In this document: piece by piece, positions 1 through 64,000 of the stretch
How positions within the stretch are numbered: the stretch's first letter is position 1
Layout: the number at the start of each line of letters is the position of its first letter
NCBI RefSeq assembly: GCF_050920415.1
Contig: NZ_CP169309.1
Length of the DNA stretch: 64,000 nucleotides
Direction: 5' to 3' (one strand)
Source: Escherichia coli
Lineage (GTDB): Bacteria > Pseudomonadota > Gammaproteobacteria > Enterobacterales > Enterobacteriaceae
The notes under the pieces: model-generated
Seen by the model: the letters and a program-made list of their open reading frames with translations, nothing else
Told to the model about the DNA's origin: nothing
Databases searched by the model: none
Position numbers and translations under genes: made by a program

Positions 1-265
1 CAACCAGGCCACGAGCCGCTTTAACCGAGGCGTCATCGGGCGCCAGGGCTTGCACTGATTCAACGGTCAGTTCCATTACAATTCTCTATTGGCGTGGGGA
101 AATCGATGGGGTCAAGGAGGCGTTAAGCAAAGCAGGAGGAGACTGTTTTCCGTAACAGCGTATTGCGCGTCCATCGCAAATTTGTAGTGAGTATAGCGGG
201 CGGTAAATTCAGGAAACAATGGCGGATAGCGGAAAGTGTAGTTTTTCGGAAAAAGATAACTTTAT

Positions 266-298
266 CCCGTGTAACCCGTTTTAAGCGGGCTACACGGG
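266..298 (-). terminator. Imperfect 13-bp hairpin just downstream of the gltD stop; possible terminator or attenuator
   Basis: Inverted repeat cccgtgtaacccg / cgggctacacggg (one mismatch) with a 6-nt loop, 11 nt past the gltD stop; only a delayed U-tract on the minus-strand RNA. Confidence 0.3.
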
Positions 299-308
299 AG
301 GCTGCAAT

Positions 309-1739
<1,431 letters not shown>

Positions 1740-4700
1740 TTACTGCGCCTGCACGCGCAACTCTGCTGCGCTACGACTACGGTGACCCAGCAGTGCTTTT
1801 ACATCACTGGACTTCGGTTTAACCAGCGCAAATTTCGTGGCGAAGGTTGACCAGTTAGCCAGAATCTCTTCACCACGCTGGGAACCGGTATGCTGAACAT
1901 GCTCGGTGATAAGACCACGCAGATGCTCTTCATGGATCGCCAGGGAGTCAACGCTTAAGACCTCGACCAGTTCCGGGTTAACGCGTTTGCGGAAATCGCC
2001 GCTTTCATCGAGAACGTAAGCGAAGCCGCCGGTCATGCCCGCGCCGAAGTTAACGCCGGTTTTACCCAGAATACAGACAATACCGCCCGTCATATATTCA
2101 CAGCCGTTGTCGCCAATGCCTTCTACCACGGTGATAGCACCGGAATTACGCACGCCGAAACGTTCACCCGCGCGGCCTGCGGCATACAGACGACCACCGG
2201 TCGCGCCATACAGGCAGGTATTGCCGATAATGCTTGCTTCATGGCTGCGGAAGGCTGAGCCAACCGGAGGACGAATGGCGATTAAGCCGCCCGCCATGCC
2301 TTTACCGACATAGTCGTTGGCATCACCGGTCAGGTACAGTTCCACGCCGCCCGCGTTCCACACACCGAAGCTCTGGCCTGCGGTGCCGTTGAAGTACGCT
2401 TTAATCGGATCGGCTGCCAGCCCCTGATCGCCGTGCGTCTGGGCGATATAGCCCGAAAGCGATGCACCCACGGAACGGTCGGTGTTGCGAATATCGAACC
2501 AGAAGGTTTTGCTCTGACGCTCATCGACAAACGGTTTTGCCTGTTGCAGCAACTGCGCGTTTAGCAGGCCATTATCAAACGGCGGGTTGTTTTCGGTACA
2601 GTAGAGCGCCTTACCTGGATGCGGCTCGGCAGTCTCCAGCAGCTTCGACAGCGCCAGTTTCTGCTGTTTGGCGGTGAAACCGTCCAGCTCTTTGAGCAGG
2701 TCGGTACGGCCAATCAGATCCACCAGGCGCGTTACGCCCAGTTGCGCCATCAGCTCGCGGGTTTCACGGGCGATAAATTCAAAGTAGTTGGTCACTTTGA
2801 ACGGTAAGCCGTGATAGTGGTTCTTACGCAGTTTGTCATCCTGAGTTGCTACACCGGTGGCGCAGTTGTTCAGGTGGCAGATTCGCAGGTATTTACAGCC
2901 GAGCGCCACCATCGGGCCAGTGCCGAAGCCGAAGCTTTCTGCGCCGAGAATCGCCGCTTTGATGATATCGACACCTGTTTTCAGGCCGCCATCGACCTGC
3001 AAACGGATCTTATGACGCAAGCCGTTGGCAACCAGCGCTTGTTGTGTTTCAACAAGCCCCAGTTCCCACGGGCAGCCTGCGTATTTCACCGATGAAAGCG
3101 GACTTGCGCCAGTGCCGCCGTCATAGCCTGCGATGGTGATTAAATCGGCATAAGCTTTCGCTACACCTGTGGCGATGGTACCAACGCCCGGTTCGGACAC
3201 CAGCTTCACGGAGATCATCGCTTTCGGGTTGACCTGCTTGAGGTCGAAAATGAGCTGCGCTAAGTCCTCGATAGAGTAGATATCGTGGTGCGGCGGCGGG
3301 GAGATCAGCGTCACTCCGGGCACCGAATAGCGCAGTTTGGCGATGTAAGGAGTGACTTTGTCGCCCGGCAACTGACCGCCTTCGCCCGGCTTCGCGCCCT
3401 GGGCGACTTTAATCTGAATGACGTCAGCATTGACCAGGTACGCCGGAGTAACGCCGAAGCGACCAGAAGCCACCTGCTTGATGCGCGACACTTTGTTAGT
3501 GCCGTAGCGCGCCGGATCTTCACCCCCTTCACCGGAGTTCGAGTTACCGCCGATGCTGTTCATCGCTTCCGCCAGCGCCTCGTGGGCTTCCGGGCTTAAC
3601 GCGCCGATAGACATCGCAGCAGTATCGAAGCGTTTAAACAGTTCGCTTGCCGGTTCAACATCAGCAATGTTGACCGCGTTTTCACCCGGTGTAATTGCCA
3701 GCAGATCGCGCAGCGTGGTTGCCGGACGTTCATTAACCAGCTTCGCGTATTCCTGATAGTCGCTATACTCGCCGCTCTGTACCGCCTGTTGCAGCGTGCG
3801 CACCACGTCCGGGTTGTAGGCGTGGTATTCGCCACCGTGCACATATTTCAATAGGCCGCCCTGGCTGATGGGCTTGCGCGCCAGCCAGGCACGTTTCGAC
3901 AGATTCAGCAGATCCTGCTGGAAGTCTTCAAAGCTTGCCCCACCAATGCGGCTGACCGCCCCCTGGAAGCACAGGCCCACTACATCATCGTGCAGACCGA
4001 CCGCTTCGAACAGTTTCGAGCAGCGGTAAGACGCGATGGTGGAGATGCCCATTTTGGACATGATTTTGTACAAGCCTTTGTTGATGCCGTTACGGTAGTT
4101 GAGCATCACGGTACGATAATCTTTGGCAATCGCGTGGGTGTCTACCAGGCGGCCCAGCGTTTCATAGGCCAGGTACGGATAAATAGCCGTCGCGCCGAAG
4201 CCCAGCAACACGGCGAAGTGGTGCGGGTCGCGGGCGCTGGCGGTTTCGACGATGATGTTGGCATCGCAACGCAGGCTTTGATCGACCAGACGAGTCTGGA
4301 TCGCGCCAACCGCCATTGGGGCCGGAACCGGCAGGCGATCTTTAGCGATATTCCGGTCGGAGAGCACCAGCAGCACGGTGCCGCTACGTACCATTTTTTC
4401 GGCTTTGTCGCACAGCTCTTTGACCGTCGATTCGAGCGTGGTTTTAGTGACGTCAAAGGTGATATCCAGTGTATCTGCGCGGTAGTGCTCCTCTTTCATC
4501 GTCGTGAGCTGTTTGAAATCGGAGTAGAGCAGAATCGGCGATTTAAAACTTAAACGGTGCGCCTGGCCCTCTGCTTCACAGAAGACGTTCATTTCACGCC
4601 CGATGCTGGTGGCGAGCGACATAACATGCGCTTCACGCAGTGGGTCGATTGGCGGGTTGGTGACCTGGGCAAATTGCTGGCGGAAGTAATCGTAAATAAT

Positions 4701-6200
4701 GCGCGGCTGACTGGAGAGCACGGCGAATGGGGTGTCGTCGCCCATCGAACCGACCGCTTCCTGACCGTTTTCACCCAGTACGCGAATTACGGAGTCCAGC
4801 TCTTCCGCGCTGTAGTTAAACTGTTTCTGGTAGCTGACAAGCGTGTCGTCGTCCAGTTCGCGGCTACCCACTTCTTCATCGGGCAGATCTTCAAACGGTA
4901 CCAGACGGCGGACGTTTTTCTCCATCCACTCTTTATATGGATGGCGGCTTTTCAGATCGTCATCGGTTTCTGCCGAGTGCAGAATACGCCCACTGCGGGT
5001 GTCGATAACCATCAGTTCGCCTGGCCCCACGCGGCCTTTTTCGACCACTTCGTCAGGCTGATAATCCCAGATACCGACTTCAGAGGCGCAGGTGATGAGC
5101 TTATCTTTGGTGATGACGTAGCGCGCCGGACGCAGACCGTTACGGTCGAGGTTACAGGCAGCAAAACGACCATCGGACATCACGATGCCCGCCGGGCCAT
5201 CCCACGGCTCCATATGCATGGAGTTAAAGTCAAAGAAGGCACGCAGTTCCGGGTCCATATCCGGGTTGTTCTGCCAGGCGGGTGGTACTAACAGACGCAT
5301 GGCGCGGATGATATCCATCCCGCCCGCCAGCAGCAGTTCCAGCATGTTATCCATGGAACTGGAGTCAGAGCCGGTTTCGTTGACGAACGGCGCGGCGTCG
5401 TGCAGGTCAGGGATCAGCGGTGTCTGGAATTTATAGGTACGCGCGCGCGCCCATTGGCGGTTACCGGTGATGGTGTTGATTTCACCGTTATGCGCCAGGT
5501 AGCGGAACGGCTGTGCCAGCGGCCAGCGCGGTACGGTGTTAGTGGAGAAGCGCTGGTGGAACAGGCAAATGGCCGATTCCAGACGCAGGTCCGCAAGATC
5601 CAGGTAGAAGCGCGGCAGATCCGCCGGCATACACAGACCTTTATAGATGTTCACCAGATTCGACAGGCTACAGACGTAGAAGTCTTTGTCAGCTTCGAGA
5701 CGCTTTTCAATGCGGCGGCGGGCGATAAACAGACGGCGCTCCATATCGCGCGGACGCCAACCTGCCGGGGCGTTCACAAAAATTTGCTCAATGCGTGGCA
5801 GAGAGGAGAGGGCGATTTCACCCAGCACGCCTTCGTTAGTGGGGACATCACGCCAGCCGACAATCGACAACGTTTCGCGTTGCAGCTCTTCTTCAACGAT
5901 GCGGCGTGCGGTCGCGGCGAGTTCAGGATCTTTATTCAGGAAAAGCATCCCGACGGCGTAGTTTTTCGCTAAACGCCAGCCTCGCTCCTGCGCAACAATG
6001 TGAAAAAAGCGATCCGGTTTTTGTAACAGCAAGCCGCAACCGTCACCGGTTTTACCATCGGCGAGAATCGCGCCACGGTGCTGCATGCGGGCCAGTGCGT
6101 GTATTGCAGTACGCACTACCTTGTGGCTAGGTTCGCCTTCTATGTGGGCGATCAGGCCGAAACCACAGTTATCCCTCTCAAGGGATTTATCGTACAACAT
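1740..6200 (-). CDS. gltB: Glutamate synthase large subunit
   Basis: ORF open to 6308 (1522 aa), but Met37 at 6200 gives the 1486-aa protein (MLYDKSLERDNCGFGL...) with the Ntn-amidotransferase Cys following a short propeptide. Confidence 0.95.
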   Translation of the reverse strand: MLYDKSLERDNCGFGLIAHIEGEPSHKVVRTAIHALARMQHRGAILADGKTGDGCGLLLQKPDRFFHIVAQERGWRLAKNYAVGMLFLNKDPELAATARRIVEEELQRETLSIVGWRDVPTNEGVLGEIALSSLPRIEQIFVNAPAGWRPRDMERRLFIARRRIEKRLEADKDFYVCSLSNLVNIYKGLCMPADLPRFYLDLADLRLESAICLFHQRFSTNTVPRWPLAQPFRYLAHNGEINTITGNRQWARARTYKFQTPLIPDLHDAAPFVNETGSDSSSMDNMLELLLAGGMDIIRAMRLLVPPAWQNNPDMDPELRAFFDFNSMHMEPWDGPAGIVMSDGRFAACNLDRNGLRPARYVITKDKLITCASEVGIWDYQPDEVVEKGRVGPGELMVIDTRSGRILHSAETDDDLKSRHPYKEWMEKNVRRLVPFEDLPDEEVGSRELDDDTLVSYQKQFNYSAEELDSVIRVLGENGQEAVGSMGDDTPFAVLSSQPRIIYDYFRQQFAQVTNPPIDPLREAHVMSLATSIGREMNVFCEAEGQAHRLSFKSPILLYSDFKQLTTMKEEHYRADTLDITFDVTKTTLESTVKELCDKAEKMVRSGTVLLVLSDRNIAKDRLPVPAPMAVGAIQTRLVDQSLRCDANIIVETASARDPHHFAVLLGFGATAIYPYLAYETLGRLVDTHAIAKDYRTVMLNYRNGINKGLYKIMSKMGISTIASYRCSKLFEAVGLHDDVVGLCFQGAVSRIGGASFEDFQQDLLNLSKRAWLARKPISQGGLLKYVHGGEYHAYNPDVVRTLQQAVQSGEYSDYQEYAKLVNERPATTLRDLLAITPGENAVNIADVEPASELFKRFDTAAMSIGALSPEAHEALAEAMNSIGGNSNSGEGGEDPARYGTNKVSRIKQVASGRFGVTPAYLVNADVIQIKVAQGAKPGEGGQLPGDKVTPYIAKLRYSVPGVTLISPPPHHDIYSIEDLAQLIFDLKQVNPKAMISVKLVSEPGVGTIATGVAKAYADLITIAGYDGGTGASPLSSVKYAGCPWELGLVETQQALVANGLRHKIRLQVDGGLKTGVDIIKAAILGAESFGFGTGPMVALGCKYLRICHLNNCATGVATQDDKLRKNHYHGLPFKVTNYFEFIARETRELMAQLGVTRLVDLIGRTDLLKELDGFTAKQQKLALSKLLETAEPHPGKALYCTENNPPFDNGLLNAQLLQQAKPFVDERQSKTFWFDIRNTDRSVGASLSGYIAQTHGDQGLAADPIKAYFNGTAGQSFGVWNAGGVELYLTGDANDYVGKGMAGGLIAIRPPVGSAFRSHEASIIGNTCLYGATGGRLYAAGRAGERFGVRNSGAITVVEGIGDNGCEYMTGGIVCILGKTGVNFGAGMTGGFAYVLDESGDFRKRVNPELVEVLSVDSLAIHEEHLRGLITEHVQHTGSQRGEEILANWSTFATKFALVKPKSSDVKALLGHRSRSAAELRVQAQ

Positions 6201-6874
6201 ATCGTGAACCTCCCCCAGGCTCTGCGGGAACCCCACTTCCGAACCGCTGCGCACGGGCACAGAAAGAGCGTGGCGACGGGGTTTGCGTTTCATACGCGCG
6301 CCTCGCATTCGCCCCCTTGTTGTCCTTTTCGCATCGATTAATACGGTGAAGAGGGGATCTCAATTACTGCATAAATATGATGAGCAGGCTGCTCATCCAG
6401 AAAGCTTCCAGCGGATTTCCAACTTATCGGGAAAGCTGATACAGGTCAAATGGCAAGCTTATTGGTACAGAAATGTGCTTTAGCGCAAAATTCTTTATTA
6501 ATTCATTGAAATTAAAAAGGATTTGTTAATTAAGTTGAAAAGAGGCGTCGTTAGGGAAGCAGTCATTTCCTGACTGTCATAAAGGCGTGTTAACCCTTAT
6601 CCTGCCTTGAACTGATGAGAAAACCAGCATTTTATACTGCCTTAATTGGTAATGACGTTTCATGCTACTGTTTTTGCCTAAAATCCATAAGGAGATAAAA
6701 AAATCTGACACAAGATAAGCAAAAGTGATTTATGTGATTATGCATGAAATTTCGGTAATTTTGATTGATTATGCAATTGATAAAAGCAGGCTGGGACGAT
6801 TGATCCAGGTCATCGCCGAATTGAGCTAAAAATGGCAGGCTTTGGCCTCTTTTCAAGGCGCGGTCTATCAGATT

Positions 6875-7804
6875 ATGCAGTTACAGAAATTAGTCAATAT
6901 GTTTGGTGGTGATCTCACCCGTCGTTATGGGCAAAAGGTGCATAAGCTGACGCTGCACGGCGGTTTTAGCTGCCCTAACCGTGACGGTACCATCGGGCGT
7001 GGTGGCTGCACATTCTGTAATGTTGCCTCGTTTGCCGATGAAGCGCAGCAGCATCATTCCATTGCCGAGCAACTGGCGCACCAGGCGAATTTAGTTAACC
7101 GCGCTAAACGCTATCTGGCCTACTTTCAGGCGTATACCAGCACCTTTGCCGAAGTTCAGGTGCTGCGTTCTATGTATCAGCAGGCGGTGAGCCAGGCCAA
7201 TATTGTCGGTTTGTGTGTTGGTACCCGCCCGGACTGCGTGCCGGATGCGGTGCTGGATCTGCTTTGCGAATATAAAGACCAGGGCTACGAAGTGTGGCTG
7301 GAGCTGGGGCTACAAACCGCCCACGACAAAACGCTGCATCGCATCAATCGCGGTCATGATTTTGCCTGCTATCAGCGCACGACGCAGCTGGCGCGTGAGC
7401 GCGGGCTGAAGGTGTGTTCTCACTTAATTGTCGGCCTGCCTGGAGAAGGGCAGGCTGAATGTTTGCAAACGCTGGAGCGAGTGGTTGAAACCGGCGTGGA
7501 CGGCATAAAGCTGCATCCGCTACATATAGTAAAAGGCAGCATTATGGCGAAAGCCTGGGAAGCGGGGCGTTTGAACGGTATTGAACTGGACGATTACACG
7601 CTCACTGCCGGAGAAATGATTCGCCATACGCCACCGGAAGTGATCTACCACCGCATTTCCGCCAGCGCCCGTCGCCCGACGCTGCTTGCTCCGCTGTGGT
7701 GCGAAAATCGATGGACGGGAATGGTCGAGCTGGATCGCTATCTGAATGAACATGGCGTACAGGGATCGGCGCTGGGACGTCCGTGGCTACCTCCAACGGA
7801 GTAG
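6875..7804 (+). CDS. yhcC: Radical SAM family protein YhcC
   Basis: ATG at 6875 gives 309 aa; the track ORF starts at an upstream TTG; CxxxCxxC-type Cys motif (CPNRDGTIGRGGCTFC); divergent from gltB. Confidence 0.9.
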   Translation: MQLQKLVNMFGGDLTRRYGQKVHKLTLHGGFSCPNRDGTIGRGGCTFCNVASFADEAQQHHSIAEQLAHQANLVNRAKRYLAYFQAYTSTFAEVQVLRSMYQQAVSQANIVGLCVGTRPDCVPDAVLDLLCEYKDQGYEVWLELGLQTAHDKTLHRINRGHDFACYQRTTQLARERGLKVCSHLIVGLPGEGQAECLQTLERVVETGVDGIKLHPLHIVKGSIMAKAWEAGRLNGIELDDYTLTAGEMIRHTPPEVIYHRISASARRPTLLAPLWCENRWTGMVELDRYLNEHGVQGSALGRPWLPPTE

Positions 7805-7899
7805 GCCATTGAGGGGAATTCCGCATTTCTCACACAATTTATAACGTAACTGTCAGAATTGGGTATTATTGGGGCAGGTTGTCGTGAAGGAATTCCCTA

Positions 7900-10236
7900 A
7901 TGAAGCAAATTCGTCTGCTGGCGCAGTATTATGTTGACCTGATGATGAAGTTAGGTCTGGTGCGCTTCTCAATGTTGCTGGCGCTGGCCCTCGTCGTTCT
8001 TGCCATTGTGGTACAAATGGCAGTGACCATGGTGCTGCATGGTCAGGTCGAAAGCATTGATGTTATTCGTTCTATCTTCTTTGGTTTGCTGATTACGCCG
8101 TGGGCGGTCTACTTTCTATCGGTGGTCGTCGAGCAACTGGAGGAGTCACGACAACGTCTGTCACGGCTGGTGCAAAAACTGGAGGAGATGCGCGAGCGCG
8201 ATTTGAGCCTCAACGTTCAGTTAAAAGATAATATTGCCCAGCTAAATCAGGAAATTGCCGTTCGTGAAAAAGCGGAAGCAGAACTGCAGGAAACCTTCGG
8301 CCAACTGAAAATTGAAATTAAAGAGCGCGAAGAGACACAAATTCAGCTCGAGCAGCAATCCTCATTCTTACGTTCCTTCCTTGATGCTTCACCCGACCTG
8401 GTTTTTTATCGTAACGAAGATAAAGAGTTTTCCGGCTGTAACCGCGCGATGGAGCTGCTGACCGGAAAAAGCGAAAAACAACTGGTTCATTTAAAACCTG
8501 CTGATGTTTACTCACCGGAAGCCGCTGCGAAAGTCATTGAAACCGATGAAAAAGTGTTCCGTTATAATGTGTCACTGACCTATGAGCAGTGGCTGGATTA
8601 TCCCGACGGACGCAAAGCCTGCTTTGAAATCCGTAAAGTGCCGTACTACGACCGCGTGGGTAAACGTCACGGTTTAATGGGTTTTGGTCGCGACATTACC
8701 GAGCGTAAGCGGTATCAGGATGCACTTGAACGCGCCAGCCGCGACAAAACAACGTTTATCTCCACCATCAGTCACGAATTGCGTACACCGCTGAACGGTA
8801 TCGTCGGCCTGAGCCGCATTCTGCTGGATACTGAACTTACCGCTGAGCAGGAAAAATATCTCAAAACCATCCATGTTTCTGCCGTCACGCTGGGGAATAT
8901 CTTCAACGATATTATCGACATGGATAAGATGGAACGGCGCAAGGTCCAGCTTGATAATCAGCCGGTTGATTTCACCAGCTTCCTTGCCGACCTGGAAAAT
9001 CTCTCCGCATTGCAGGCGCAACAGAAAGGATTGCGCTTTAATCTGGAGCCGACGCTGCCATTACCGCATCAGGTCATTACCGACGGGACGCGTTTACGGC
9101 AGATCCTGTGGAATCTCATCAGTAACGCCGTCAAATTCACCCAGCAAGGCCAGGTTACCGTGCGCGTGCGCTACGATGAAGGCGATATGCTGCATTTTGA
9201 AGTGGAAGACTCTGGTATCGGCATTCCGCAGGATGAGCTGGATAAAATCTTCGCCATGTATTACCAGGTGAAAGACAGTCATGGCGGTAAACCTGCCACT
9301 GGCACCGGTATTGGTCTGGCCGTTTCTCGTCGTCTGGCGAAAAATATGGGCGGCGATATTACGGTTACCAGCGAACAGGGCAAAGGTTCCACCTTTACGT
9401 TGACGATCCACGCACCATCGGTGGCTGAAGAGGTCGATGATGCGTTTGACGAAGACGATATGCCTTTACCGGCGCTGAATGTGCTGCTAGTAGAGGACAT
9501 TGAACTGAACGTGATTGTCGCGCGTTCTGTGCTGGAAAAATTAGGAAACAGCGTTGATGTCGCCATGACCGGCAAGGCGGCGCTGGAGATGTTTAAACCG
9601 GGTGAATACGACCTGGTGTTGCTGGATATTCAGTTGCCAGATATGACCGGGCTGGATATCTCTCGTGAACTGACGAAGCGATATCCGCGCGAGGATTTAC
9701 CACCGCTGGTAGCCTTAACCGCTAACGTGCTGAAAGACAAACAAGAGTACCTCAATGCTGGAATGGATGATGTGCTGAGTAAGCCGCTTTCTGTTCCGGC
9801 GCTAACCGCGATGATCAAGAAATTCTGGGATACCCAGGATGATGAGGAGAGTACGGTGACGACAGAAGAGAACAGTAAATCAGAAGCATTGCTCGATATT
9901 CCCATGCTGGAACAGTATCTCGAACTTGTAGGACCGAAGTTGATCACCGATGGGTTAGCGGTGTTTGAGAAGATGATGCCGGGATATGTCAGCGTGCTGG
10001 AGTCGAATCTGACGGCGCAGGATAAAAAAGGCATTGTTGAGGAAGGACATAAAATTAAAGGTGCGGCGGGGTCAGTGGGGTTACGCCATCTGCAACAGCT
10101 GGGTCAGCAAATTCAGTCTCCTGACCTTCCAGCCTGGGAAGATAACGTCGGTGAATGGATTGAAGAGATGAAAGAAGAGTGGCGTCACGACGTAGAAGTA
10201 CTGAAAGCGTGGGTGGCAAAAGCTACTAAAAAATGA
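7900..10236 (+). CDS. arcB: Aerobic respiration control sensor histidine kinase ArcB (hybrid kinase with receiver and HPt domains)
   Basis: 778-aa ORF; two N-terminal TM segments, leucine zipper/PAS region, H-box SHELRTPLN, receiver domain and C-terminal HPt; recognised as ArcB. Confidence 0.97.
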   Translation: MKQIRLLAQYYVDLMMKLGLVRFSMLLALALVVLAIVVQMAVTMVLHGQVESIDVIRSIFFGLLITPWAVYFLSVVVEQLEESRQRLSRLVQKLEEMRERDLSLNVQLKDNIAQLNQEIAVREKAEAELQETFGQLKIEIKEREETQIQLEQQSSFLRSFLDASPDLVFYRNEDKEFSGCNRAMELLTGKSEKQLVHLKPADVYSPEAAAKVIETDEKVFRYNVSLTYEQWLDYPDGRKACFEIRKVPYYDRVGKRHGLMGFGRDITERKRYQDALERASRDKTTFISTISHELRTPLNGIVGLSRILLDTELTAEQEKYLKTIHVSAVTLGNIFNDIIDMDKMERRKVQLDNQPVDFTSFLADLENLSALQAQQKGLRFNLEPTLPLPHQVITDGTRLRQILWNLISNAVKFTQQGQVTVRVRYDEGDMLHFEVEDSGIGIPQDELDKIFAMYYQVKDSHGGKPATGTGIGLAVSRRLAKNMGGDITVTSEQGKGSTFTLTIHAPSVAEEVDDAFDEDDMPLPALNVLLVEDIELNVIVARSVLEKLGNSVDVAMTGKAALEMFKPGEYDLVLLDIQLPDMTGLDISRELTKRYPREDLPPLVALTANVLKDKQEYLNAGMDDVLSKPLSVPALTAMIKKFWDTQDDEESTVTTEENSKSEALLDIPMLEQYLELVGPKLITDGLAVFEKMMPGYVSVLESNLTAQDKKGIVEEGHKIKGAAGSVGLRHLQQLGQQIQSPDLPAWEDNVGEWIEEMKEEWRHDVEVLKAWVAKATKK

Positions 10237-10348
10237 CCCCGGCTAGACCGGGGTGCGCGAATACTGCGCCAACACCAGGGAAATCTTGGCTGCGCCGTAA
10301 ATTATTATGATGAGTTACAAGGGCACAGCACTGTTTTTCAGGCCGCAC
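10228..10348 (-). ncRNA. arcZ: ArcZ (SraH/RyhA) Hfq-dependent sRNA, convergent with arcB and overlapping its last codons
   Basis: Minus strand reads GUGCGGCCUGAAAAACAGUGCUGUGCCC...GCGCACCCCGGUCUAGCCGGGGUCAUUUUUU, matching my recollection of ArcZ (~121 nt); ends in a GC hairpin plus U-run that overlaps the arcB stop. Confidence 0.75.
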
Positions 10349-10465
10349 GCAGTTAAGATAGCAAAACTTAAATGATTTGTTACATGAATCAGTTAAATGT
10401 GTGATGCGTAGCATTTTTATTAAAAAAATTAATGTGTTTCAGTCAATTGCGAAAGGATGATCACA

Positions 10466-11119
10466 ATGAAGAAAATTGGCGTAATTCTGAGCGGATGCGG
10501 CGTCTATGACGGTTCTGAAATTCATGAAGCGGTGTTGACGTTGTTAGCTATTTCACGCAGCGGTGCGCAGGCGGTCTGCTTTGCACCGGATAAGCAGCAG
10601 GTTGATGTTATCAACCATTTAACTGGCGAAGCGATGACGGAAACGCGCAATGTGCTGATTGAAGCGGCACGAATAACGCGCGGTGAAATCCGTCCTCTGG
10701 CTCAGGCCGATGCCGCTGAACTGGATGCGTTGATTGTGCCGGGGGGGGTTGGCGCGGCGAAGAATTTAAGCAATTTTGCCAGTCTTGGTAGCGAATGCAC
10801 CGTTGACCGTGAATTAAAGGCGCTGGCACAAGCGATGCATCAGGCCGGAAAACCGCTTGGTTTTATGTGTATTGCCCCGGCGATGCTGCCGAAAATTTTC
10901 GATTTCCCGCTGCGTTTGACCATCGGTATTGATATCGATACCGCAGAAGTGCTGGAAGAGATGGGCGCGGAGCATGTGCCGTGTCCTGTCGATGATATCG
11001 TGGTTGATGAAGACAATAAGATTGTCACCACCCCGGCATATATGCTTGCGCAGAACATTGCAGAAGCGGCGAGCGGCATTGATAAGCTGGTTTCCCGCGT
11101 GCTGGTTCTGACTGAATGA
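10466..11119 (+). CDS. elbB: DJ-1/PfpI-family glyoxalase ElbB
   Basis: ATG at 10466 ([21 protein letters not shown]...) gives 217 aa; class I glutamine amidotransferase-like fold. Confidence 0.93.
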
Positions 11120-11844
11120 GTAAAAGCCGCTTAACGGTGTTTAGTTTCGTTCGCCGTTTTCTTCTACGGTTAATGGTTGTCCTCGCCGTTTTCTGGGGCG
11201 GGGGCATCGCGTTGTTTAGCGTTGCGCCTGTTCCTTTCTCAGCGGTAATGGCCGAGCGACAAGTCAGCGCCTGGCTGCATGGCAATTTTCGTTACGTGGC
11301 ACATTCTGACTGGGTCAGTATGGATCAAATCTCGCCGTGGATGGGACTGGCGGTGATTGCCGCAGAAGATCAGAAGTTTCCTGAGCACTGGGGCTTTGAT
11401 GTCGCTTCCATTGAGCAAGCCCTGGCGCACAACGAGCGCAATGAAAACCGTATTCGCGGCGCATCAACGATTTCTCAGCAAACAGCCAAAAATCTCTTTT
11501 TATGGGATGGACGTAGCTGGGTACGAAAAGGGTTGGAAGCCGGATTAACGCTGGGGATAGAAACAGTCTGGAGCAAAAAGCGTATCCTGACGGTTTACCT
11601 GAATATCGCCGAATTTGGCGACGGTGTGTTTGGCGTCGAAGCTGCGGCACAACGTTATTTCCACAAACCCGCGAGCAAACTTACCCGGTCGGAAGCTGCG
11701 TTACTGGCTGCCGTATTACCTAATCCACTGCGTTTCAAAGTCTCCGCGCCATCGGGCTATGTGCGTAGCCGTCAGGCGTGGATTTTACGGCAGATGTATC
11801 AGTTAGGCGGTGAGTCGTTTATGCAACAACACCAGCTGAATTAA
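11116..11844 (+). CDS. mtgA: Monofunctional biosynthetic peptidoglycan transglycosylase
   Basis: 242-aa ORF with N-terminal TM helix and GT51 transglycosylase motifs; start overlaps the elbB stop (ATGA). Confidence 0.94.
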
Positions 11845-12473
11845 GCTTCGCGCGAAGTGAGGGCCAGCGTTTTGCTCTCACGTGGTTGCAGATCTTTCTG
11901 TAGGGCAATAGCCAGTGCCGGCTGGGCGATAAACCGTTTCCATAACCGCTCTTGCTTTCGCTGACAACACCACTTTGACCAGGTCGCCAGTGGAATCAAC
12001 GTGCTTTCACCAATGTTGTCGCAGACGACGGGGATAACCTCTGACTCACTGATGCGGTGACAGAGGATATTCTGCGGCTTCAACGACATCGTCACGATAT
12101 GGTTATCCTGCAAATAACGTTTCAGCTGTTTCAGTAACTGGCGCAGCTGTGCAACGTCTTCTTCGTAACGGCATTGTTCTGCAAATTCGGTCAGCGTAAC
12201 GGAGGGCTTACCGTCGAAATCGGCAATCACATCGTAGACATAACCCGTTCCGCAATCCGTCTCCACGGTACCGTGATAGCGCGGTATTCCACTCCAGTCT
12301 TTTAACCGGCGACCAAGATGCGCGTAATACTTTAACTCACGGCGGATCTCTTTATCACCACCATCACCACGGTGGTAGACAATCTTGATACAGCGTTGGG
12401 CATCTTCCGGATGCGCATAGCATTTCCGATGTCTTCCGGTGCCCAGGGGATTTTGTTCAGATAAGCGAATCAT
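11841..12473 (-). CDS. yrbL: PhoP-regulated protein YrbL
   Basis: ATG at 12473 ([24 protein letters not shown]...) gives 210 aa; its stop codon overlaps the mtgA stop (convergent 4-bp overlap). Confidence 0.9.
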
Positions 12474-12523
12474 ACCATCTCCTGGAAATATTTTCTGACG
12501 ATCTCCAGTATGGTCGAATAACT

Positions 12524-12540
12524 TAAACAAAACCTAAACA
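12524..12540 (-). promoter_or_regulatory. PhoP box (direct repeat TGTTTA-N5-TGTTTA) upstream of yrbL
   Basis: Minus strand reads TGTTTAGGTTTTGTTTA about 50 bp upstream of the yrbL start; matches the PhoP box consensus. Confidence 0.6.
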
Positions 12541-12685
12541 ATGCCTCTTAAGGTTTTCTTAAGGTTCTTCTGAAAGTGAAAAGCGCACAAAATGTACAAT
12601 TTCCGTCATTAATAACGATTTCAGTACGCGCTTTTTTTATTGTCGGGGGGAGCTTGAAGGGATTTGTATGTCAAAGTGATGAAAA

Positions 12686-12958
12686 TTAATCTTCATCAAA
12701 ACCAGAGTTAAAGAGGGCGATAACGGCGGCCAGTGCTTCCTCTTCCTGTGGACCGGTCGCTTCGACTTCAATCTGCCGTCCTTTGGCAGAATCCAGCATC
12801 AGCAGCGCAATAACGCTGTTGGCTTCAGCTTCAGTGCCTTCATCGTTACGTAACAGCACTTCAGCGTCAAAACCCTGCATTAATTCAAACAGCTTCATTG
12901 CAGGCCGGGCATGCATGCCCAGCTTGTTTGTGATTTCAACAGTTTGCTTGACGGTCAT
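12686..12958 (-). CDS. npr: Nitrogen-PTS phosphocarrier protein NPr
   Basis: 90-aa ORF, HPr-like ([20 protein letters not shown]...); overlaps the rapZ stop. Confidence 0.95.
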
Positions 12959-13809
12959 GGTTTACGTTTTTCCAGCGTACGATGGCGTGACTGGACGTTT
13001 TTACCGCGTGAACGGAAGTAGTCTGCCAACTGCTCTGCAATATACACCGAACGGTGCTTCCCGCCAGTACAACCAATGGCGACCGTCAGGTAGCTACGGT
13101 TGTTGGTTTCCAGCATAGGTAACCATAGCTCAAGATAGCTTCGCGTCTGGTAAATAAAATTGTGTACTTCTGTGTGGCGGTCGAGGAACGCGGCGACAGG
13201 CTTATCAAGACCTGTCATCGGACGCAGTTTTGGATCCCAGTGCGGGTTCGGCAAGAAGCGCACGTCAAAGACGTAATCTGCATCGATAGGGATACCGTGT
13301 TTGAAGCCGAAAGACTCAAAGACCATGGTCAGTTCGCGTTCACGTTTACCCAGTAAACGGGTACGCAACATTTCTGCCAGCTCGTGAACGGACATTTCTG
13401 AGGTATCGACAATCAGATCCGCTCGCGAACGCAGTGGTTCCAGTAGATCGCTTTCTTTGTCGATAGCACTTTCCAGCGACAGGTTTTTGCTGGAAAGCGG
13501 ATGCAGGCGGCGCGTGTCACTGTAACGACGAATTAAGGTATTACGGTCGGCATCCAGGAACAGGAGTTGCGGTGAGAAAGCGTCAGGTAGGTTACTCATC
13601 GCCTGTTCGAATATTTCTGGTGACTCCGGCATATTACGAACATCAATGCTGACGGCGGCAGAAATCTCGCGATCGGCCAGAGTTCGAGCCAGATCGGGTA
13701 ACAACACTACGGGGAGGTTATCCACGCAGTAAAAACCCATATCTTCCAGAGCACGAAGGGCGACAGATTTACCTGAACCTGAACGTCCGCTGACGATCAT
13801 CAGTACCAT
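12955..13809 (-). CDS. rapZ: RNase adaptor protein RapZ (YhbJ)
   Basis: 284-aa ORF with P-loop GRSGSGKS; recognised as RapZ. Confidence 0.95.
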
Positions 13810-13854
13810 GTACTGTTTCTCCTCACAACGTCTAAAAGAGACATTACCGAATAA

Positions 13855-14346
13855 CTACGCTTCATCCGGAGTACCTTCGGTATCCGTAATGATTTGATAC
13901 AGCTCTTCATCGCTCTGGGCTGCGCGTAAACGGCGGCAGATGGTTTTATCCGCCAGACGTTTCGCTACCAGCGACAGAGTATGCAGGTGCGTTTTGGTTT
14001 GGTCAGCTGGAACCAGCAACGCAAACAGTAAATCTACCGGTTGGTTGTCAATGGCATCGAAAGCTATGGGCGTTTCGAGCTGAACGAAAACGCCAACGGC
14101 GCGCAGAGTATCTTCTTCCAGTTTGCCATGCGGAATGGCTATACCATTGCCGATACCGGTACTGCCCATTTTTTCCCGCGTCAGGATAGCTTCAAAAACC
14201 ACCTGAGGCGGCAGGCTAAGTTGTTTCGCCGCCAGCTCGCTGATGATTTCCAGGGCGCGTTTTTTGCTCTGACAGTGGACGCGGCTTCGCGTACATTCCC
14301 TGTTAAGAACAGTGCTAAGCTGTAGAGTTGTATCATTATTTGTCAT
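13855..14346 (-). CDS. ptsN: Nitrogen-PTS enzyme IIA (EIIA-Ntr)
   Basis: ATG at 14346 (MTNNDTTLQL...) gives 163 aa; PTS EIIA fructose-type domain. Confidence 0.94.
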   Translation of the reverse strand: MTNNDTTLQLSTVLNRECTRSRVHCQSKKRALEIISELAAKQLSLPPQVVFEAILTREKMGSTGIGNGIAIPHGKLEEDTLRAVGVFVQLETPIAFDAIDNQPVDLLFALLVPADQTKTHLHTLSLVAKRLADKTICRRLRAAQSDEELYQIITDTEGTPDEA

Positions 14347-14463
14347 AATTTCACCTAAGAACCTGCTCACTCAAACGGTGGAACAGGTTCGGAGCATTAA
14401 CTGTACAAATGGCCCGTTGTGCCGCACAACAGGCCGCCATGCACATGCTAATTGCCCGGACAA

Positions 14464-14751
14464 TTAGTGTTGTTTCAGTTTATCTTTATGTTTGGTCAAC
14501 TGGCGTGCCAGCTTATCAATTAAGCCATCAATGGCAGCGTACATGTCCTGACCTTCCGCGCTGGCATGAATTTCACCACCGTTTACATGCAGTGTTGCAT
14601 CTGAGGTATGGGTGACTTTCTCCACTTTCAGAACAACATAGACCTGGTTGATTCGGTCAAAATATTGCTCAAGTTTGGCAAATTTAGCAGTAACAAATTC
14701 GCGCAGTGCCTCGGTGATCTCGACGTTATTTCCGGTAATGTTGAGCTGCAT
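14464..14751 (-). CDS. hpf: Ribosome hibernation promoting factor
   Basis: ATG at 14751 (MQLNITGNNVEITEALREFV...) gives 95 aa; the longer track ORF runs into rpoN. Confidence 0.93.
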   Translation of the reverse strand: MQLNITGNNVEITEALREFVTAKFAKLEQYFDRINQVYVVLKVEKVTHTSDATLHVNGGEIHASAEGQDMYAAIDGLIDKLARQLTKHKDKLKQH

Positions 14752-14773
14752 AGTGTCTTCCTTATCGGTTGGG

Positions 14774-16207
14774 TCAAACGAGCTGTTTACGCTGGTTTGA
14801 CGGCGGAATGGATAAAGACTCTCGGTACTTCGCAACAGTGCGGCGTGCCACCATGATACCTTGTTCTGACAGCAAAGAGGTTAACTTGCTGTCGCTTAGC
14901 GGTTTCGCTGGGTTTTCCGCCGCGATTAATTTCTTCACCAGCGCACGAATTGCCGTTGAGGAAGCTTCGCCGCCGCCCTCGGTATTGACGTGACTGGAAA
15001 AGAAATACTTCAGTTCAAAAATGCCTCGTGGACTATGCAGGTATTTTTGCGTGGTCACGCGAGATATCGTCGATTCATGCATTTCGACAGCCTGGGCGAT
15101 ATCGGCCAGTACCATCGGTTTCATATATTCTTCGCCTTGCTCAAAGAAGGCTTGCTGCTGTTCAACGATACAGCGACTCACGCGTAGTAGCGTATCGTTA
15201 CGGCTTTCCAGACTCTTGATCAACCATTTGGCATCCTGCAGATTGCTGCGGATAAACTGGCTGTCACCGTCGTTGCGCGCGTTATTGCACATCGAGGCGT
15301 AGTGCTGGTTGATTTGCAGACGCGGAATGCTGTCGCTGTTGAGTTCTACTATCCAGTGACCGTTATGCTTACGCACCAGTACATCTGGAATGACATACTC
15401 CGGTTCGCCAGTCTGGATCGACTGTCCGGGGCGTGGATCGAGCGACTGGATCAGATTGACGGCTTCTTTCAGCACATCTTCTTTCAGTCGCGTGACGCGC
15501 ATTAAGGTACGGAAGTCGTGATTGGCTAACAGATCGAGATGATCGCTAATGATCAGTCTCGCCTCTTCCAGCCACGGCGTAGTTTTATCGAATTGGGAGA
15601 GTTGGATCAGCAGGCAGTCACGCAGATCTTTCGCCGCTACGCCGACCGGATCAAACCGTTGGATCCGCTTCAGGACGGCTTCAACTTCATCGATGTCGAT
15701 TTCTTCATCGCCCATACTTTCGAGAATATCTTCCAGCGGAACAGTCAGATAACCGGTGTCATCAACGGCATCGACGATAGAGGTAGCAATAGCGCGGTCA
15801 GTGTCGGAAAACGGTGTCAGCTCGACTTGCCACATCAGGTAATCTTGCAAGGTCTGCGTTGTTTCGCCCTGATAGACCGGCAGCTCGTCGTCAATGTAGT
15901 CACCGCTGGTGCCGGAGGGTGTACCAGCGGTGTAAATGGTGTCCCAACTGGCATCGAGCGGCAGCTCTTCCGGCATCTCTTTTTGTTCGAGCGCGTCGGC
16001 GGTGTCCAGTGTTTCACTGTCTTGCGTTTCGCGGGTGTCGATTTCTTCATGAGTGTCGATTTGCTCAAGCAGCGGATTACTCTCCAGCGCCTGCTGTAGC
16101 TCCTGCTGAAGTTCCAGCGTCGACAACTGCAACAGACGAATAGCCTGTTGGAGCTGTGGCGTCATCGCCAGTTGTTGGCTAAGCCTGAGTTGCAAACCTT
16201 GCTTCAT
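14774..16207 (-). CDS. rpoN: RNA polymerase sigma-54 factor
   Basis: 477-aa ORF with Gln/Leu-rich N-terminus, acidic region and C-terminal RpoN box ([10 protein letters not shown]). Confidence 0.97.
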
Positions 16208-16254
16208 GTTCAGAATCGTACTCTCCTGATAAAACGTCGCAAACTTCTACCCTA

Positions 16255-16980
16255 TCAGAGTCTGAAGTCTTCCCCAAGGTATACACGCTTAACATGTTCG
16301 TCTTGTAAGATTTCTGTAGGCGTGCCGTGGGCGATCAAATGCCCCTGACTGACGATATAAGCGCGTTCACAAACCGCCAGCGTTTCACGCACGTTATGGT
16401 CGGTGATCAGCACGCCCAGGCCGCTGTCGCGCAAGTGCTCAATGATGCGTTTGATGTCGATAACCGAGATCGGGTCAACCCCGGCAAACGGTTCATCAAG
16501 CAGAATAAATTTCGGATTCGCAGCCAGTGCTCGGGCAATTTCTACACGGCGACGTTCACCCCCGGAGAGTGACTGCCCCATGCTGTCACGCAGGTGTTCG
16601 ATGTGAAACTCTTCCATCAGCTCGTTCGCGCGGTCTTCACGTTGTTCAGCAGACAAGTCGTCACGAATTTGCAGTACCGCCATCAGGTTATCGTAAACGC
16701 TGAGGCGACGAAAAATGGAGGCTTCCTGCGGCAGATAGCCGATACCGCGGCGCGCGCGCGCATGCAGAGGCAGCAGACTGATATCGTCATCATCAATAAT
16801 GATATTGCCCGCATCGCGCGGCACAATGCCAACAACCATGTAGAAAGTGGTGGTCTTACCGGCACCGTTTGGCCCCAGCAGACCGACAATTTCCCCGGAG
16901 TTGACGGTCAGGCTGACGTCTTCTACCACGCGGCGGCCTTTATAGGCTTTTGCAAGGTTCTTTGCAGTTAATGTTGCCAT
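16255..16980 (-). CDS. lptB: LPS export ABC transporter ATP-binding protein LptB
   Basis: 241-aa ORF with Walker [13 protein letters not shown] signature LSGGERRR and Walker B ILLDEP. Confidence 0.96.
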
Positions 16981-16986
16981 AACGAA

Positions 16987-17544
16987 TTAATTACCCTTCT
17001 TCTGTGCCGGGGTCTGGCCTTTGTTGTTTTTGTCCTGCAGCTGCGACGGCACCAGAACGGTGGTTACGCGCTTGCCTTTGTCGCTGAACGCCTGCATTTT
17101 CTGCTCTTTCACCAGGTAAGTGATCTTATCACCCTTAATGTTGCTATCGACCTGCTGCAGATAAGCATTACCCGTCAGAACGACAAAATCTTTTGCCAGT
17201 TCGTAGTGCATCTGGGAAGCGTGACCTTCAACGGGTTTACCGTTGTCCTGCATCTGGTAGAACGTTGCCGGTTTACCGTAGCCGTCAATCACTTCTTTAC
17301 CTTGTTCGCCGCCCGGACGGGTAACGACCACTTTGTCGGCATTAATTTTGATGGTGCCCTGGGTGACGATGACATTACCGGTAAAGGTAACCACGTTGCC
17401 TTGCATATCAAGAGATTGCTGGTCCGATTCAATGTGGATCGGCTGATCAGTGTCTCCGGTTACGGCAAATGCCGGAATGCTGGCGGCCAGAAGTGAGCTG
17501 GCAAGCACAAGATTAAGGCTGAGTTTGTTTGTTTTGAATTTCAT
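16987..17544 (-). CDS. lptA: Periplasmic LPS transport protein LptA
   Basis: ATG at 17544 (MKFKTNKLSLNLVLASSLLAASIPAFA...) gives 185 aa with a signal peptide; overlaps the 3' end of lptC. Confidence 0.94.
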   Translation of the reverse strand: MKFKTNKLSLNLVLASSLLAASIPAFAVTGDTDQPIHIESDQQSLDMQGNVVTFTGNVIVTQGTIKINADKVVVTRPGGEQGKEVIDGYGKPATFYQMQDNGKPVEGHASQMHYELAKDFVVLTGNAYLQQVDSNIKGDKITYLVKEQKMQAFSDKGKRVTTVLVPSQLQDKNNKGQTPAQKKGN

Positions 17545-18088
17545 AGGATGTTCTAACCTTTTCAATCAGCTCGGCGTTCTTGCTGCGTAAGTTGCCGCGC
17601 ATTTTCAGACCGCTGGAGTTAAATGTTGTTCCGTATAACGTGACAAGGTCTTCAGAGGTAACATCCTGCGTCACCAGATTGATCTGCGCGTTATCCGTCG
17701 TGATTCTGCGAAGTTGAGAGTCCGGCACGAGTGCGTTGACTTCAACGTGTCCATATAAATAGAGCATCCGGTCATTGGTCAGCTTGGCTTTATCTGCTTT
17801 TACGGACCATGTCGGGATTTTATCCTTATCAAACGTGGTAAGTACCGGCTGCGTAAACCACGAAACGGCCTGATCGGAATAATATTCAACGTGTTGAGCA
17901 ATCAATCGATAGCTTAGTGCCCCTTCTGGGTTATAGACGAGCGTGTCCGTATGCTCGCTTTTATAGGTGGGATCATTGTTGTTGACGACCACCTGGGCGG
18001 TATCGTCTTTTTCGGCCATATTAATGCCGATCATCACCAGAACCGCCAGTGATAGCACAATGATAACCCAACGTCTGGCTTTACTCAT
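17513..18088 (-). CDS. lptC: LPS transport inner-membrane protein LptC
   Basis: 191-aa ORF with N-terminal TM anchor; start overlaps the kdsC stop. Confidence 0.94.
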   Translation of the reverse strand: MSKARRWVIIVLSLAVLVMIGINMAEKDDTAQVVVNNNDPTYKSEHTDTLVYNPEGALSYRLIAQHVEYYSDQAVSWFTQPVLTTFDKDKIPTWSVKADKAKLTNDRMLYLYGHVEVNALVPDSQLRRITTDNAQINLVTQDVTSEDLVTLYGTTFNSSGLKMRGNLRSKNAELIEKVRTSYEIQNKQTQP

Positions 18089-18651
18089 ATCGATTGCCCT
18101 TTGGCTTCATCCAGTTTGCCCTGCGCCAGGAGTAATAAGTCGCAAACTTCTCGCACTGCGCCACGACCGCCAGCAATGCGCGTTACGTAATCGGCGCGCG
18201 GGAGCAACAGTGGATGCGCATCGGCCACGGCGATGCTTAAACCCACTTTTTCCATTACCGGCCAGTCAATGAGATCATCGCCGACATAAGCCACATTTTC
18301 CGGGGCAATTGCCAGTTTTTCCAGCAGATCGCTAAAGGCGATCAGTTTGTTTGACTGCCCCTGATACAAGTGAGTGATCCCCAATGTGGCACAACGATCT
18401 TCTACCAGTTTAGCCTTTCGCCCGGTAATGATAGCGACTTCAATATCAGAGGTGAGCGCACAACGAATGCCATAACCGTCACGAACGTTGAACGCTTTCA
18501 GCTCTTCGCCATTATTGCCCATATAAATCAGGCCATCTGACAGTACGCCATCGACATCGAGGATCAGCAGACGAATGTTCTCTGCTTTTGCCATAACGTC
18601 GGCGCTGACAGGGCCGTAACAGGTCGCAAGCGACGCACCTGCTTTGCTCAT
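18085..18651 (-). CDS. kdsC: 3-deoxy-D-manno-octulosonate 8-phosphate phosphatase
   Basis: 188-aa ORF, HAD superfamily (LILDVDGVLSDG). Confidence 0.95.
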   Translation of the reverse strand: MSKAGASLATCYGPVSADVMAKAENIRLLILDVDGVLSDGLIYMGNNGEELKAFNVRDGYGIRCALTSDIEVAIITGRKAKLVEDRCATLGITHLYQGQSNKLIAFSDLLEKLAIAPENVAYVGDDLIDWPVMEKVGLSIAVADAHPLLLPRADYVTRIAGGRGAVREVCDLLLLAQGKLDEAKGQSI

Positions 18652-18671
18652 TGTTGTTTATCCTTGAATCT

Positions 18672-19658
18672 TTACACTACGCCTGCACGCAGTAAATCAT
18701 GCATATGTAACACACCGAGTAAATGGTCGCCATCGGCAACCATCACGGAGGTGATATGGCGGGACTGCATTAAGTTCAGTGCCTCAACGGCCAGAATGCC
18801 AGGGCGTACACGTATTCCCCCCGGCGTCATCACATCGGCAATACTTAACTGACGAACATCCACACCCATATCGAAGACACGGCGTAAATCACCGTCGGTA
18901 AAGATGCCTTCAATCATCATATTGTCATCGCAAATGACCGTCATACCAAGATTTTTGCGGGTAACTTCCAGCAACGCGTCGCGCAGGCTGGCCGTTTTCT
19001 TAACATGCGGGATCTCATCGCCCGTATGCATAATATCGTTTACGCGCAGCAGAAGTTTACGACCCAGTGCGCCGCCGGGGTGTGAGAGCGCAAAATCTTC
19101 AGCAGTAAAGCCGCGTGCTTTTAACAGCGCGACAGCGAGCGCATCGCCCATAACCAGCGTGGCGGTCGTGCTGCTGGTCGGTGCCAGCCCTAACGGACAG
19201 GCTTCTTTCGCTACTTTAACACACAGATGCACATCTGCGGCGCGCGCCATGCTGCTCTCCGGGCGACCGGTGATGCAGATTAACGGCACGTGAAGACGCT
19301 TAAGCACTGGAATTAAGGCCGTGATTTCGCTGGATTCACCGGAGTTAGAGATAGCAATCACCACGTCCTGCGGGGTGACCATACCCAAATCACCATGAGC
19401 AGCTTCACCTGGATGGACGAAAAATGAAGGTGTACCAGTGCTGGCAAACGTTGCCGCCATTTTGCGCCCAATATGCCCCGATTTCCCCATCCCCATGACG
19501 ACAACTTTCCCTTTACACCAGAACATCTTTTCACAGGCAAGCGTGAAATTCTGATTGATGTATTGATCAAGCTCCGCCAGGCATTCACGTTCAATCGCCA
19601 GGACTTCTTTACCTGCTTGCTGAAAGTCAAAACCCGGTTGTAACTCTACGTGCGACAT
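18672..19658 (-). CDS. kdsD: D-arabinose 5-phosphate isomerase
   Basis: ATG at 19658 (MSHVELQPGFDF...) gives 328 aa; SIS domain plus tandem CBS domains. Confidence 0.95.
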   Translation of the reverse strand: MSHVELQPGFDFQQAGKEVLAIERECLAELDQYINQNFTLACEKMFWCKGKVVVMGMGKSGHIGRKMAATFASTGTPSFFVHPGEAAHGDLGMVTPQDVVIAISNSGESSEITALIPVLKRLHVPLICITGRPESSMARAADVHLCVKVAKEACPLGLAPTSSTTATLVMGDALAVALLKARGFTAEDFALSHPGGALGRKLLLRVNDIMHTGDEIPHVKKTASLRDALLEVTRKNLGMTVICDDNMMIEGIFTDGDLRRVFDMGVDVRQLSIADVMTPGGIRVRPGILAVEALNLMQSRHITSVMVADGDHLLGVLHMHDLLRAGVV

Positions 19659-19671
19659 AATACGTTTCCAG

Positions 19672-20649
19672 TTATTCAACGAGTATTGGCGATAACCAGT
19701 ACAACATCGCCAGCCATACGATAAATCCGCCAGTTAATAATACCCCTACACCACGGCCCGGTTGCTGGGAGCGCCGCCAGCACAGCAACGCAAAAATAAT
19801 GCTCACCAGCAACATCACGCTGTAGTCACGACTGTACGCCAGTGGATCAATCTCTCCAGGCGTTATCAGCGCGGGTAAACCCAACACGATGACAATATTA
19901 AAAATGTTTGCGCCAATGATATTCCCGACAGCAATGTCGTTTTCACCTTTGCGAACCCCCGCGATTGCGGTTGCCAGTTCTGGCAGACTGGTTCCGATAG
20001 CGATTGCCGTCAGACCCATCGTCAACTCGCTGATGGCAAAGTAATTCGCCAGCACCGTGGCGTTATCAACCACCATCCGCGTGGCCACTGGCATGATGAT
20101 CAGCGCAATGCCGAGCCATAAAAACGCGACGGGCAATCCGCCTTCACGCGGCAGCTCTGCAAGCTGCTCTCTGGTCAGGCTGTCAGTCCCCTGACGTTCA
20201 GCCAGACGTGCAAGTTTAACAATGAACAGCAGCCATAGCACAGCCAGAAAGAGGAGAAAGATACCATCGCTGCGACTAAGTTGTCCGTCATAGAGTACGG
20301 AACCGGCCACCACACTGACCAACAACATTAAGGGTAATTCGCGGCGCAGAACATCGGAATGGACGGTAAAAGGACGTACCAGCGCAGCCAGACCGAGGAT
20401 CAGCAAAATATTGATAATGTTTGATCCGAGGGCTACACCAACGGCTAAATCGCGTTGTTCGTGCAGTGATGCGGCAAGCGAAACGATGATTTCTGGTAAC
20501 GATGTGCCAATACTGACCACCGTCATGCCGATGATCAGTGGCGGTATGCCAAAGGATCGGCAAAGAATGGACGCGGCAAATACCAGGCGGTCGGCACTGT
20601 AAACGACCAAAAGTAAACCAACAATTAACAGTGCCGTAGCTAAAAGCAT
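19672..20649 (-). CDS. yrbG: Ca2+/cation antiporter-family inner membrane protein YrbG
   Basis: 325-aa polytopic membrane ORF with duplicated alpha-repeat motifs (GTSLPE). Confidence 0.93.
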   Translation of the reverse strand: MLLATALLIVGLLLVVYSADRLVFAASILCRSFGIPPLIIGMTVVSIGTSLPEIIVSLAASLHEQRDLAVGVALGSNIINILLILGLAALVRPFTVHSDVLRRELPLMLLVSVVAGSVLYDGQLSRSDGIFLLFLAVLWLLFIVKLARLAERQGTDSLTREQLAELPREGGLPVAFLWLGIALIIMPVATRMVVDNATVLANYFAISELTMGLTAIAIGTSLPELATAIAGVRKGENDIAVGNIIGANIFNIVIVLGLPALITPGEIDPLAYSRDYSVMLLVSIIFALLCWRRSQQPGRGVGVLLTGGFIVWLAMLYWLSPILVE

Positions 20650-20858
20650 CTAACGTCCTTTCTTCAGGTATACTCGCCGGTCCGCTGAAGATTTTCAGAA
20701 AGCCGTAACGGATTCTTAATTTTGACTTTATGCGGCTAAAAAGTAAAACAAATGCCAGCTTTCGCTAACCACGGCGGGTAATATTCTGTAAATATGTTGG
20801 GTTCAAGGTTAAATTGAGCGCCATGCTTAGAAAATCAACGCAAGACGAAGGGTGAATT

Positions 20859-22458
<1,600 letters not shown>

Positions 22459-22462
22459 GTTC

Positions 22463-23014
22463 ATGCAAACGAAAAAAAATGAAATTTGGGTGGGTATCTT
22501 TTTATTAGCAGCACTGCTGGCGGCGCTGTTTGTTTGCCTGAAGGCGGCGAACGTGACGTCCATACGTACTGAACCGACCTATACGCTTTATGCGACGTTC
22601 GATAACATTGGCGGCCTGAAAGCGCGCTCTCCGGTCAGCATTGGTGGCGTTGTTGTGGGCCGGGTGGCGGATATTACGCTGGACCCGAAAACCTATCTGC
22701 CACGCGTAACGCTGGAAATTGAACAACGTTATAACCACATTCCTGATACCAGTTCGCTGAGCATCCGTACTTCCGGCCTGCTGGGGGAACAATATCTGGC
22801 ATTAAACGTCGGTTTTGAAGACCCGGAACTGGGGACTGCTATCCTGAAGGATGGCGATACAATCCAGGACACTAAGTCTGCGATGGTGCTGGAAGATCTC
22901 ATTGGTCAGTTCCTTTACGGTAGTAAAGGCGATGACAATAAGAATAGTGGCGATGCGCCAGCTGCTGCGCCAGGTAATAATGAAACCACTGAACCTGTGG
23001 GTACAACGAAATAA
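22463..23014 (+). CDS. mlaD: MCE-domain phospholipid-binding protein MlaD
   Basis: ATG at 22463 (MQTKKNEIWVGIFLL...) gives 183 aa; the track ORF starts 15 nt upstream. Confidence 0.94.
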   Translation: MQTKKNEIWVGIFLLAALLAALFVCLKAANVTSIRTEPTYTLYATFDNIGGLKARSPVSIGGVVVGRVADITLDPKTYLPRVTLEIEQRYNHIPDTSSLSIRTSGLLGEQYLALNVGFEDPELGTAILKDGDTIQDTKSAMVLEDLIGQFLYGSKGDDNKNSGDAPAAAPGNNETTEPVGTTK

Positions 23015-23667
<653 letters not shown>

Positions 23668-23668
<1 letters not shown>

Positions 23669-23961
23669 TGAGCGAGTCACTGAGCTGGATGCAGACGGGT
23701 GACACGCTGGCGTTATCCGGAGAGCTGGATCAGGACGTTCTGCTACCGCTTTGGGAAATGCGTGAGGAGGCGGTGAAGGGGATTACCTGCATCGATCTTA
23801 GCCGTGTATCCCGCGTTGATACAGGTGGACTGGCGCTGCTGCTCCATCTTATCGATCTGGCGAAAAAGCAGGGCAACAATGTGACGCTTCAGGGGGTAAA
23901 CGACAAAGTGTATACCCTGGCGAAATTGTATAATTTGCCTGCTGATGTTCTGCCTCGTTAA
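23668..23961 (+). CDS. mlaB: STAS-domain protein MlaB
   Basis: ATG at 23668 overlapping the mlaC stop (TAATG); 97 aa (MSESLSWMQTGDTLALSGELD...). Confidence 0.92.
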
Positions 23962-23969
23962 ATTTTTTC

Positions 23970-24002
23970 AGGCCGGATAAGGCGTTAACCGCCTGTCCGG
24001 CA
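23970..24002. repeat. REP-like palindromic element downstream of mlaB
   Basis: gccggataaggcgttaaccgcctgtccggc resembles the REP consensus (GCCGGATAAGGCG...). Confidence 0.5.
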
Positions 24003-24120
24003 AACCTGCCTGCAAGTTGAGCCTTGTCTGATTTATCAGCGAGGCTTTTTGCTTATTTATGCCAGCGCAACTTTGCTCTAAGATGTTTCGCTGGTTTATT
24101 AACTGATGATTGAAGATCCC

Positions 24121-24375
24121 ATGGAAAATAATGAAATTCAGAGCGTGTTGATGAACGCTCTCTCCCTCCAGGAAGTCCACGTTTCCGGCGATGGCAGCCA
24201 CTTTCAGGTTATTGCCGTGGGTGAGTTGTTTGACGGCATGAGTCGGGTTAAAAAACAGCAGACGGTCTATGGCCCGCTGATGGAATATATTGCGGATAAC
24301 CGCATTCATGCTGTGTCGATCAAAGCGTATACCCCTGCGGAGTGGGCGCGCGATCGCAAACTGAACGGCTTTTGA
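24121..24375 (+). CDS. ibaG: BolA-family protein IbaG (YrbA)
   Basis: ATG at 24121 ([29 protein letters not shown]...) gives 84 aa. Confidence 0.92.
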
Positions 24376-24429
24376 GCTATGGGCGATTCGCCGGTAGCGG
24401 ATATGAATTGTTAACTGAGAACAAACTAA

Positions 24430-25689
<1,260 letters not shown>

Positions 25690-25703
25690 TCGTCCGAGAG
25701 CTG

Positions 25704-25725
25704 GCAGCCCCGTTCGCGGGGCTAC
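25704..25725. terminator. GC-rich hairpin between convergent murA and sfsB; putative shared terminator
   Basis: agccccg-ttcg-cggggct stem-loop 15 nt after the murA stop; no clear U-tract. Confidence 0.4.
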
Positions 25726-25736
25726 CGCCAGACCAC

Positions 25737-26015
25737 TCATTTTTTCGGTTTAGTGTAGCTACGCATCAACTGCGTTCTGTCGATAAACTCATGGGTCTGC
25801 GGATCATGGTAGCGTGATGGCCAGATAACCCAGGGGTCAGTTCCCAGTGCTTTCGCAATAATCATCTCTCCTTTCGGCCATGGGCGCGATAATGCGTTCG
25901 CCAGCGTTGAGGAACTCAAACCATTTCTACGAGATTCCGCCGCCATTGACGTTCCTTTCTTGCGTAAACCCGCAATGATGTCAGCGGGATGCCAGTCAAT
26001 GAAATTACTTTCCAT
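25737..26015 (-). CDS. sfsB: Ner-like DNA-binding protein SfsB (Nlp)
   Basis: 92-aa ORF with helix-turn-helix; recognised as Nlp/SfsB. Confidence 0.93.
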   Translation of the reverse strand: MESNFIDWHPADIIAGLRKKGTSMAAESRRNGLSSSTLANALSRPWPKGEMIIAKALGTDPWVIWPSRYHDPQTHEFIDRTQLMRSYTKPKK

Positions 26016-26207
26016 CTTTCCTCACTCCTTAAGTTAGTCGCTTTCATTCAGAACACTTCTTCTGTCGAGCATCACTATACTCCTGATGGCCTATTGCTCT
26101 AAAAAGTTCCTGTAAAGAGTGTGAATATTCAGAATATATAAAGATACATACACTGGTTTTTCAGGCGTTATTACGCTGAATAAGTGTTTTTATGGAACTT
26201 ATTGGAA

Positions 26208-26230
26208 TCATCCCGCGCACTGCGCGGGAT
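26208..26230. repeat. Perfect 11-bp inverted repeat with 1-nt spacer, 14 nt downstream of the ispB stop
   Basis: catcccgcgca-c-tgcgcgggatg; no adjacent U-tract on the ispB transcript. Confidence 0.6.
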
Positions 26231-26243
26231 GAGGGGGAGGGGA

Positions 26244-27215
26244 TTAACGATCGCGTTGAACAGCGATGTGCGCGAGGCCGATGAGTGCTTCTCGCCACGG
26301 GGTGTCCGGGAGCACCTGTAACGCTGCGATGGCTTTGTCTGCTTCTTCCTCGGCACGCTGACGCGTCCATTCAAGAGAGCCACAAGCGTTCATTGCTTCC
26401 AAAACCGGTTCCAGAAGATGACGACCGTTACCCTGTTCGATGGCGGTACGGATCATCTGCGCCTGTTCAGGTGTGCCATGATGCATCGCATGCAGCAGCG
26501 GCAGCGTTGGTTTACCTTCGTTCAGATCGTCGCCGACGTTTTTACCCAACTGTTCGCCATCGGCATTGTAATCGAGCAAATCGTCGATCAACTGGAAAGC
26601 GGTGCCGAGATAACGCCCATAATCTTGCAGGCCTTTCTCCTCCTCCGGCGAACAACCTGCCAGAATCCCGGAACACTGCGCGGCAGCCTCAAACAGACGC
26701 GCGGTCTTGCTGTAGATAACGCGCATGTAGTTTTCTTCGGTGATGTCCGGGTCGTTAACGTTCATCAGTTGCAGAACTTCACCTTCTGCGATGACGTTTA
26801 CGGCTTCAGACATCACTTCCAGCACTTTGAGCGAACCGAGGCTGGTCATCATCTGGAACGCGCGGGTATAAATAAAATCGCCTACCAGCACACTGGCAGC
26901 ATTGCCAAACGCAGCGTTGGCGGTAGCTTTACCCCTGCGCATATCTGATTCATCCACTACGTCGTCGTGTAGCAGAGTCGCCGTGTGGATAAATTCGATC
27001 AGGGCTGCAATGGTGACATGCGCATTTCCCTCATAGCCAACAGCTCGTGCAGCCAGTACAGCAATCATCGGACGAATACGTTTACCGCCGCCGCTGACGA
27101 TGTAATAGCCTAACTGATTGATCAGTTGGACGTCGGAATTAAGCTGCTCGAGAATTGCCGCATTAACACCCGCCATATCTTGCGCGGTTAACTCATTGAT
27201 TTTTTCTAAATTCAT
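26244..27215 (-). CDS. ispB: Octaprenyl diphosphate synthase
   Basis: 323-aa ORF with two Asp-rich motifs (LLHDDVVDESD and FQLIDDLLD). Confidence 0.96.
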   Translation of the reverse strand: MNLEKINELTAQDMAGVNAAILEQLNSDVQLINQLGYYIVSGGGKRIRPMIAVLAARAVGYEGNAHVTIAALIEFIHTATLLHDDVVDESDMRRGKATANAAFGNAASVLVGDFIYTRAFQMMTSLGSLKVLEVMSEAVNVIAEGEVLQLMNVNDPDITEENYMRVIYSKTARLFEAAAQCSGILAGCSPEEEKGLQDYGRYLGTAFQLIDDLLDYNADGEQLGKNVGDDLNEGKPTLPLLHAMHHGTPEQAQMIRTAIEQGNGRHLLEPVLEAMNACGSLEWTRQRAEEEADKAIAALQVLPDTPWREALIGLAHIAVQRDR

Positions 27216-27437
27216 CGCAAAAGCCGGGCTTTTCGCCCCGATTACCTTACTGTGAACAAAGGCAACTTAGGGTTTATGGTTAGGAATATAGGGTGATTGT
27301 ACTGAAAAAATGGCACAGATAAACGTTACCGTACAAGTTGTGTTTTTTTTCTTCGTGTATTGACTGTAGCACTTGTCAAAGGCGTGCGTTTTGCGTAATA
27401 TTCGCGCCCTATTGTGAATATTTATAGCGCACTCTGA

Positions 27438-28063
<626 letters not shown>

Positions 28064-28090
28064 GTTTTTCGCGTCCCGGTAACGGATGAA

Positions 28091-28119
28091 AGCCCCGCAA
28101 CACGTTGCGGGGCTTTTTA
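28091..28119 (+). terminator. Rho-independent terminator of rplU-rpmA
   Basis: agccccgcaac...gttgcggggct stem followed by TTTTT. Confidence 0.8.
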
Positions 28120-28189
28120 CATTCGATAACCGGTAAAAATTCGCATCGTGCGGCGTTAACTCGCAAATGCGTTTTGTAGGGAATACGGT

Positions 28190-29155
28190 ATGAAGCAGCA
28201 GGCAGGCATTGGCATTCTTTTGGCGCTCACTACCGCAATTTGCTGGGGTGCGTTGCCAATCGCAATGAAGCAGGTGCTGGAGGTGATGGAACCTCCGACA
28301 ATCGTGTTTTACCGTTTCTTGATGGCGAGTATTGGCCTTGGTGCCATTCTTGCGGTGAAGAAGAGGTTGCCGCCATTACGCGTGTTTCGTAAGCCACGCT
28401 GGTTGATTTTGTTGGCAGTGGCGACCGCCGGGCTGTTTGGGAACTTCATCCTGTTCAGCTCATCCTTGCAATACCTGAGTCCGACCGCTTCGCAGGTGAT
28501 TGGGCAACTCTCGCCAGTTGGCATGATGGTTGCCAGCGTATTTATCCTGAAAGAGAAAATGCGCAGCACCCAGGTAGTGGGGGCATTGATGCTCCTGAGC
28601 GGCCTGGTGATGTTTTTTAACACCAGTCTGGTTGAGATATTTACAAAGCTCACCGATTACACCTGGGGAGTTATTTTTGGGGTCGGTGCGGCGACGGTTT
28701 GGGTGAGTTATGGCGTAGCGCAGAAGGTTTTATTGCGTCGGCTGGCCTCACCGCAGATCCTGTTTTTGCTGTACACTTTATGTACAATTGCGCTCTTCCC
28801 TCTGGCAAATCCTGGAGTGATAGCGCAGCTTAGCCACTGGCAGCTCGCATGTTTAATTTTTTGCGGACTGAATACATTGGTAGGATATGGCGCCCTGGCG
28901 GAAGCGATGGCTCGCTGGCAGGCAGCGCAGGTGAGCGCGATCATCACGCTCACCCCACTGTTTACGCTGTTTTTTTCAGATCTTTTATCACTGGCCTGGC
29001 CCGATTTCTTCGCCAGACCGATGTTAAACCTTTTAGGTTATCTCGGTGCGTTTGTCGTGGTTGCGGGCGCGATGTATTCCGCCATTGGTCATCGTATTTG
29101 GGGCGGATTACGTAAGCATACAACGGTGGTATCGCAACCCCGCGCAGGCGAATGA
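28190..29155 (+). CDS. yhbE: EamA/DMT-family inner membrane transporter YhbE
   Basis: 321-aa polytopic membrane ORF with 10-TM EamA-like architecture. Confidence 0.92.
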   Translation: MKQQAGIGILLALTTAICWGALPIAMKQVLEVMEPPTIVFYRFLMASIGLGAILAVKKRLPPLRVFRKPRWLILLAVATAGLFGNFILFSSSLQYLSPTASQVIGQLSPVGMMVASVFILKEKMRSTQVVGALMLLSGLVMFFNTSLVEIFTKLTDYTWGVIFGVGAATVWVSYGVAQKVLLRRLASPQILFLLYTLCTIALFPLANPGVIAQLSHWQLACLIFCGLNTLVGYGALAEAMARWQAAQVSAIITLTPLFTLFFSDLLSLAWPDFFARPMLNLLGYLGAFVVVAGAMYSAIGHRIWGGLRKHTTVVSQPRAGE

Positions 29156-30343
<1,188 letters not shown>

Positions 30344-30349
30344 TCAGCT

Positions 30350-30379
30350 AAACCCCGGCCATGTGCCGGGGTTTCTCTT
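30350..30379. terminator. Hairpin between convergent obgE and dacB; probable bidirectional terminator
   Basis: aaccccggc-catgt-gccggggtt followed by tctcttt. Confidence 0.65.
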
Positions 30380-30383
30380 TAGA

Positions 30384-31817
30384 CTAATTATTCTGATAAA
30401 TATCTTTATACAAACGGCTTTCAAAACGCACTAACGGAATGCGGCGATTACGCTGAGCCGCGGGTTCTACCGCATAGCCAGAAAGATATTGTACAAACGC
30501 CATTCGTTGCCCGCTCGCTGTGGTAATGAATCCCGCCAGGTTATATACCCCCTGCAAAGAACCGGTTTTTGCTGAGACCTTTCCGTCCACGCCAGCCTGA
30601 TGCAGGCCCGCACGGTACTGCAAAGAGCCGTCATAGCCTGCCAGCGGCAGCATAGAGATAAAGTTAAGTTCATTGTCATGTTGGGCAATGTATTGCAGCA
30701 CCTGCATCATGGTGGCAGGTGCAATCAGGTTATGCCGCGAAAGCCCTGAACCATCGGCAATAATCGTGTTACCAATATCGATACCAGCTTGCTGACGCAG
30801 GATCTGACGTACGGCATCCGATCCGGCCCGCCATGTTCCGGGCACATTGAAGCGCGCATGGCCTATCATGCGGAAAACCGTATCGGCAATCATGTTGTCT
30901 GACTTTTTCAGCATAATCTTAAGCAGATCGTGCAACGGGGCCGACTGTTTACTGGCAACTACCGTTCCGGGTTCATTAACCTGAGTCTGGCGCAGTAGTG
31001 TTCCGCTCCAGGTGATACCTGCCTGTTTTAACTCATCTTTCAGAATTGCACCGGCATAGCTGGCTCCATCCTGTATGGCAAAAGCCAACGGGAGCGGCTC
31101 AGAACGTTGTGGCAGGCATCCGGTCAGCGTAAAGCGGTTCAGGTCGCCTGGCACCACATCCAGCTCGCAATATTGCGCTTCGGCAGAACCACGGGGGAGG
31201 GTGCGTACCTGGCTGAACATCGTAACAGGGTAATAAGATGCCACGCGTATAAAGGCCATATCACCGGGTTTTTGGGCACTGTAGAGCGAGACGGAGAAAC
31301 AGTTGCGGTCAACTATGGCGGCGGCAGGCGGAGCGCTAAAGCATTGTGTCATGTCATTCCACGGCCAGCCGGGGGCTTTATCGTGGCTGGCAAAAATGGA
31401 GGTGTCTATCAACACATTACCATCAATTTGGTTGACGCCAGATTTTTTCAAAGTCGTGACCATATTGCGAATATCCTGACGTTTTAACGTCGGATCGGCA
31501 CCAAATCGCGCCACTAAGTCACCCTTGAGTACGCCGTTTTCCACATTGCCTTTGGTTTCAAGCGTAGTGGTAAAACGAAAATCGGGGCCGAGTTGAATCA
31601 ACGCCGCCAGCGCAGTAATCACTTTCTGCGTACTCGCGGGCAACGCCATCTGCTGGCTGTGGTAATCAATAGCGGGGGCCGACGCGCCGACTTTTTGCAC
31701 CATCAGGGCAAGGTTGGCACCAGCGGGAAGTTGAGTAATGTACTCATCAACATTTGCGGCCTGAACACTGAACGCTATACAGCTGGTCAATCCGATGATA
31801 AATCTGGAAAATCGCAT
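30384..31817 (-). CDS. dacB: D-alanyl-D-alanine carboxypeptidase/endopeptidase PBP4
   Basis: 477-aa ORF with signal peptide, SxxK (STQK) and SxN motifs. Confidence 0.96.
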   Translation of the reverse strand: MRFSRFIIGLTSCIAFSVQAANVDEYITQLPAGANLALMVQKVGASAPAIDYHSQQMALPASTQKVITALAALIQLGPDFRFTTTLETKGNVENGVLKGDLVARFGADPTLKRQDIRNMVTTLKKSGVNQIDGNVLIDTSIFASHDKAPGWPWNDMTQCFSAPPAAAIVDRNCFSVSLYSAQKPGDMAFIRVASYYPVTMFSQVRTLPRGSAEAQYCELDVVPGDLNRFTLTGCLPQRSEPLPLAFAIQDGASYAGAILKDELKQAGITWSGTLLRQTQVNEPGTVVASKQSAPLHDLLKIMLKKSDNMIADTVFRMIGHARFNVPGTWRAGSDAVRQILRQQAGIDIGNTIIADGSGLSRHNLIAPATMMQVLQYIAQHDNELNFISMLPLAGYDGSLQYRAGLHQAGVDGKVSAKTGSLQGVYNLAGFITTASGQRMAFVQYLSGYAVEPAAQRNRRIPLVRFESRLYKDIYQNN

Positions 31818-31893
31818 AATCTCGCGCTAACAACCTGGAATCGAGCCGTCATACTACGGCGCAACGCCCTATAAAGTAAACGATGACCCTTCG

Positions 31894-31921
31894 GGAACTT
31901 CAGGGTAAAATGACTATCAAA
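31894..31921 (+). promoter_or_regulatory. Candidate sigma-E promoter of greA
   Basis: GGAACTT-N16-TCAAA matches the sigma-E consensus, ~140 bp upstream of greA. Confidence 0.5.
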
Positions 31922-31936
31922 ATGTGAATTGTAGCT

Positions 31937-31971
31937 GACCTGGGACTTGTACCCGGGTCGGTATTTTTTTG
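31937..31971 (+). ncRNA. graL: greA leader hairpin and terminator (GraL sRNA region)
   Basis: gacctggg...acccgggtc stem followed by ggtattttttt within the greA 5' leader; consistent with the described GraL leader transcripts. Confidence 0.5.
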
Positions 31972-32064
31972 CTTCTGGTCCCGGTGAGGAGTTATGCCGG
32001 GCAGGCCGAACAGCTGGGGTGGGTGGAGACTCGCCCCATCAGGAATATTCAAGAGGTATAACAA

Positions 32065-32541
<477 letters not shown>

Positions 32542-32585
32542 GAATTACCCAATACTCAAGATGTTGATGTATTGTAAAGAAAGGA

Positions 32586-32610
32586 AAAAGGCCGCTATGC
32601 GGCCTTTTAT
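32586..32610. terminator. Bidirectional rho-independent terminator between greA and yhbY
   Basis: aaaaaggccgc-tat-gcggccttttt: symmetric A-run/stem/T-run. Confidence 0.8.
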
Positions 32611-32696
32611 CAACGAACAGAGCGTGGCATTTTGCTCTCCTGCCTGCGGAAAACCCCTCGTTTTACACAGCAAATGTGTGTAACTTTAGGATAATC

Positions 32697-32990
32697 TTAG
32701 CGCGGCAGCGAGATTTTACGTTCTTTAGTTGGGCGATAAAGCACCAGCGTTTTACCGATGACCTGTACATTACAGGCGCCGGTTTCGCGCACGATAGCTT
32801 CCACGATCAAGGTTTTAGTTTCGCGATCTTCGGTGGCGATTTTCACCTTGATGAGTTCATGGTGCTCTAACGCTTGTTCAATCTCGGCCAGTACCCCTTC
32901 GGTCAAACCATTACTGCCAAGCAGAACAACTGGCTTGAGCGGATGTGCCAGACCTTTCAGGTGCTGTTTTTGTTTAGTACTCAGATTCAT
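32697..32990 (-). CDS. yhbY: Ribosome assembly RNA-binding protein YhbY (CRS1/YhbY domain)
   Basis: 97-aa ORF (MNLSTKQKQHLKGLAHPLKPVVLLGSNGLTEG...). Confidence 0.94.
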   Translation of the reverse strand: MNLSTKQKQHLKGLAHPLKPVVLLGSNGLTEGVLAEIEQALEHHELIKVKIATEDRETKTLIVEAIVRETGACNVQVIGKTLVLYRPTKERKISLPR

Positions 32991-33079
32991 CGTATTTTTT
33001 GCTTACGTTGGGATTGAAAACGGGTCATTCTACCGCCATCTCCCATATATCACCAAATAGGCGCGTAAAAATTTACGCA

Positions 33080-33110
33080 ATTGGTTACGATGAGTTATCC
33101 CCATGGGAAA
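33080..33110 (+). promoter_or_regulatory. Candidate heat-shock (sigma-32) promoter of rlmE-ftsH
   Basis: CCCCATGG -10-like element ~20 bp upstream of rlmE; the -35 match is weak; the operon is known to be heat-shock regulated. Confidence 0.35.
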
Positions 33111-33115
33111 GTTAA

Positions 33116-33745
33116 ATGACAGGTAAGAAGCGTTCTGCCAGCTCCAGCCGCTGGCTTCAGGAACACTTTAGCGATAAATATGTTCAACAGGCACAGAAAA
33201 AGGGGTTACGTTCCCGTGCCTGGTTTAAACTTGATGAAATACAGCAAAGTGACAAACTCTTTAAACCGGGAATGACGGTTGTCGACCTTGGTGCTGCTCC
33301 GGGTGGTTGGTCACAATATGTGGTCACCCAAATTGGCGGCAAAGGCCGCATCATCGCTTGCGATCTTTTACCTATGGATCCTATCGTTGGTGTGGACTTT
33401 CTTCAGGGCGATTTTCGTGATGAACTGGTGATGAAAGCACTGCTGGAGCGCGTTGGCGACAGCAAAGTCCAGGTTGTCATGTCCGATATGGCACCAAACA
33501 TGAGCGGAACACCGGCGGTGGATATCCCCCGTGCCATGTATCTGGTGGAACTGGCGTTAGAAATGTGTCGTGATGTATTAGCGCCAGGTGGCAGTTTTGT
33601 AGTGAAGGTGTTCCAGGGCGAAGGTTTCGATGAGTATCTAAGGGAAATTCGCTCCCTGTTTACGAAGGTCAAAGTTCGTAAGCCGGACTCTTCTCGTGCA
33701 CGTTCGCGGGAAGTGTATATTGTAGCGACCGGGCGTAAACCCTAA
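33116..33745 (+). CDS. rlmE: 23S rRNA (uridine2552-2'-O)-methyltransferase RlmE (FtsJ/RrmJ)
   Basis: 209-aa ORF with SAM-binding motif [13 protein letters not shown]. Confidence 0.96.
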
Positions 33746-33844
33746 CCGGGAGATTTCAGACGAAAGTTTGAAAGATGCTGGATATAGAGTATCCTGACGC
33801 TGTTTTTAACACAGTTGTAATAAGAGGTTAATCCCTTGAGTGAC

Positions 33845-35779
33845 ATGGCGAAAAACCTAATACTCTGGCTGGTCATTGCCGTTGTGCTGATGTCAGTATT
33901 CCAGAGCTTTGGGCCCAGCGAGTCTAATGGCCGTAAGGTGGATTACTCTACCTTCCTACAAGAGGTCAATAACGACCAGGTTCGTGAAGCGCGTATCAAC
34001 GGACGTGAAATCAACGTTACCAAGAAAGATAGTAACCGTTATACCACTTACATTCCGGTTCAGGATCCGAAATTACTGGATAACCTGTTGACCAAGAACG
34101 TCAAGGTTGTCGGTGAACCGCCTGAAGAACCAAGCCTGCTGGCTTCTATCTTCATCTCCTGGTTCCCGATGCTGTTGCTGATTGGTGTCTGGATCTTCTT
34201 CATGCGTCAAATGCAGGGCGGCGGTGGCAAAGGTGCCATGTCGTTCGGTAAGAGCAAAGCGCGCATGCTGACGGAAGATCAGATCAAAACGACCTTTGCT
34301 GACGTTGCGGGCTGCGACGAAGCAAAAGAAGAAGTTGCTGAACTGGTTGAGTATCTGCGCGAGCCGAGCCGCTTCCAGAAACTCGGCGGTAAGATCCCGA
34401 AAGGCGTCCTGATGGTCGGTCCTCCGGGTACCGGTAAAACGCTGCTGGCGAAAGCGATTGCAGGCGAAGCGAAAGTTCCGTTCTTTACTATCTCCGGTTC
34501 TGACTTCGTAGAAATGTTCGTCGGTGTGGGTGCATCCCGTGTTCGTGACATGTTCGAACAGGCGAAGAAAGCGGCTCCGTGCATCATCTTTATCGATGAA
34601 ATCGACGCCGTAGGCCGCCAGCGTGGCGCAGGTCTGGGCGGTGGTCACGATGAACGTGAACAGACTCTGAACCAGATGCTGGTTGAGATGGATGGCTTCG
34701 AAGGTAACGAAGGTATCATCGTTATCGCTGCGACTAACCGTCCGGACGTTCTCGACCCGGCGCTGCTGCGTCCTGGCCGTTTCGACCGTCAGGTTGTGGT
34801 TGGCTTGCCAGATGTTCGCGGCCGTGAGCAGATTCTGAAAGTTCACATGCGTCGCGTACCATTGGCACCCGATATCGACGCGGCAATCATTGCCCGTGGT
34901 ACTCCTGGTTTCTCCGGTGCTGACCTGGCGAACCTGGTGAACGAAGCGGCACTGTTCGCTGCTCGTGGCAACAAACGTGTTGTGTCGATGGTTGAGTTCG
35001 AGAAAGCGAAAGACAAAATCATGATGGGTGCGGAACGTCGCTCCATGGTGATGACGGAAGCGCAAAAAGAATCGACTGCTTACCACGAAGCAGGTCACGC
35101 GATTATCGGTCGCCTGGTGCCGGAACACGATCCGGTGCACAAAGTAACGATTATCCCGCGCGGTCGTGCGCTGGGTGTGACCTTCTTCTTGCCTGAGGGC
35201 GACGCAATCAGCGCCAGCCGTCAGAAACTGGAAAGCCAGATTTCTACGCTGTACGGCGGTCGTCTGGCTGAAGAGATCATCTACGGGCCGGAACATGTTT
35301 CTACCGGGGCGTCCAACGATATTAAAGTTGCGACCAACCTGGCGCGTAACATGGTTACCCAGTGGGGCTTCTCTGAGAAACTCGGTCCGCTGCTGTATGC
35401 GGAAGAAGAAGGTGAAGTGTTCCTCGGTCGTAGCGTAGCGAAAGCGAAACATATGTCCGATGAAACGGCACGCATCATCGACCAGGAAGTGAAAGCACTG
35501 ATCGAGCGTAACTATAATCGTGCGCGTCAGCTTCTGACCGACAACATGGATATTCTGCATGCGATGAAAGATGCTCTCATGAAATATGAGACTATCGACG
35601 CACCGCAGATTGATGACCTGATGGCACGTCGCGATGTACGTCCGCCAGCGGGCTGGGAAGAACCAGGCGCTTCTAACAATTCTGGCGACAATGGTAGTCC
35701 AAAGGCTCCGCGTCCGGTTGATGAACCGCGTACGCCGAACCCGGGTAACACCATGTCAGAGCAGTTAGGCGACAAGTAA
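33845..35779 (+). CDS. ftsH: ATP-dependent zinc metalloprotease FtsH
   Basis: ATG at 33845 ([16 protein letters not shown]...) gives 644 aa; AAA Walker [12 protein letters not shown], and zinc motif HEAGH. Confidence 0.97.
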
Positions 35780-35810
35780 GTTCCCGCATTAGATGACTGT
35801 ATTTGTACTG

Positions 35811-35840
35811 AAAACCCCGGGGCGTGCTCCGGGGTTTTTT
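35811..35840 (+). terminator. Rho-independent terminator downstream of ftsH
   Basis: aaaaccccggggcgtgctccggggtttttt. Confidence 0.8.
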
Positions 35841-35868
35841 CTTATCAATTCATACCAGGGATAACATC

Positions 35869-36717
35869 ATGAAACTCTTTGCCCAGGGCACTTCACTGGA
35901 CCTTAGCCATCCTCACGTAATGGGGATCCTCAACGTTACGCCTGATTCCTTTTCGGATGGCGGCACGCATAACTCGCTGATAGATGCGGTGAAACATGCG
36001 AATCTGATGATTAACGCTGGCGCGACGATCATTGACGTTGGTGGCGAGTCCACGCGCCCAGGGGCGGCGGAAGTTAGCGTTGAAGAAGAGTTGCAACGTG
36101 TTATTCCTGTGGTTGAGGCAATTGCTCAACGCTTCGAAGTCTGGATCTCGGTAGATACTTCCAAACCAGAAGTCATCCGTGAGTCAGCGAAAGTTGGTGC
36201 TCACATTATTAACGATATTCGCTCCCTTTCCGAACCTGGCGCTCTGGAAGCTGCTGCAGAAACCGGTTTGCCAGTTTGCCTGATGCATATGCAGGGAAAT
36301 CCAAAAACCATGCAGGAAGCCCCGAAGTATGACGATGTCTTTGCGGAAGTGAATCGCTACTTTATTGAGCAAATAGCACGTTGCGAGCAGGCGGGTATCG
36401 CAAAAGAGAAATTGTTGCTCGACCCCGGATTCGGTTTCGGTAAAAATCTCTCCCATAACTATTCATTACTGGCGCGCCTGGCTGAATTTCACCATTTCAA
36501 CCTGCCGCTGTTGGTGGGTATGTCACGAAAATCGATGATTGGGCAATTGCTGAACGTGGGGCCGTCCGAGCGCCTGAGCGGTAGTTTGGCCTGTGCGGTC
36601 ATTGCCGCAATGCAAGGTGCGCACATCATTCGTGTTCATGACGTCAAAGAAACCGTAGAAGCGATGCGGGTGGTGGAAGCCACTCTGTCTGCAAAGGAAA
36701 ACAAACGCTATGAGTAA
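35869..36717 (+). CDS. folP: Dihydropteroate synthase
   Basis: ATG at 35869 ([32 protein letters not shown]...) gives 282 aa; the track ORF starts upstream inside the ftsH terminator. Confidence 0.95.
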
Positions 36718-38047
36718 TCGTAAATATTTCGGTACCGATGGGATTCGTGGTCGTGTAGGGGATGCGCCGATCACCCCTGATTTTGTACTTAAGTTGGGTT
36801 GGGCCGCCGGTAAAGTGCTGGCGCGCCACGGCTCGCGTAAGATCATTATTGGTAAAGACACGCGTATTTCTGGCTATATGCTGGAGTCAGCACTGGAAGC
36901 GGGTCTGGCGGCTGCGGGCCTTTCCGCACTCTTTACAGGCCCGATGCCTACACCTGCCGTGGCTTATCTGACGCGTACCTTCCGCGCAGAGGCCGGGATT
37001 GTAATTTCTGCATCGCATAACCCATTCTACGATAACGGCATTAAATTCTTTTCTATTGACGGTACTAAGCTGCCGGATGCAGTTGAAGAAGCCATCGAAG
37101 CGGAAATGGAAAAAGAGATCAGCTGTGTTGATTCGGCAGAACTGGGTAAAGCCAGCCGTATCGTTGATGCTGCGGGTCGCTATATCGAGTTTTGCAAAGC
37201 CACGTTCCCGAACGAACTTAGCCTCAGTGAACTGAAGATTGTGGTGGATTGCGCAAATGGCGCGACTTATCACATCGCGCCGAACGTGCTGCGTGAATTG
37301 GGGGCGAACGTTATCGCTATCGGTTGTGAGCCGAACGGCGTAAACATCAATGCCGAAGTGGGGGCAACTGATGTTCGTGCGTTACAGGCGCGCGTACTGG
37401 CTGAAAAAGCAGATCTTGGTATCGCCTTTGACGGTGACGGCGACCGTGTGATTATGGTTGACCATGAAGGCAATAAAGTCGATGGCGACCAGATTATGTA
37501 TATCATCGCGCGCGAAGGTCTGCGTCAGGGCCAACTGCGTGGTGGCGCGGTGGGTACATTGATGAGCAACATGGGGCTGGAACTGGCGCTGAAACAGTTA
37601 GGAATTCCATTTGCGCGCGCGAAAGTGGGTGACCGCTACGTACTGGAAAAAATGCAGGAGAAAGGCTGGCGTATCGGTGCAGAGAACTCTGGTCATGTGA
37701 TCCTGCTGGATAAAACCACAACCGGTGACGGCATCGTTGCTGGTTTGCAGGTGCTGGCGGCGATGGCGCGTAACCATATGAGCCTGCACGATCTTTGCAG
37801 CGGCATGAAAATGTTCCCGCAGATTCTGGTTAACGTGCGTTACACCGCAGGTAGTGGCGATCCGCTGGAGCATGAATCAGTCAAAGCCGTGACCGCAGAA
37901 GTTGAAGCGGCGCTGGGCAGCCGCGGACGTGTGCTGTTGCGTAAATCCGGCACCGAGCCATTAATTCGCGTGATGGTGGAAGGCGAAGACGAAGCGCAGG
38001 TGACTGAATTTGCACACCGCATCGCTGATGCAGTAAAAGCCGTTTAA
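36710..38047 (+). CDS. glmM: Phosphoglucosamine mutase
   Basis: 445-aa ORF with active-site SASHNP motif; overlaps the folP 3' end by 8 nt. Confidence 0.97.
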
Positions 38048-38274
38048 AACAGTAGAAGGCTGGCTAAAAAGGCGGCGATTGTCGCCTTTTTTCTCAGCGA
38101 ACACATCGGTTTTGCTGTTTTTTTCCGCAGTTGATACAATGCGATAAAATTGCCCTTGCGAAGGTCATTCGCTTTGGTTAGTATTCACACCCGCTTCAGT
38201 GGGAAAGATTAAAAACTCCCGCTTTATTGGTTGAAGCATTGGTACGCGGCAACTCCGCAAGGAACAGGTTGATT

Positions 38275-38607
38275 ATGTACGAAGCTCTTTTAGTAGTTTT
38301 CCTTATTGTGGCAATTGGCCTTGTTGGTCTGATCATGCTGCAGCAAGGTAAAGGCGCTGATATGGGAGCCTCCTTCGGAGCAGGCGCTTCCGCTACGCTG
38401 TTTGGTTCAAGTGGTTCTGGTAACTTCATGACCCGCATGACGGCGCTGCTGGCAACGTTATTCTTCATCATCAGTCTGGTGCTGGGTAACATCAATAGCA
38501 ACAAAACCAATAAAGGTAGTGAATGGGAAAACCTGAGTGCGCCGGCCAAAACCGAACAAACTCAGCCAGCTGCTCCGGCTAAGCCGACCAGCGATATCCC
38601 GAACTAA
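38275..38607 (+). CDS. secG: Protein translocase subunit SecG
   Basis: ATG at 38275 (MYEALLVVFLIVAIGLVGLIMLQQGKGADMG...) gives 110 aa. Confidence 0.95.
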   Translation: MYEALLVVFLIVAIGLVGLIMLQQGKGADMGASFGAGASATLFGSSGSGNFMTRMTALLATLFFIISLVLGNINSNKTNKGSEWENLSAPAKTEQTQPAAPAKPTSDIPN

Positions 38608-38621
38608 AAAGTAGTATCCGT

Positions 38622-38708
38622 GCCGAGGTGGTGGAATTGGTAGACACGCTACCTTGAGGTGGTAGTGCCCAATAGGGCTTACGGGTTCAAGTCCCGTCCT
38701 CGGTACCA
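38622..38708 (+). tRNA. leuU: tRNA-Leu (anticodon GAG)
   Basis: 87-nt GCCGAGGUGGUGGAAUUGGUAGACACGCUACCUUGAGGUGG...GGUACCA with long variable arm and encoded CCA; 14 nt after the secG stop. Confidence 0.95.
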
Positions 38709-38721
38709 AATTCCAGAAAAG

Positions 38722-38746
38722 AGACGCTGAAAAGCGTCTTTTTTCG
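38722..38746 (+). terminator. Rho-independent terminator of secG-leuU
   Basis: agacgct-gaaa-agcgtct followed by TTTTTT. Confidence 0.85.
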
Positions 38747-39164
38747 TTTTGGTCCTGGTCTGAGGAATGGTTGTCAGGTATCTGTATCTCGTCCAGTTGC
38801 TTTACTCGTAGCTGGTTCTTTGAAACGATGGTGCCGGTACGCCTTAGTTATAAACTTTTCCCTACTGCTGACATAATTGGCACTTTATTGTGTCAACTCC
38901 AGTTCCGGTACGAATACGGATATGTTTACTTCTCGATAAACCATCCTGCTCCTGTCAGTATAACTACTGATGGCTACGTTCTGCGTAATGTTTAGAGACG
39001 CATTGATAATGTTATTTAATTACTGAGAACAATGGCCGCATCATTTAAAAAGAAAAAACTAACAGTGTTTCGGTCTGATATGGATCAGCGTTGAAAAACA
39101 TGTCTGATATAAAATTGAACATTGTTGATAATTGTTTATATTGGTTGTGAACTTGGATTTCTGG

Positions 39165-40037
39165 ATGACAGTATTCAACAAATTTGTTAGAAGTTTTAAA
39201 TCTCATTGGTTGTTGTATCTTTGTGTTATTGTTTTTGGTATTACGAACTTAGTCGCCTCTTCCGGAGCGCATATGGTTCAGCGATTGCTGTTCTTCGTTC
39301 TGACCATCCTGGTTGTTAAACGTATATCATCCCTTCCGCTTCGCCTGCTTGTTGCCGCATCATTTGTGTTACTGACAGCGGCAGACATGAGTATTAGCCT
39401 CTATTCATGGTGTACCTTTGGTACAACTTTCAATGATGGATTTGCGATTAGTGTGCTGCAGAGTGATCCGGATGAAGTTGTCAAAATGCTGGGGATGTAT
39501 ATCCCTTATCTATGTGCTTTTGCCTTTTTATCCCTTCTTTTTTTGGCAGTAATAATAAAATATGATGTTTCCTTGCCGACGAAAAAAGTGACAGGAATAT
39601 TATTGCTGATTGTCATTTCGGGCAGTTTATTTTCCGCTTGTCAATTTGCTTATAAAGATGCAAAAAATAAAAAAGCGTTCAGTCCATATATACTAGCGTC
39701 GCGATTTGCTACCTATACACCGTTTTTCAATCTCAATTATTTTGCTTTAGCAGCGAAAGAGCATCAAAGATTACTCTCAATTGCAAACACGGTGCCGAAT
39801 TTTCAATTATCAGTCAGGGATACAGGTATTGATACCTACGTGTTGATTGTGGGGGAGTCTGTACGTGTCGACAATATGTCTTTGTATGGATATACACGCT
39901 CTACGACACCGCAAGTCGAAGCACAAAGAAAACAGATCAAACTGTTTAATCAAGCAATAAGCGGTGCACCTTACACTGCGCTGTCGGTTCCCCTTTCTTT
40001 AACTGCTGATTCTGTTTTGAGTCATGACATTCATAAT
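39165..40037 (+). pseudogene. yhbX: yhbX, 5' fragment (putative phosphoethanolamine transferase / sulfatase-family inner membrane protein), interrupted by IS insertion
   Basis: AT-rich ORF with N-terminal TM helices; reading frame runs into the IS left end and stops at 40052; joining 40037 to 42166 after removing the IS and one repeat copy restores a continuous frame (...SHDIHN/YPDNIINMANQAGF...). Confidence 0.85.
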
Positions 40038-40138
40038 TGTCAGCGCCAATGATATAAGACAGTAATTCACCATTTGGATTGTCCGCTCCACCCAACATGT
40101 TGTTTCCTTAAGGTTCCTACACCACAAAGGGAACACTC

Positions 40139-42104
<1,966 letters not shown>

Positions 42105-42165
42105 TGACCAATAGCGGACATTAAAAATGGCGAAAAACGGCCAATAATCTTGGCGTTGACATAAT

Positions 42166-42918
42166 TACCCGGACAACATTATTAATATGGCTAATCAAGC
42201 AGGATTTCAGACTTTCTGGCTAAGCTCGCAATCCGCTTTTCGGCAGAATGGTACAGCAGTTACCAGTATCGCCATGCGCGCCATGGAAACAGTCTATGTC
42301 AGAGGATTTGATGAATTGTTGTTGCCGCATTTATCGCAAGCGTTACAGCAAAAGACGCAGCAAAAGAAACTGATTGTTCTTCATTTAAATGGAAGCCATG
42401 AACCGGCTTGTAGCGCCTATCCGCAATCCAGCGCCGTGTTTCAACCACAGGACGATCAGGATGCCTGCTATGACAACTCCATTCATTACACAGATAGTTT
42501 GCTAGGTCAGGTTTTTGAATTATTAAAAGATCGCCGAGCCTCGGTCATGTATTTTGCCGACCATGGCCTGGAACGCGACCCGACGAAGAAGAACATTTAT
42601 TTTCATGGAGGCAGGGAGGCCAGCCAGCAGGCATATCATGTTCCGATGTTTATCTGGTATAGCCCCGTTCTTGGGGATGGCGTGGATCGCACAACGGAAA
42701 ACGATATCTTTTCCACTGCTTACAATAATTACCTTATTAATGCGTGGATGGGGGTAACAAAGCCGGAACAGCCGCAAACGCTGGAGGAAGTGATTGCACA
42801 CTATAAAGGAGATTCACGGGTTGTAGATGCAAACCATGATGTTTTCGATTTTGTGATGCTAAGAAAGGAGTTTACTGAGGATAAGCAAGGTAACCCCACC
42901 CCTGAAGGGCAGGGTTGA
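42166..42918 (+). pseudogene. yhbX: yhbX, 3' fragment (sulfatase-family catalytic domain)
   Basis: Frame continuous with the 5' fragment once the IS is removed; the track ORF begins at internal Met 42187; convergent with argG. Confidence 0.85.
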
Positions 42919-42925
42919 TGTCGAA

Positions 42926-44284
<1,359 letters not shown>

Positions 44285-44320
44285 TTAATTAACTGATGAT
44301 GAGCCTGGATTTCCGCTCTC

Positions 44321-44357
44321 ACTGAATTTTTATGCAAAATAAATGAGTTTTCATTTA
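44321..44357. promoter_or_regulatory. Candidate tandem ARG boxes (ArgR operator) upstream of argG
   Basis: actgaatttttatgcaaa and ataaatgagttttcattt resemble the 18-bp ARG box palindrome (TNTGAAT-AT-rich-ATTCANW), 50-90 bp upstream of the argG start. Confidence 0.5.
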
Positions 44358-44494
44358 ATCATCTTTTATCGGTGACAGGAAGAGTTTAGTGTGTTTTTTG
44401 TAAAATAATGCGCTTAAGGAGGAGCAGTAGAGGGCAAAAGTATTCGACAAACGAAAGTGAACTGGATATTCATTCACGCGATTAGCAATAAATG

Positions 44495-44524
44495 TTGACA
44501 AAATGTGGCGTGGATCACTATAAT
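44495..44524 (+). promoter_or_regulatory. Candidate upstream promoter of the metY-nusA-infB operon
   Basis: TTGACA-N18-TATAAT, both hexamers consensus. Confidence 0.5.
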
Positions 44525-44570
44525 GCCTGCAGATTTTACGTCCCGTCTCGGTACACCAAATCCCAGCAGT

Positions 44571-44601
44571 GTTTGCATTTTTTACCCAAAACGAGTAGAA
44601 T
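44571..44601 (+). promoter_or_regulatory. Candidate proximal metY promoter
   Basis: TTGCAT-N17-TAGAAT ending ~15 nt before the tRNA 5' end. Confidence 0.55.
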
Positions 44602-44616
44602 TTGCCACGTTTCAGG

Positions 44617-44693
<77 letters not shown>

Positions 44694-44815
44694 CTTTCCC
44701 TTAGAGTCCTTTTTCAAATATACTGTGAAGACTTCGGCCTTCGTAGTGGGATTTGAAAAAATCCTTCTGGAAAGTGCTCCAGACCGCAGTTGCGGTTATA
44801 GGGTTCAGTTATATA

Positions 44816-44840
44816 AAGCCCCGATTTATCGGGGTTTTTT
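44816..44840 (+). terminator. Rho-independent (partial) terminator between metY and rimP
   Basis: gccccgat-tt-atcggggt followed by TTTTTT. Confidence 0.8.
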
Positions 44841-44899
44841 GTTATCTGACTACAGAATAACTGGGCTTTAGGCCCTTTTTTTATGTCTTGGGGGTGGGC

Positions 44900-45352
44900 T
44901 TGTCCACATTAGAGCAAAAATTAACAGAGATGATTACTGCGCCAGTTGAGGCCCTGGGTTTTGAACTGGTTGGCATCGAGTTTATTCGCGGTCGCACATC
45001 CACACTGCGCATCTATATTGATAGTGAAGATGGCATCAATGTTGATGATTGTGCTGATGTGAGCCACCAGGTAAGTGCTGTGCTGGATGTCGAAGATCCC
45101 ATCACCGTTGCTTATAACCTGGAAGTCTCCTCACCGGGTCTCGATCGCCCACTGTTCACGGCTGAACACTACGCCCGTTTCGTCGGAGAAGAGGTGACTC
45201 TGGTTCTCCGTATGGCGGTACAAAACCGTCGTAAATGGCAGGGCGTTATCAAAGCGGTAGACGGTGAAATGATCACAGTTACCGTCGAAGGTAAAGATGA
45301 AGTGTTCGCGCTGAGTAATATCCAGAAGGCGAACCTGGTTCCCCACTTTTAA
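44900..45352 (+). CDS. rimP: Ribosome maturation factor RimP
   Basis: Start inferred at TTG 44900 ([21 protein letters not shown]...) giving 150 aa; the track ORF starts 12 nt upstream. Confidence 0.85.
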
Positions 45353-45379
45353 TAGTCTGGATGAGGTGAAAAGCCCGCG

Positions 45380-46867
<1,488 letters not shown>

Positions 46868-46891
46868 TAAACTGTAGCAGGAAGGAACAGC

Positions 46892-49564
46892 ATGACAGAT
46901 GTAACGATTAAAACGCTGGCCGCAGAGCGACAGACCTCCGTGGAACGCCTGGTACAGCAATTTGCTGATGCAGGTATCCGGAAGTCTGCTGACGACTCTG
47001 TGTCCGCACAAGAGAAACAGACTTTAATTGACCACCTGAATCAGAAAAATTCAGGCCCGGACAAATTAACGCTGCAACGTAAAACCCGCAGCACCCTTAA
47101 CATTCCTGGTACCGGTGGAAAAAGCAAATCGGTACAAATCGAAGTCCGCAAGAAACGCACCTTTGTGAAACGCGATCCGCAAGAGGCTGAACGCCTTGCT
47201 GCGGAAGAGCAGGCGCAGCGTGAAGCGGAAGAGCAAGCCCGTCGTGAGGCAGAAGAATCGGCCAAACGCGAGGCGCAACAAAAAGCTGAACGTGAGGCCG
47301 CAGAACAAGCTAAGCGTGAAGCCGCTGAACAAGCGAAACGTGAAGCTGCGGAAAAAGACAAAGTGAGCAATCAACAAGACGATATGACTAAAAACGCCCA
47401 GGCTGAAAAAGCCCGCCGTGAGCAGGAAGCTGCAGAGCTCAAGCGTAAAGCTGAAGAAGAAGCGCGTCGTAAACTCGAAGAAGAAGCACGTCGCGTTGCT
47501 GAAGAAGCACGTCGTATGGCGGAAGAAAACAAATGGACTGATAACGCGGAACCGACTGAAGATTCCAGCGATTATCACGTTACTACTTCTCAACATGCTC
47601 GCCAGGCAGAAGACGAAAGCGATCGTGAAGTCGAAGGCGGCCGTGGCCGTGGTCGTAACGCGAAAGCAGCGCGTCCGAAGAAAGGCAACAAACACTCTGA
47701 ATCAAAAGCTGATCGTGAAGAAGCACGCGCAGCAGTACGTGGCGGTAAAGGCGGAAAACGTAAAGGTTCTTCGCTGCAGCAAGGCTTCCAGAAGCCAGCT
47801 CAGGCCGTTAACCGTGACGTTGTGATTGGCGAAACCATCACCGTTGGTGAACTGGCGAACAAGATGGCGGTTAAAGGTTCTCAGGTCATCAAAGCGATGA
47901 TGAAACTGGGCGCAATGGCAACCATCAACCAGGTTATCGATCAGGAAACCGCACAGCTGGTTGCTGAAGAGATGGGCCACAAGGTTATCCTGCGTCGTGA
48001 AAACGAGCTGGAAGAAGCGGTAATGAGCGACCGTGACACAGGTGCTGCGGCTGAACCGCGCGCGCCGGTTGTGACCATCATGGGTCACGTTGACCACGGT
48101 AAAACCTCTTTGCTGGACTACATTCGTTCAACGAAAGTGGCCTCTGGCGAAGCGGGCGGCATTACCCAGCACATTGGTGCATACCACGTTGAAACTGAAA
48201 ACGGCATGATCACCTTCCTGGACACCCCGGGGCACGCCGCGTTTACTTCAATGCGTGCACGTGGTGCGCAGGCAACGGACATCGTAGTCCTGGTTGTTGC
48301 TGCCGACGACGGCGTAATGCCGCAGACCATCGAAGCAATTCAGCACGCGAAAGCGGCAGGCGTGCCGGTTGTGGTTGCAGTGAACAAGATCGACAAACCA
48401 GAAGCCGATCCAGATCGCGTTAAGAACGAACTCTCCCAGTACGGCATCCTGCCGGAAGAGTGGGGCGGTGAAAGCCAGTTCGTACACGTGTCTGCGAAAG
48501 CAGGTACCGGTATCGATGAACTGCTGGACGCTATCCTGTTGCAGGCAGAAGTTCTGGAACTGAAAGCGGTACGTAAAGGTATGGCGAGCGGTGCGGTTAT
48601 CGAATCCTTCCTCGATAAAGGTCGTGGTCCGGTTGCTACCGTTCTGGTACGTGAAGGTACTCTGCACAAGGGCGACATCGTTCTGTGTGGTTTCGAATAC
48701 GGTCGTGTTCGCGCAATGCGTAACGAAATGGGTCAGGAAGTGCTGGAAGCAGGTCCGTCCATTCCAGTTGAAATCCTTGGCTTGTCCGGTGTTCCGGCAG
48801 CGGGTGACGAAGTTACCGTAGTGCGTGACGAGAAGAAAGCACGTGAAGTTGCACTGTATCGTCAGGGCAAATTCCGTGAAGTTAAACTGGCACGTCAGCA
48901 GAAATCGAAACTCGAGAACATGTTCGCTAACATGACCGAAGGCGAAGTTCACGAAGTGAACATCGTTCTGAAGGCAGACGTTCAGGGTTCCGTGGAAGCG
49001 ATCTCCGACTCCTTGCTGAAACTGTCTACTGACGAAGTTAAAGTGAAGATCATCGGTTCTGGCGTAGGTGGTATCACCGAAACCGACGCTACCCTGGCTG
49101 CGGCGTCCAACGCCATCCTGGTTGGTTTCAACGTACGTGCTGATGCCTCTGCACGTAAAGTGATTGAAGCGGAAAGCCTGGATCTGCGTTACTACTCCGT
49201 CATCTATAACCTGATCGACGAAGTGAAAGCGGCGATGAGCGGTATGCTGTCTCCGGAACTGAAACAGCAGATTATCGGTCTGGCGGAAGTTCGTGATGTG
49301 TTCAAATCACCGAAATTTGGTGCCATCGCAGGTTGTATGGTTACTGAAGGTGTGGTTAAACGTCACAATCCGATCCGCGTTCTGCGCGACAACGTGGTTA
49401 TCTACGAAGGCGAGCTGGAGTCCCTGCGCCGCTTCAAAGATGACGTTAACGAAGTCCGTAACGGTATGGAATGTGGTATCGGCGTTAAGAACTACAACGA
49501 CGTCCGCACTGGCGATGTGATCGAAGTATTCGAAATCATCGAGATCCAACGTACCATCGCTTAA
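46892..49564 (+). CDS. infB: Translation initiation factor IF-2
   Basis: 890-aa ORF; Glu/Ala/Arg-rich repetitive N-terminal region and GTPase G-domain (GHVDHGKTS). Confidence 0.97.
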
Positions 49565-49581
49565 GGTTTTTAGGGTTCTAT

Positions 49582-49653
49582 GCGGGATAAGGCGTTTACG
49601 CCGCATCCGGCATGGATTGCCTGATGCGACGCTGGCGCGTCTTATCAGGCTAC
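49582..49653. repeat. Pair of REP (BIME-like) palindromic units in the infB-rbfA spacer
   Basis: gcgggataaggcgtttacgccgcatccggca and gcctgatgcgacgctggcgcgtcttatcaggc match the REP consensus. Confidence 0.7.
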
Positions 49654-49686
49654 GTGAACAGCCCTTCTAACTGAAATTAATTTTAA

Positions 49687-49711
49687 AAAGGGGCTAACAG
49701 CCCCTTTTTTG
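49687..49711 (+). terminator. Terminator-like hairpin immediately upstream of the rbfA ribosome-binding site
   Basis: aaaaaggggct-aac-agcccctttttt. Confidence 0.6.
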
Positions 49712-49726
49712 TCAGGAGAATTTATT

Positions 49727-50128
49727 ATGGCGAAAGAATTTGGTCGCCCGCAGCGCGTAGCGCAGGAAATGCAAAAAGAGATCGCTCTCATCCTGCAACG
49801 CGAAATTAAAGATCCTCGTCTGGGCATGATGACCACCGTTTCCGGTGTCGAAATGTCTCGTGACCTGGCGTATGCAAAAGTATATGTGACGTTCCTTAAC
49901 GACAAAGATGAAGACGCGGTTAAAGCGGGCATCAAAGCGTTGCAGGAAGCTTCTGGTTTCATCCGCAGCCTGCTGGGGAAAGCGATGCGCCTGCGTATCG
50001 TGCCGGAACTGACCTTCTTCTACGACAACTCTCTGGTTGAAGGGATGCGCATGTCAAACCTGGTGACCAGCGTGGTCAAACATGACGAAGAACGTCGTGT
50101 TAACCCGGACGACAGCAAGGAGGACTAA
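49727..50128 (+). CDS. rbfA: Ribosome-binding factor A
   Basis: ATG at 49727 ([23 protein letters not shown]...) gives 133 aa. Confidence 0.95.
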
Positions 50129-51072
50129 TGAGTCGTCCTCGTCGTCGCGGTCGCGACATTAACGGCGTTTTGTTGCTGGATAAACCGCAGGGGATGTCCA
50201 GCAACGATGCGCTGCAAAAAGTGAAACGGATTTATAACGCCAACCGTGCCGGGCATACCGGTGCGCTGGACCCGCTGGCGACCGGCATGCTGCCGATTTG
50301 CCTCGGGGAAGCCACCAAGTTTTCCCAGTATCTGCTGGACTCTGACAAACGCTATCGGGTGATTGCGCGTCTTGGACAGCGTACCGATACTTCTGATGCC
50401 GACGGACAAATCGTTGAAGAACGTCCGGTAACCTTTAGTGCAGAGCAACTGGCGGCGGCACTGGATACTTTCCGTGGTGATATCGAACAGATCCCATCGA
50501 TGTATTCAGCACTGAAATACCAGGGCAAAAAACTGTACGAATATGCGCGTCAGGGAATTGAAGTCCCGCGTGAAGCACGCCCGATTACCGTTTATGAATT
50601 GCTGTTTATTCGCCACGAAGGCAATGAACTGGAGCTGGAAATTCACTGCTCAAAAGGCACCTATATCCGCACTATCATTGACGATCTCGGCGAAAAACTC
50701 GGCTGTGGCGCGCATGTTATTTACCTGCGTCGCCTGGCTGTAAGTAAATATCCGGTTGAACGGATGGTGACTCTGGAACATCTGCGTGAACTGGTTGAGC
50801 AAGCCGAGCAGCAGGATATTCCGGCAGCGAAGTTACTTGATCCATTACTGATGCCAATGGACAGTCCAGCTTCGGACTATCCGGTGGTGAATCTTCCGTT
50901 AACGTCTTCTGTTTACTTCAAAAATGGTAACCCGGTTCGTACATCCGGTGCGCCGCTGGAAGGACTGGTTCGCGTTACAGAAGGTGAGAATGGCAAGTTT
51001 ATCGGTATGGGCGAAATTGACGATGAAGGCCGCGTTGCGCCTCGTCGCCTGGTGGTTGAATACCCGGCGTAA
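50128..51072 (+). CDS. truB: tRNA pseudouridine(55) synthase
   Basis: 314-aa ORF with catalytic motif [12 protein letters not shown]; start overlaps the rbfA stop. Confidence 0.96.
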
Positions 51073-51124
51073 TGTTAACCGTCTTGCGATAACAAGTCGC
51101 TACGAGTAGAATACTGCCGCTTAA

Positions 51125-51490
<366 letters not shown>

Positions 51491-51504
51491 TTCTTGCGAG
51501 TTTC

Positions 51505-51534
51505 AGAAAAGGGGCCTGAGTGGCCCCTTTTTTC
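51505..51534 (+). terminator. Rho-independent terminator of rpsO
   Basis: aaaaggggcc-tgagt-ggcccctttttt. Confidence 0.85.
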
Positions 51535-51735
51535 AAACTGACGGCAGCAATTCACTGGAAACTAATGTATTGTTGCTATGAATGATCTTCCGTTGCAGAG
51601 GTTCGCGCGGCTAATGAGAGGCTTTACCCACATTGGGCTGGGTTAGGGTTGTCATTAGTCGCGAGGATGCGCAGAAGATCGGGTATTAACACCAGTGCCG
51701 TAAGGTGCTGTCTAAGAAAGAGAAAGGATATTACA

Positions 51736-53871
51736 TTGCTTAATCCGATCGTTCGTAAATTCCAGTACGGCCAACACACCGTGACTCTGGAAACCGGCAT
51801 GATGGCTCGTCAGGCTACTGCCGCTGTTATGGTTAGCATGGATGACACCGCGGTATTCGTTACCGTTGTTGGTCAGAAAAAAGCCAAACCAGGTCAGGAC
51901 TTCTTCCCGCTGACCGTTAACTATCAGGAGCGTACCTACGCTGCTGGTCGTATCCCGGGTAGCTTCTTCCGTCGTGAAGGCCGCCCAAGCGAAGGTGAAA
52001 CGCTGATCGCGCGTCTGATTGACCGCCCTATTCGCCCGCTGTTCCCGGAAGGCTTCGTCAACGAAGTTCAGGTTATCGCCACCGTGGTTTCTGTTAACCC
52101 GCAGGTTAACCCGGATATCGTTGCGATGATTGGTGCTTCCGCAGCACTTTCTCTGTCTGGTATTCCGTTCAATGGTCCGATTGGTGCTGCCCGCGTAGGT
52201 TACATCAATGACCAGTACGTACTGAACCCGACTCAGGACGAGCTGAAAGAGAGCAAACTGGACCTGGTTGTTGCCGGTACAGAAGCTGCCGTGCTGATGG
52301 TTGAATCTGAAGCTGAACTGCTGAGCGAAGACCAGATGCTGGGCGCAGTGGTGTTCGGTCATGAACAACAGCAGGTTGTTATTCAGAACATCAATGAACT
52401 GGTGAAAGAAGCCGGTAAACCGCGTTGGGATTGGCAGCCGGAGCCGGTAAACGAAGCGCTGAACGCGCGCGTTGCTGCGCTGGCTGAAGCTCGTCTGAGC
52501 GATGCTTATCGCATCACCGACAAACAAGAGCGTTATGCGCAGGTTGATGTCATCAAATCTGAAACCATCGCGACGCTGCTTGCTGAAGACGAAACCCTGG
52601 ACGAAAACGAACTGGGTGAAATTCTGCACGCTATCGAGAAAAATGTTGTTCGTAGCCGCGTACTGGCAGGCGAACCGCGTATCGACGGTCGTGAAAAAGA
52701 TATGATCCGTGGTCTGGATGTGCGTACTGGCGTGCTGCCGCGTACTCACGGTTCTGCGTTGTTCACCCGTGGTGAAACGCAGGCACTGGTTACCGCAACG
52801 CTGGGTACTGCACGTGACGCACAGGTTCTTGATGAACTGATGGGCGAACGTACTGACACCTTCCTGTTCCACTACAACTTCCCTCCGTATTCCGTAGGTG
52901 AAACTGGCATGGTCGGTTCTCCGAAGCGTCGTGAAATTGGTCACGGTCGTCTGGCGAAGCGCGGCGTGCTGGCAGTAATGCCGGATATGGACAAATTCCC
53001 GTACACCGTACGTGTAGTGTCTGAAATTACCGAATCCAACGGTTCTTCTTCTATGGCTTCCGTGTGCGGTGCGTCTCTGGCGCTGATGGACGCAGGTGTG
53101 CCAATCAAAGCTGCTGTTGCGGGTATCGCAATGGGTCTGGTGAAAGAAGGCGACAACTACGTTGTACTGTCTGACATTTTGGGCGACGAAGATCACCTGG
53201 GCGATATGGACTTCAAAGTTGCGGGTTCCCGCGACGGTATCTCTGCACTGCAGATGGATATCAAAATTGAAGGTATCACCAAAGAGATCATGCAGGTTGC
53301 GCTGAATCAAGCTAAAGGTGCGCGTCTGCATATCCTGGGCGTCATGGAGCAGGCGATCAACGCGCCGCGTGGTGATATCTCTGAGTTTGCACCGCGTATC
53401 CATACCATCAAGATCAATCCGGACAAGATCAAAGACGTTATCGGTAAAGGCGGTTCTGTTATCCGTGCCCTGACCGAAGAAACTGGCACCACCATCGAAA
53501 TCGAAGATGACGGTACTGTGAAGATCGCAGCGACCGACGGCGAGAAAGCGAAACACGCTATTCGTCGTATCGAAGAAATCACCGCAGAAATCGAAGTGGG
53601 TCGCGTCTACAATGGTAAAGTGACCCGTATCGTTGACTTTGGCGCGTTTGTTGCCATCGGCGGCGGTAAAGAAGGTCTGGTCCACATCTCTCAAATCGCC
53701 GACAAGCGTGTTGAGAAAGTGACCGACTACCTGCAGATGGGTCAGGAAGTACCGGTGAAAGTTCTGGAAGTCGATCGCCAGGGCCGTATCCGTCTGAGCA
53801 TTAAAGAAGCGACTGAGCAGTCTCAACCTGCTGCAGCACCGGAAGCTCCGGCTGCTGAACAGGGCGAGTAA
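51736..53871 (+). CDS. pnp: Polynucleotide phosphorylase
   Basis: Start inferred at TTG 51736 ([21 protein letters not shown]...) giving 711 aa; two RNase PH domains, KH and S1 domains. Confidence 0.95.
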
Positions 53872-53879
53872 GGTTGCCA

Positions 53880-53907
53880 TTTGCCCTCCGCTGCGGCGGG
53901 GGGCTTT
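53880..53907 (+). terminator. GC-rich imperfect hairpin with T-run downstream of pnp
   Basis: gccctccgctgcggcggggggctttt. Confidence 0.5.
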
Positions 53908-53979
53908 TAACCGGGCAGGACGCCTTGTTAGCAACCGGGAACAGGACGTTCATTCAACCGTGGTCTTCGGGAGTGGGAA

Positions 53980-54864
53980 ATGAAGCCTTTTTTGCGCTGG
54001 TGTTTCGTTGCGACAGCACTTACGCTTGCAGGATGCAGTAATACTTCCTGGCGTAAAAGTGAAGTCCTCGCGGTACCATTGCAACCGACTTTGCAGCAGG
54101 AAGTGATTCTGGCACGTATGGAACAAATCCTTGCCAGTCGGGCTTTAACCGATGACGAACGCGCACAGCTTTTATATGAGCGCGGAGTGTTGTATGATAG
54201 TCTCGGTCTGAGGGCATTAGCGCGTAACGATTTTTCGCAAGCGCTGGCAATCCGACCGGATATGCCTGAAGTATTCAATTACTTAGGCATATATTTAACG
54301 CAGGCAGGCAATTTTGATGCTGCCTATGAAGCGTTTGATTCTGTACTTGAGCTTGATCCAACTTACAACTACGCGCACTTGAATCGCGGGATCGCATTAT
54401 ATTACGGCGGTCGTGACAAGTTAGCGCAAGATGATCTGCTGGCGTTTTATCAAGACGATCCCAATGATCCTTTCCGTAGTCTGTGGCTTTATCTCGCCGA
54501 GCAGAAGCTCGATGAGAAGCAGGCTAAAGAAGTGTTAAAACAGCACTTCGAAAAATCGGATAAGGAGCAGTGGGGATGGAACATTGTCGAGTTCTACCTG
54601 GGCAACATTAGCGAACAAACGTTAATGGAAAGGCTCAAGGCGGACGCAACGGATAACACCTCGCTCGCTGAGCATCTCAGTGAAACCAACTTCTATTTAG
54701 GTAAGTACTACCTAAGTCTGGGGGATTTGGACAGCGCCACGGCACTGTTCAAACTGGCGGTTGCCAACAACGTTCATAACTTTGTTGAGCACCGATACGC
54801 ATTGTTGGAATTATCGCTCCTGGGCCAGGACCAAGATGACCTGGCAGAATCGGACCAGCAATAG
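53980..54864 (+). CDS. nlpI: Outer-membrane TPR lipoprotein NlpI
   Basis: 294-aa ORF with lipobox LAGC and TPR repeats. Confidence 0.96.
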
Positions 54865-54969
54865 CTGACGTACACATCAGCCCGTAATCTTTTTTGATTG
54901 CCATCACCTTAACGGGTGAGGGCGTTGTTGTTCGTTAATACACCTACTTTGAGCCGGTTCACACTTTTC

Positions 54970-55050
54970 AATGAAAATTGCTGATCAATTTCATGATGAG
55001 TTATGTAGACTGGCCGCCATTAATTTTGAGGCACACGTACTACATGGCTG
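54970..55050 (+). CDS. yrbN: Small protein YrbN (26 aa)
   Basis: ATG 54970 to TGA 55050 reads [26 protein letters not shown]; its stop overlaps the deaD start codon. Confidence 0.7.
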
Positions 55051-56933
55051 AATTCGAAACCACTTTTGCAGATCTGGGCCTGAAGGCTCCTATCCTTGAA
55101 GCCCTTAACGATCTGGGTTACGAAAAACCATCTCCAATTCAGGCAGAGTGTATTCCACATCTGCTGAATGGCCGCGACGTTCTGGGTATGGCCCAGACGG
55201 GGAGCGGAAAAACTGCAGCATTCTCTTTACCTCTGCTGCAAAATCTTGATCCTGAGCTGAAAGCACCACAGATTCTGGTGCTGGCACCGACCCGCGAACT
55301 GGCGGTACAGGTTGCTGAGGCAATGACGGATTTCTCTAAACACATGCGCGGCGTAAACGTGGTTGCCCTGTACGGCGGCCAGCGTTATGACGTGCAATTA
55401 CGCGCCCTGCGTCAGGGGCCGCAGATCGTTGTCGGTACTCCTGGCCGTCTGCTGGATCACCTGAAACGTGGCACTCTGGACCTCTCTAAACTGAGCGGTC
55501 TGGTTCTGGATGAAGCTGACGAAATGCTGCGCATGGGCTTCATCGAAGACGTTGAAACCATTATGGCGCAGATCCCGGAAGGTCATCAGACCGCTCTGTT
55601 CTCTGCAACTATGCCGGAAGCGATTCGTCGCATTACCCGCCGCTTTATGAAAGAGCCGCAGGAAGTACGCATTCAGTCCAGCGTGACTACCCGTCCTGAC
55701 ATCAGCCAGAGCTACTGGACTGTGTGGGGGATGCGTAAAAACGAAGCGCTGGTACGTTTCCTGGAAGCGGAAGATTTTGATGCGGCGATTATCTTCGTTC
55801 GTACTAAAAACGCGACTTTGGAAGTGGCAGAAGCTCTTGAGCGTAACGGCTACAACAGCGCTGCACTGAACGGTGACATGAACCAGGCGCTGCGTGAGCA
55901 GACTCTGGAACGCCTGAAAGATGGTCGTCTGGATATCCTGATTGCGACCGACGTTGCGGCCCGTGGCCTGGACGTTGAGCGTATCAGCCTGGTAGTTAAC
56001 TACGATATCCCGATGGATTCTGAGTCTTACGTTCACCGTATTGGTCGTACCGGCCGTGCGGGGCGTGCTGGTCGCGCACTGCTGTTCGTTGAGAACCGCG
56101 AGCGTCGTCTGCTGCGCAACATTGAACGCACTATGAAGCTGACCATTCCGGAAGTAGAACTGCCGAACGCAGAGCTGCTGGGCAAACGCCGTCTGGAAAA
56201 ATTCGCCGCTAAAGTACAGCAGCAGCTGGAAAGCAGCGATCTGGATCAATACCGTGCACTGCTGAGCAAAATTCAGCCGACTGCAGAAGGTGAAGAGCTG
56301 GATCTCGAAACTCTGGCAGCCGCACTGCTGAAAATGGCACAGGGTGAACGTACTCTGATCGTGCCGCCAGATGCGCCGATGCGTCCGAAACGTGAATTCC
56401 GTGACCGTGATGACCGTGGTCCGCGCGATCGTAACGACCGTGGCCCGCGTGGCGGCCGTGAAGATCGTCCGCGTCGTGAACGTCGTGATGTTGGCGATAT
56501 GCAGCTGTACCGTATTGAAGTGGGCCGCGATGATGGTGTTGAAGTTCGTCATATCGTTGGCGCGATTGCTAACGAAGGCGACATCAGCAGCCGTTACATC
56601 GGTAACATCAAGCTGTTTGCTTCTCACTCCACCATCGAACTGCCGAAAGGTATGCCGGGTGAAGTGCTGCAACACTTTACGCGTACTCGCATTCTCAACA
56701 AGCCGATGAACATGCAGCTGCTGGGCGATGCACAGCCGCATACTGGTGGTGAGCGTCGTGGTGGTGGTCGTGGTTTCGGTGGCGAACGTCGTGAAGGCGG
56801 TCGTAACTTCAGCGGTGAGCGCCGTGAAGGTGGTCGTGGTGATGGTCGTCGTTTCAGCGGCGAACGTCGTGAAGGCCGCGCGCCGCGTCGTGATGACTCT
56901 ACTGGTCGTCGTCGTTTCGGTGGTGATGCGTAA
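55044..56933 (+). CDS. deaD: Cold-shock DEAD-box ATP-dependent RNA helicase DeaD (CsdA)
   Basis: ATG at 55044 ([21 protein letters not shown]...) gives 629 aa; Q-motif, Walker [13 protein letters not shown] box, C-terminal Arg/Gly-rich repeats. Confidence 0.96.
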
Positions 56934-56973
56934 TTCGCTGACCCGCAGAACTCTGCCGTAAAGTAAAATATAC

Positions 56974-57005
56974 AGCCCCGATTTTAACAATCGGGGCTTT
57001 TTTTC
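56974..57005 (+). terminator. Rho-independent terminator of deaD
   Basis: agccccgatt-ttaaca-atcggggct followed by TTTTTTT. Confidence 0.85.
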
Positions 57006-57011
57006 TGTCTT

Positions 57012-57035
57012 TTGTACTCGTGTACTGGTACAGTG
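57012..57035. promoter_or_regulatory. Candidate TrpR operator in the mtr promoter
   Basis: tgtactcgtgtactggtacagt contains tandem GTACT half-sites resembling the trp operator, ~55 bp upstream of mtr. Confidence 0.55.
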
Positions 57036-57084
57036 CAATGCATAACAACGCAGTCGCACTATTTTTCACTGGAGAGAAGCCCTC

Positions 57085-58329
57085 ATGGCAACACTAACCA
57101 CCACCCAAACGTCACCGTCGCTGCTTGGCGGCGTGGTGATTATCGGCGGCACCATTATTGGCGCAGGGATGTTTTCTCTGCCTGTGGTCATGTCCGGGGC
57201 GTGGTTCTTCTGGTCAATGGCGGCGCTGATCTTTACCTGGTTCTGTATGCTGCATTCCGGCTTGATGATTCTGGAAGCTAACCTGAATTATCGAATCGGT
57301 TCGAGTTTTGACACCATAACCAAAGATTTGCTAGGCAAAGGCTGGAACGTGGTCAACGGCATTTCCATTGCCTTTGTGCTCTACATCCTGACTTACGCCT
57401 ATATTTCTGCCAGCGGTTCGATTCTGCATCACACCTTCGCGGAGATGTCGCTGAATGTTCCGGCACGAGCTGCAGGTTTTGGTTTTGCGCTACTGGTGGC
57501 GTTTGTGGTGTGGTTGAGCACCAAAGCCGTCAGCCGGATGACGGCGATTGTGCTGGGGGCGAAAGTTATTACCTTCTTCCTCACTTTCGGCAGTTTGCTG
57601 GGGCATGTGCAGCCTGCGACATTGTTTAACGTCGCGGAAAGCAATGCGTCTTATGCACCGTATCTGTTGATGACCCTGCCGTTCTGTCTGGCCTCATTTG
57701 GTTATCACGGTAACGTGCCGAGCCTGATGAAGTATTATGGCAAAGATCCGAAAACTATCGTGAAATGCCTGGTCTACGGTACGCTGATGGCGCTGGCGCT
57801 GTATACCATCTGGTTGCTGGCGACGATGGGCAACATCCCTCGTCCGGAGTTTATCGGCATCGCCGAGAAGGGCGGTAATATTGATGTGCTGGTACAGGCG
57901 TTAAGCGGCGTGCTGAACAGTCGTAGTCTGGATCTGCTACTGGTCGTGTTCTCAAACTTTGCGGTAGCGAGTTCGTTCCTCGGCGTAACGCTGGGTTTGT
58001 TTGACTATCTGGCAGATCTGTTTGGTTTTGACGACTCTGCCCTGGGCCGCTTTAAAACGGCGTTGCTGACCTTTGCACCGCCTGTCGTGGGTGGCCTGCT
58101 GTTCCCGAACGGATTCCTGTACGCTATTGGTTATGCTGGCTTAGCGGCTACCATCTGGGCGGCAATTGTTCCGGCGCTGTTGGCCCGCGCATCGCGTAAA
58201 CGCTTTGGCAGCCCGAAATTCCGTGTCTGGGGCGGCAAGCCGATGATTGCACTGATTCTGGTGTTTGGCGTTGGCAACGCACTGGTGCATATTTTATCGA
58301 GCTTTAATTTGCTGCCGGTGTATCAGTAA
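57085..58329 (+). CDS. mtr: Tryptophan-specific permease Mtr
   Basis: 414-aa polytopic membrane ORF; recognised as Mtr (HAAAP family). Confidence 0.96.
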
Positions 58330-58339
58330 TCAGCGGTGC

Positions 58340-58432
58340 CTTATCCGACATTTCTGCTGCCTACACAATGCCTGATGTGCTTCGCTTATCAGGCCTAGGT
58401 AGGACAGCGTTGCCAGCTCGGATAAGGCTTCC
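58340..58432. repeat. REP/BIME palindromic cluster between convergent mtr and yhbW
   Basis: gcctgatgtgcttcgcttatcaggcctaggtagg plus flanking partial REP units (gccttatccgac..., ...cggataaggc). Confidence 0.65.
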
Positions 58433-58446
58433 CACGTTAAAACACA

Positions 58447-59454
58447 CTATCCCAGTAACTCTTCCTTAACATCCATCGCCAGCTCAAACGAATGCAGGCG
58501 CGCCTGGTGATCGAAAATCTGCCCGTTAACCATAATCTCATCCGCGTCGGTTTCGCGCAGGATCGACTGCAAACCATGACGCACTTTCGCTTTATCACCC
58601 ACCAGCGACATATTCAGCGCCTGCTGCACGCCATACTGCTCAGACGGTGACCAGAACTGATCCATATTTTGAATCGGTGGCGGCAGTTGCCCGGTTTCAC
58701 CGCGGCGCAGCTTCACAAAGGCTTGCTGCATTGAGGTAAACAGAAATTCAGCGTCGCGGTTGCTGTCGGCGGCGATAATATTGATGCACACCATCGCGTA
58801 CGGTTTCTCCAGCCGCGCTGACGGTTTGAAGTTACTGCGATAAAGATGCAGCGCCTGGAACAGCATATCCGGTGCGAAGTGTGAGGCAAACGCGAACGGC
58901 AGACCAAGCTGCGCCGCCAGTTGTGCACTGTAAAGACTGGAGCCTAATAACCACACGGGGATTTTCTCGCCATAGCCCGGTACAGGGCGCACATGCGGAT
59001 TGGGATCACGGGCGTCAAACCAGTCCACCAGCTCCGCGACATCGCGGGGGAAATTATCAATATCGCCGCTCATATGGCGACGTAGTGCCATCATTGTCCG
59101 TTGGTCACTACCTGGCGCACGACCCAGCCCCAAATCGATTCGCCCCGGATAGAGCGTATTGAGCGTACCGAACTGTTCGGCAATCACCAACGGTGAGTGG
59201 TTTGGTAACATCACGCCGCCAGACCCCAGATGCAGCGTGGTGGTATTTGCCGCCAGATAGCCAATCAATACTGATGTTGCAGCACTGGCAATGCCAGTCA
59301 TATTGTGGTGTTCCGCCAGCCAGTAGCGATGATAGCCGCGCTTTTCAGCCAGACGGGCGAGGTCGAGAGAGTGGGAGAACGCTTCTCGCGCTGAAGAACC
59401 TTCGGGGATGGGGGCCAGATCGAGTAGCGAAAACGCAATGGTTTTATCAGTCAT
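58447..59454 (-). CDS. yhbW: Luciferase-like (LLM-class) flavin-dependent oxidoreductase YhbW
   Basis: 335-aa ORF; recognised as YhbW. Confidence 0.93.
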
Positions 59455-59534
59455 AACAGCTCACTTTGTTACCGATTAATCTTTAATACTGCATTAAAGG
59501 GTAGTTAAAGTTGTTAACAAAGTGAGCTATTTGC

Positions 59535-60413
59535 TTAGGCTTGCAGTTCCAGCCCAGCCAGCCGTCTCCAGTAGCCATTACAGTCGCTGTTTGCCGTCAA
59601 CGGGAGTGGTGCAGCGCCATTTTCATTAGCGCGGAAGGCGTCGAGCATCGCGAAAGTGTCAGTACCCTGCGGTGACAGGCGGACCACATCAACCAGCCCC
59701 TGCATGGATGCCAGCTCGTTACCGAGGTTGTACACGTAGCCGCTCATGGTCTGAATGCCATTGAGCACAAACACTTGTTGGTTTTCCTGCGACAGCACGT
59801 TGCGCCCGTTCGGATACTTAATGCAGCAGGTTTCACACTCATCTTTTGGGCGGTCTTCCGAACGCGCGGTAAAGCAGCGGGCGGAGTAGGCCAGCGGCAG
59901 ATGACCGTAGCTCAAGACTTCCACTTCAAACTGGTTGCGAATGCCCAGCTCATCGCACTGATTAAGCAGATTCACCAGCCAGTCGCGGGAAAGTTCCACC
60001 GGCATACACCAGCGCATCATTCCCTGTTTGAGCAATATTTTCAGCGTCACCGCGTTGTAGCAGTTCAGAGCGTGTCCGGCGACGAACGGCAGTTTGCGCT
60101 CAGCGCACATATTCACCACGCCGAGATCGCTGGCTTCAATCAGAAACTCACCGTTCTCAACATAGCGTTTCAGTTCGCCCAGTTCGGAGGATGCCTGCAC
60201 CAGCGCCAGCGTGGAGAGCACAATCTGCTTGCCACTTCCGGCGAGCGATTTTGCCATCTCCAGCCAGTCGCCAACTTTGGTTGCCCGGCGTTTGCTACAG
60301 ACCGCTTCACCGAGATAAATCACGTCTGCGCTGCTGGCGGCGGCCTGCTGATAAAAATCTTCCAGCGTCTCTTTTGGCCAGTACCACAGCACCGGCCCTA
60401 AGGAATATTTCAT
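59535..60413 (-). CDS. ubiV: O2-independent ubiquinone biosynthesis protein UbiV (YhbV, U32-peptidase family)
   Basis: ATG at 60413 (MKYSLGPVLWYWPKETLEDFYQQ...) gives 292 aa; Cys cluster near the C-terminus. Confidence 0.9.
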   Translation of the reverse strand: MKYSLGPVLWYWPKETLEDFYQQAAASSADVIYLGEAVCSKRRATKVGDWLEMAKSLAGSGKQIVLSTLALVQASSELGELKRYVENGEFLIEASDLGVVNMCAERKLPFVAGHALNCYNAVTLKILLKQGMMRWCMPVELSRDWLVNLLNQCDELGIRNQFEVEVLSYGHLPLAYSARCFTARSEDRPKDECETCCIKYPNGRNVLSQENQQVFVLNGIQTMSGYVYNLGNELASMQGLVDVVRLSPQGTDTFAMLDAFRANENGAAPLPLTANSDCNGYWRRLAGLELQA

Positions 60414-60421
60414 TACTTTTC

Positions 60422-61417
60422 TCACTGCCATTTACGGTGATACGCGCCAAGAGTGGTTTGTGTGCCTTCGGACATCGACCCGAGCGTCTCCATCCACGCG
60501 CTTTGCGGCACGAAGTTTTGCGGATCGGCCTTACAACGGTCGATAGCCTGACGCCAGACTTTCGCTACCTGGCTGACATACGCAGGGCTACGCTGGCGGC
60601 CTTCAATTTTCACCGAAGCGATATTCGCCGCCATTAACTCCGGCAGTAGCTCAAGGGTATTGAGACTGGTTGGTTCTTCCAGCGCATGATAGCGCTCGCC
60701 GTCCACCAGATAACGCCCTTTACACAGCGTCGGATAACCTGCGTTTTCGCCGTCCTGATAACGGTCGATCAGCACTTCGTTCAGGCGGGATTCCAGCCCC
60801 TGCGGCGTTTGCTGCCAGCGCACGAAACGGGCCGGAGAACATGCCCCCACGGTGTTGGGCGACTCACCCGTCAGATACGACGACAGATAGCAACGACCTT
60901 CCGACATAATGCACAGACTGCCGAAAGCGAACACTTCCAGCGGTACAGGCGTGACCCGCGCCAGTTGTTTCACCTGATGAATCGATAACACGCGCGGCAG
61001 CACCACGCGGGCAACGTCAAAATGGCGATGATAAAAGTGAATCGCCTCTTCATTGGTCGCCGAAGCCTGCACTGACACATGACGCTCAATATGCGGGTAT
61101 CGCTGGGCGGCGTACTCCAGCATGGCGAGGTCGGCGAGGATCAGCGCGTCGGCACCCAGCTGCGCCGCCATATCCACGGCGCGCTGCCAGCGGGCGTAAC
61201 CGTCCGGATGCGCAAAAGTGTTAATCGCGATGTGAAGTTTGCGGCGATGTTGATGGACAAAACTCACCGCTTCCTGCAATTTTTTCTCGGTAAAGTTAAG
61301 GCCGGCGAAGTGACGGGCATTGGTATCATCTTTTAGCCCGATATAAACAGCATCTGCGCCGTTTTCGATGGCCGCCTTAAGCGCCGGGAGATTTCCGGCA
61401 GGGCAGAGCAGCTCCAT
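60422..61417 (-). CDS. ubiU: O2-independent ubiquinone biosynthesis protein UbiU (YhbU, U32-peptidase family)
   Basis: ATG at 61417 (MELLCPAGNLPALKAAIENGADAVYIG...) gives 331 aa. Confidence 0.9.
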   Translation of the reverse strand: MELLCPAGNLPALKAAIENGADAVYIGLKDDTNARHFAGLNFTEKKLQEAVSFVHQHRRKLHIAINTFAHPDGYARWQRAVDMAAQLGADALILADLAMLEYAAQRYPHIERHVSVQASATNEEAIHFYHRHFDVARVVLPRVLSIHQVKQLARVTPVPLEVFAFGSLCIMSEGRCYLSSYLTGESPNTVGACSPARFVRWQQTPQGLESRLNEVLIDRYQDGENAGYPTLCKGRYLVDGERYHALEEPTSLNTLELLPELMAANIASVKIEGRQRSPAYVSQVAKVWRQAIDRCKADPQNFVPQSAWMETLGSMSEGTQTTLGAYHRKWQ

Positions 61418-61625
61418 AATTTTTCCTGAAGGGTGCGCTATCAAAACGCAAAAATGTTAACGAACTGGGATTTTAGTTAACCTTGCAGCGACAATTTTTG
61501 ATTTAAGGCAGTTAAAGTTGTATTGGTGGTAGCAGCAATTTCATATGGAATTGTTGATTTATACCGCTATGTTATTTTTCTGATATGGCAAAATAGGATG
61601 ATTGTTGAAACAGGGAGTAAAACTC

Positions 61626-62150
61626 GTGTTGGATAAACTGCGTTCCCGTATTGTGCATTTGGGGCCATCTCTGTTGAGTGTACCGGTAAAACTGACGCCA
61701 TTTGCGCTAAAACGCCAGGTTCTTGAGCAGGTCTTAAGCTGGCAATTCCGCCAGGCGCTGGATGATGGCGAGCTGGAGTTTCTTGAAGGCCGCTGGTTAA
61801 GTATTCATGTGCGTGATATTGACCTGCAATGGTTTACCTCGGTGGTGAATGGCAAACTGGTCGTTAGCCAGAACGCGCAAGCTGATGTGAGTTTTAGTGC
61901 CGACGCCAGCGATCTTCTGATGATTGCGGCGCGTAAACAAGATCCGGACACGCTCTTCTTCCAACGTCGGCTGGTGATTGAAGGCGATACGGAGCTGGGG
62001 TTATATGTGAAAAACCTGATGGACGCCATTGAATTGGAGCAAATGCCGAAAGCCTTACGCATGATGCTGCTGCAACTGGCGGATTTTGTTGAGGCGGGAA
62101 TGAAAACCGCGCCTGAAACCAAACAGACATCGGTAGGTGAACCATGCTAA
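61626..62150 (+). CDS. ubiT: SCP2-domain lipid-binding protein UbiT (YhbT)
   Basis: Start inferred at GTG 61626 (MLDKLRSRIVHLGPSLLSVPVKLTPFALKRQ...) giving 174 aa; divergent from ubiU. Confidence 0.85.
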   Translation: MLDKLRSRIVHLGPSLLSVPVKLTPFALKRQVLEQVLSWQFRQALDDGELEFLEGRWLSIHVRDIDLQWFTSVVNGKLVVSQNAQADVSFSADASDLLMIAARKQDPDTLFFQRRLVIEGDTELGLYVKNLMDAIELEQMPKALRMMLLQLADFVEAGMKTAPETKQTSVGEPC

Positions 62151-62647
62151 TTCGAGTAGAAATTCCCATTGATGCGCCGGGTATTGATGCCCTGCTGCGT
62201 CGTTCATTCGAAAGCGATGCGGAAGCGAAGCTGGTTCACGATCTGCGTGAAGATGGCTTTCTGACGCTGGGGCTGGTGGCGACAGATGACGAAGGTCAGG
62301 TCATTGGCTATGTGGCATTTAGTCCGGTTGATGTGCAGGGCGAAGACCTGCAATGGGTCGGCATGGCACCGCTGGCGGTAGATGAAAAATACCGTGGACA
62401 GGGGCTGGCACGCCAACTGGTCTATGAAGGACTCGATTCGCTTAATGAGTTCGGCTATGCCGCAGTGGTGACGCTGGGCGATCCGGCGCTGTACAGCCGT
62501 TTCGGCTTTGAACTGGCGGCGCATCACGATCTGCGTTGTCGTTGGCCGGGCACTGAAAGCGCCTTCCAGGTACATCGTTTAGCGGATGATGCGCTGAACG
62601 GCGTAACCGGTCTGGTTGAGTATCACGAACACTTCAATCGCTTTTAA
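62144..62647 (+). CDS. yhbS: GNAT-family N-acetyltransferase YhbS
   Basis: 167-aa ORF with acetyl-CoA binding motif ([10 protein letters not shown]); overlaps the ubiT 3' end by 7 nt. Confidence 0.92.
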
Positions 62648-62936
62648 TCTCCGGGGTTTGCAGGCTGCTCAACAGTTCTGCAAACCCTGCGCCTTCCGCT
62701 ACCAGACGCTCTTTTTGCCGTTTGGTCAGTTGCTTGATGCGATATTCCATCCGTAACGCCAGCGAGCGGTCGCCCACTGGCGCGGAAAACGCCAGCGTCA
62801 GTTCTCCTTTCCCGCGCAGTGCTTTCGCCCCTTTTCCGCTTTGGTGCTGCTGATAGCGGCGTTCAACATCCGTGGTGATCCCGGTATAAAGCTTATTGTC
62901 GGCGGTACGGATCAAGTAAAGAAACCAGGGTGTCAT
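62634..62936 (-). CDS. yhbQ: GIY-YIG nuclease-superfamily protein YhbQ
   Basis: ATG at 62936 ([31 protein letters not shown]...) gives 100 aa; 3' end overlaps the 3' end of yhbS by 14 nt. Confidence 0.9.
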
Positions 62937-62986
62937 CGTCTGCGTCACATGTTAAGGTCAGGCCCACAGTATAAAAGAGAACAGCT

Positions 62987-63409
62987 ATGGAAACACTCAC
63001 CGCCATCAGCCGTTGGCTGGCAAAACAACATGTTGTCACCTGGTGTGTGCAGCAGGAAGGGGAATTGTGGTGCGCCAATGCCTTTTATCTTTTTGATGCA
63101 CAGAAAGTTGCCTTCTACATTTTGACGGAGGAAAAAACGCGTCACGCGCAGATGAGTGGGCCGCAGGCGGCAGTTGCTGGAACGGTAAACGGTCAGCCGA
63201 AAACGGTAGCGTTAATTCGCGGTGTGCAGTTTAAAGGTGAGATCCGCAGACTGGAAGGTGAGGAAAGCGACCTTGCGCGCAAGGCGTATAATCGTCGCTT
63301 TCCGGTTGCCAGAATGCTGTCGGCGCCGGTGTGGGAAATCCGGCTTGATGAAATCAAATTCACTGACAACACGCTGGGCTTTGGTAAAAAAATGATTTGG
63401 CTACGTAGC

Positions 63410-63430
<21 letters not shown>
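62987..63430 (+). CDS. yhbP: Pyridoxamine 5'-phosphate oxidase-like FMN-binding protein YhbP
   Basis: 147-aa ORF; recognised as YhbP. Confidence 0.9.
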
Positions 63431-63966
<536 letters not shown>

Positions 63967-63967
63967 T

Positions 63968-64000
<33 letters not shown>

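Follow-up and report, generated by a model that had tools for sequence, protein, structure and literature searches.

yrbN, a 26-codon reading frame overlapping the deaD start codon of Escherichia coli, as a candidate translationally coupled upstream ORF

Background

Termination followed by reinitiation at the overlapping junctions of operon genes is textbook knowledge. A short upstream ORF is involved in the control of iraD in Escherichia coli, where CsrA represses iraD via translational coupling to that ORF (PMC5574718). Another described leader is the 5' UTR of the cspA mRNA, a cold-shock RNA thermosensor (Giuliodori et al. 2010, as summarized in the preprint 10.1101/2021.03.08.434349).

The gene for DeaD (CsdA), a major helicase in cold shock, has an autoregulated leader of unusual length, and the effect of yrbN, the short ORF preceding deaD, on DeaD synthesis is a well-defined question of modest value. 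The transcription start of deaD was placed 838 nt upstream of the gene, and a TATGAT -10 element was mutated (PMC7430678). Ojha and Jain attributed the negative autoregulation of deaD to mRNA stability and Rho-dependent termination and found that it needs the 5' UTR from -101 to -820, the deletion of which leaves yrbN (-73 to +8) intact; they do not mention yrbN and argue that translation contributes little to autoregulation (PMC7430678). The yrbN and DEAD-box helicase genes of Erwinia amylovora are co-induced, with log2 values of 3.65 and 3.84.

The same 8-nt overlap between yrbN and deaD that we describe here was reported in the preprint 10.1101/2021.03.08.434349, in which a leader peptide was suggested, the role of yrbN was left open, and the GFP constructs used could not tell whether yrbN affects deaD expression. 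In the literature consulted, we found no experiment on yrbN-deaD coupling, such as deaD translational fusions in which the yrbN start codon is mutated or a stop is introduced into yrbN. The idea of coupling has already been voiced in the preprint, and what the present analysis adds is a sharpened, testable prediction.

Results

Position and identity of the ORF

The window, i.e., the whole 64,000-nt stretch of E. coli DNA that was analysed, contains the gene order pnp, nlpI, yrbN, deaD, mtr around the ORF, and the locus is part of the E. coli rimP-nusA-infB-rbfA-truB-rpsO-pnp region. The sequence and the ORF list agree on an ATG-started yrbN ORF of 26 codons plus TGA. An earlier note on this DNA had described the ORF under this name and with its exact peptide, and the sequence, RefSeq, the NF033440 model and an exact look-up all bear this out; only its position, given as 54970-55050, was off by one (Table 1). 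The overlap of the yrbN stop with the deaD ATG was also described correctly. The deaD ATG (55044-55046) and the yrbN TGA (55049-55051) both lie inside the 8-nt sequence ATGGCTGA, the first base of the UGA being 5 nt downstream of the first base of the AUG, and deaD is read in the +1 frame relative to yrbN. On DNA that is 100% identical, RefSeq places the two genes at corresponding coordinates (2612-2692 and 2685-4574 in locus L001), with the 8-nt overlap included.

Of 5426 complete E. coli genomes, 5425 match the 261 bp spanning yrbN with an identity of 99% or more. The NCBIfam equivalog model NF033440 (small_YrbN) matched residues 1-26 of the peptide over model positions 1-26 of 26, with 76.3 bits against a cutoff of 33 (E = 9.4e-22), and the exact-sequence look-up led to the YRBN_ECOLI cluster ("MULTISPECIES: protein YrbN"; UniProt C1P618), while a Pfam search with the peptide returned no domain. 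Identical peptide, position between nlpI and deaD, and 8-nt overlap identify the ORF as the same gene as yrbN of E. coli K-12 (b4685; C1P618; NF033440). Tagged YrbN was reportedly detected by Hemm and colleagues. The label "yrbN_PAIR_0" in PMC6001520 was set aside, as it probably denotes another ORF, likely YnfR. Thus, the yrbN-deaD arrangement is already known, with gene, position and overlap present in databases and in the preprint cited above. The earlier note had also called the ORF too small for gene callers and easily missed. This is true insofar as many DeaD entries, of 646 or 651 aa, are extended through yrbN; against it stand the dedicated NCBI model, the annotation "yrbN: protein YrbN" in all 15 RefSeq E. 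coli records listed, and the variants from Klebsiella, Kosakonia, Cedecea (25 aa) and Yersiniaceae that already bear the name YrbN in public databases.

Table 1 Features of the yrbN-deaD region (positions in the window)
Feature	Position	Strand	Basis
Promoter-like TTTATA-16-TATGAT inside nlpI	54171..54198	+	Sequence; matches the published deaD promoter (PMC7430678)
Non-coding block TTTGAGCCGGTTCACACTTTTCA, nearly invariant, just 5' of the yrbN ATG; contains segment 1 (54951-54966)	54948..54970	+	0-2 changes per site on the tree
yrbN coding sequence	54971..55051	+	RefSeq WP_010723222.1 "protein YrbN" at the same position; YRBN_ECOLI
Hypervariable yrbN codons 3-6, apical loop of predicted hairpin 1:2	54977..54988	+	28 haplotypes
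Core (segment 2) GAGTTATGTAGACTGGCC, yrbN codons 10-15, nearly invariant including synonymous sites	54998..55015	+	Conservation; can pair upstream or downstream
Second variable stretch, yrbN codons 17-19, loop of predicted hairpin 2:3, with in-frame 3-nt deletions	55019..55027	+	Alignment
GAGG, SD-like element of deaD in yrbN codons 20-21, 12 nt 5' of the AUG	55028..55031	+	Sequence
Segment 3, deaD initiation region (GG of the SD, spacer, AUG, codon 2)	55030..55049	+	Predicted pairing with segment 2
Overlap ATGGCTGA of deaD start codon and yrbN stop codon, 8 nt	55044..55051	+	Sequence
deaD (csdA) coding sequence, 629 aa, N-terminus MAEFETTF	55044..56933	+	Sequence; RefSeq annotation

Conservation of the reading frame and its stop

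From a one-genome-per-species scan, the 80 best-matching loci were kept (DeaD identity of 92-100%), which belong mostly to Enterobacteriaceae, with a few Serratia and Chimaeribacter. The 76 loci with enough upstream sequence and the window itself form the comparison set (n = 77; Enterobacteriaceae and Yersiniaceae), which excludes Yersinia, Erwinia, Proteus and Vibrio. The best 120 matches of a full-length DeaD search came from E. coli and Salmonella only.

The yrbN frame is open from its ATG to a stop at +5 or +8 of the deaD ATG in 76 of the 77 sequences. The stop follows the first base of the deaD ATG by 5 nt in 74 species and by 8 nt in two, and the overlap is missing only in one, S. marcescens (L079). 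Conservation across Enterobacteriaceae, which the earlier note had proposed as a check, covers the yrbN start codon, its reading frame and a stop that coincides with or closely follows the start of deaD. When the 77 species are reduced to 44 distinct haplotypes, the yrbN frame is open in 43, and stops occur in both other frames in all 44. It is this conservation that raises yrbN above chance: the surrounding 6 kb contain 91 ORFs of at least 20 aa, so a 26-codon ORF by itself would be no more than a chance occurrence, but neither of the other two frames is open in any haplotype.

The pattern of change inside the ORF points in the same direction. Codons 3-6 have undergone 2-17 inferred changes per site and nevertheless always comprise 12 nt with no indels; in-frame stops are found in none of the 28 haplotypes of this stretch, versus 11 and 12 haplotypes with out-of-frame TAA, TAG or TGA. 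Deletions within yrbN, found in the Cedecea/Buttiauxella group and in Pluralibacter gergoviae, are of 3 nt, and 1-nt indels were found directly 5' of the yrbN ATG in several lineages. The four-fold-degenerate third base of deaD codon 2, which makes the TGA, is T in every species with the +5 overlap. On the tree, we counted one nonsense event in the yrbN frame versus 4.5 expected (Poisson P ~0.06), and 8 versus 11.2 and 31 versus 18.2 expected in the other two frames. When the alignment columns were shuffled, stop avoidance was not significant (P(0) = 0.49), since the composition of the columns already carries the stop avoidance.

Two loci depart from the common arrangement. In S. marcescens (L079, 1401-1540), a +1 insertion shortens yrbN to 19 codons, with the UGA inside the UGAGG of deaD as its stop; the deaD SD-AUG spacer is 3 nt shorter there, and deaD codon 2 is GCA, as in no other sequence. 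In a Serratia-like metagenome contig (L087, SMLE01000074.1), +1 and +2 insertions together restore a 28-codon ORF overlapping deaD, with its stop at +11 of the deaD ATG and with the middle of the peptide read from another frame (VDWPS in place of RLAA). Each of these tests is statistically modest alone; the sequence comparisons together indicate that selection acts on the yrbN frame and on the site at which its translation stops.

Constraint on the peptide

[quoted passage not shown] The tree-based dN/dS was ~0.57 when these nucleotides were read in the yrbN frame and 0.47 and 0.88 when they were read in the other two; for deaD and nlpI, the same method gave 0.29 versus 2.1 and 12 and 0.16 versus 1.1 and 4.2, respectively. 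Changes at codon positions 1, 2 and 3 numbered 69, 54 and 96 in yrbN, versus 49, 5 and 103 in deaD and 29, 2 and 68 in nlpI. Neither dN/dS by frame nor codon-position counts thus detected frame-specific purifying selection on YrbN amino acids in the 77 sequences. The invariant stretches of yrbN are unchanged at synonymous sites too (TTA, AGA, CTG, GCC, GCC), and the invariance runs on into 23 nt of non-coding sequence 5' of the ATG. Conservation is therefore at the nucleotide level, and the peptide sequence, as far as these alignments reveal, is not detectably selected. The earlier note had tied its reading to purifying selection on the ORF in related genomes, and the outcome is divided: the amino acid sequence lacks a frame-specific signal, whereas the open frame appears to be under selection.

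AGA and CTA are rare codons in E. coli. Both occur in yrbN, AGA as codon 13 (55007-55009) and CTA as codon 24 (55040-55042), just 5' of the deaD AUG, and both are essentially invariant, which may reflect pausing of ribosomes or merely the pairing of the RNA.

RNA elements and predicted folds

No canonical SD sequence for yrbN is present in the TTTGAGCCGGTTCACACTTTTCA block, which forms an anti-SD duplex of only -3.9 kcal/mol. Around the SD of deaD, TGAGGCA is invariant in the 77 species and gives an anti-SD duplex of -5.6 kcal/mol. The 12-nt distance between the GAGG and the deaD AUG is longer than optimal in E. coli initiation.

The core of yrbN is predicted to enter two mutually exclusive hairpins, which share it. 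Hairpin 2:3 (-19.5 kcal/mol for the isolated segment 54996-55052, z -3.72) buries the deaD AUG and the GG of GAGG, and 94.8% of its cells stay paired across species. Hairpin 1:2 (-18.5 kcal/mol, z -2.44), in which the core pairs with 54951-54966 and which coincides with the RNAalifold consensus, encloses the yrbN AUG. When both arms are present, the two folds differ little in energy (-25.0 versus -23.3 kcal/mol at 37 C), and in E. coli as in the other species the ensemble is divided between them. By prediction, the start regions of deaD and yrbN rank as the two least accessible among the 51 genes of the locus; that of deaD is the lowest, with an unpaired probability of its AUG of 0.00.

Sites paired in either fold changed 0.59 times on average versus 3.98 for unpaired sites (p = 3e-6). 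Part of this contrast is circular in the case of the RNAalifold structure; when the single-sequence hairpin was taken by itself, the association was not significant (p = 0.10). Neither hairpin showed covariation across species, because all pairs are invariant or changed on one side only, and a C-A mismatch stands opposite the deaD AUG in 9 of 50 distinct sequences. The 141-nt region overall folds no better than its shuffles (z -0.22). In ensemble predictions, the two folds did not depend on temperature (37 versus 15 C), while constrained energies shifted slightly toward the deaD-occluding fold. An Rfam scan of 54000-55300 reached at best 14.6-16.9 bits, versus gathering thresholds of 50-100, and placed no hit in the yrbN region. 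We regard the two modelled folds as plausible.

Two further elements were noted upstream, within the deaD leader. The spacer between nlpI and yrbN contains a hairpin at 54900-54923 (GCC-AUCACC-UUAAC-GGGUGA-GGC; -13.6 kcal/mol, z -3.70), the five central pairs of which are kept in 77/77 species around a variable loop. One of its pairs is A-U in 71 species, G-C in two (a compensatory change) and G-U in four; another is C-G in 63 and U-G in 14. In addition, the end of nlpI (~25 nt) and the ~9 nt that follow its TAG (GGCAGAATCGGACCAGCAATAGCTGACG; 54838-54873) are almost invariant, synonymous sites included, while nlpI shows the usual third-position variation further 5' of its end. The alignment suggests an RNA-level constraint imposed by the overlapping deaD leader.

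Place of yrbN in the deaD transcript

The published start site at -838 falls at window position 54206, which means that most of the deaD leader overlaps nlpI. yrbN forms the 3' end of this 838-nt deaD/csdA leader and lies inside the deaD mRNA. A search for terminator-like sites (hairpin plus U-tract) in 54100-55150 found none, including between nlpI and deaD.

Discussion

What, then, could keep a frame open while leaving its peptide free to change? The reading toward which we lean is that yrbN is a translated upstream ORF that is translationally coupled to deaD and is layered on a conserved RNA element. Coupling appears the most plausible function because the span and frame of the ORF are conserved rather than the peptide, because the deaD start is predicted to be the least accessible of the locus, and because of the spacing of its GAGG. 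The deaD initiation region would be poor for direct ribosome entry, with the GAGG 12 nt from the AUG and with the AUG and the GG of the SD sequestered by a hairpin with yrbN codons 10-15. Ribosomes starting at the yrbN AUG would read through the 5' arm of this hairpin and melt it, stop at the overlapping UGA, 5 nt beyond the A of the deaD AUG, and re-initiate on deaD. The act of translating yrbN would then matter, and the peptide would not. The coupling itself is what we infer, as are efficient translation of yrbN, formation of the hairpin and dependence of deaD synthesis on yrbN. Counting against coupling, yrbN has no recognisable SD and a start region of low predicted accessibility, and Ojha and Jain account for deaD autoregulation without yrbN. 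The kept frame and stop, the free peptide and the invariant RNA blocks with their two folds together lead to one prediction: a nonsense codon introduced into codons 3-6 should lower DeaD synthesis.

More tentatively, the last ~100 nt of the deaD leader could constitute a bistable RNA switch built around the core, with the peptide-indifferent yrbN as its actuator. The core may pair with the conserved block 5' of yrbN instead of with the deaD start, which would give a toggle exposing one start codon or the other. Ribosome loading on yrbN would then determine if the deaD AUG becomes unmasked and is used again, and might also govern the access of Rho to the transcript. If true, the switch would place translational control on top of the published autoregulation of this cold-shock helicase by RNA stability and Rho.

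An important question is whether translation of yrbN is needed to explain its conservation at all. The conserved object might be an RNA element of the deaD leader, be it a structure or a site for ribosomes, DeaD, RNases or Rho, with yrbN incidental to it and translated either to no useful extent or without consequence for deaD. We consider this rather unlikely, although much of the evidence is compatible with it: the invariance includes synonymous sites and the 23 non-coding nucleotides upstream, neither dN/dS nor codon positions single out the yrbN frame, the variable sites fall in predicted loops, yrbN lacks an SD, conservation is as high elsewhere in the leader (among others, in the 3'-terminal part of nlpI and in the hairpin with a compensatory change), and the published regulation of deaD acts at the RNA level. 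However, a loop need not avoid in-frame stops, yet the 28 haplotypes avoid them in this one frame only, and an RNA element gives no reason for a loop of exactly 12 nt or for deletions of 3 nt only. Nor does it account for the stop-making wobble T of deaD codon 2, which is kept everywhere except where yrbN ends early, or for the compensating indels that restore the frame in L087. The preprint 10.1101/2021.03.08.434349, moreover, cites Hemm et al. 2008 as having reported yrbN as a small-protein gene, which likewise speaks against an incidental ORF.

A functional small protein, one that might act together with DeaD or the cold-shock machinery, with the overlap serving merely for co-expression, seems to us less probable still. 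Its central 10-residue and C-terminal EA-V-HG motifs are nearly constant across Enterobacteriaceae, and a curated equivalog family (NF033440) exists. It is stated in general terms in PMC6001520 that many operon small proteins act with their neighbours. Against this, the nucleotides of the constant residues are invariant at synonymous positions too, so protein-level selection is unnecessary to explain them. Residues 3-6 and 17-19 are free to change, substitutions are nearly as frequent at second as at first codon positions, L087 replaces RLAA with the out-of-frame VDWPS, and L079 is cut to 19 aa; there is also no Pfam domain.

The earlier note had further allowed for control of the leader-peptide type. 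Classical attenuation, in which ribosome stalling would choose between a terminator and an antiterminator before deaD, is highly improbable and was rejected, even though two mutually exclusive hairpins share a segment inside yrbN and the rare codons AGA (13) and CTA (24) are invariant: no terminator-like hairpin with a U-tract was found in 54100-55150, yrbN ends inside deaD and thus leaves no room for one, no run of codons for a single amino acid that could be regulatory occurs in yrbN, and the published autoregulation, including its Rho-dependent part, maps further upstream, outside yrbN. That the region instead encodes additional N-terminal residues of DeaD, as in the forms of 646 or 651 aa, is barely credible and was likewise discarded, because, although in E. 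coli 23 codons 5' of deaD are free of stops in its frame and include ATG ATG (54993-54998) and TTG (54978), although many database entries begin at ATG 54993 or TTG 54978, and although "SYVDWPP" looks conserved (an appearance due to nucleotide invariance), an in-frame stop lies within 11 codons 5' of the deaD ATG in 9/77 species, 17/77 have no upstream in-frame ATG at all, and both RefSeq and the NCBIfam model start deaD at MAEFETTF. The start of the 646- and 651-aa entries was therefore probably mis-called, and the yrbN region would account for the wrong extended N-terminus of DeaD in many database entries.

Coupling as we propose it for yrbN and deaD can be compared with three kinds of described systems. 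Like deaD, cspA has a long cold-shock leader that can fold in alternative ways and so leave the start region open or closed, the folds of deaD being predicted; cspA differs in that it has no upstream ORF, and the predicted yrbN-deaD folds show no ensemble temperature dependence between 37 and 15 C. The iraD leader resembles that of deaD more directly, since both are long and contain a short ORF that, when translated, is proposed to supply the main gene with ribosomes; for iraD, coupling was shown by experiment, whereas for yrbN-deaD it is a proposal drawn from the features set out above. Finally, ordinary operon genes overlap through ATGA or, in folP-glmM of the same chromosomal region, through ATGNNTGA, which has the same 8-nt start/stop geometry as yrbN-deaD (L082, 22014-22021, not colinear with the window there), and overlaps of 1 and 4 nt occur nearby in mlaC-mlaB, rbfA-truB and lptC-kdsC. 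As folP and glmM are ordinary genes, the geometry as such is common; what distinguishes yrbN-deaD from such junctions is that its upstream partner is a 26-codon ORF, free of detectable protein-level constraint, that ends an 838-nt leader.

Follow-up and report, generated by a model that had tools for sequence, protein, structure and literature searches.

The stretch from 59535 to 62150 of the window, by which we mean the whole 64-kb piece of DNA analysed here, carries the canonical and complete E. coli ubiT / ubiU-ubiV locus for O2-independent ubiquinone biosynthesis, in a sequence that bears no sign of impairment (estimated probability about 0.96). The window is E. coli chromosome, and a megablast search recovered the corresponding 2.9-kb region, annotated ubiV/ubiU/ubiT, from 5424 of 5426 complete E. 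coli genomes. The genes, their cofactors, the oxygen donor and the control by FNR are already known from work published in 2019–2024, and nothing about the ubiTUV locus of the window is unusual: the locus belongs to the E. coli core, and the copy here is intact. The genes concerned are the following.

59535–60413, minus strand: ubiV (yhbV), 292 aa, U32-family [4Fe-4S] protein and partner of UbiU
60422–61417, minus strand: ubiU (yhbU), 331 aa, U32-family [4Fe-4S] protein
61626–62150, plus strand: ubiT (yhbT), 174 aa, GTG start, SCP2 lipid-binding accessory factor
62144–62647, plus strand: yhbS / hqbA, GNAT acetyltransferase, second gene of the ubiT operon

The gene starts used throughout are those annotated in the RefSeq strain MFDS1022581 (100% identical) and in K-12. 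A plain ORF scan returned 59535–60431 on the minus strand (298 aa, from an upstream ATG), 60422–61444 on the minus strand (340 aa, TTG start) and 61602–62150 on the plus strand (182 aa, TTG start). With the annotated starts, ubiV, ubiU and ubiT contain no internal stop and agree with K-12 in length, start and stop, so that the three ORFs are intact, as the original prediction had it; the outer coordinates that it gave, 59535 and 62150, and its 208-bp spacer (61418–61625) are exact. Comparison with K-12 MG1655 revealed the same gene order (b3157–b3159, that is ubiT, ubiU and ubiV), the same orientation, lengths, start codons and 208-bp spacer, and the same neighbours, namely yhbW, mtr, yhbS, yhbQ, yhbP and yhbO. 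Differences from MG1655 are allelic only: ubiU and ubiV diverge by 3.4–3.9% at the nucleotide level, mostly synonymously, and the amino acid changes are conservative. The ubiU stop and the annotated ubiV start (60413) lie 8 nt apart on the same strand. On the other side, the ATG of yhbS/hqbA overlaps the ubiT stop by 7 nt (ATGCTAA, 62144–62150), the YhbS/HqbA protein is 100% identical to that of K-12, and ubiT and hqbA (yhbS) have been described as co-transcribed and FNR-induced (PMC10710024). The rightward transcription unit extends past 62150 into yhbS/hqbA.

The identities of the three proteins are borne out by family models. UbiU matches NCBIfam quinone_UbiU (NF047963) over residues 1–331 of 331 with 559.7 bits (cut-off 440) and Pfam Peptidase_U32 at 3.6e-67; UbiV matches quinone_UbiV (NF047965) with 363.7 bits (cut-off 275) and likewise Pfam Peptidase_U32; UbiT matches SCP2_dom_UbiT (NF047962) with 153.6 bits (cut-off 46.9) and Pfam SCP2 at 7.9e-20. 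A search of the PDB aligned UbiT with sterol carrier protein 2 (E 4e-5), and found no solved relative of UbiU or UbiV by sequence. These NCBIfam and Pfam matches and the K-12 gene order uphold the view that yhbT, encoding an SCP2 protein, is divergent from yhbU-yhbV, and the family models, the K-12 locus and the account of Pelosi et al. 2019 agree with the claim that this is the organisation of the anaerobic ubiquinone hydroxylation pathway. Alignment with the K-12 reference proteins revealed three amino acid changes in UbiU (E105Q, N127H, I190V), two in UbiV (E19D, T26A) and none in UbiT, which is 100% identical. Every cysteine of the K-12 proteins, including all Fe-S cysteines, is kept. UbiU has cysteines at 169, 176, 193 and 232 (CX6CX16CX38C) and UbiV at 39, 180, 193 and 197 (CXnCX12CX3C), in each case the full [4Fe-4S] ligand set. 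Failure of the proteins to align over these residues had been named as what would speak against the assignment; all eight ligands defined by Pelosi et al. 2019 (PMC6747719) are present. Across 80 Enterobacteriaceae species, UbiU is 92–100% identical.

Work in K-12 has established that UbiU and UbiV form a heterodimer with one [4Fe-4S] cluster per subunit, which is needed for anaerobic ubiquinone (PMC6747719), and that prephenate is the oxygen donor of the O2-independent pathway (PMC10990095). Near-identity to the K-12 proteins suggests that ubiT, ubiU and ubiV would serve in anaerobic UQ8 formation in this strain as well. Without O2, the three ring hydroxylations on the way to ubiquinone would depend on UbiU-UbiV, with the oxygen atoms coming from prephenate, and UbiT, as an SCP2-type lipid-binding protein, is proposed to be the anaerobic counterpart of UbiJ in its aerobic role. 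UbiT and UbiJ, a member of the aerobic Ubi complex, share the SCP2 lipid-binding fold and the proposed holding of hydrophobic UQ intermediates; unlike UbiJ, UbiT is needed anaerobically, is FNR-induced and matches a UbiT-specific equivalog model. It is extremely improbable that UbiU and UbiV are peptidases rather than hydroxylase components. Both proteins do match Pfam PF01136 Peptidase_U32, and RefSeq names the UbiV product 'U32 family peptidase'; however, the family name 'Peptidase U32' is historical, genetic, spectroscopic and isotope-labelling work places UbiU-UbiV in O2-independent hydroxylation, the Fe-S cysteine motif is intact in both proteins here, and the paralogues TrhP and RlhA serve as factors in RNA hydroxylation. 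TrhP (YegQ) and RlhA (YdcP), which act independently of O2, share the U32 domain and the four-cysteine motif with UbiU and UbiV, and the TrhP model covers UbiU residues 2–328 with 164.5 bits, far under the TrhP cut-off of 534. In contrast to TrhP and RlhA, UbiU-UbiV is a heterodimer whose substrate is a prenylated phenol and not RNA, and the first UbiV cysteine (C39) lies outside the U32 domain.

The spacer between ubiU and ubiT had been described as AT-rich, which holds (34.6% GC as compared to 51.9% for the window), and as the place of the anaerobic regulatory sites. Of the latter statement the FNR part stands, as F1 and F2 are unchanged from K-12, whereas the ArcA part finds no support (see below). 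Only 2 of the 208 bases differ from K-12, namely 61433 (G for T, in the leader) and 61487 (A for T, between the -10 region and F1); both lie outside the mapped elements, and F1, F2 and the putative -10 hexamers are identical. Transcription starts were placed to within 1–2 nt from the distances quoted in PMC10470549. From ubiU to ubiT, the spacer holds these features.

61424–61427, minus strand: ubiU Shine-Dalgarno sequence AGGA, 6 nt upstream of the ATG, read from the sequence
61434–61450, minus strand: stem-loop UGCGUU-UUGAU-AGCGCA (mRNA) in the ubiUV 5' leader, predicted by folding
61461–61463, minus strand: probable ubiUVp start, approximate; 7 nt downstream of the -10 hexamer is 61463
61470–61475, minus strand: putative ubiUVp -10 hexamer TAAAAT, in the block GGGATTTTAGTTAACC that is invariant in 80 species
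61498–61511, no strand assigned: FNR site F1, TTGATTTAAGGCAG, identical to the published F1, which activates ubiUV
61521–61540, no strand assigned: dyad remnant TATTGGTGGTAGCAGCAATT, a candidate site overlapping the presumed ubiTp1 -10 region and start
61534–61535, plus strand: probable start of ubiTp1, approximate; constitutive FNR-independent promoter
61554–61567, no strand assigned: FNR site F2, TTGATTTATACCGC, identical to the published F2, which activates ubiTp2
61586–61594, plus strand: putative extended -10 element TGgCAAAAT of ubiTp2, in the block GATATGGCAAAATAG that is at least 90% conserved
61613–61617, plus strand: ubiT Shine-Dalgarno sequence GGGAG, 8 nt upstream of the GTG; conservation of CAGGGAGTAAA extends over 80 species

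The sequences of F1 and F2, promoter fusions and chromosomal site mutants in K-12 were reported by Arias-Cartin et al. 2023 (PMC10470549): mutation of F1 abolishes UbiV production, and upon mutation of F2 the anaerobic induction of UbiT is lost while the basal level is kept. Biochemistry, mutant effects and mapped starts all come from K-12 work (PMC6747719, PMC10470549); gene identities, cysteine ligands and the sequences and conservation of the sites were established in the present analysis. The original prediction could not find a clean FNR half-site pair by eye, which is explained by the make-up of the sites, since F1 and F2 each combine a perfect left half, TTGAT, with a degenerate right half mismatched at 3 of 5 positions. 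Thus, the 'missing' FNR palindrome is accounted for, as both validated sites are half-consensus. F1 has 7 of 10 core matches to TTGAT-N4-ATCAA, and F1 and F2 are the only matches of the spacer to TTGATnnnnATCAA with at most three mismatches. However, sites of this quality are too common to be informative: the window contains 286 as compared to approximately 236 expected, and two of them turn up in 54% of shuffled spacers. The consensus scan was therefore replaced by a weight matrix built from 30 other ChIP-supported FNR motifs (median training score 14.3 bits). F1 scored 18.46 bits, which is rank 1 among the 63,977 positions of the whole 64-kb window, whereas F2 scored 6.08 bits and ranked 88th, its sequence by itself being indistinguishable from background. 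Assignment of F2 thus relies on the published K-12 mutagenesis and on its conservation in 80 Enterobacteriaceae species. Genome-wide data also point to FNR. F1 is the AlignACE motif beneath an FNR ChIP-chip peak, the FNR ChIP-seq data of Myers have a peak at yhbT/yhbU in K-12, and the accompanying fnr expression-ratio table gives 0.07 for yhbU and 0.12 for yhbV; Federowicz et al. 2014 list FNR 'Activation' of [yhbU,yhbV] and [yhbS,yhbT] by ChIP-chip in two conditions. Published K-12 data on fnr-dependent expression also include western blots (PMC10470549, PMC10710024). Two further matches were set aside. A perfect ATCAA half-site at 61440–61444 was dropped for want of conservation between species, and the 12-mer AGTTAAAGTTGT, which occurs at 59503–14 and 61510–21, was taken as coincidence because it is E. 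coli-specific and not conserved in other genera.

F1 and F2 both have class II activator geometry, with -10 hexamers and exact start positions that we infer. The centre of F1 (61504.5) lies 29.5 bp from the first -10 base of ubiUVp (61475), which corresponds to -41.5; the published figure of 36 nt between F1 and the mapped ubiUV start (PMC10470549) yields -42.5 to -43.5. The centre of F2 (61560.5) lies 28.5 bp from the hexamer CAAAAT (61589–94), corresponding to approximately -40.5 and a predicted start near 61601; this agrees with the ubiTp2 start being 33 nt downstream of F2 (PMC10470549), which puts F2 at -39.5 to -40.5. According to the same paper, F2 lies 19 nt downstream of ubiTp1 (PMC10470549), and the CA at 61533–34 in the ubiTp1 start region is at least 90% conserved. 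The scheme that very probably applies is as follows. From a position roughly 41.5 bp before the point where leftward ubiUV transcription starts, F1 would mediate the FNR activation that is essential for UbiV production; F2, about 40–41 bp upstream of the rightward ubiTp2 start, would mediate anaerobic induction of ubiT-hqbA by FNR; and ubiTp1, starting near 61534 and independent of FNR, would provide the basal aerobic supply of UbiT. A generic sigma-70 scan detected neither of the published promoters, as would be expected of promoters that have a poor -35 and depend on an activator, although this adds nothing in their favour. Its lone sigma-70-like match, from 61444 to 61416 on the minus strand, was rejected as it overlaps the ubiU start codon and falls within a non-conserved stretch.

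For a phylogenetic footprint we used the spacers of 80 Enterobacteriaceae species. Conservation reaches at least 90% in F1, F2, both -10 regions, both Shine-Dalgarno sequences and the GTG start, and the sequence between the conserved elements varies freely. The same level of conservation holds for the ubiU start region (61406–61430) and for the F2 block TTGATTTA..CCGC, in which TTGTTGATTTA and CCGC are the conserved parts; F1 is invariant save for its eighth base (61505), which is A in E. coli and mostly G in other genera. The GTG start of ubiT is kept in all 79 species with a ubiT sequence. Among the 5424 E. coli genomes, 4542 share at least 99% identity over the spacer, as compared to 8 over the full 2.9 kb. 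Conservation across the 80 species extends to the non-consensus halves of F1 and F2. Several blocks without a known binding partner are also under constraint, namely the dyad, two GTTAAC boxes flanking the ubiUV core promoter and the leader hairpin. The added value of the comparative footprint is modest and lies in these conserved non-consensus halves and the further constrained blocks.

Two further regulators were considered for the spacer. It is very unlikely that the spacer has sites from which ArcA co-regulates the locus. Three ArcA-like direct repeats with 11-bp spacing do lie between F2 and the ubiTp2 -10 element (TTATA at 61559, TGTTA at 61570, TGATA at 61581), and the pair at 61570–61585 has a single mismatch to TGTTA-N6-TGTTA, which just 5% of shuffled spacers match. 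However, the TA of the central TGTTA (61573–74) is only about 20% conserved across the 80 species, which argues that the array is not under constraint, and the best spacer match to the 15-mer ArcA consensus has five mismatches, a value equalled by 79% of shuffles. Moreover, Federowicz et al. 2014 have yhbT, yhbU and yhbV in their Fnr ChIP tables and in neither of their ArcA tables, and the anaerobic induction of UbiT, tagged on the chromosome, was 'unaffected by ArcA' upon arcA deletion (PMC10710024). With the array at 61559–61585 marginal (p about 0.05) and not conserved, and the 15-mer at chance level, the ArcA lead can be dropped.

Somewhat less improbable, albeit still unlikely, is that the dyad between F1 and F2 is the target of a further regulator, e.g. 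a dimer of the GntR/FadR type such as PdhR, which would repress the constitutive ubiTp1 in this strain. The dyad has the consensus GTATTGRTGRCRCCAATAAT in 75 non-Escherichia species, with a fixed offset from F1; as GTATTGRT-GRC-RCCAATAAT it keeps this offset in 70 of the 80 spacers, and it overlaps the presumed ubiTp1 -10 region and start. In 39 of 80 spacers its match to the PdhR box AATTGGTnnnACCAATT is 11/14 or better, as compared to 1.7% of shuffles, and the dyads of Salmonella and several Citrobacter score 12/14, as high as the grcA site, which is strongly bound. In all five Escherichia sequences, however, the centre of the dyad is 3 nt longer and approximately 11 nt downstream are missing, so that the ancestral half-site spacing is lost. 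The PdhR box has a GGTnnnACC core with 3-nt spacing, and the best that the window retains is a 10/14 match, TGGTGGTAGCAGCAATT (61524–61540), whose core reads GGTnnnAGC; as 10/14 is reached at 19 window positions, this match is at background level. Further points against PdhR are that the full GGT...ACC core is present in only 12 of 80 species, that the inner dyad positions do not co-vary, that the E. coli PdhR gSELEX target list contains neither yhbT nor yhbU, and that our literature search found no paper tying PdhR to ubiT or ubiU. We also considered the dyad as an evolving hairpin and rejected this, as covariation was no better than in column shuffles (139/500 and 226/500 reach the observed values); the dyad, if functional, would accordingly be a protein site.

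Apart from the question of which protein binds, we tentatively suggest, from sequence comparison, that the spacer may carry undescribed elements beyond F1 and F2, namely an ancestral dyad operator disrupted in Escherichia and a structurally conserved leader stem-loop, although we consider this doubtful. If the dyad operator were real, most enterobacteria would couple basal UbiT expression to a metabolite signal, for instance pyruvate, and the model species used to dissect the locus, E. coli, would be atypical. Regarding the stem-loop, each leader was folded and assessed against shuffles of its sequence. The core of the ubiUV leader has a minimum free energy of -6.4 kcal/mol and a z-score of -3.9, and among 69 distinct ubiUV leaders the sequence varies and the hairpin persists (mean z -2.2; z below -1 in 87%). 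RNAalifold returned no consensus structure for the MAFFT alignment of the leaders, because the stems are out of register. Rfam provided no significant match, its two sub-threshold hits being chance ones (a miRNA model at the hairpin upstream of yhbW and a CRISPR repeat model in the spacer). Upstream of yhbW there are invariant inverted repeats.

Outside the enterobacteria, the ubiTUV genes of other Pseudomonadota, e.g. Pseudomonas aeruginosa with the UbiT homologue PA3911, encode the same three-gene pathway and have FNR-family sites upstream (PMC11707229). A paper on a P. aeruginosa small RNA regulating chronic and acute infection mentions ubiUVT 44 times; no counterpart of this RNA is known or was found here, Rfam giving no significant match. 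Unlike in E. coli, the three genes of other lineages often lie on one strand, or ubiT is remote (PMC11707229).

The window derives from the Escherichia coli chromosome and carries an already known locus for O2-independent ubiquinone (UQ) synthesis, in which ubiT (yhbT) is divergent from ubiU-ubiV (yhbU-yhbV). Every defining feature that could be tested was found in the window, and the differences from the K-12 locus are allelic only. Activity and in vivo occupancy have been published for K-12, a strain that shares the regulatory sequence of every mapped element with the window. As originally predicted, the three ORFs at 59.5-62.2 kb are intact; their positions are exactly those predicted, internal stops are absent, and lengths, starts and stops equal those in K-12:

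59535-60413, minus strand, ubiV, 292 aa, annotated start
60422-61417, minus strand, ubiU, 331 aa, annotated start
61418-61625, ubiT/ubiU spacer, 208 bp
61626-62150, plus strand, ubiT, 174 aa, GTG start

The 2.9-kb region, with annotated ubiV, ubiU and ubiT, is present in 5424 of 5426 complete E. coli genomes and is 100% identical in strain MFDS1022581. The K-12 gene order is also kept for the neighbours mtr, yhbW, yhbS, yhbQ, yhbP and yhbO.

The identity of the proteins was assessed with the curated equivalog models of NCBIfam, whose cut-offs were passed by UbiU (559.7 bits, cut-off 440), UbiV (363.7 bits, cut-off 275) and UbiT (153.6 bits, cut-off 46.9). The model for the paralogue TrhP also aligned with UbiU, scoring 164.5 bits and thus far under its cut-off of 534. 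Pfam assigned Peptidase_U32 to UbiU and UbiV and SCP2 to UbiT. Relative to K-12, UbiU carries three substitutions (E105Q, N127H, I190V), UbiV two (E19D, T26A) and UbiT none. Loss of the cysteine ligands had been named as an outcome that would speak against the assignment; all eight Fe-S ligands reported by Pelosi et al. 2019 (PMC6747719) are present, namely C169, C176, C193 and C232 of UbiU (CX6CX16CX38C) and C39, C180, C193 and C197 of UbiV. In K-12, UbiU co-purifies with UbiV in a heterodimer carrying one [4Fe-4S] cluster per subunit, and O2-independent hydroxylation in UQ synthesis needs both; UbiT has been suggested to be the anaerobic equivalent of UbiJ (PMC6747719). Prephenate is the source of the oxygen atoms in all three hydroxylations in K-12 (PMC10990095). 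A sequence search of the PDB returned no solved structure of any UbiU or UbiV relative; UbiT matched sterol carrier protein 2 (E 4e-5).

The spacer has a GC content of 34.6%, as compared to 51.9% for the window. The original prediction had seen no clean pair of FNR half-sites here, correctly so, as the spacer holds no clean FNR palindrome. Allowing up to three mismatches, the consensus TTGATnnnnATCAA is matched only by TTGATTTAAGGCAG (61498-61511) and TTGATTTATACCGC (61554-61567), each with a perfect left half and a right half mismatched at three of five positions. Matches of this quality number 286 in the window versus ~236 expected, and 54% of shuffled spacers contain two or more. The two 14-mers are exactly the FNR sites F1 and F2 of Arias-Cartin et al. 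2023 (PMC10470549). These authors place F1 upstream of the ubiUV start, at a distance of 36 nt, and its mutation abolishes UbiV production, while F2 lies 33 nt upstream of the FNR-activated promoter ubiTp2 and 19 nt downstream of the constitutive promoter ubiTp1, and its mutation eliminates anaerobic induction of UbiT and leaves basal UbiT in place; each site acts on its own promoter only. Only two of the 208 spacer positions differ from K-12 (61433 and 61487), and neither falls within F1, F2 or a -10 region. Binding in K-12 is documented by an FNR ChIP-chip peak at the spacer with the motif TTTAACTGCCTTAAATCAAAAATT (Grainger et al.), which is the reverse complement of F1 plus flanks, and by a ChIP-seq peak at yhbT/yhbU (Myers 2013). 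The fnr expression-ratio table of the latter study lists 0.07 for yhbU, 0.12 for yhbV and about 0.5 for yhbT and yhbS, and the Fnr tables of Federowicz et al. 2014 give 'Activation' for [yhbU,yhbV] and [yhbS,yhbT].

The proposed weight-matrix scan for FNR sites was carried out with a symmetrised 24-bp matrix trained on 30 other motifs under the ChIP-chip peaks of Grainger et al., the yhbT/yhbU site being excluded. F1 scored 18.46 bits, above the median training site (14.3) and at the top of 63,977 window positions, whereas F2 reached 6.08 bits, which is within the training range (minimum 3.3) and ranks 88th in the window. Thus, sequence suffices to recognise F1 but not F2, whose assignment relies on conservation and on the mutagenesis in the literature.

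The inferred geometry of the promoters agrees with these sites. At the leftward promoter ubiUVp, 29.5 bp separate the centre of F1 (61504.5) from the first base of TAAAAT, as it should be if a class II site is positioned at -41.5, and transcription would start near 61463; the published F1 distance gives 61461-62. The centre of F2 (61560.5) lies 28.5 bp from the hexamer of the putative extended -10 element TGgCAAAAT (61586-94), predicting a ubiTp2 start near 61601, in agreement with the published 33 nt from F2. The ubiTp1 start should lie near 61534-35, and in our own reading its -35 element is likely TTGATT (61498-503), coinciding with the F1 half-site. UbiT levels are reported to be unchanged by F1 mutation (Arias-Cartin et al. 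2023, PMC10470549).

Control by ArcA was also considered. The 15-mer ArcA consensus matches the spacer no better than chance. Three ArcA-like repeats with 11-bp spacing, TTATA, TGTTA and TGATA (at 61559, 61570 and 61581; span 61559-61585), lie between F2 and the ubiTp2 -10 element, but this array is marginal, being equalled by 5% of shuffles, and its central TA is not conserved. In Federowicz et al. 2014, yhbT, yhbU and yhbV appear in both Fnr tables and in neither ArcA ChIP table, and the ~35-fold anaerobic induction of tagged UbiT is Fnr-dependent and 'unaffected by ArcA' (PMC10710024). On these grounds, ArcA control of the locus is rejected for the conditions tested. The expectation that the spacer holds anaerobic regulatory sites was borne out for FNR, F1 and F2 being the published sites; ArcA sites are not supported.

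Conservation was assessed in 80 loci retrieved with UbiU, one per species and all from Enterobacteriaceae, their UbiU proteins being 92-100% identical. A divergent ubiT that starts with GTG is seen in 79 loci, across a spacer of 205-245 bp; the remaining locus ends too early on the ubiT side for the arrangement to be read.

Spacer elements at least 90% conserved in the alignment of species spacers
61406-61430, ubiU Shine-Dalgarno sequence and start
61453-61483, TTGTTAACGA..GGGATTTTAGTTAACC, containing minus-strand TAAAAT at 61470-75
F1 and flank, ACAATTTTTGATTT.AGGCAG
61520-25, GTATTG
F2, TTGTTGATTTA..CCGC
61582-96, GATATGGCAAAATAG
ubiT Shine-Dalgarno sequence and start, CAGGGAGTAAA..GTG

Conservation extends to the non-consensus right halves of the FNR sites, that is GGCAG of F1 and CCGC within ACCGC of F2. 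Among 5424 E. coli genomes, 4542 reach at least 99% identity over the spacer and just 8 over the whole 2.9 kb, and divergence from K-12 amounts to 1% in the spacer and 3.4-3.9% in ubiU and ubiV. Synonymous diversity at 59400-62300 is unusually high within E. coli: identity to K-12 is 96%, yet each protein differs by 0-3 residues. 'Escherichia sp. E1V33' has a UbiU 100% identical to the one encoded in the window.

A dyad between F1 and F2, the leader hairpin of ubiUV and two GTTAAC boxes are not explained by the published model. Such side observations are the sole leads with any novelty; the most interesting is the dyad, which in E. coli itself is apparently disrupted. Its consensus over 75 non-Escherichia species is GTATTGRT-GRC-RCCAATAAT, and it keeps a fixed offset from F1 in 70 of the 80 spacers; the Salmonella spacer has TATTGGTAACACCAATA. 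The dyad resembles the PdhR box AATTGGTnnnACCAATT (PMC7660256). At the dyad's offset lies the best PdhR-box match of 70 of the 80 spacers; 39 of 80 score at least 11/14, versus 1.7% of shuffles, and the dyads of Salmonella and several Citrobacter reach 12/14, the score of the strongly bound grcA site. Several findings speak against PdhR as its partner: the full GGT...ACC core occurs in only 12 of 80 spacers, the inner positions show no covariation, our literature search found no paper linking PdhR to the ubiT/ubiU genes, and the E. coli PdhR gSELEX list (PMC7660256) does not contain this locus. The five Escherichia sequences, that of the window among them (61521-61540), all have a centre extended by 3 nt and lack ~11 nt after the dyad. 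The window copy matches the PdhR box at 10/14, as do 18 other window positions equally well, and overlaps the presumed ubiTp1 -10 element and start; the E. coli dyad thus appears to be a disrupted remnant.

The stem-loop in the ubiUV 5' leader (61434-61450, minus strand) folds at -6.4 kcal/mol (z -3.9). Its sequence varies among genera and its presence persists in nearly all of them, with a mean z of -2.2 over 69 distinct leaders folded one by one; in the leader alignment the stems are out of register. Deletions have removed it from three Pseudocitrobacter loci and from one locus of Enterobacter. In Klebsiella and Raoultella, a U-run follows the hairpin. The conserved GTTAAC boxes (61456-61461 and 61476-61481) are 20 bp apart and bracket the ubiUV -10 element and start; they fitted no known regulator motif. 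Conservation of at least 90% in the 80 species covers the whole ubiUV stretch between about -21 and +9, which exceeds the usual need of a core promoter.

The rightward operon extends beyond 62150, since the start of yhbS/hqbA (62144-62647) shares 7 nt with the end of ubiT, stop codon included (ATGCTAA, 62144-50). The product, HqbA, is an Hfq-binding acetyltransferase, encoded by the second gene of the ubiT operon, which is FNR-induced and also expressed aerobically (PMC10710024), perhaps from a start within ubiT. At the other end of the locus, yhbW (58447-59454) follows ubiV on the same strand after a gap of 80 bp. Its fnr expression ratio of 6.8, versus 0.07 for yhbU (Myers 2013), indicates opposite regulation, and in Klebsiella RamA, a member of the mar/sox/rob family, binds the yhbW promoter in vitro and activates it. 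Therefore, yhbW falls outside the ubiUV unit, and the 80-bp gap must contain an insulating element.

This gap (59455-59534) contains a perfect 13-bp inverted repeat, GCTCACTTTGTTA / TAACAAAGTGAGC, with arms at 59459-59471 and 59515-59527, which as minus-strand RNA folds at -27 kcal/mol (z -4.4). The 3' arm stops 4 nt short of the yhbW ATG and so would cover the Shine-Dalgarno sequence. Across 75 Enterobacteriaceae loci there is essentially no variation in either arm, while interiors range from 75 to 351 bp; because there is no covariation, an RNA hairpin and paired protein sites are indistinguishable. A GTTAAC-like TTGTTAAC is found in the yhbW-upstream arm (59513-18). The 12-mer AGTTAAAGTTGT, present upstream of yhbW (59503-59514) and immediately right of F1 (61510-61521), is probably shared by coincidence, because it is not conserved in other genera. 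The gap is 98.7% identical among this strain, K-12 and E. albertii, as compared to 93-96% for the flanking genes.

Follow-up and report, generated by a model that had tools for sequence, protein, structure and literature searches.

Three convergent gene pairs with overlapping coding ends in Escherichia coli and a hairpin at the yhbS 3' end that lies within yhbQ

Introduction

How do two genes that face each other end their transcripts when their reading frames run into one another, and does the resulting overlap serve a purpose? The question is raised by three gene pairs, yhbS/yhbQ, yhbP/yhbO and mtgA/yrbL, in a stretch of 64,000 nucleotides of Escherichia coli DNA (contig NZ_CP169309.1), referred to here as the window. 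An initial annotation of the window had described their shared 3' ends and suggested transcriptional interference or mutual antisense regulation. In the following, the overlaps are compared with reference annotations, published maps of transcript ends and the corresponding loci of other Enterobacteriaceae.

Three gene pairs with shared coding ends

The first pair consists of yhbS (62144-62647, plus strand), which codes for a GNAT acetyltransferase, and yhbQ (62634-62936, minus strand), which codes for a GIY-YIG nuclease of 100 amino acids (aa) whose Pfam domain spans aa 4-76. Both reading frames cover the 14 nt at 62634-62647, with the yhbQ stop codon at 62634-62636. Next to them, yhbP (62987-63430, plus strand; 147 aa) and yhbO (63410-63928, minus strand), which encodes a DJ-1/PfpI deglycase of 172 aa with a DJ-1_PfpI domain at aa 3-168, share the 21 nt at 63410-63430, where codon stands opposite codon and the yhbO stop occupies 63410-63412. 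The third pair is formed by the peptidoglycan glycosyltransferase gene mtgA (11116-11844, plus strand) and yrbL (11841-12473, minus strand), coding for a protein of the PhoP network; its overlap is the 4-nt palindrome TTAA at 11841-11844, which reads TAA on each strand and places the yrbL stop at 11841-11843. All six genes are present in the open reading frame list and in RefSeq, and all of the six proteins except YhbP match a Pfam family over the cut-off (GNAT, GIY-YIG, DJ-1/PfpI, Transgly and YrbL-PhoP_reg). YhbP, for which Pfam gave no hit at E <= 0.001, is conserved over 80 Enterobacteriaceae loci, and orthologues of each of the four yhb proteins occur across the Enterobacteriaceae. Taken together, Pfam matches, orthologues and annotation identify both genes of each overlapping pair as genuine protein-coding genes on opposite strands.

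The overlap lengths of 14, 21 and 4 nt are identical in the RefSeq annotation of NZ_CP169399.1 and in K-12 MG1655, so that the lengths given in the initial annotation are borne out for each pair by the open reading frame list, RefSeq and the K-12 annotation alike. Since 3' overlaps are set by stop codons alone, a reassignment of start codons could not abolish them.

Neither the layout nor its occurrence at these genes is new. Eight convergent pairs are annotated in the window, with spacings of -4, 47, 40, 155, 7, 117, -14 and -21 nt, and three of the eight overlap. For E. coli as a whole, 75 convergent coding overlaps have been counted (Huvet & Stumpf 2014, PMC4161906). Relating this count to the density of convergent pairs in the window, scaled to the genome, yields our own estimate of a base rate of approximately 12-14%, against which three or more overlapping pairs among eight are expected with a probability of about 0.06-0.09. 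A local enrichment of overlaps was rejected on this ground, the excess being mild and non-significant. The three pairs do not differ in any essential respect from the tail-to-tail overlapping pairs of Huvet and Stumpf, which likewise have short 3' coding overlaps that arise by stop-codon movement and which are more conserved than non-overlapping neighbours (PMC4161906); the sole slightly unusual feature is that two of the pairs stand side by side in an alternating + - + - block.

Moreover, yhbO-yhbP, yhbQ-yhbS and yrbL-mtgA are all among the 165 convergent excludons of MG1655 obtained with ExcludonFinder, a catalogue whose entries are pairs with RNA-seq-defined transcripts overlapping in at least 50% of 58 MG1655 transcriptomes (Sanmartin et al., NAR 2025, PMC12288877). 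The core idea of the initial annotation had thus already been published at the level of a catalogue, and the overlaps were known from both the reference annotation and the excludome. As in other convergent excludons, neighbours on opposite strands have overlapping transcripts at very short or negative spacing; unlike in these, the coding sequences overlap here too, beyond the untranslated regions (UTRs). Strictly, the term excludon further requires that the two genes exclude each other's expression and that RNase III processes the duplex; the three pairs are placed in this class by their transcript overlap. The overlaps as such, being annotated, catalogued and common, therefore matter little, and attention shifts to how the transcripts end.

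Where the transcripts end

The steady-state 3' end of the yhbS mRNA corresponds to position 62696 on the plus strand of the window (K-12 3300206, minus strand), a TRS 'Primary' terminus derived from RNAtag-seq and Term-seq (PMC10687069, Supplementary Data 2-4). This coordinate was checked against the K-12 sequence and an ungapped alignment of K-12 to the window. The end lies 49 nt beyond the yhbS stop codon and 7 nt beyond the stem of a hairpin, and a U-tract is missing. With the end at this distance from the stop codon, complementarity between the yhbS mRNA and the yhbQ coding sequence covers the final 63 nt of the latter instead of 14. The yrbL mRNA end was mapped by Term-seq in two conditions to 11744 on the minus strand (K-12 3349181/2, plus strand; PMC7815308, Supplementary file 1); it is located 97 nt beyond the stop codon, within mtgA, where the fold places it at the base of a stem-loop. 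A further reproducible Term-seq 3' end is found inside the yrbL open reading frame, 129 nt in (window position ~12344, minus strand; K-12 3348581, plus strand; PMC7815308), and may represent a premature-termination or processing site. The 3' ends of yhbQ, yhbP, yhbO and mtgA were not found among the published 3'-end entries listed, the tables of Adams et al. contain no Term-seq 3' ends within the yhb cluster (PMC7815308), and these genes do not appear in the TERMITe supplements.

Regions of Rho-dependent termination come from the bicyclomycin experiment of Adams et al. (PMC7815308, Supplementary file 2), which measured Rho dependence in the yrbL, mtgA and yhbP directions. Read-through in yrbL sense, antisense in mtgA, peaks at 11226 on the minus strand (K-12 3349699, plus strand) with a Rho score of 14.6 and a significance of 3e-54. 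The opposite, mtgA-sense peak is antisense in yrbL at 12117 on the plus strand (K-12 3348808, minus strand; Rho score 3.2, significance 2e-5). In yhbP sense, the peak lies antisense in yhbO at 63800 on the plus strand (K-12 3299102, minus strand; Rho score 4.8, significance 2.7e-9), that is, 370 nt beyond the yhbP stop codon. No bicyclomycin-sensitive region is reported for yhbS or yhbQ in the same study (PMC7815308).

These data agree with the proposal that the convergent transcripts are antisense to each other over the stop regions. The published ends of yhbS at 62696 and of yrbL at 11744 both fall beyond the overlaps, 49 and 97 nt past the respective stops, and not upstream of them, which is the reverse of the outcome that the initial annotation had named as a refutation. 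The excludome lists all three pairs as well, so that the transcripts overlap in vivo. The accompanying statement that there is no room for a terminator holds only in part: intergenic room is indeed missing, but elements that form transcript ends are present within the coding sequence of the partner, namely a conserved hairpin in yhbQ that serves yhbS and, on the antisense strands of yhbO, yrbL and mtgA, regions of Rho-dependent termination. The locus illustrates how convergent genes that are compact and lack an intergenic terminator can have their end-forming hairpin and Rho sites placed within the reading frame of the neighbour.

A hairpin inside the yhbQ reading frame

The stem-loop in front of the yhbS mRNA end spans 62652-62689 on the plus strand. 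It is an inverted repeat with a perfect 10-bp core (62654-62663 paired with 62678-62687), located in the yhbS 3' UTR and at the same time within the yhbQ coding sequence, where it encodes aa ~83-95 of YhbQ, downstream of the GIY-YIG domain. The 49-nt yhbS 3' UTR has a minimum free energy of -24.3 kcal/mol (z -5.0), and none of 200 shuffled sequences was equally stable; against dinucleotide shuffles, two runs gave z-scores of -4.3 and -5.0. No exceptional structure was predicted after the stop codons of yhbQ, yhbP, yhbO, mtgA and yrbL (z -1.2 to 0). The yhbS hairpin is a GC-rich stem-loop as expected of an intrinsic terminator, while the sequence that follows the stem, UGCGCCUUC, is not the U-rich tract that such a terminator has, and a scan with promoter and terminator consensus sequences around each of the three overlaps gave no hit at any of them and revealed no canonical intrinsic terminator. 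An Rfam E-value scan of 61400-64000 returned just two sub-threshold chance matches.

Does the hairpin merely follow from the YhbQ protein sequence? When yhbQ of E. coli was recoded synonymously, the native yhbS 3' UTR reached -24.9 kcal/mol compared to -12.8 kcal/mol for the recoded versions, none of which (0/200) was as stable. Across the 80 Enterobacteriaceae loci on which the structure tests drew, recoding of 77 loci gave z < -2 in 44% after the yhbS stop and in 12%, 10% and 0% in three control 3' regions. A shuffle test of the 60 nt after the yhbS stop, carried out with no selection of sequences, gave z < -2 in 38% of 79 loci, compared to 9%, 10% and 0% after the stops of yhbQ, yhbP and yhbO.

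Covariation was analyzed in an alignment of 45 sequences, which were picked as looking alignable and are biased by this selection. The RNAalifold consensus of this set is weak (-0.34 kcal/mol), as the register of the inner stem varies from genus to genus, and an outer stem of 8 bp was hence tested explicitly. It is paired in 91% of the alignment cells compared to 81% in column shuffles (0/500), and pairing falls to 28-58% once the partner strand is slid. Compensatory changes occur in four of the eight outer-stem pairs; in columns 24/55, for instance, 25 G-C pairs stand against 17 C-G pairs. In Salmonella, a change from Gly to Ala in one arm of the stem is offset by a synonymous Thr change in the other. 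Escherichia, Citrobacter, Trabulsiella, Buttiauxella, Franconibacter, Cedecea and Dryocola show a strong hairpin. In some Enterobacter and Klebsiella another hairpin occupies this position, whereas Kosakonia, Phytobacter, Pseudocitrobacter and Kluyvera have a weak structure or none.

From these sequence comparisons, selection on the RNA (or DNA) structure at the yhbS 3' hairpin appears likely, restricted to some lineages. The small addition of this work to the published catalogues is a hairpin at the yhbS 3' end that is embedded in the yhbQ coding sequence and appears to have been kept by compensatory and synonymous changes. The 3' sequence of yhbQ would thereby be under a protein-coding and an RNA-structure constraint at once.

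Origin and persistence of the overlaps

The same 80 loci show how the overlaps are built. In most of them, yhbS and yhbQ overlap by 14 nt; lengths of 4 (TTAA), 17 and 25 nt also occur, and separation of the two genes is rare. The overlap between yhbP and yhbO measures 21, 15 or 4 nt wherever yhbO is present. In each pair, one protein has a conserved C-terminus and the other a variable one: the YhbS tail ...LVEYHDHFNRF is conserved in 79 loci and the YhbO tail is conserved as well, with values per position of approximately 0.8-0.96 for YhbS and YhbO and of 0.2-0.8 for YhbQ and YhbP. The stop codon of the variable partner is supplied by the conserved one. Antisense to the Phe-Asn codons of yhbS, TT[C/T]-A reads T[G/A]A, so that yhbQ finds its stop with either Phe codon. 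In the other pair, Leu167 of yhbO is encoded by TTA, whose complement is the yhbP stop TAA, and this Leu codon is TTA or CTA across the loci; the synonymous choice of Leu codon consequently toggles the overlap between 21 and 15 nt. It is because the conserved codons of the partner create the stop that the length of 14 nt is steady in one pair and switches between 21 and 15 nt in the other. A variable tail that reads into a constrained partner fits the model of stop-codon movement, and under this model a conserved overlap length requires no selection for the overlap itself.

As judged from their spread over the Enterobacteriaceae, the overlaps are old. About 27 of the 80 loci lack yhbO, among them those of E. 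albertii, E. whittamii, many Citrobacter, Trabulsiella, Buttiauxella, Kluyvera and Raoultella, a distribution which suggests repeated loss. Where yhbO is missing, yraR directly follows yhbP and YhbP ends 7 aa earlier; in E. albertii (locus L010, 1351-2451), YhbP has 140 aa as compared to 147 aa, with yraR next to it.

Passive overlap or regulatory coupling

The explanation that we regard as probable is that the three pairs are ordinary, long-established tail-to-tail overlaps of the E. coli core genome, with transcript ends formed inside the coding sequence of the partner and an overlap that is mainly passive. The variable tails of YhbQ and YhbP run into the conserved C-terminal codons of YhbS and YhbO until a stop codon is reached, and mtgA and yrbL simply share their TTAA. 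Beyond its own stop codon, each transcript would be untranslated and C-rich and would for this reason be terminated by Rho; 3' exonucleases would then degrade it as far as the first stable hairpin, and this would set the steady-state end. RNA-RNA complementarity would accordingly extend over approximately 60-100 nt or more, not 4-21 nt, and the overlap would be mainly the passive outcome of compaction and of the position of the stop codons. Past most of the stops, the transcripts contain more C than G. The antisense strand of coding DNA is generally C-rich, and these C/G ratios therefore fit Rho loading only weakly and non-specifically.

A known class of transcripts behaves in a comparable way. 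Rho-dependent transcripts may end just after stable stem-loops without U-tracts, as Rho terminates diffusely downstream and exonucleases trim the RNA back (Dar & Sorek 2018, PMC6061677). The yhbS and yrbL ends, which are located just past a stable stem-loop (7 nt after the stem in yhbS, at the stem-loop foot in yrbL) and lack U-rich sequence, resemble this class, and so do the Rho-dependent regions downstream at yrbL/mtgA and yhbP. Two points differ: the hairpin that would protect the yhbS mRNA also codes for a part of YhbQ on the other strand, and Rho dependence of the yhbS end is presumed. Weak intrinsic termination or RNA polymerase collision may instead give rise to the yhbS end.

It is conceivable, if unlikely, that the overlaps are kept since each gene represses its partner, either by polymerase collision or by RNase III cleavage of the duplex; transcription of ubiT-yhbS would in this case lower yhbQ, and yhbP would oppose the stress gene yhbO. 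Mutual regulation of this kind, as put forward in the initial annotation, is plausible as a putative property of these pairs. The excludome entries of all three pairs are in line with such a function, as are the conservation of the arrangement across the Enterobacteriaceae and the observation that synteny is higher in excludon pairs than in other neighbour pairs (PMC12288877); the conserved arrangement and the higher synteny could reflect selection for coupling. The yhbS 3' hairpin, apparently selected although it lies within yhbQ, points in the same direction. On the other hand, validation by p19 capture of double-stranded RNA failed for convergent excludons in general (PMC12288877), the conserved codons of the partner fully account for the fixed overlap length, and the repeated loss of yhbO gives no sign that the pairing is needed. 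In the sole screen that touches the locus, deletion of yhbQ or yhbP on a yhbS plasmid hardly altered the screened phenotype. Regulatory coupling, if any, would be secondary and probably weak.

A narrower proposal, which we hold to be doubtful, concentrates on the hairpin at 62652-62689. It would be a selected dual-use element whose two strands specify YhbQ aa ~83-95 and the 3' end of the ubiT-yhbS mRNA, respectively. Such an element would force a sense-antisense overlap of ~63 nt and make yhbQ expression respond to transcription of the ubiT operon; the pair would then be an evolutionarily maintained excludon with its terminator in the coding sequence of the partner. A regulatory coupling between yhbS and yhbQ would, if real, tie anaerobic ubiquinone synthesis to the DNA-damage nuclease YhbQ, which is speculative.

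Collision might also position the ends: the hairpin of the nascent yhbS RNA would pause the polymerase, and a head-on encounter with polymerases from yhbQ would end both transcripts. Single-molecule experiments showed that collisions at defined positions between convergent genes require a stem-loop in the nascent RNA (Wang et al., bioRxiv 10.1101/2022.10.23.513370), and the yhbS hairpin, which has no U-tract, would need help to terminate. The resemblance to the bidirectional terminators and programmed collisions of Wang et al. extends to the convergent genes and the one stem-loop near their boundary. The described bidirectional terminators, however, consist of a single intergenic hairpin flanked by an A-tract and a U-tract that ends both transcripts, whereas here there is no intergenic region, the A/U flanks are missing and the hairpin is within the coding sequence of one gene. 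This hairpin is upstream of the yhbQ stop codon; polymerases halted there would yield non-stop yhbQ mRNAs, and it can therefore sensibly serve only the yhbS direction. In addition, the genes are probably weakly expressed, which would make frequent collisions unlikely. Positioning by collision is for these reasons considered improbable. An annotation artefact, with a wrongly called or shorter gene in each pair and no real overlap, was rejected as next to impossible, as nothing but the missing Pfam match of YhbP speaks for it and as the stop codons are fixed by the sequence, the yhb orthologues reach the same C-terminal regions in many genera and the Pfam, RefSeq and K-12 assignments concur.

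Other features of the window

Passive overlap with ends formed inside the partner remains the preferred reading for the three pairs, whose surroundings show several further features. Upstream, yhbS overlaps ubiT on the same strand by 7 nt (ATGCTAA, 62144-62150); judged by this overlap, yhbS is probably co-transcribed and translationally coupled with this anaerobic ubiquinone gene. In the middle of the four-gene block, yhbQ and yhbP are divergent, with only 50 bp between their start codons (62937-62986). A promoter scan of this interval detected no consensus sigma-70 promoter, and the promoters of both genes are probably located inside the adjoining coding sequences, which would add a 5' transcript overlap to the block; the yhbQ/yhbP pair is absent from the published list of divergent excludons (PMC12288877).

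The window is chromosomal E. coli DNA and is approximately 99.99% identical to NZ_CP169399.1 (strain MFDS1022581), one insertion aside, and K-12 MG1655 is approximately 97% identical to it in the regions of interest. Among about 5,400 complete E. coli genomes, only 3-8 reach an identity of at least 99% to 61500-64000 and 10400-12700, and the window would therefore represent a comparatively rare lineage or a recombinant segment.

The insertion is an IS21-family element, ISEc62 (2121 bp, 40039-42159), which disrupts the phosphoethanolamine transferase gene yhbX, is missing from the same site in NZ_CP169399.1 and implies a 7-bp target duplication. It contains istA (40139-41185) and istB (41307-42104); the istA reading frame comprises 348 aa, is followed by a gap of ~120 nt to istB and may be truncated. 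In the reference genome, yhbX and argG are also convergent, with a 7-nt gap between their stop codons (window ~42919-42925, both stops), and they likewise appear in the list of convergent excludons (PMC12288877). In the window, yhbX, the upstream partner of this pair, is broken by the IS element.
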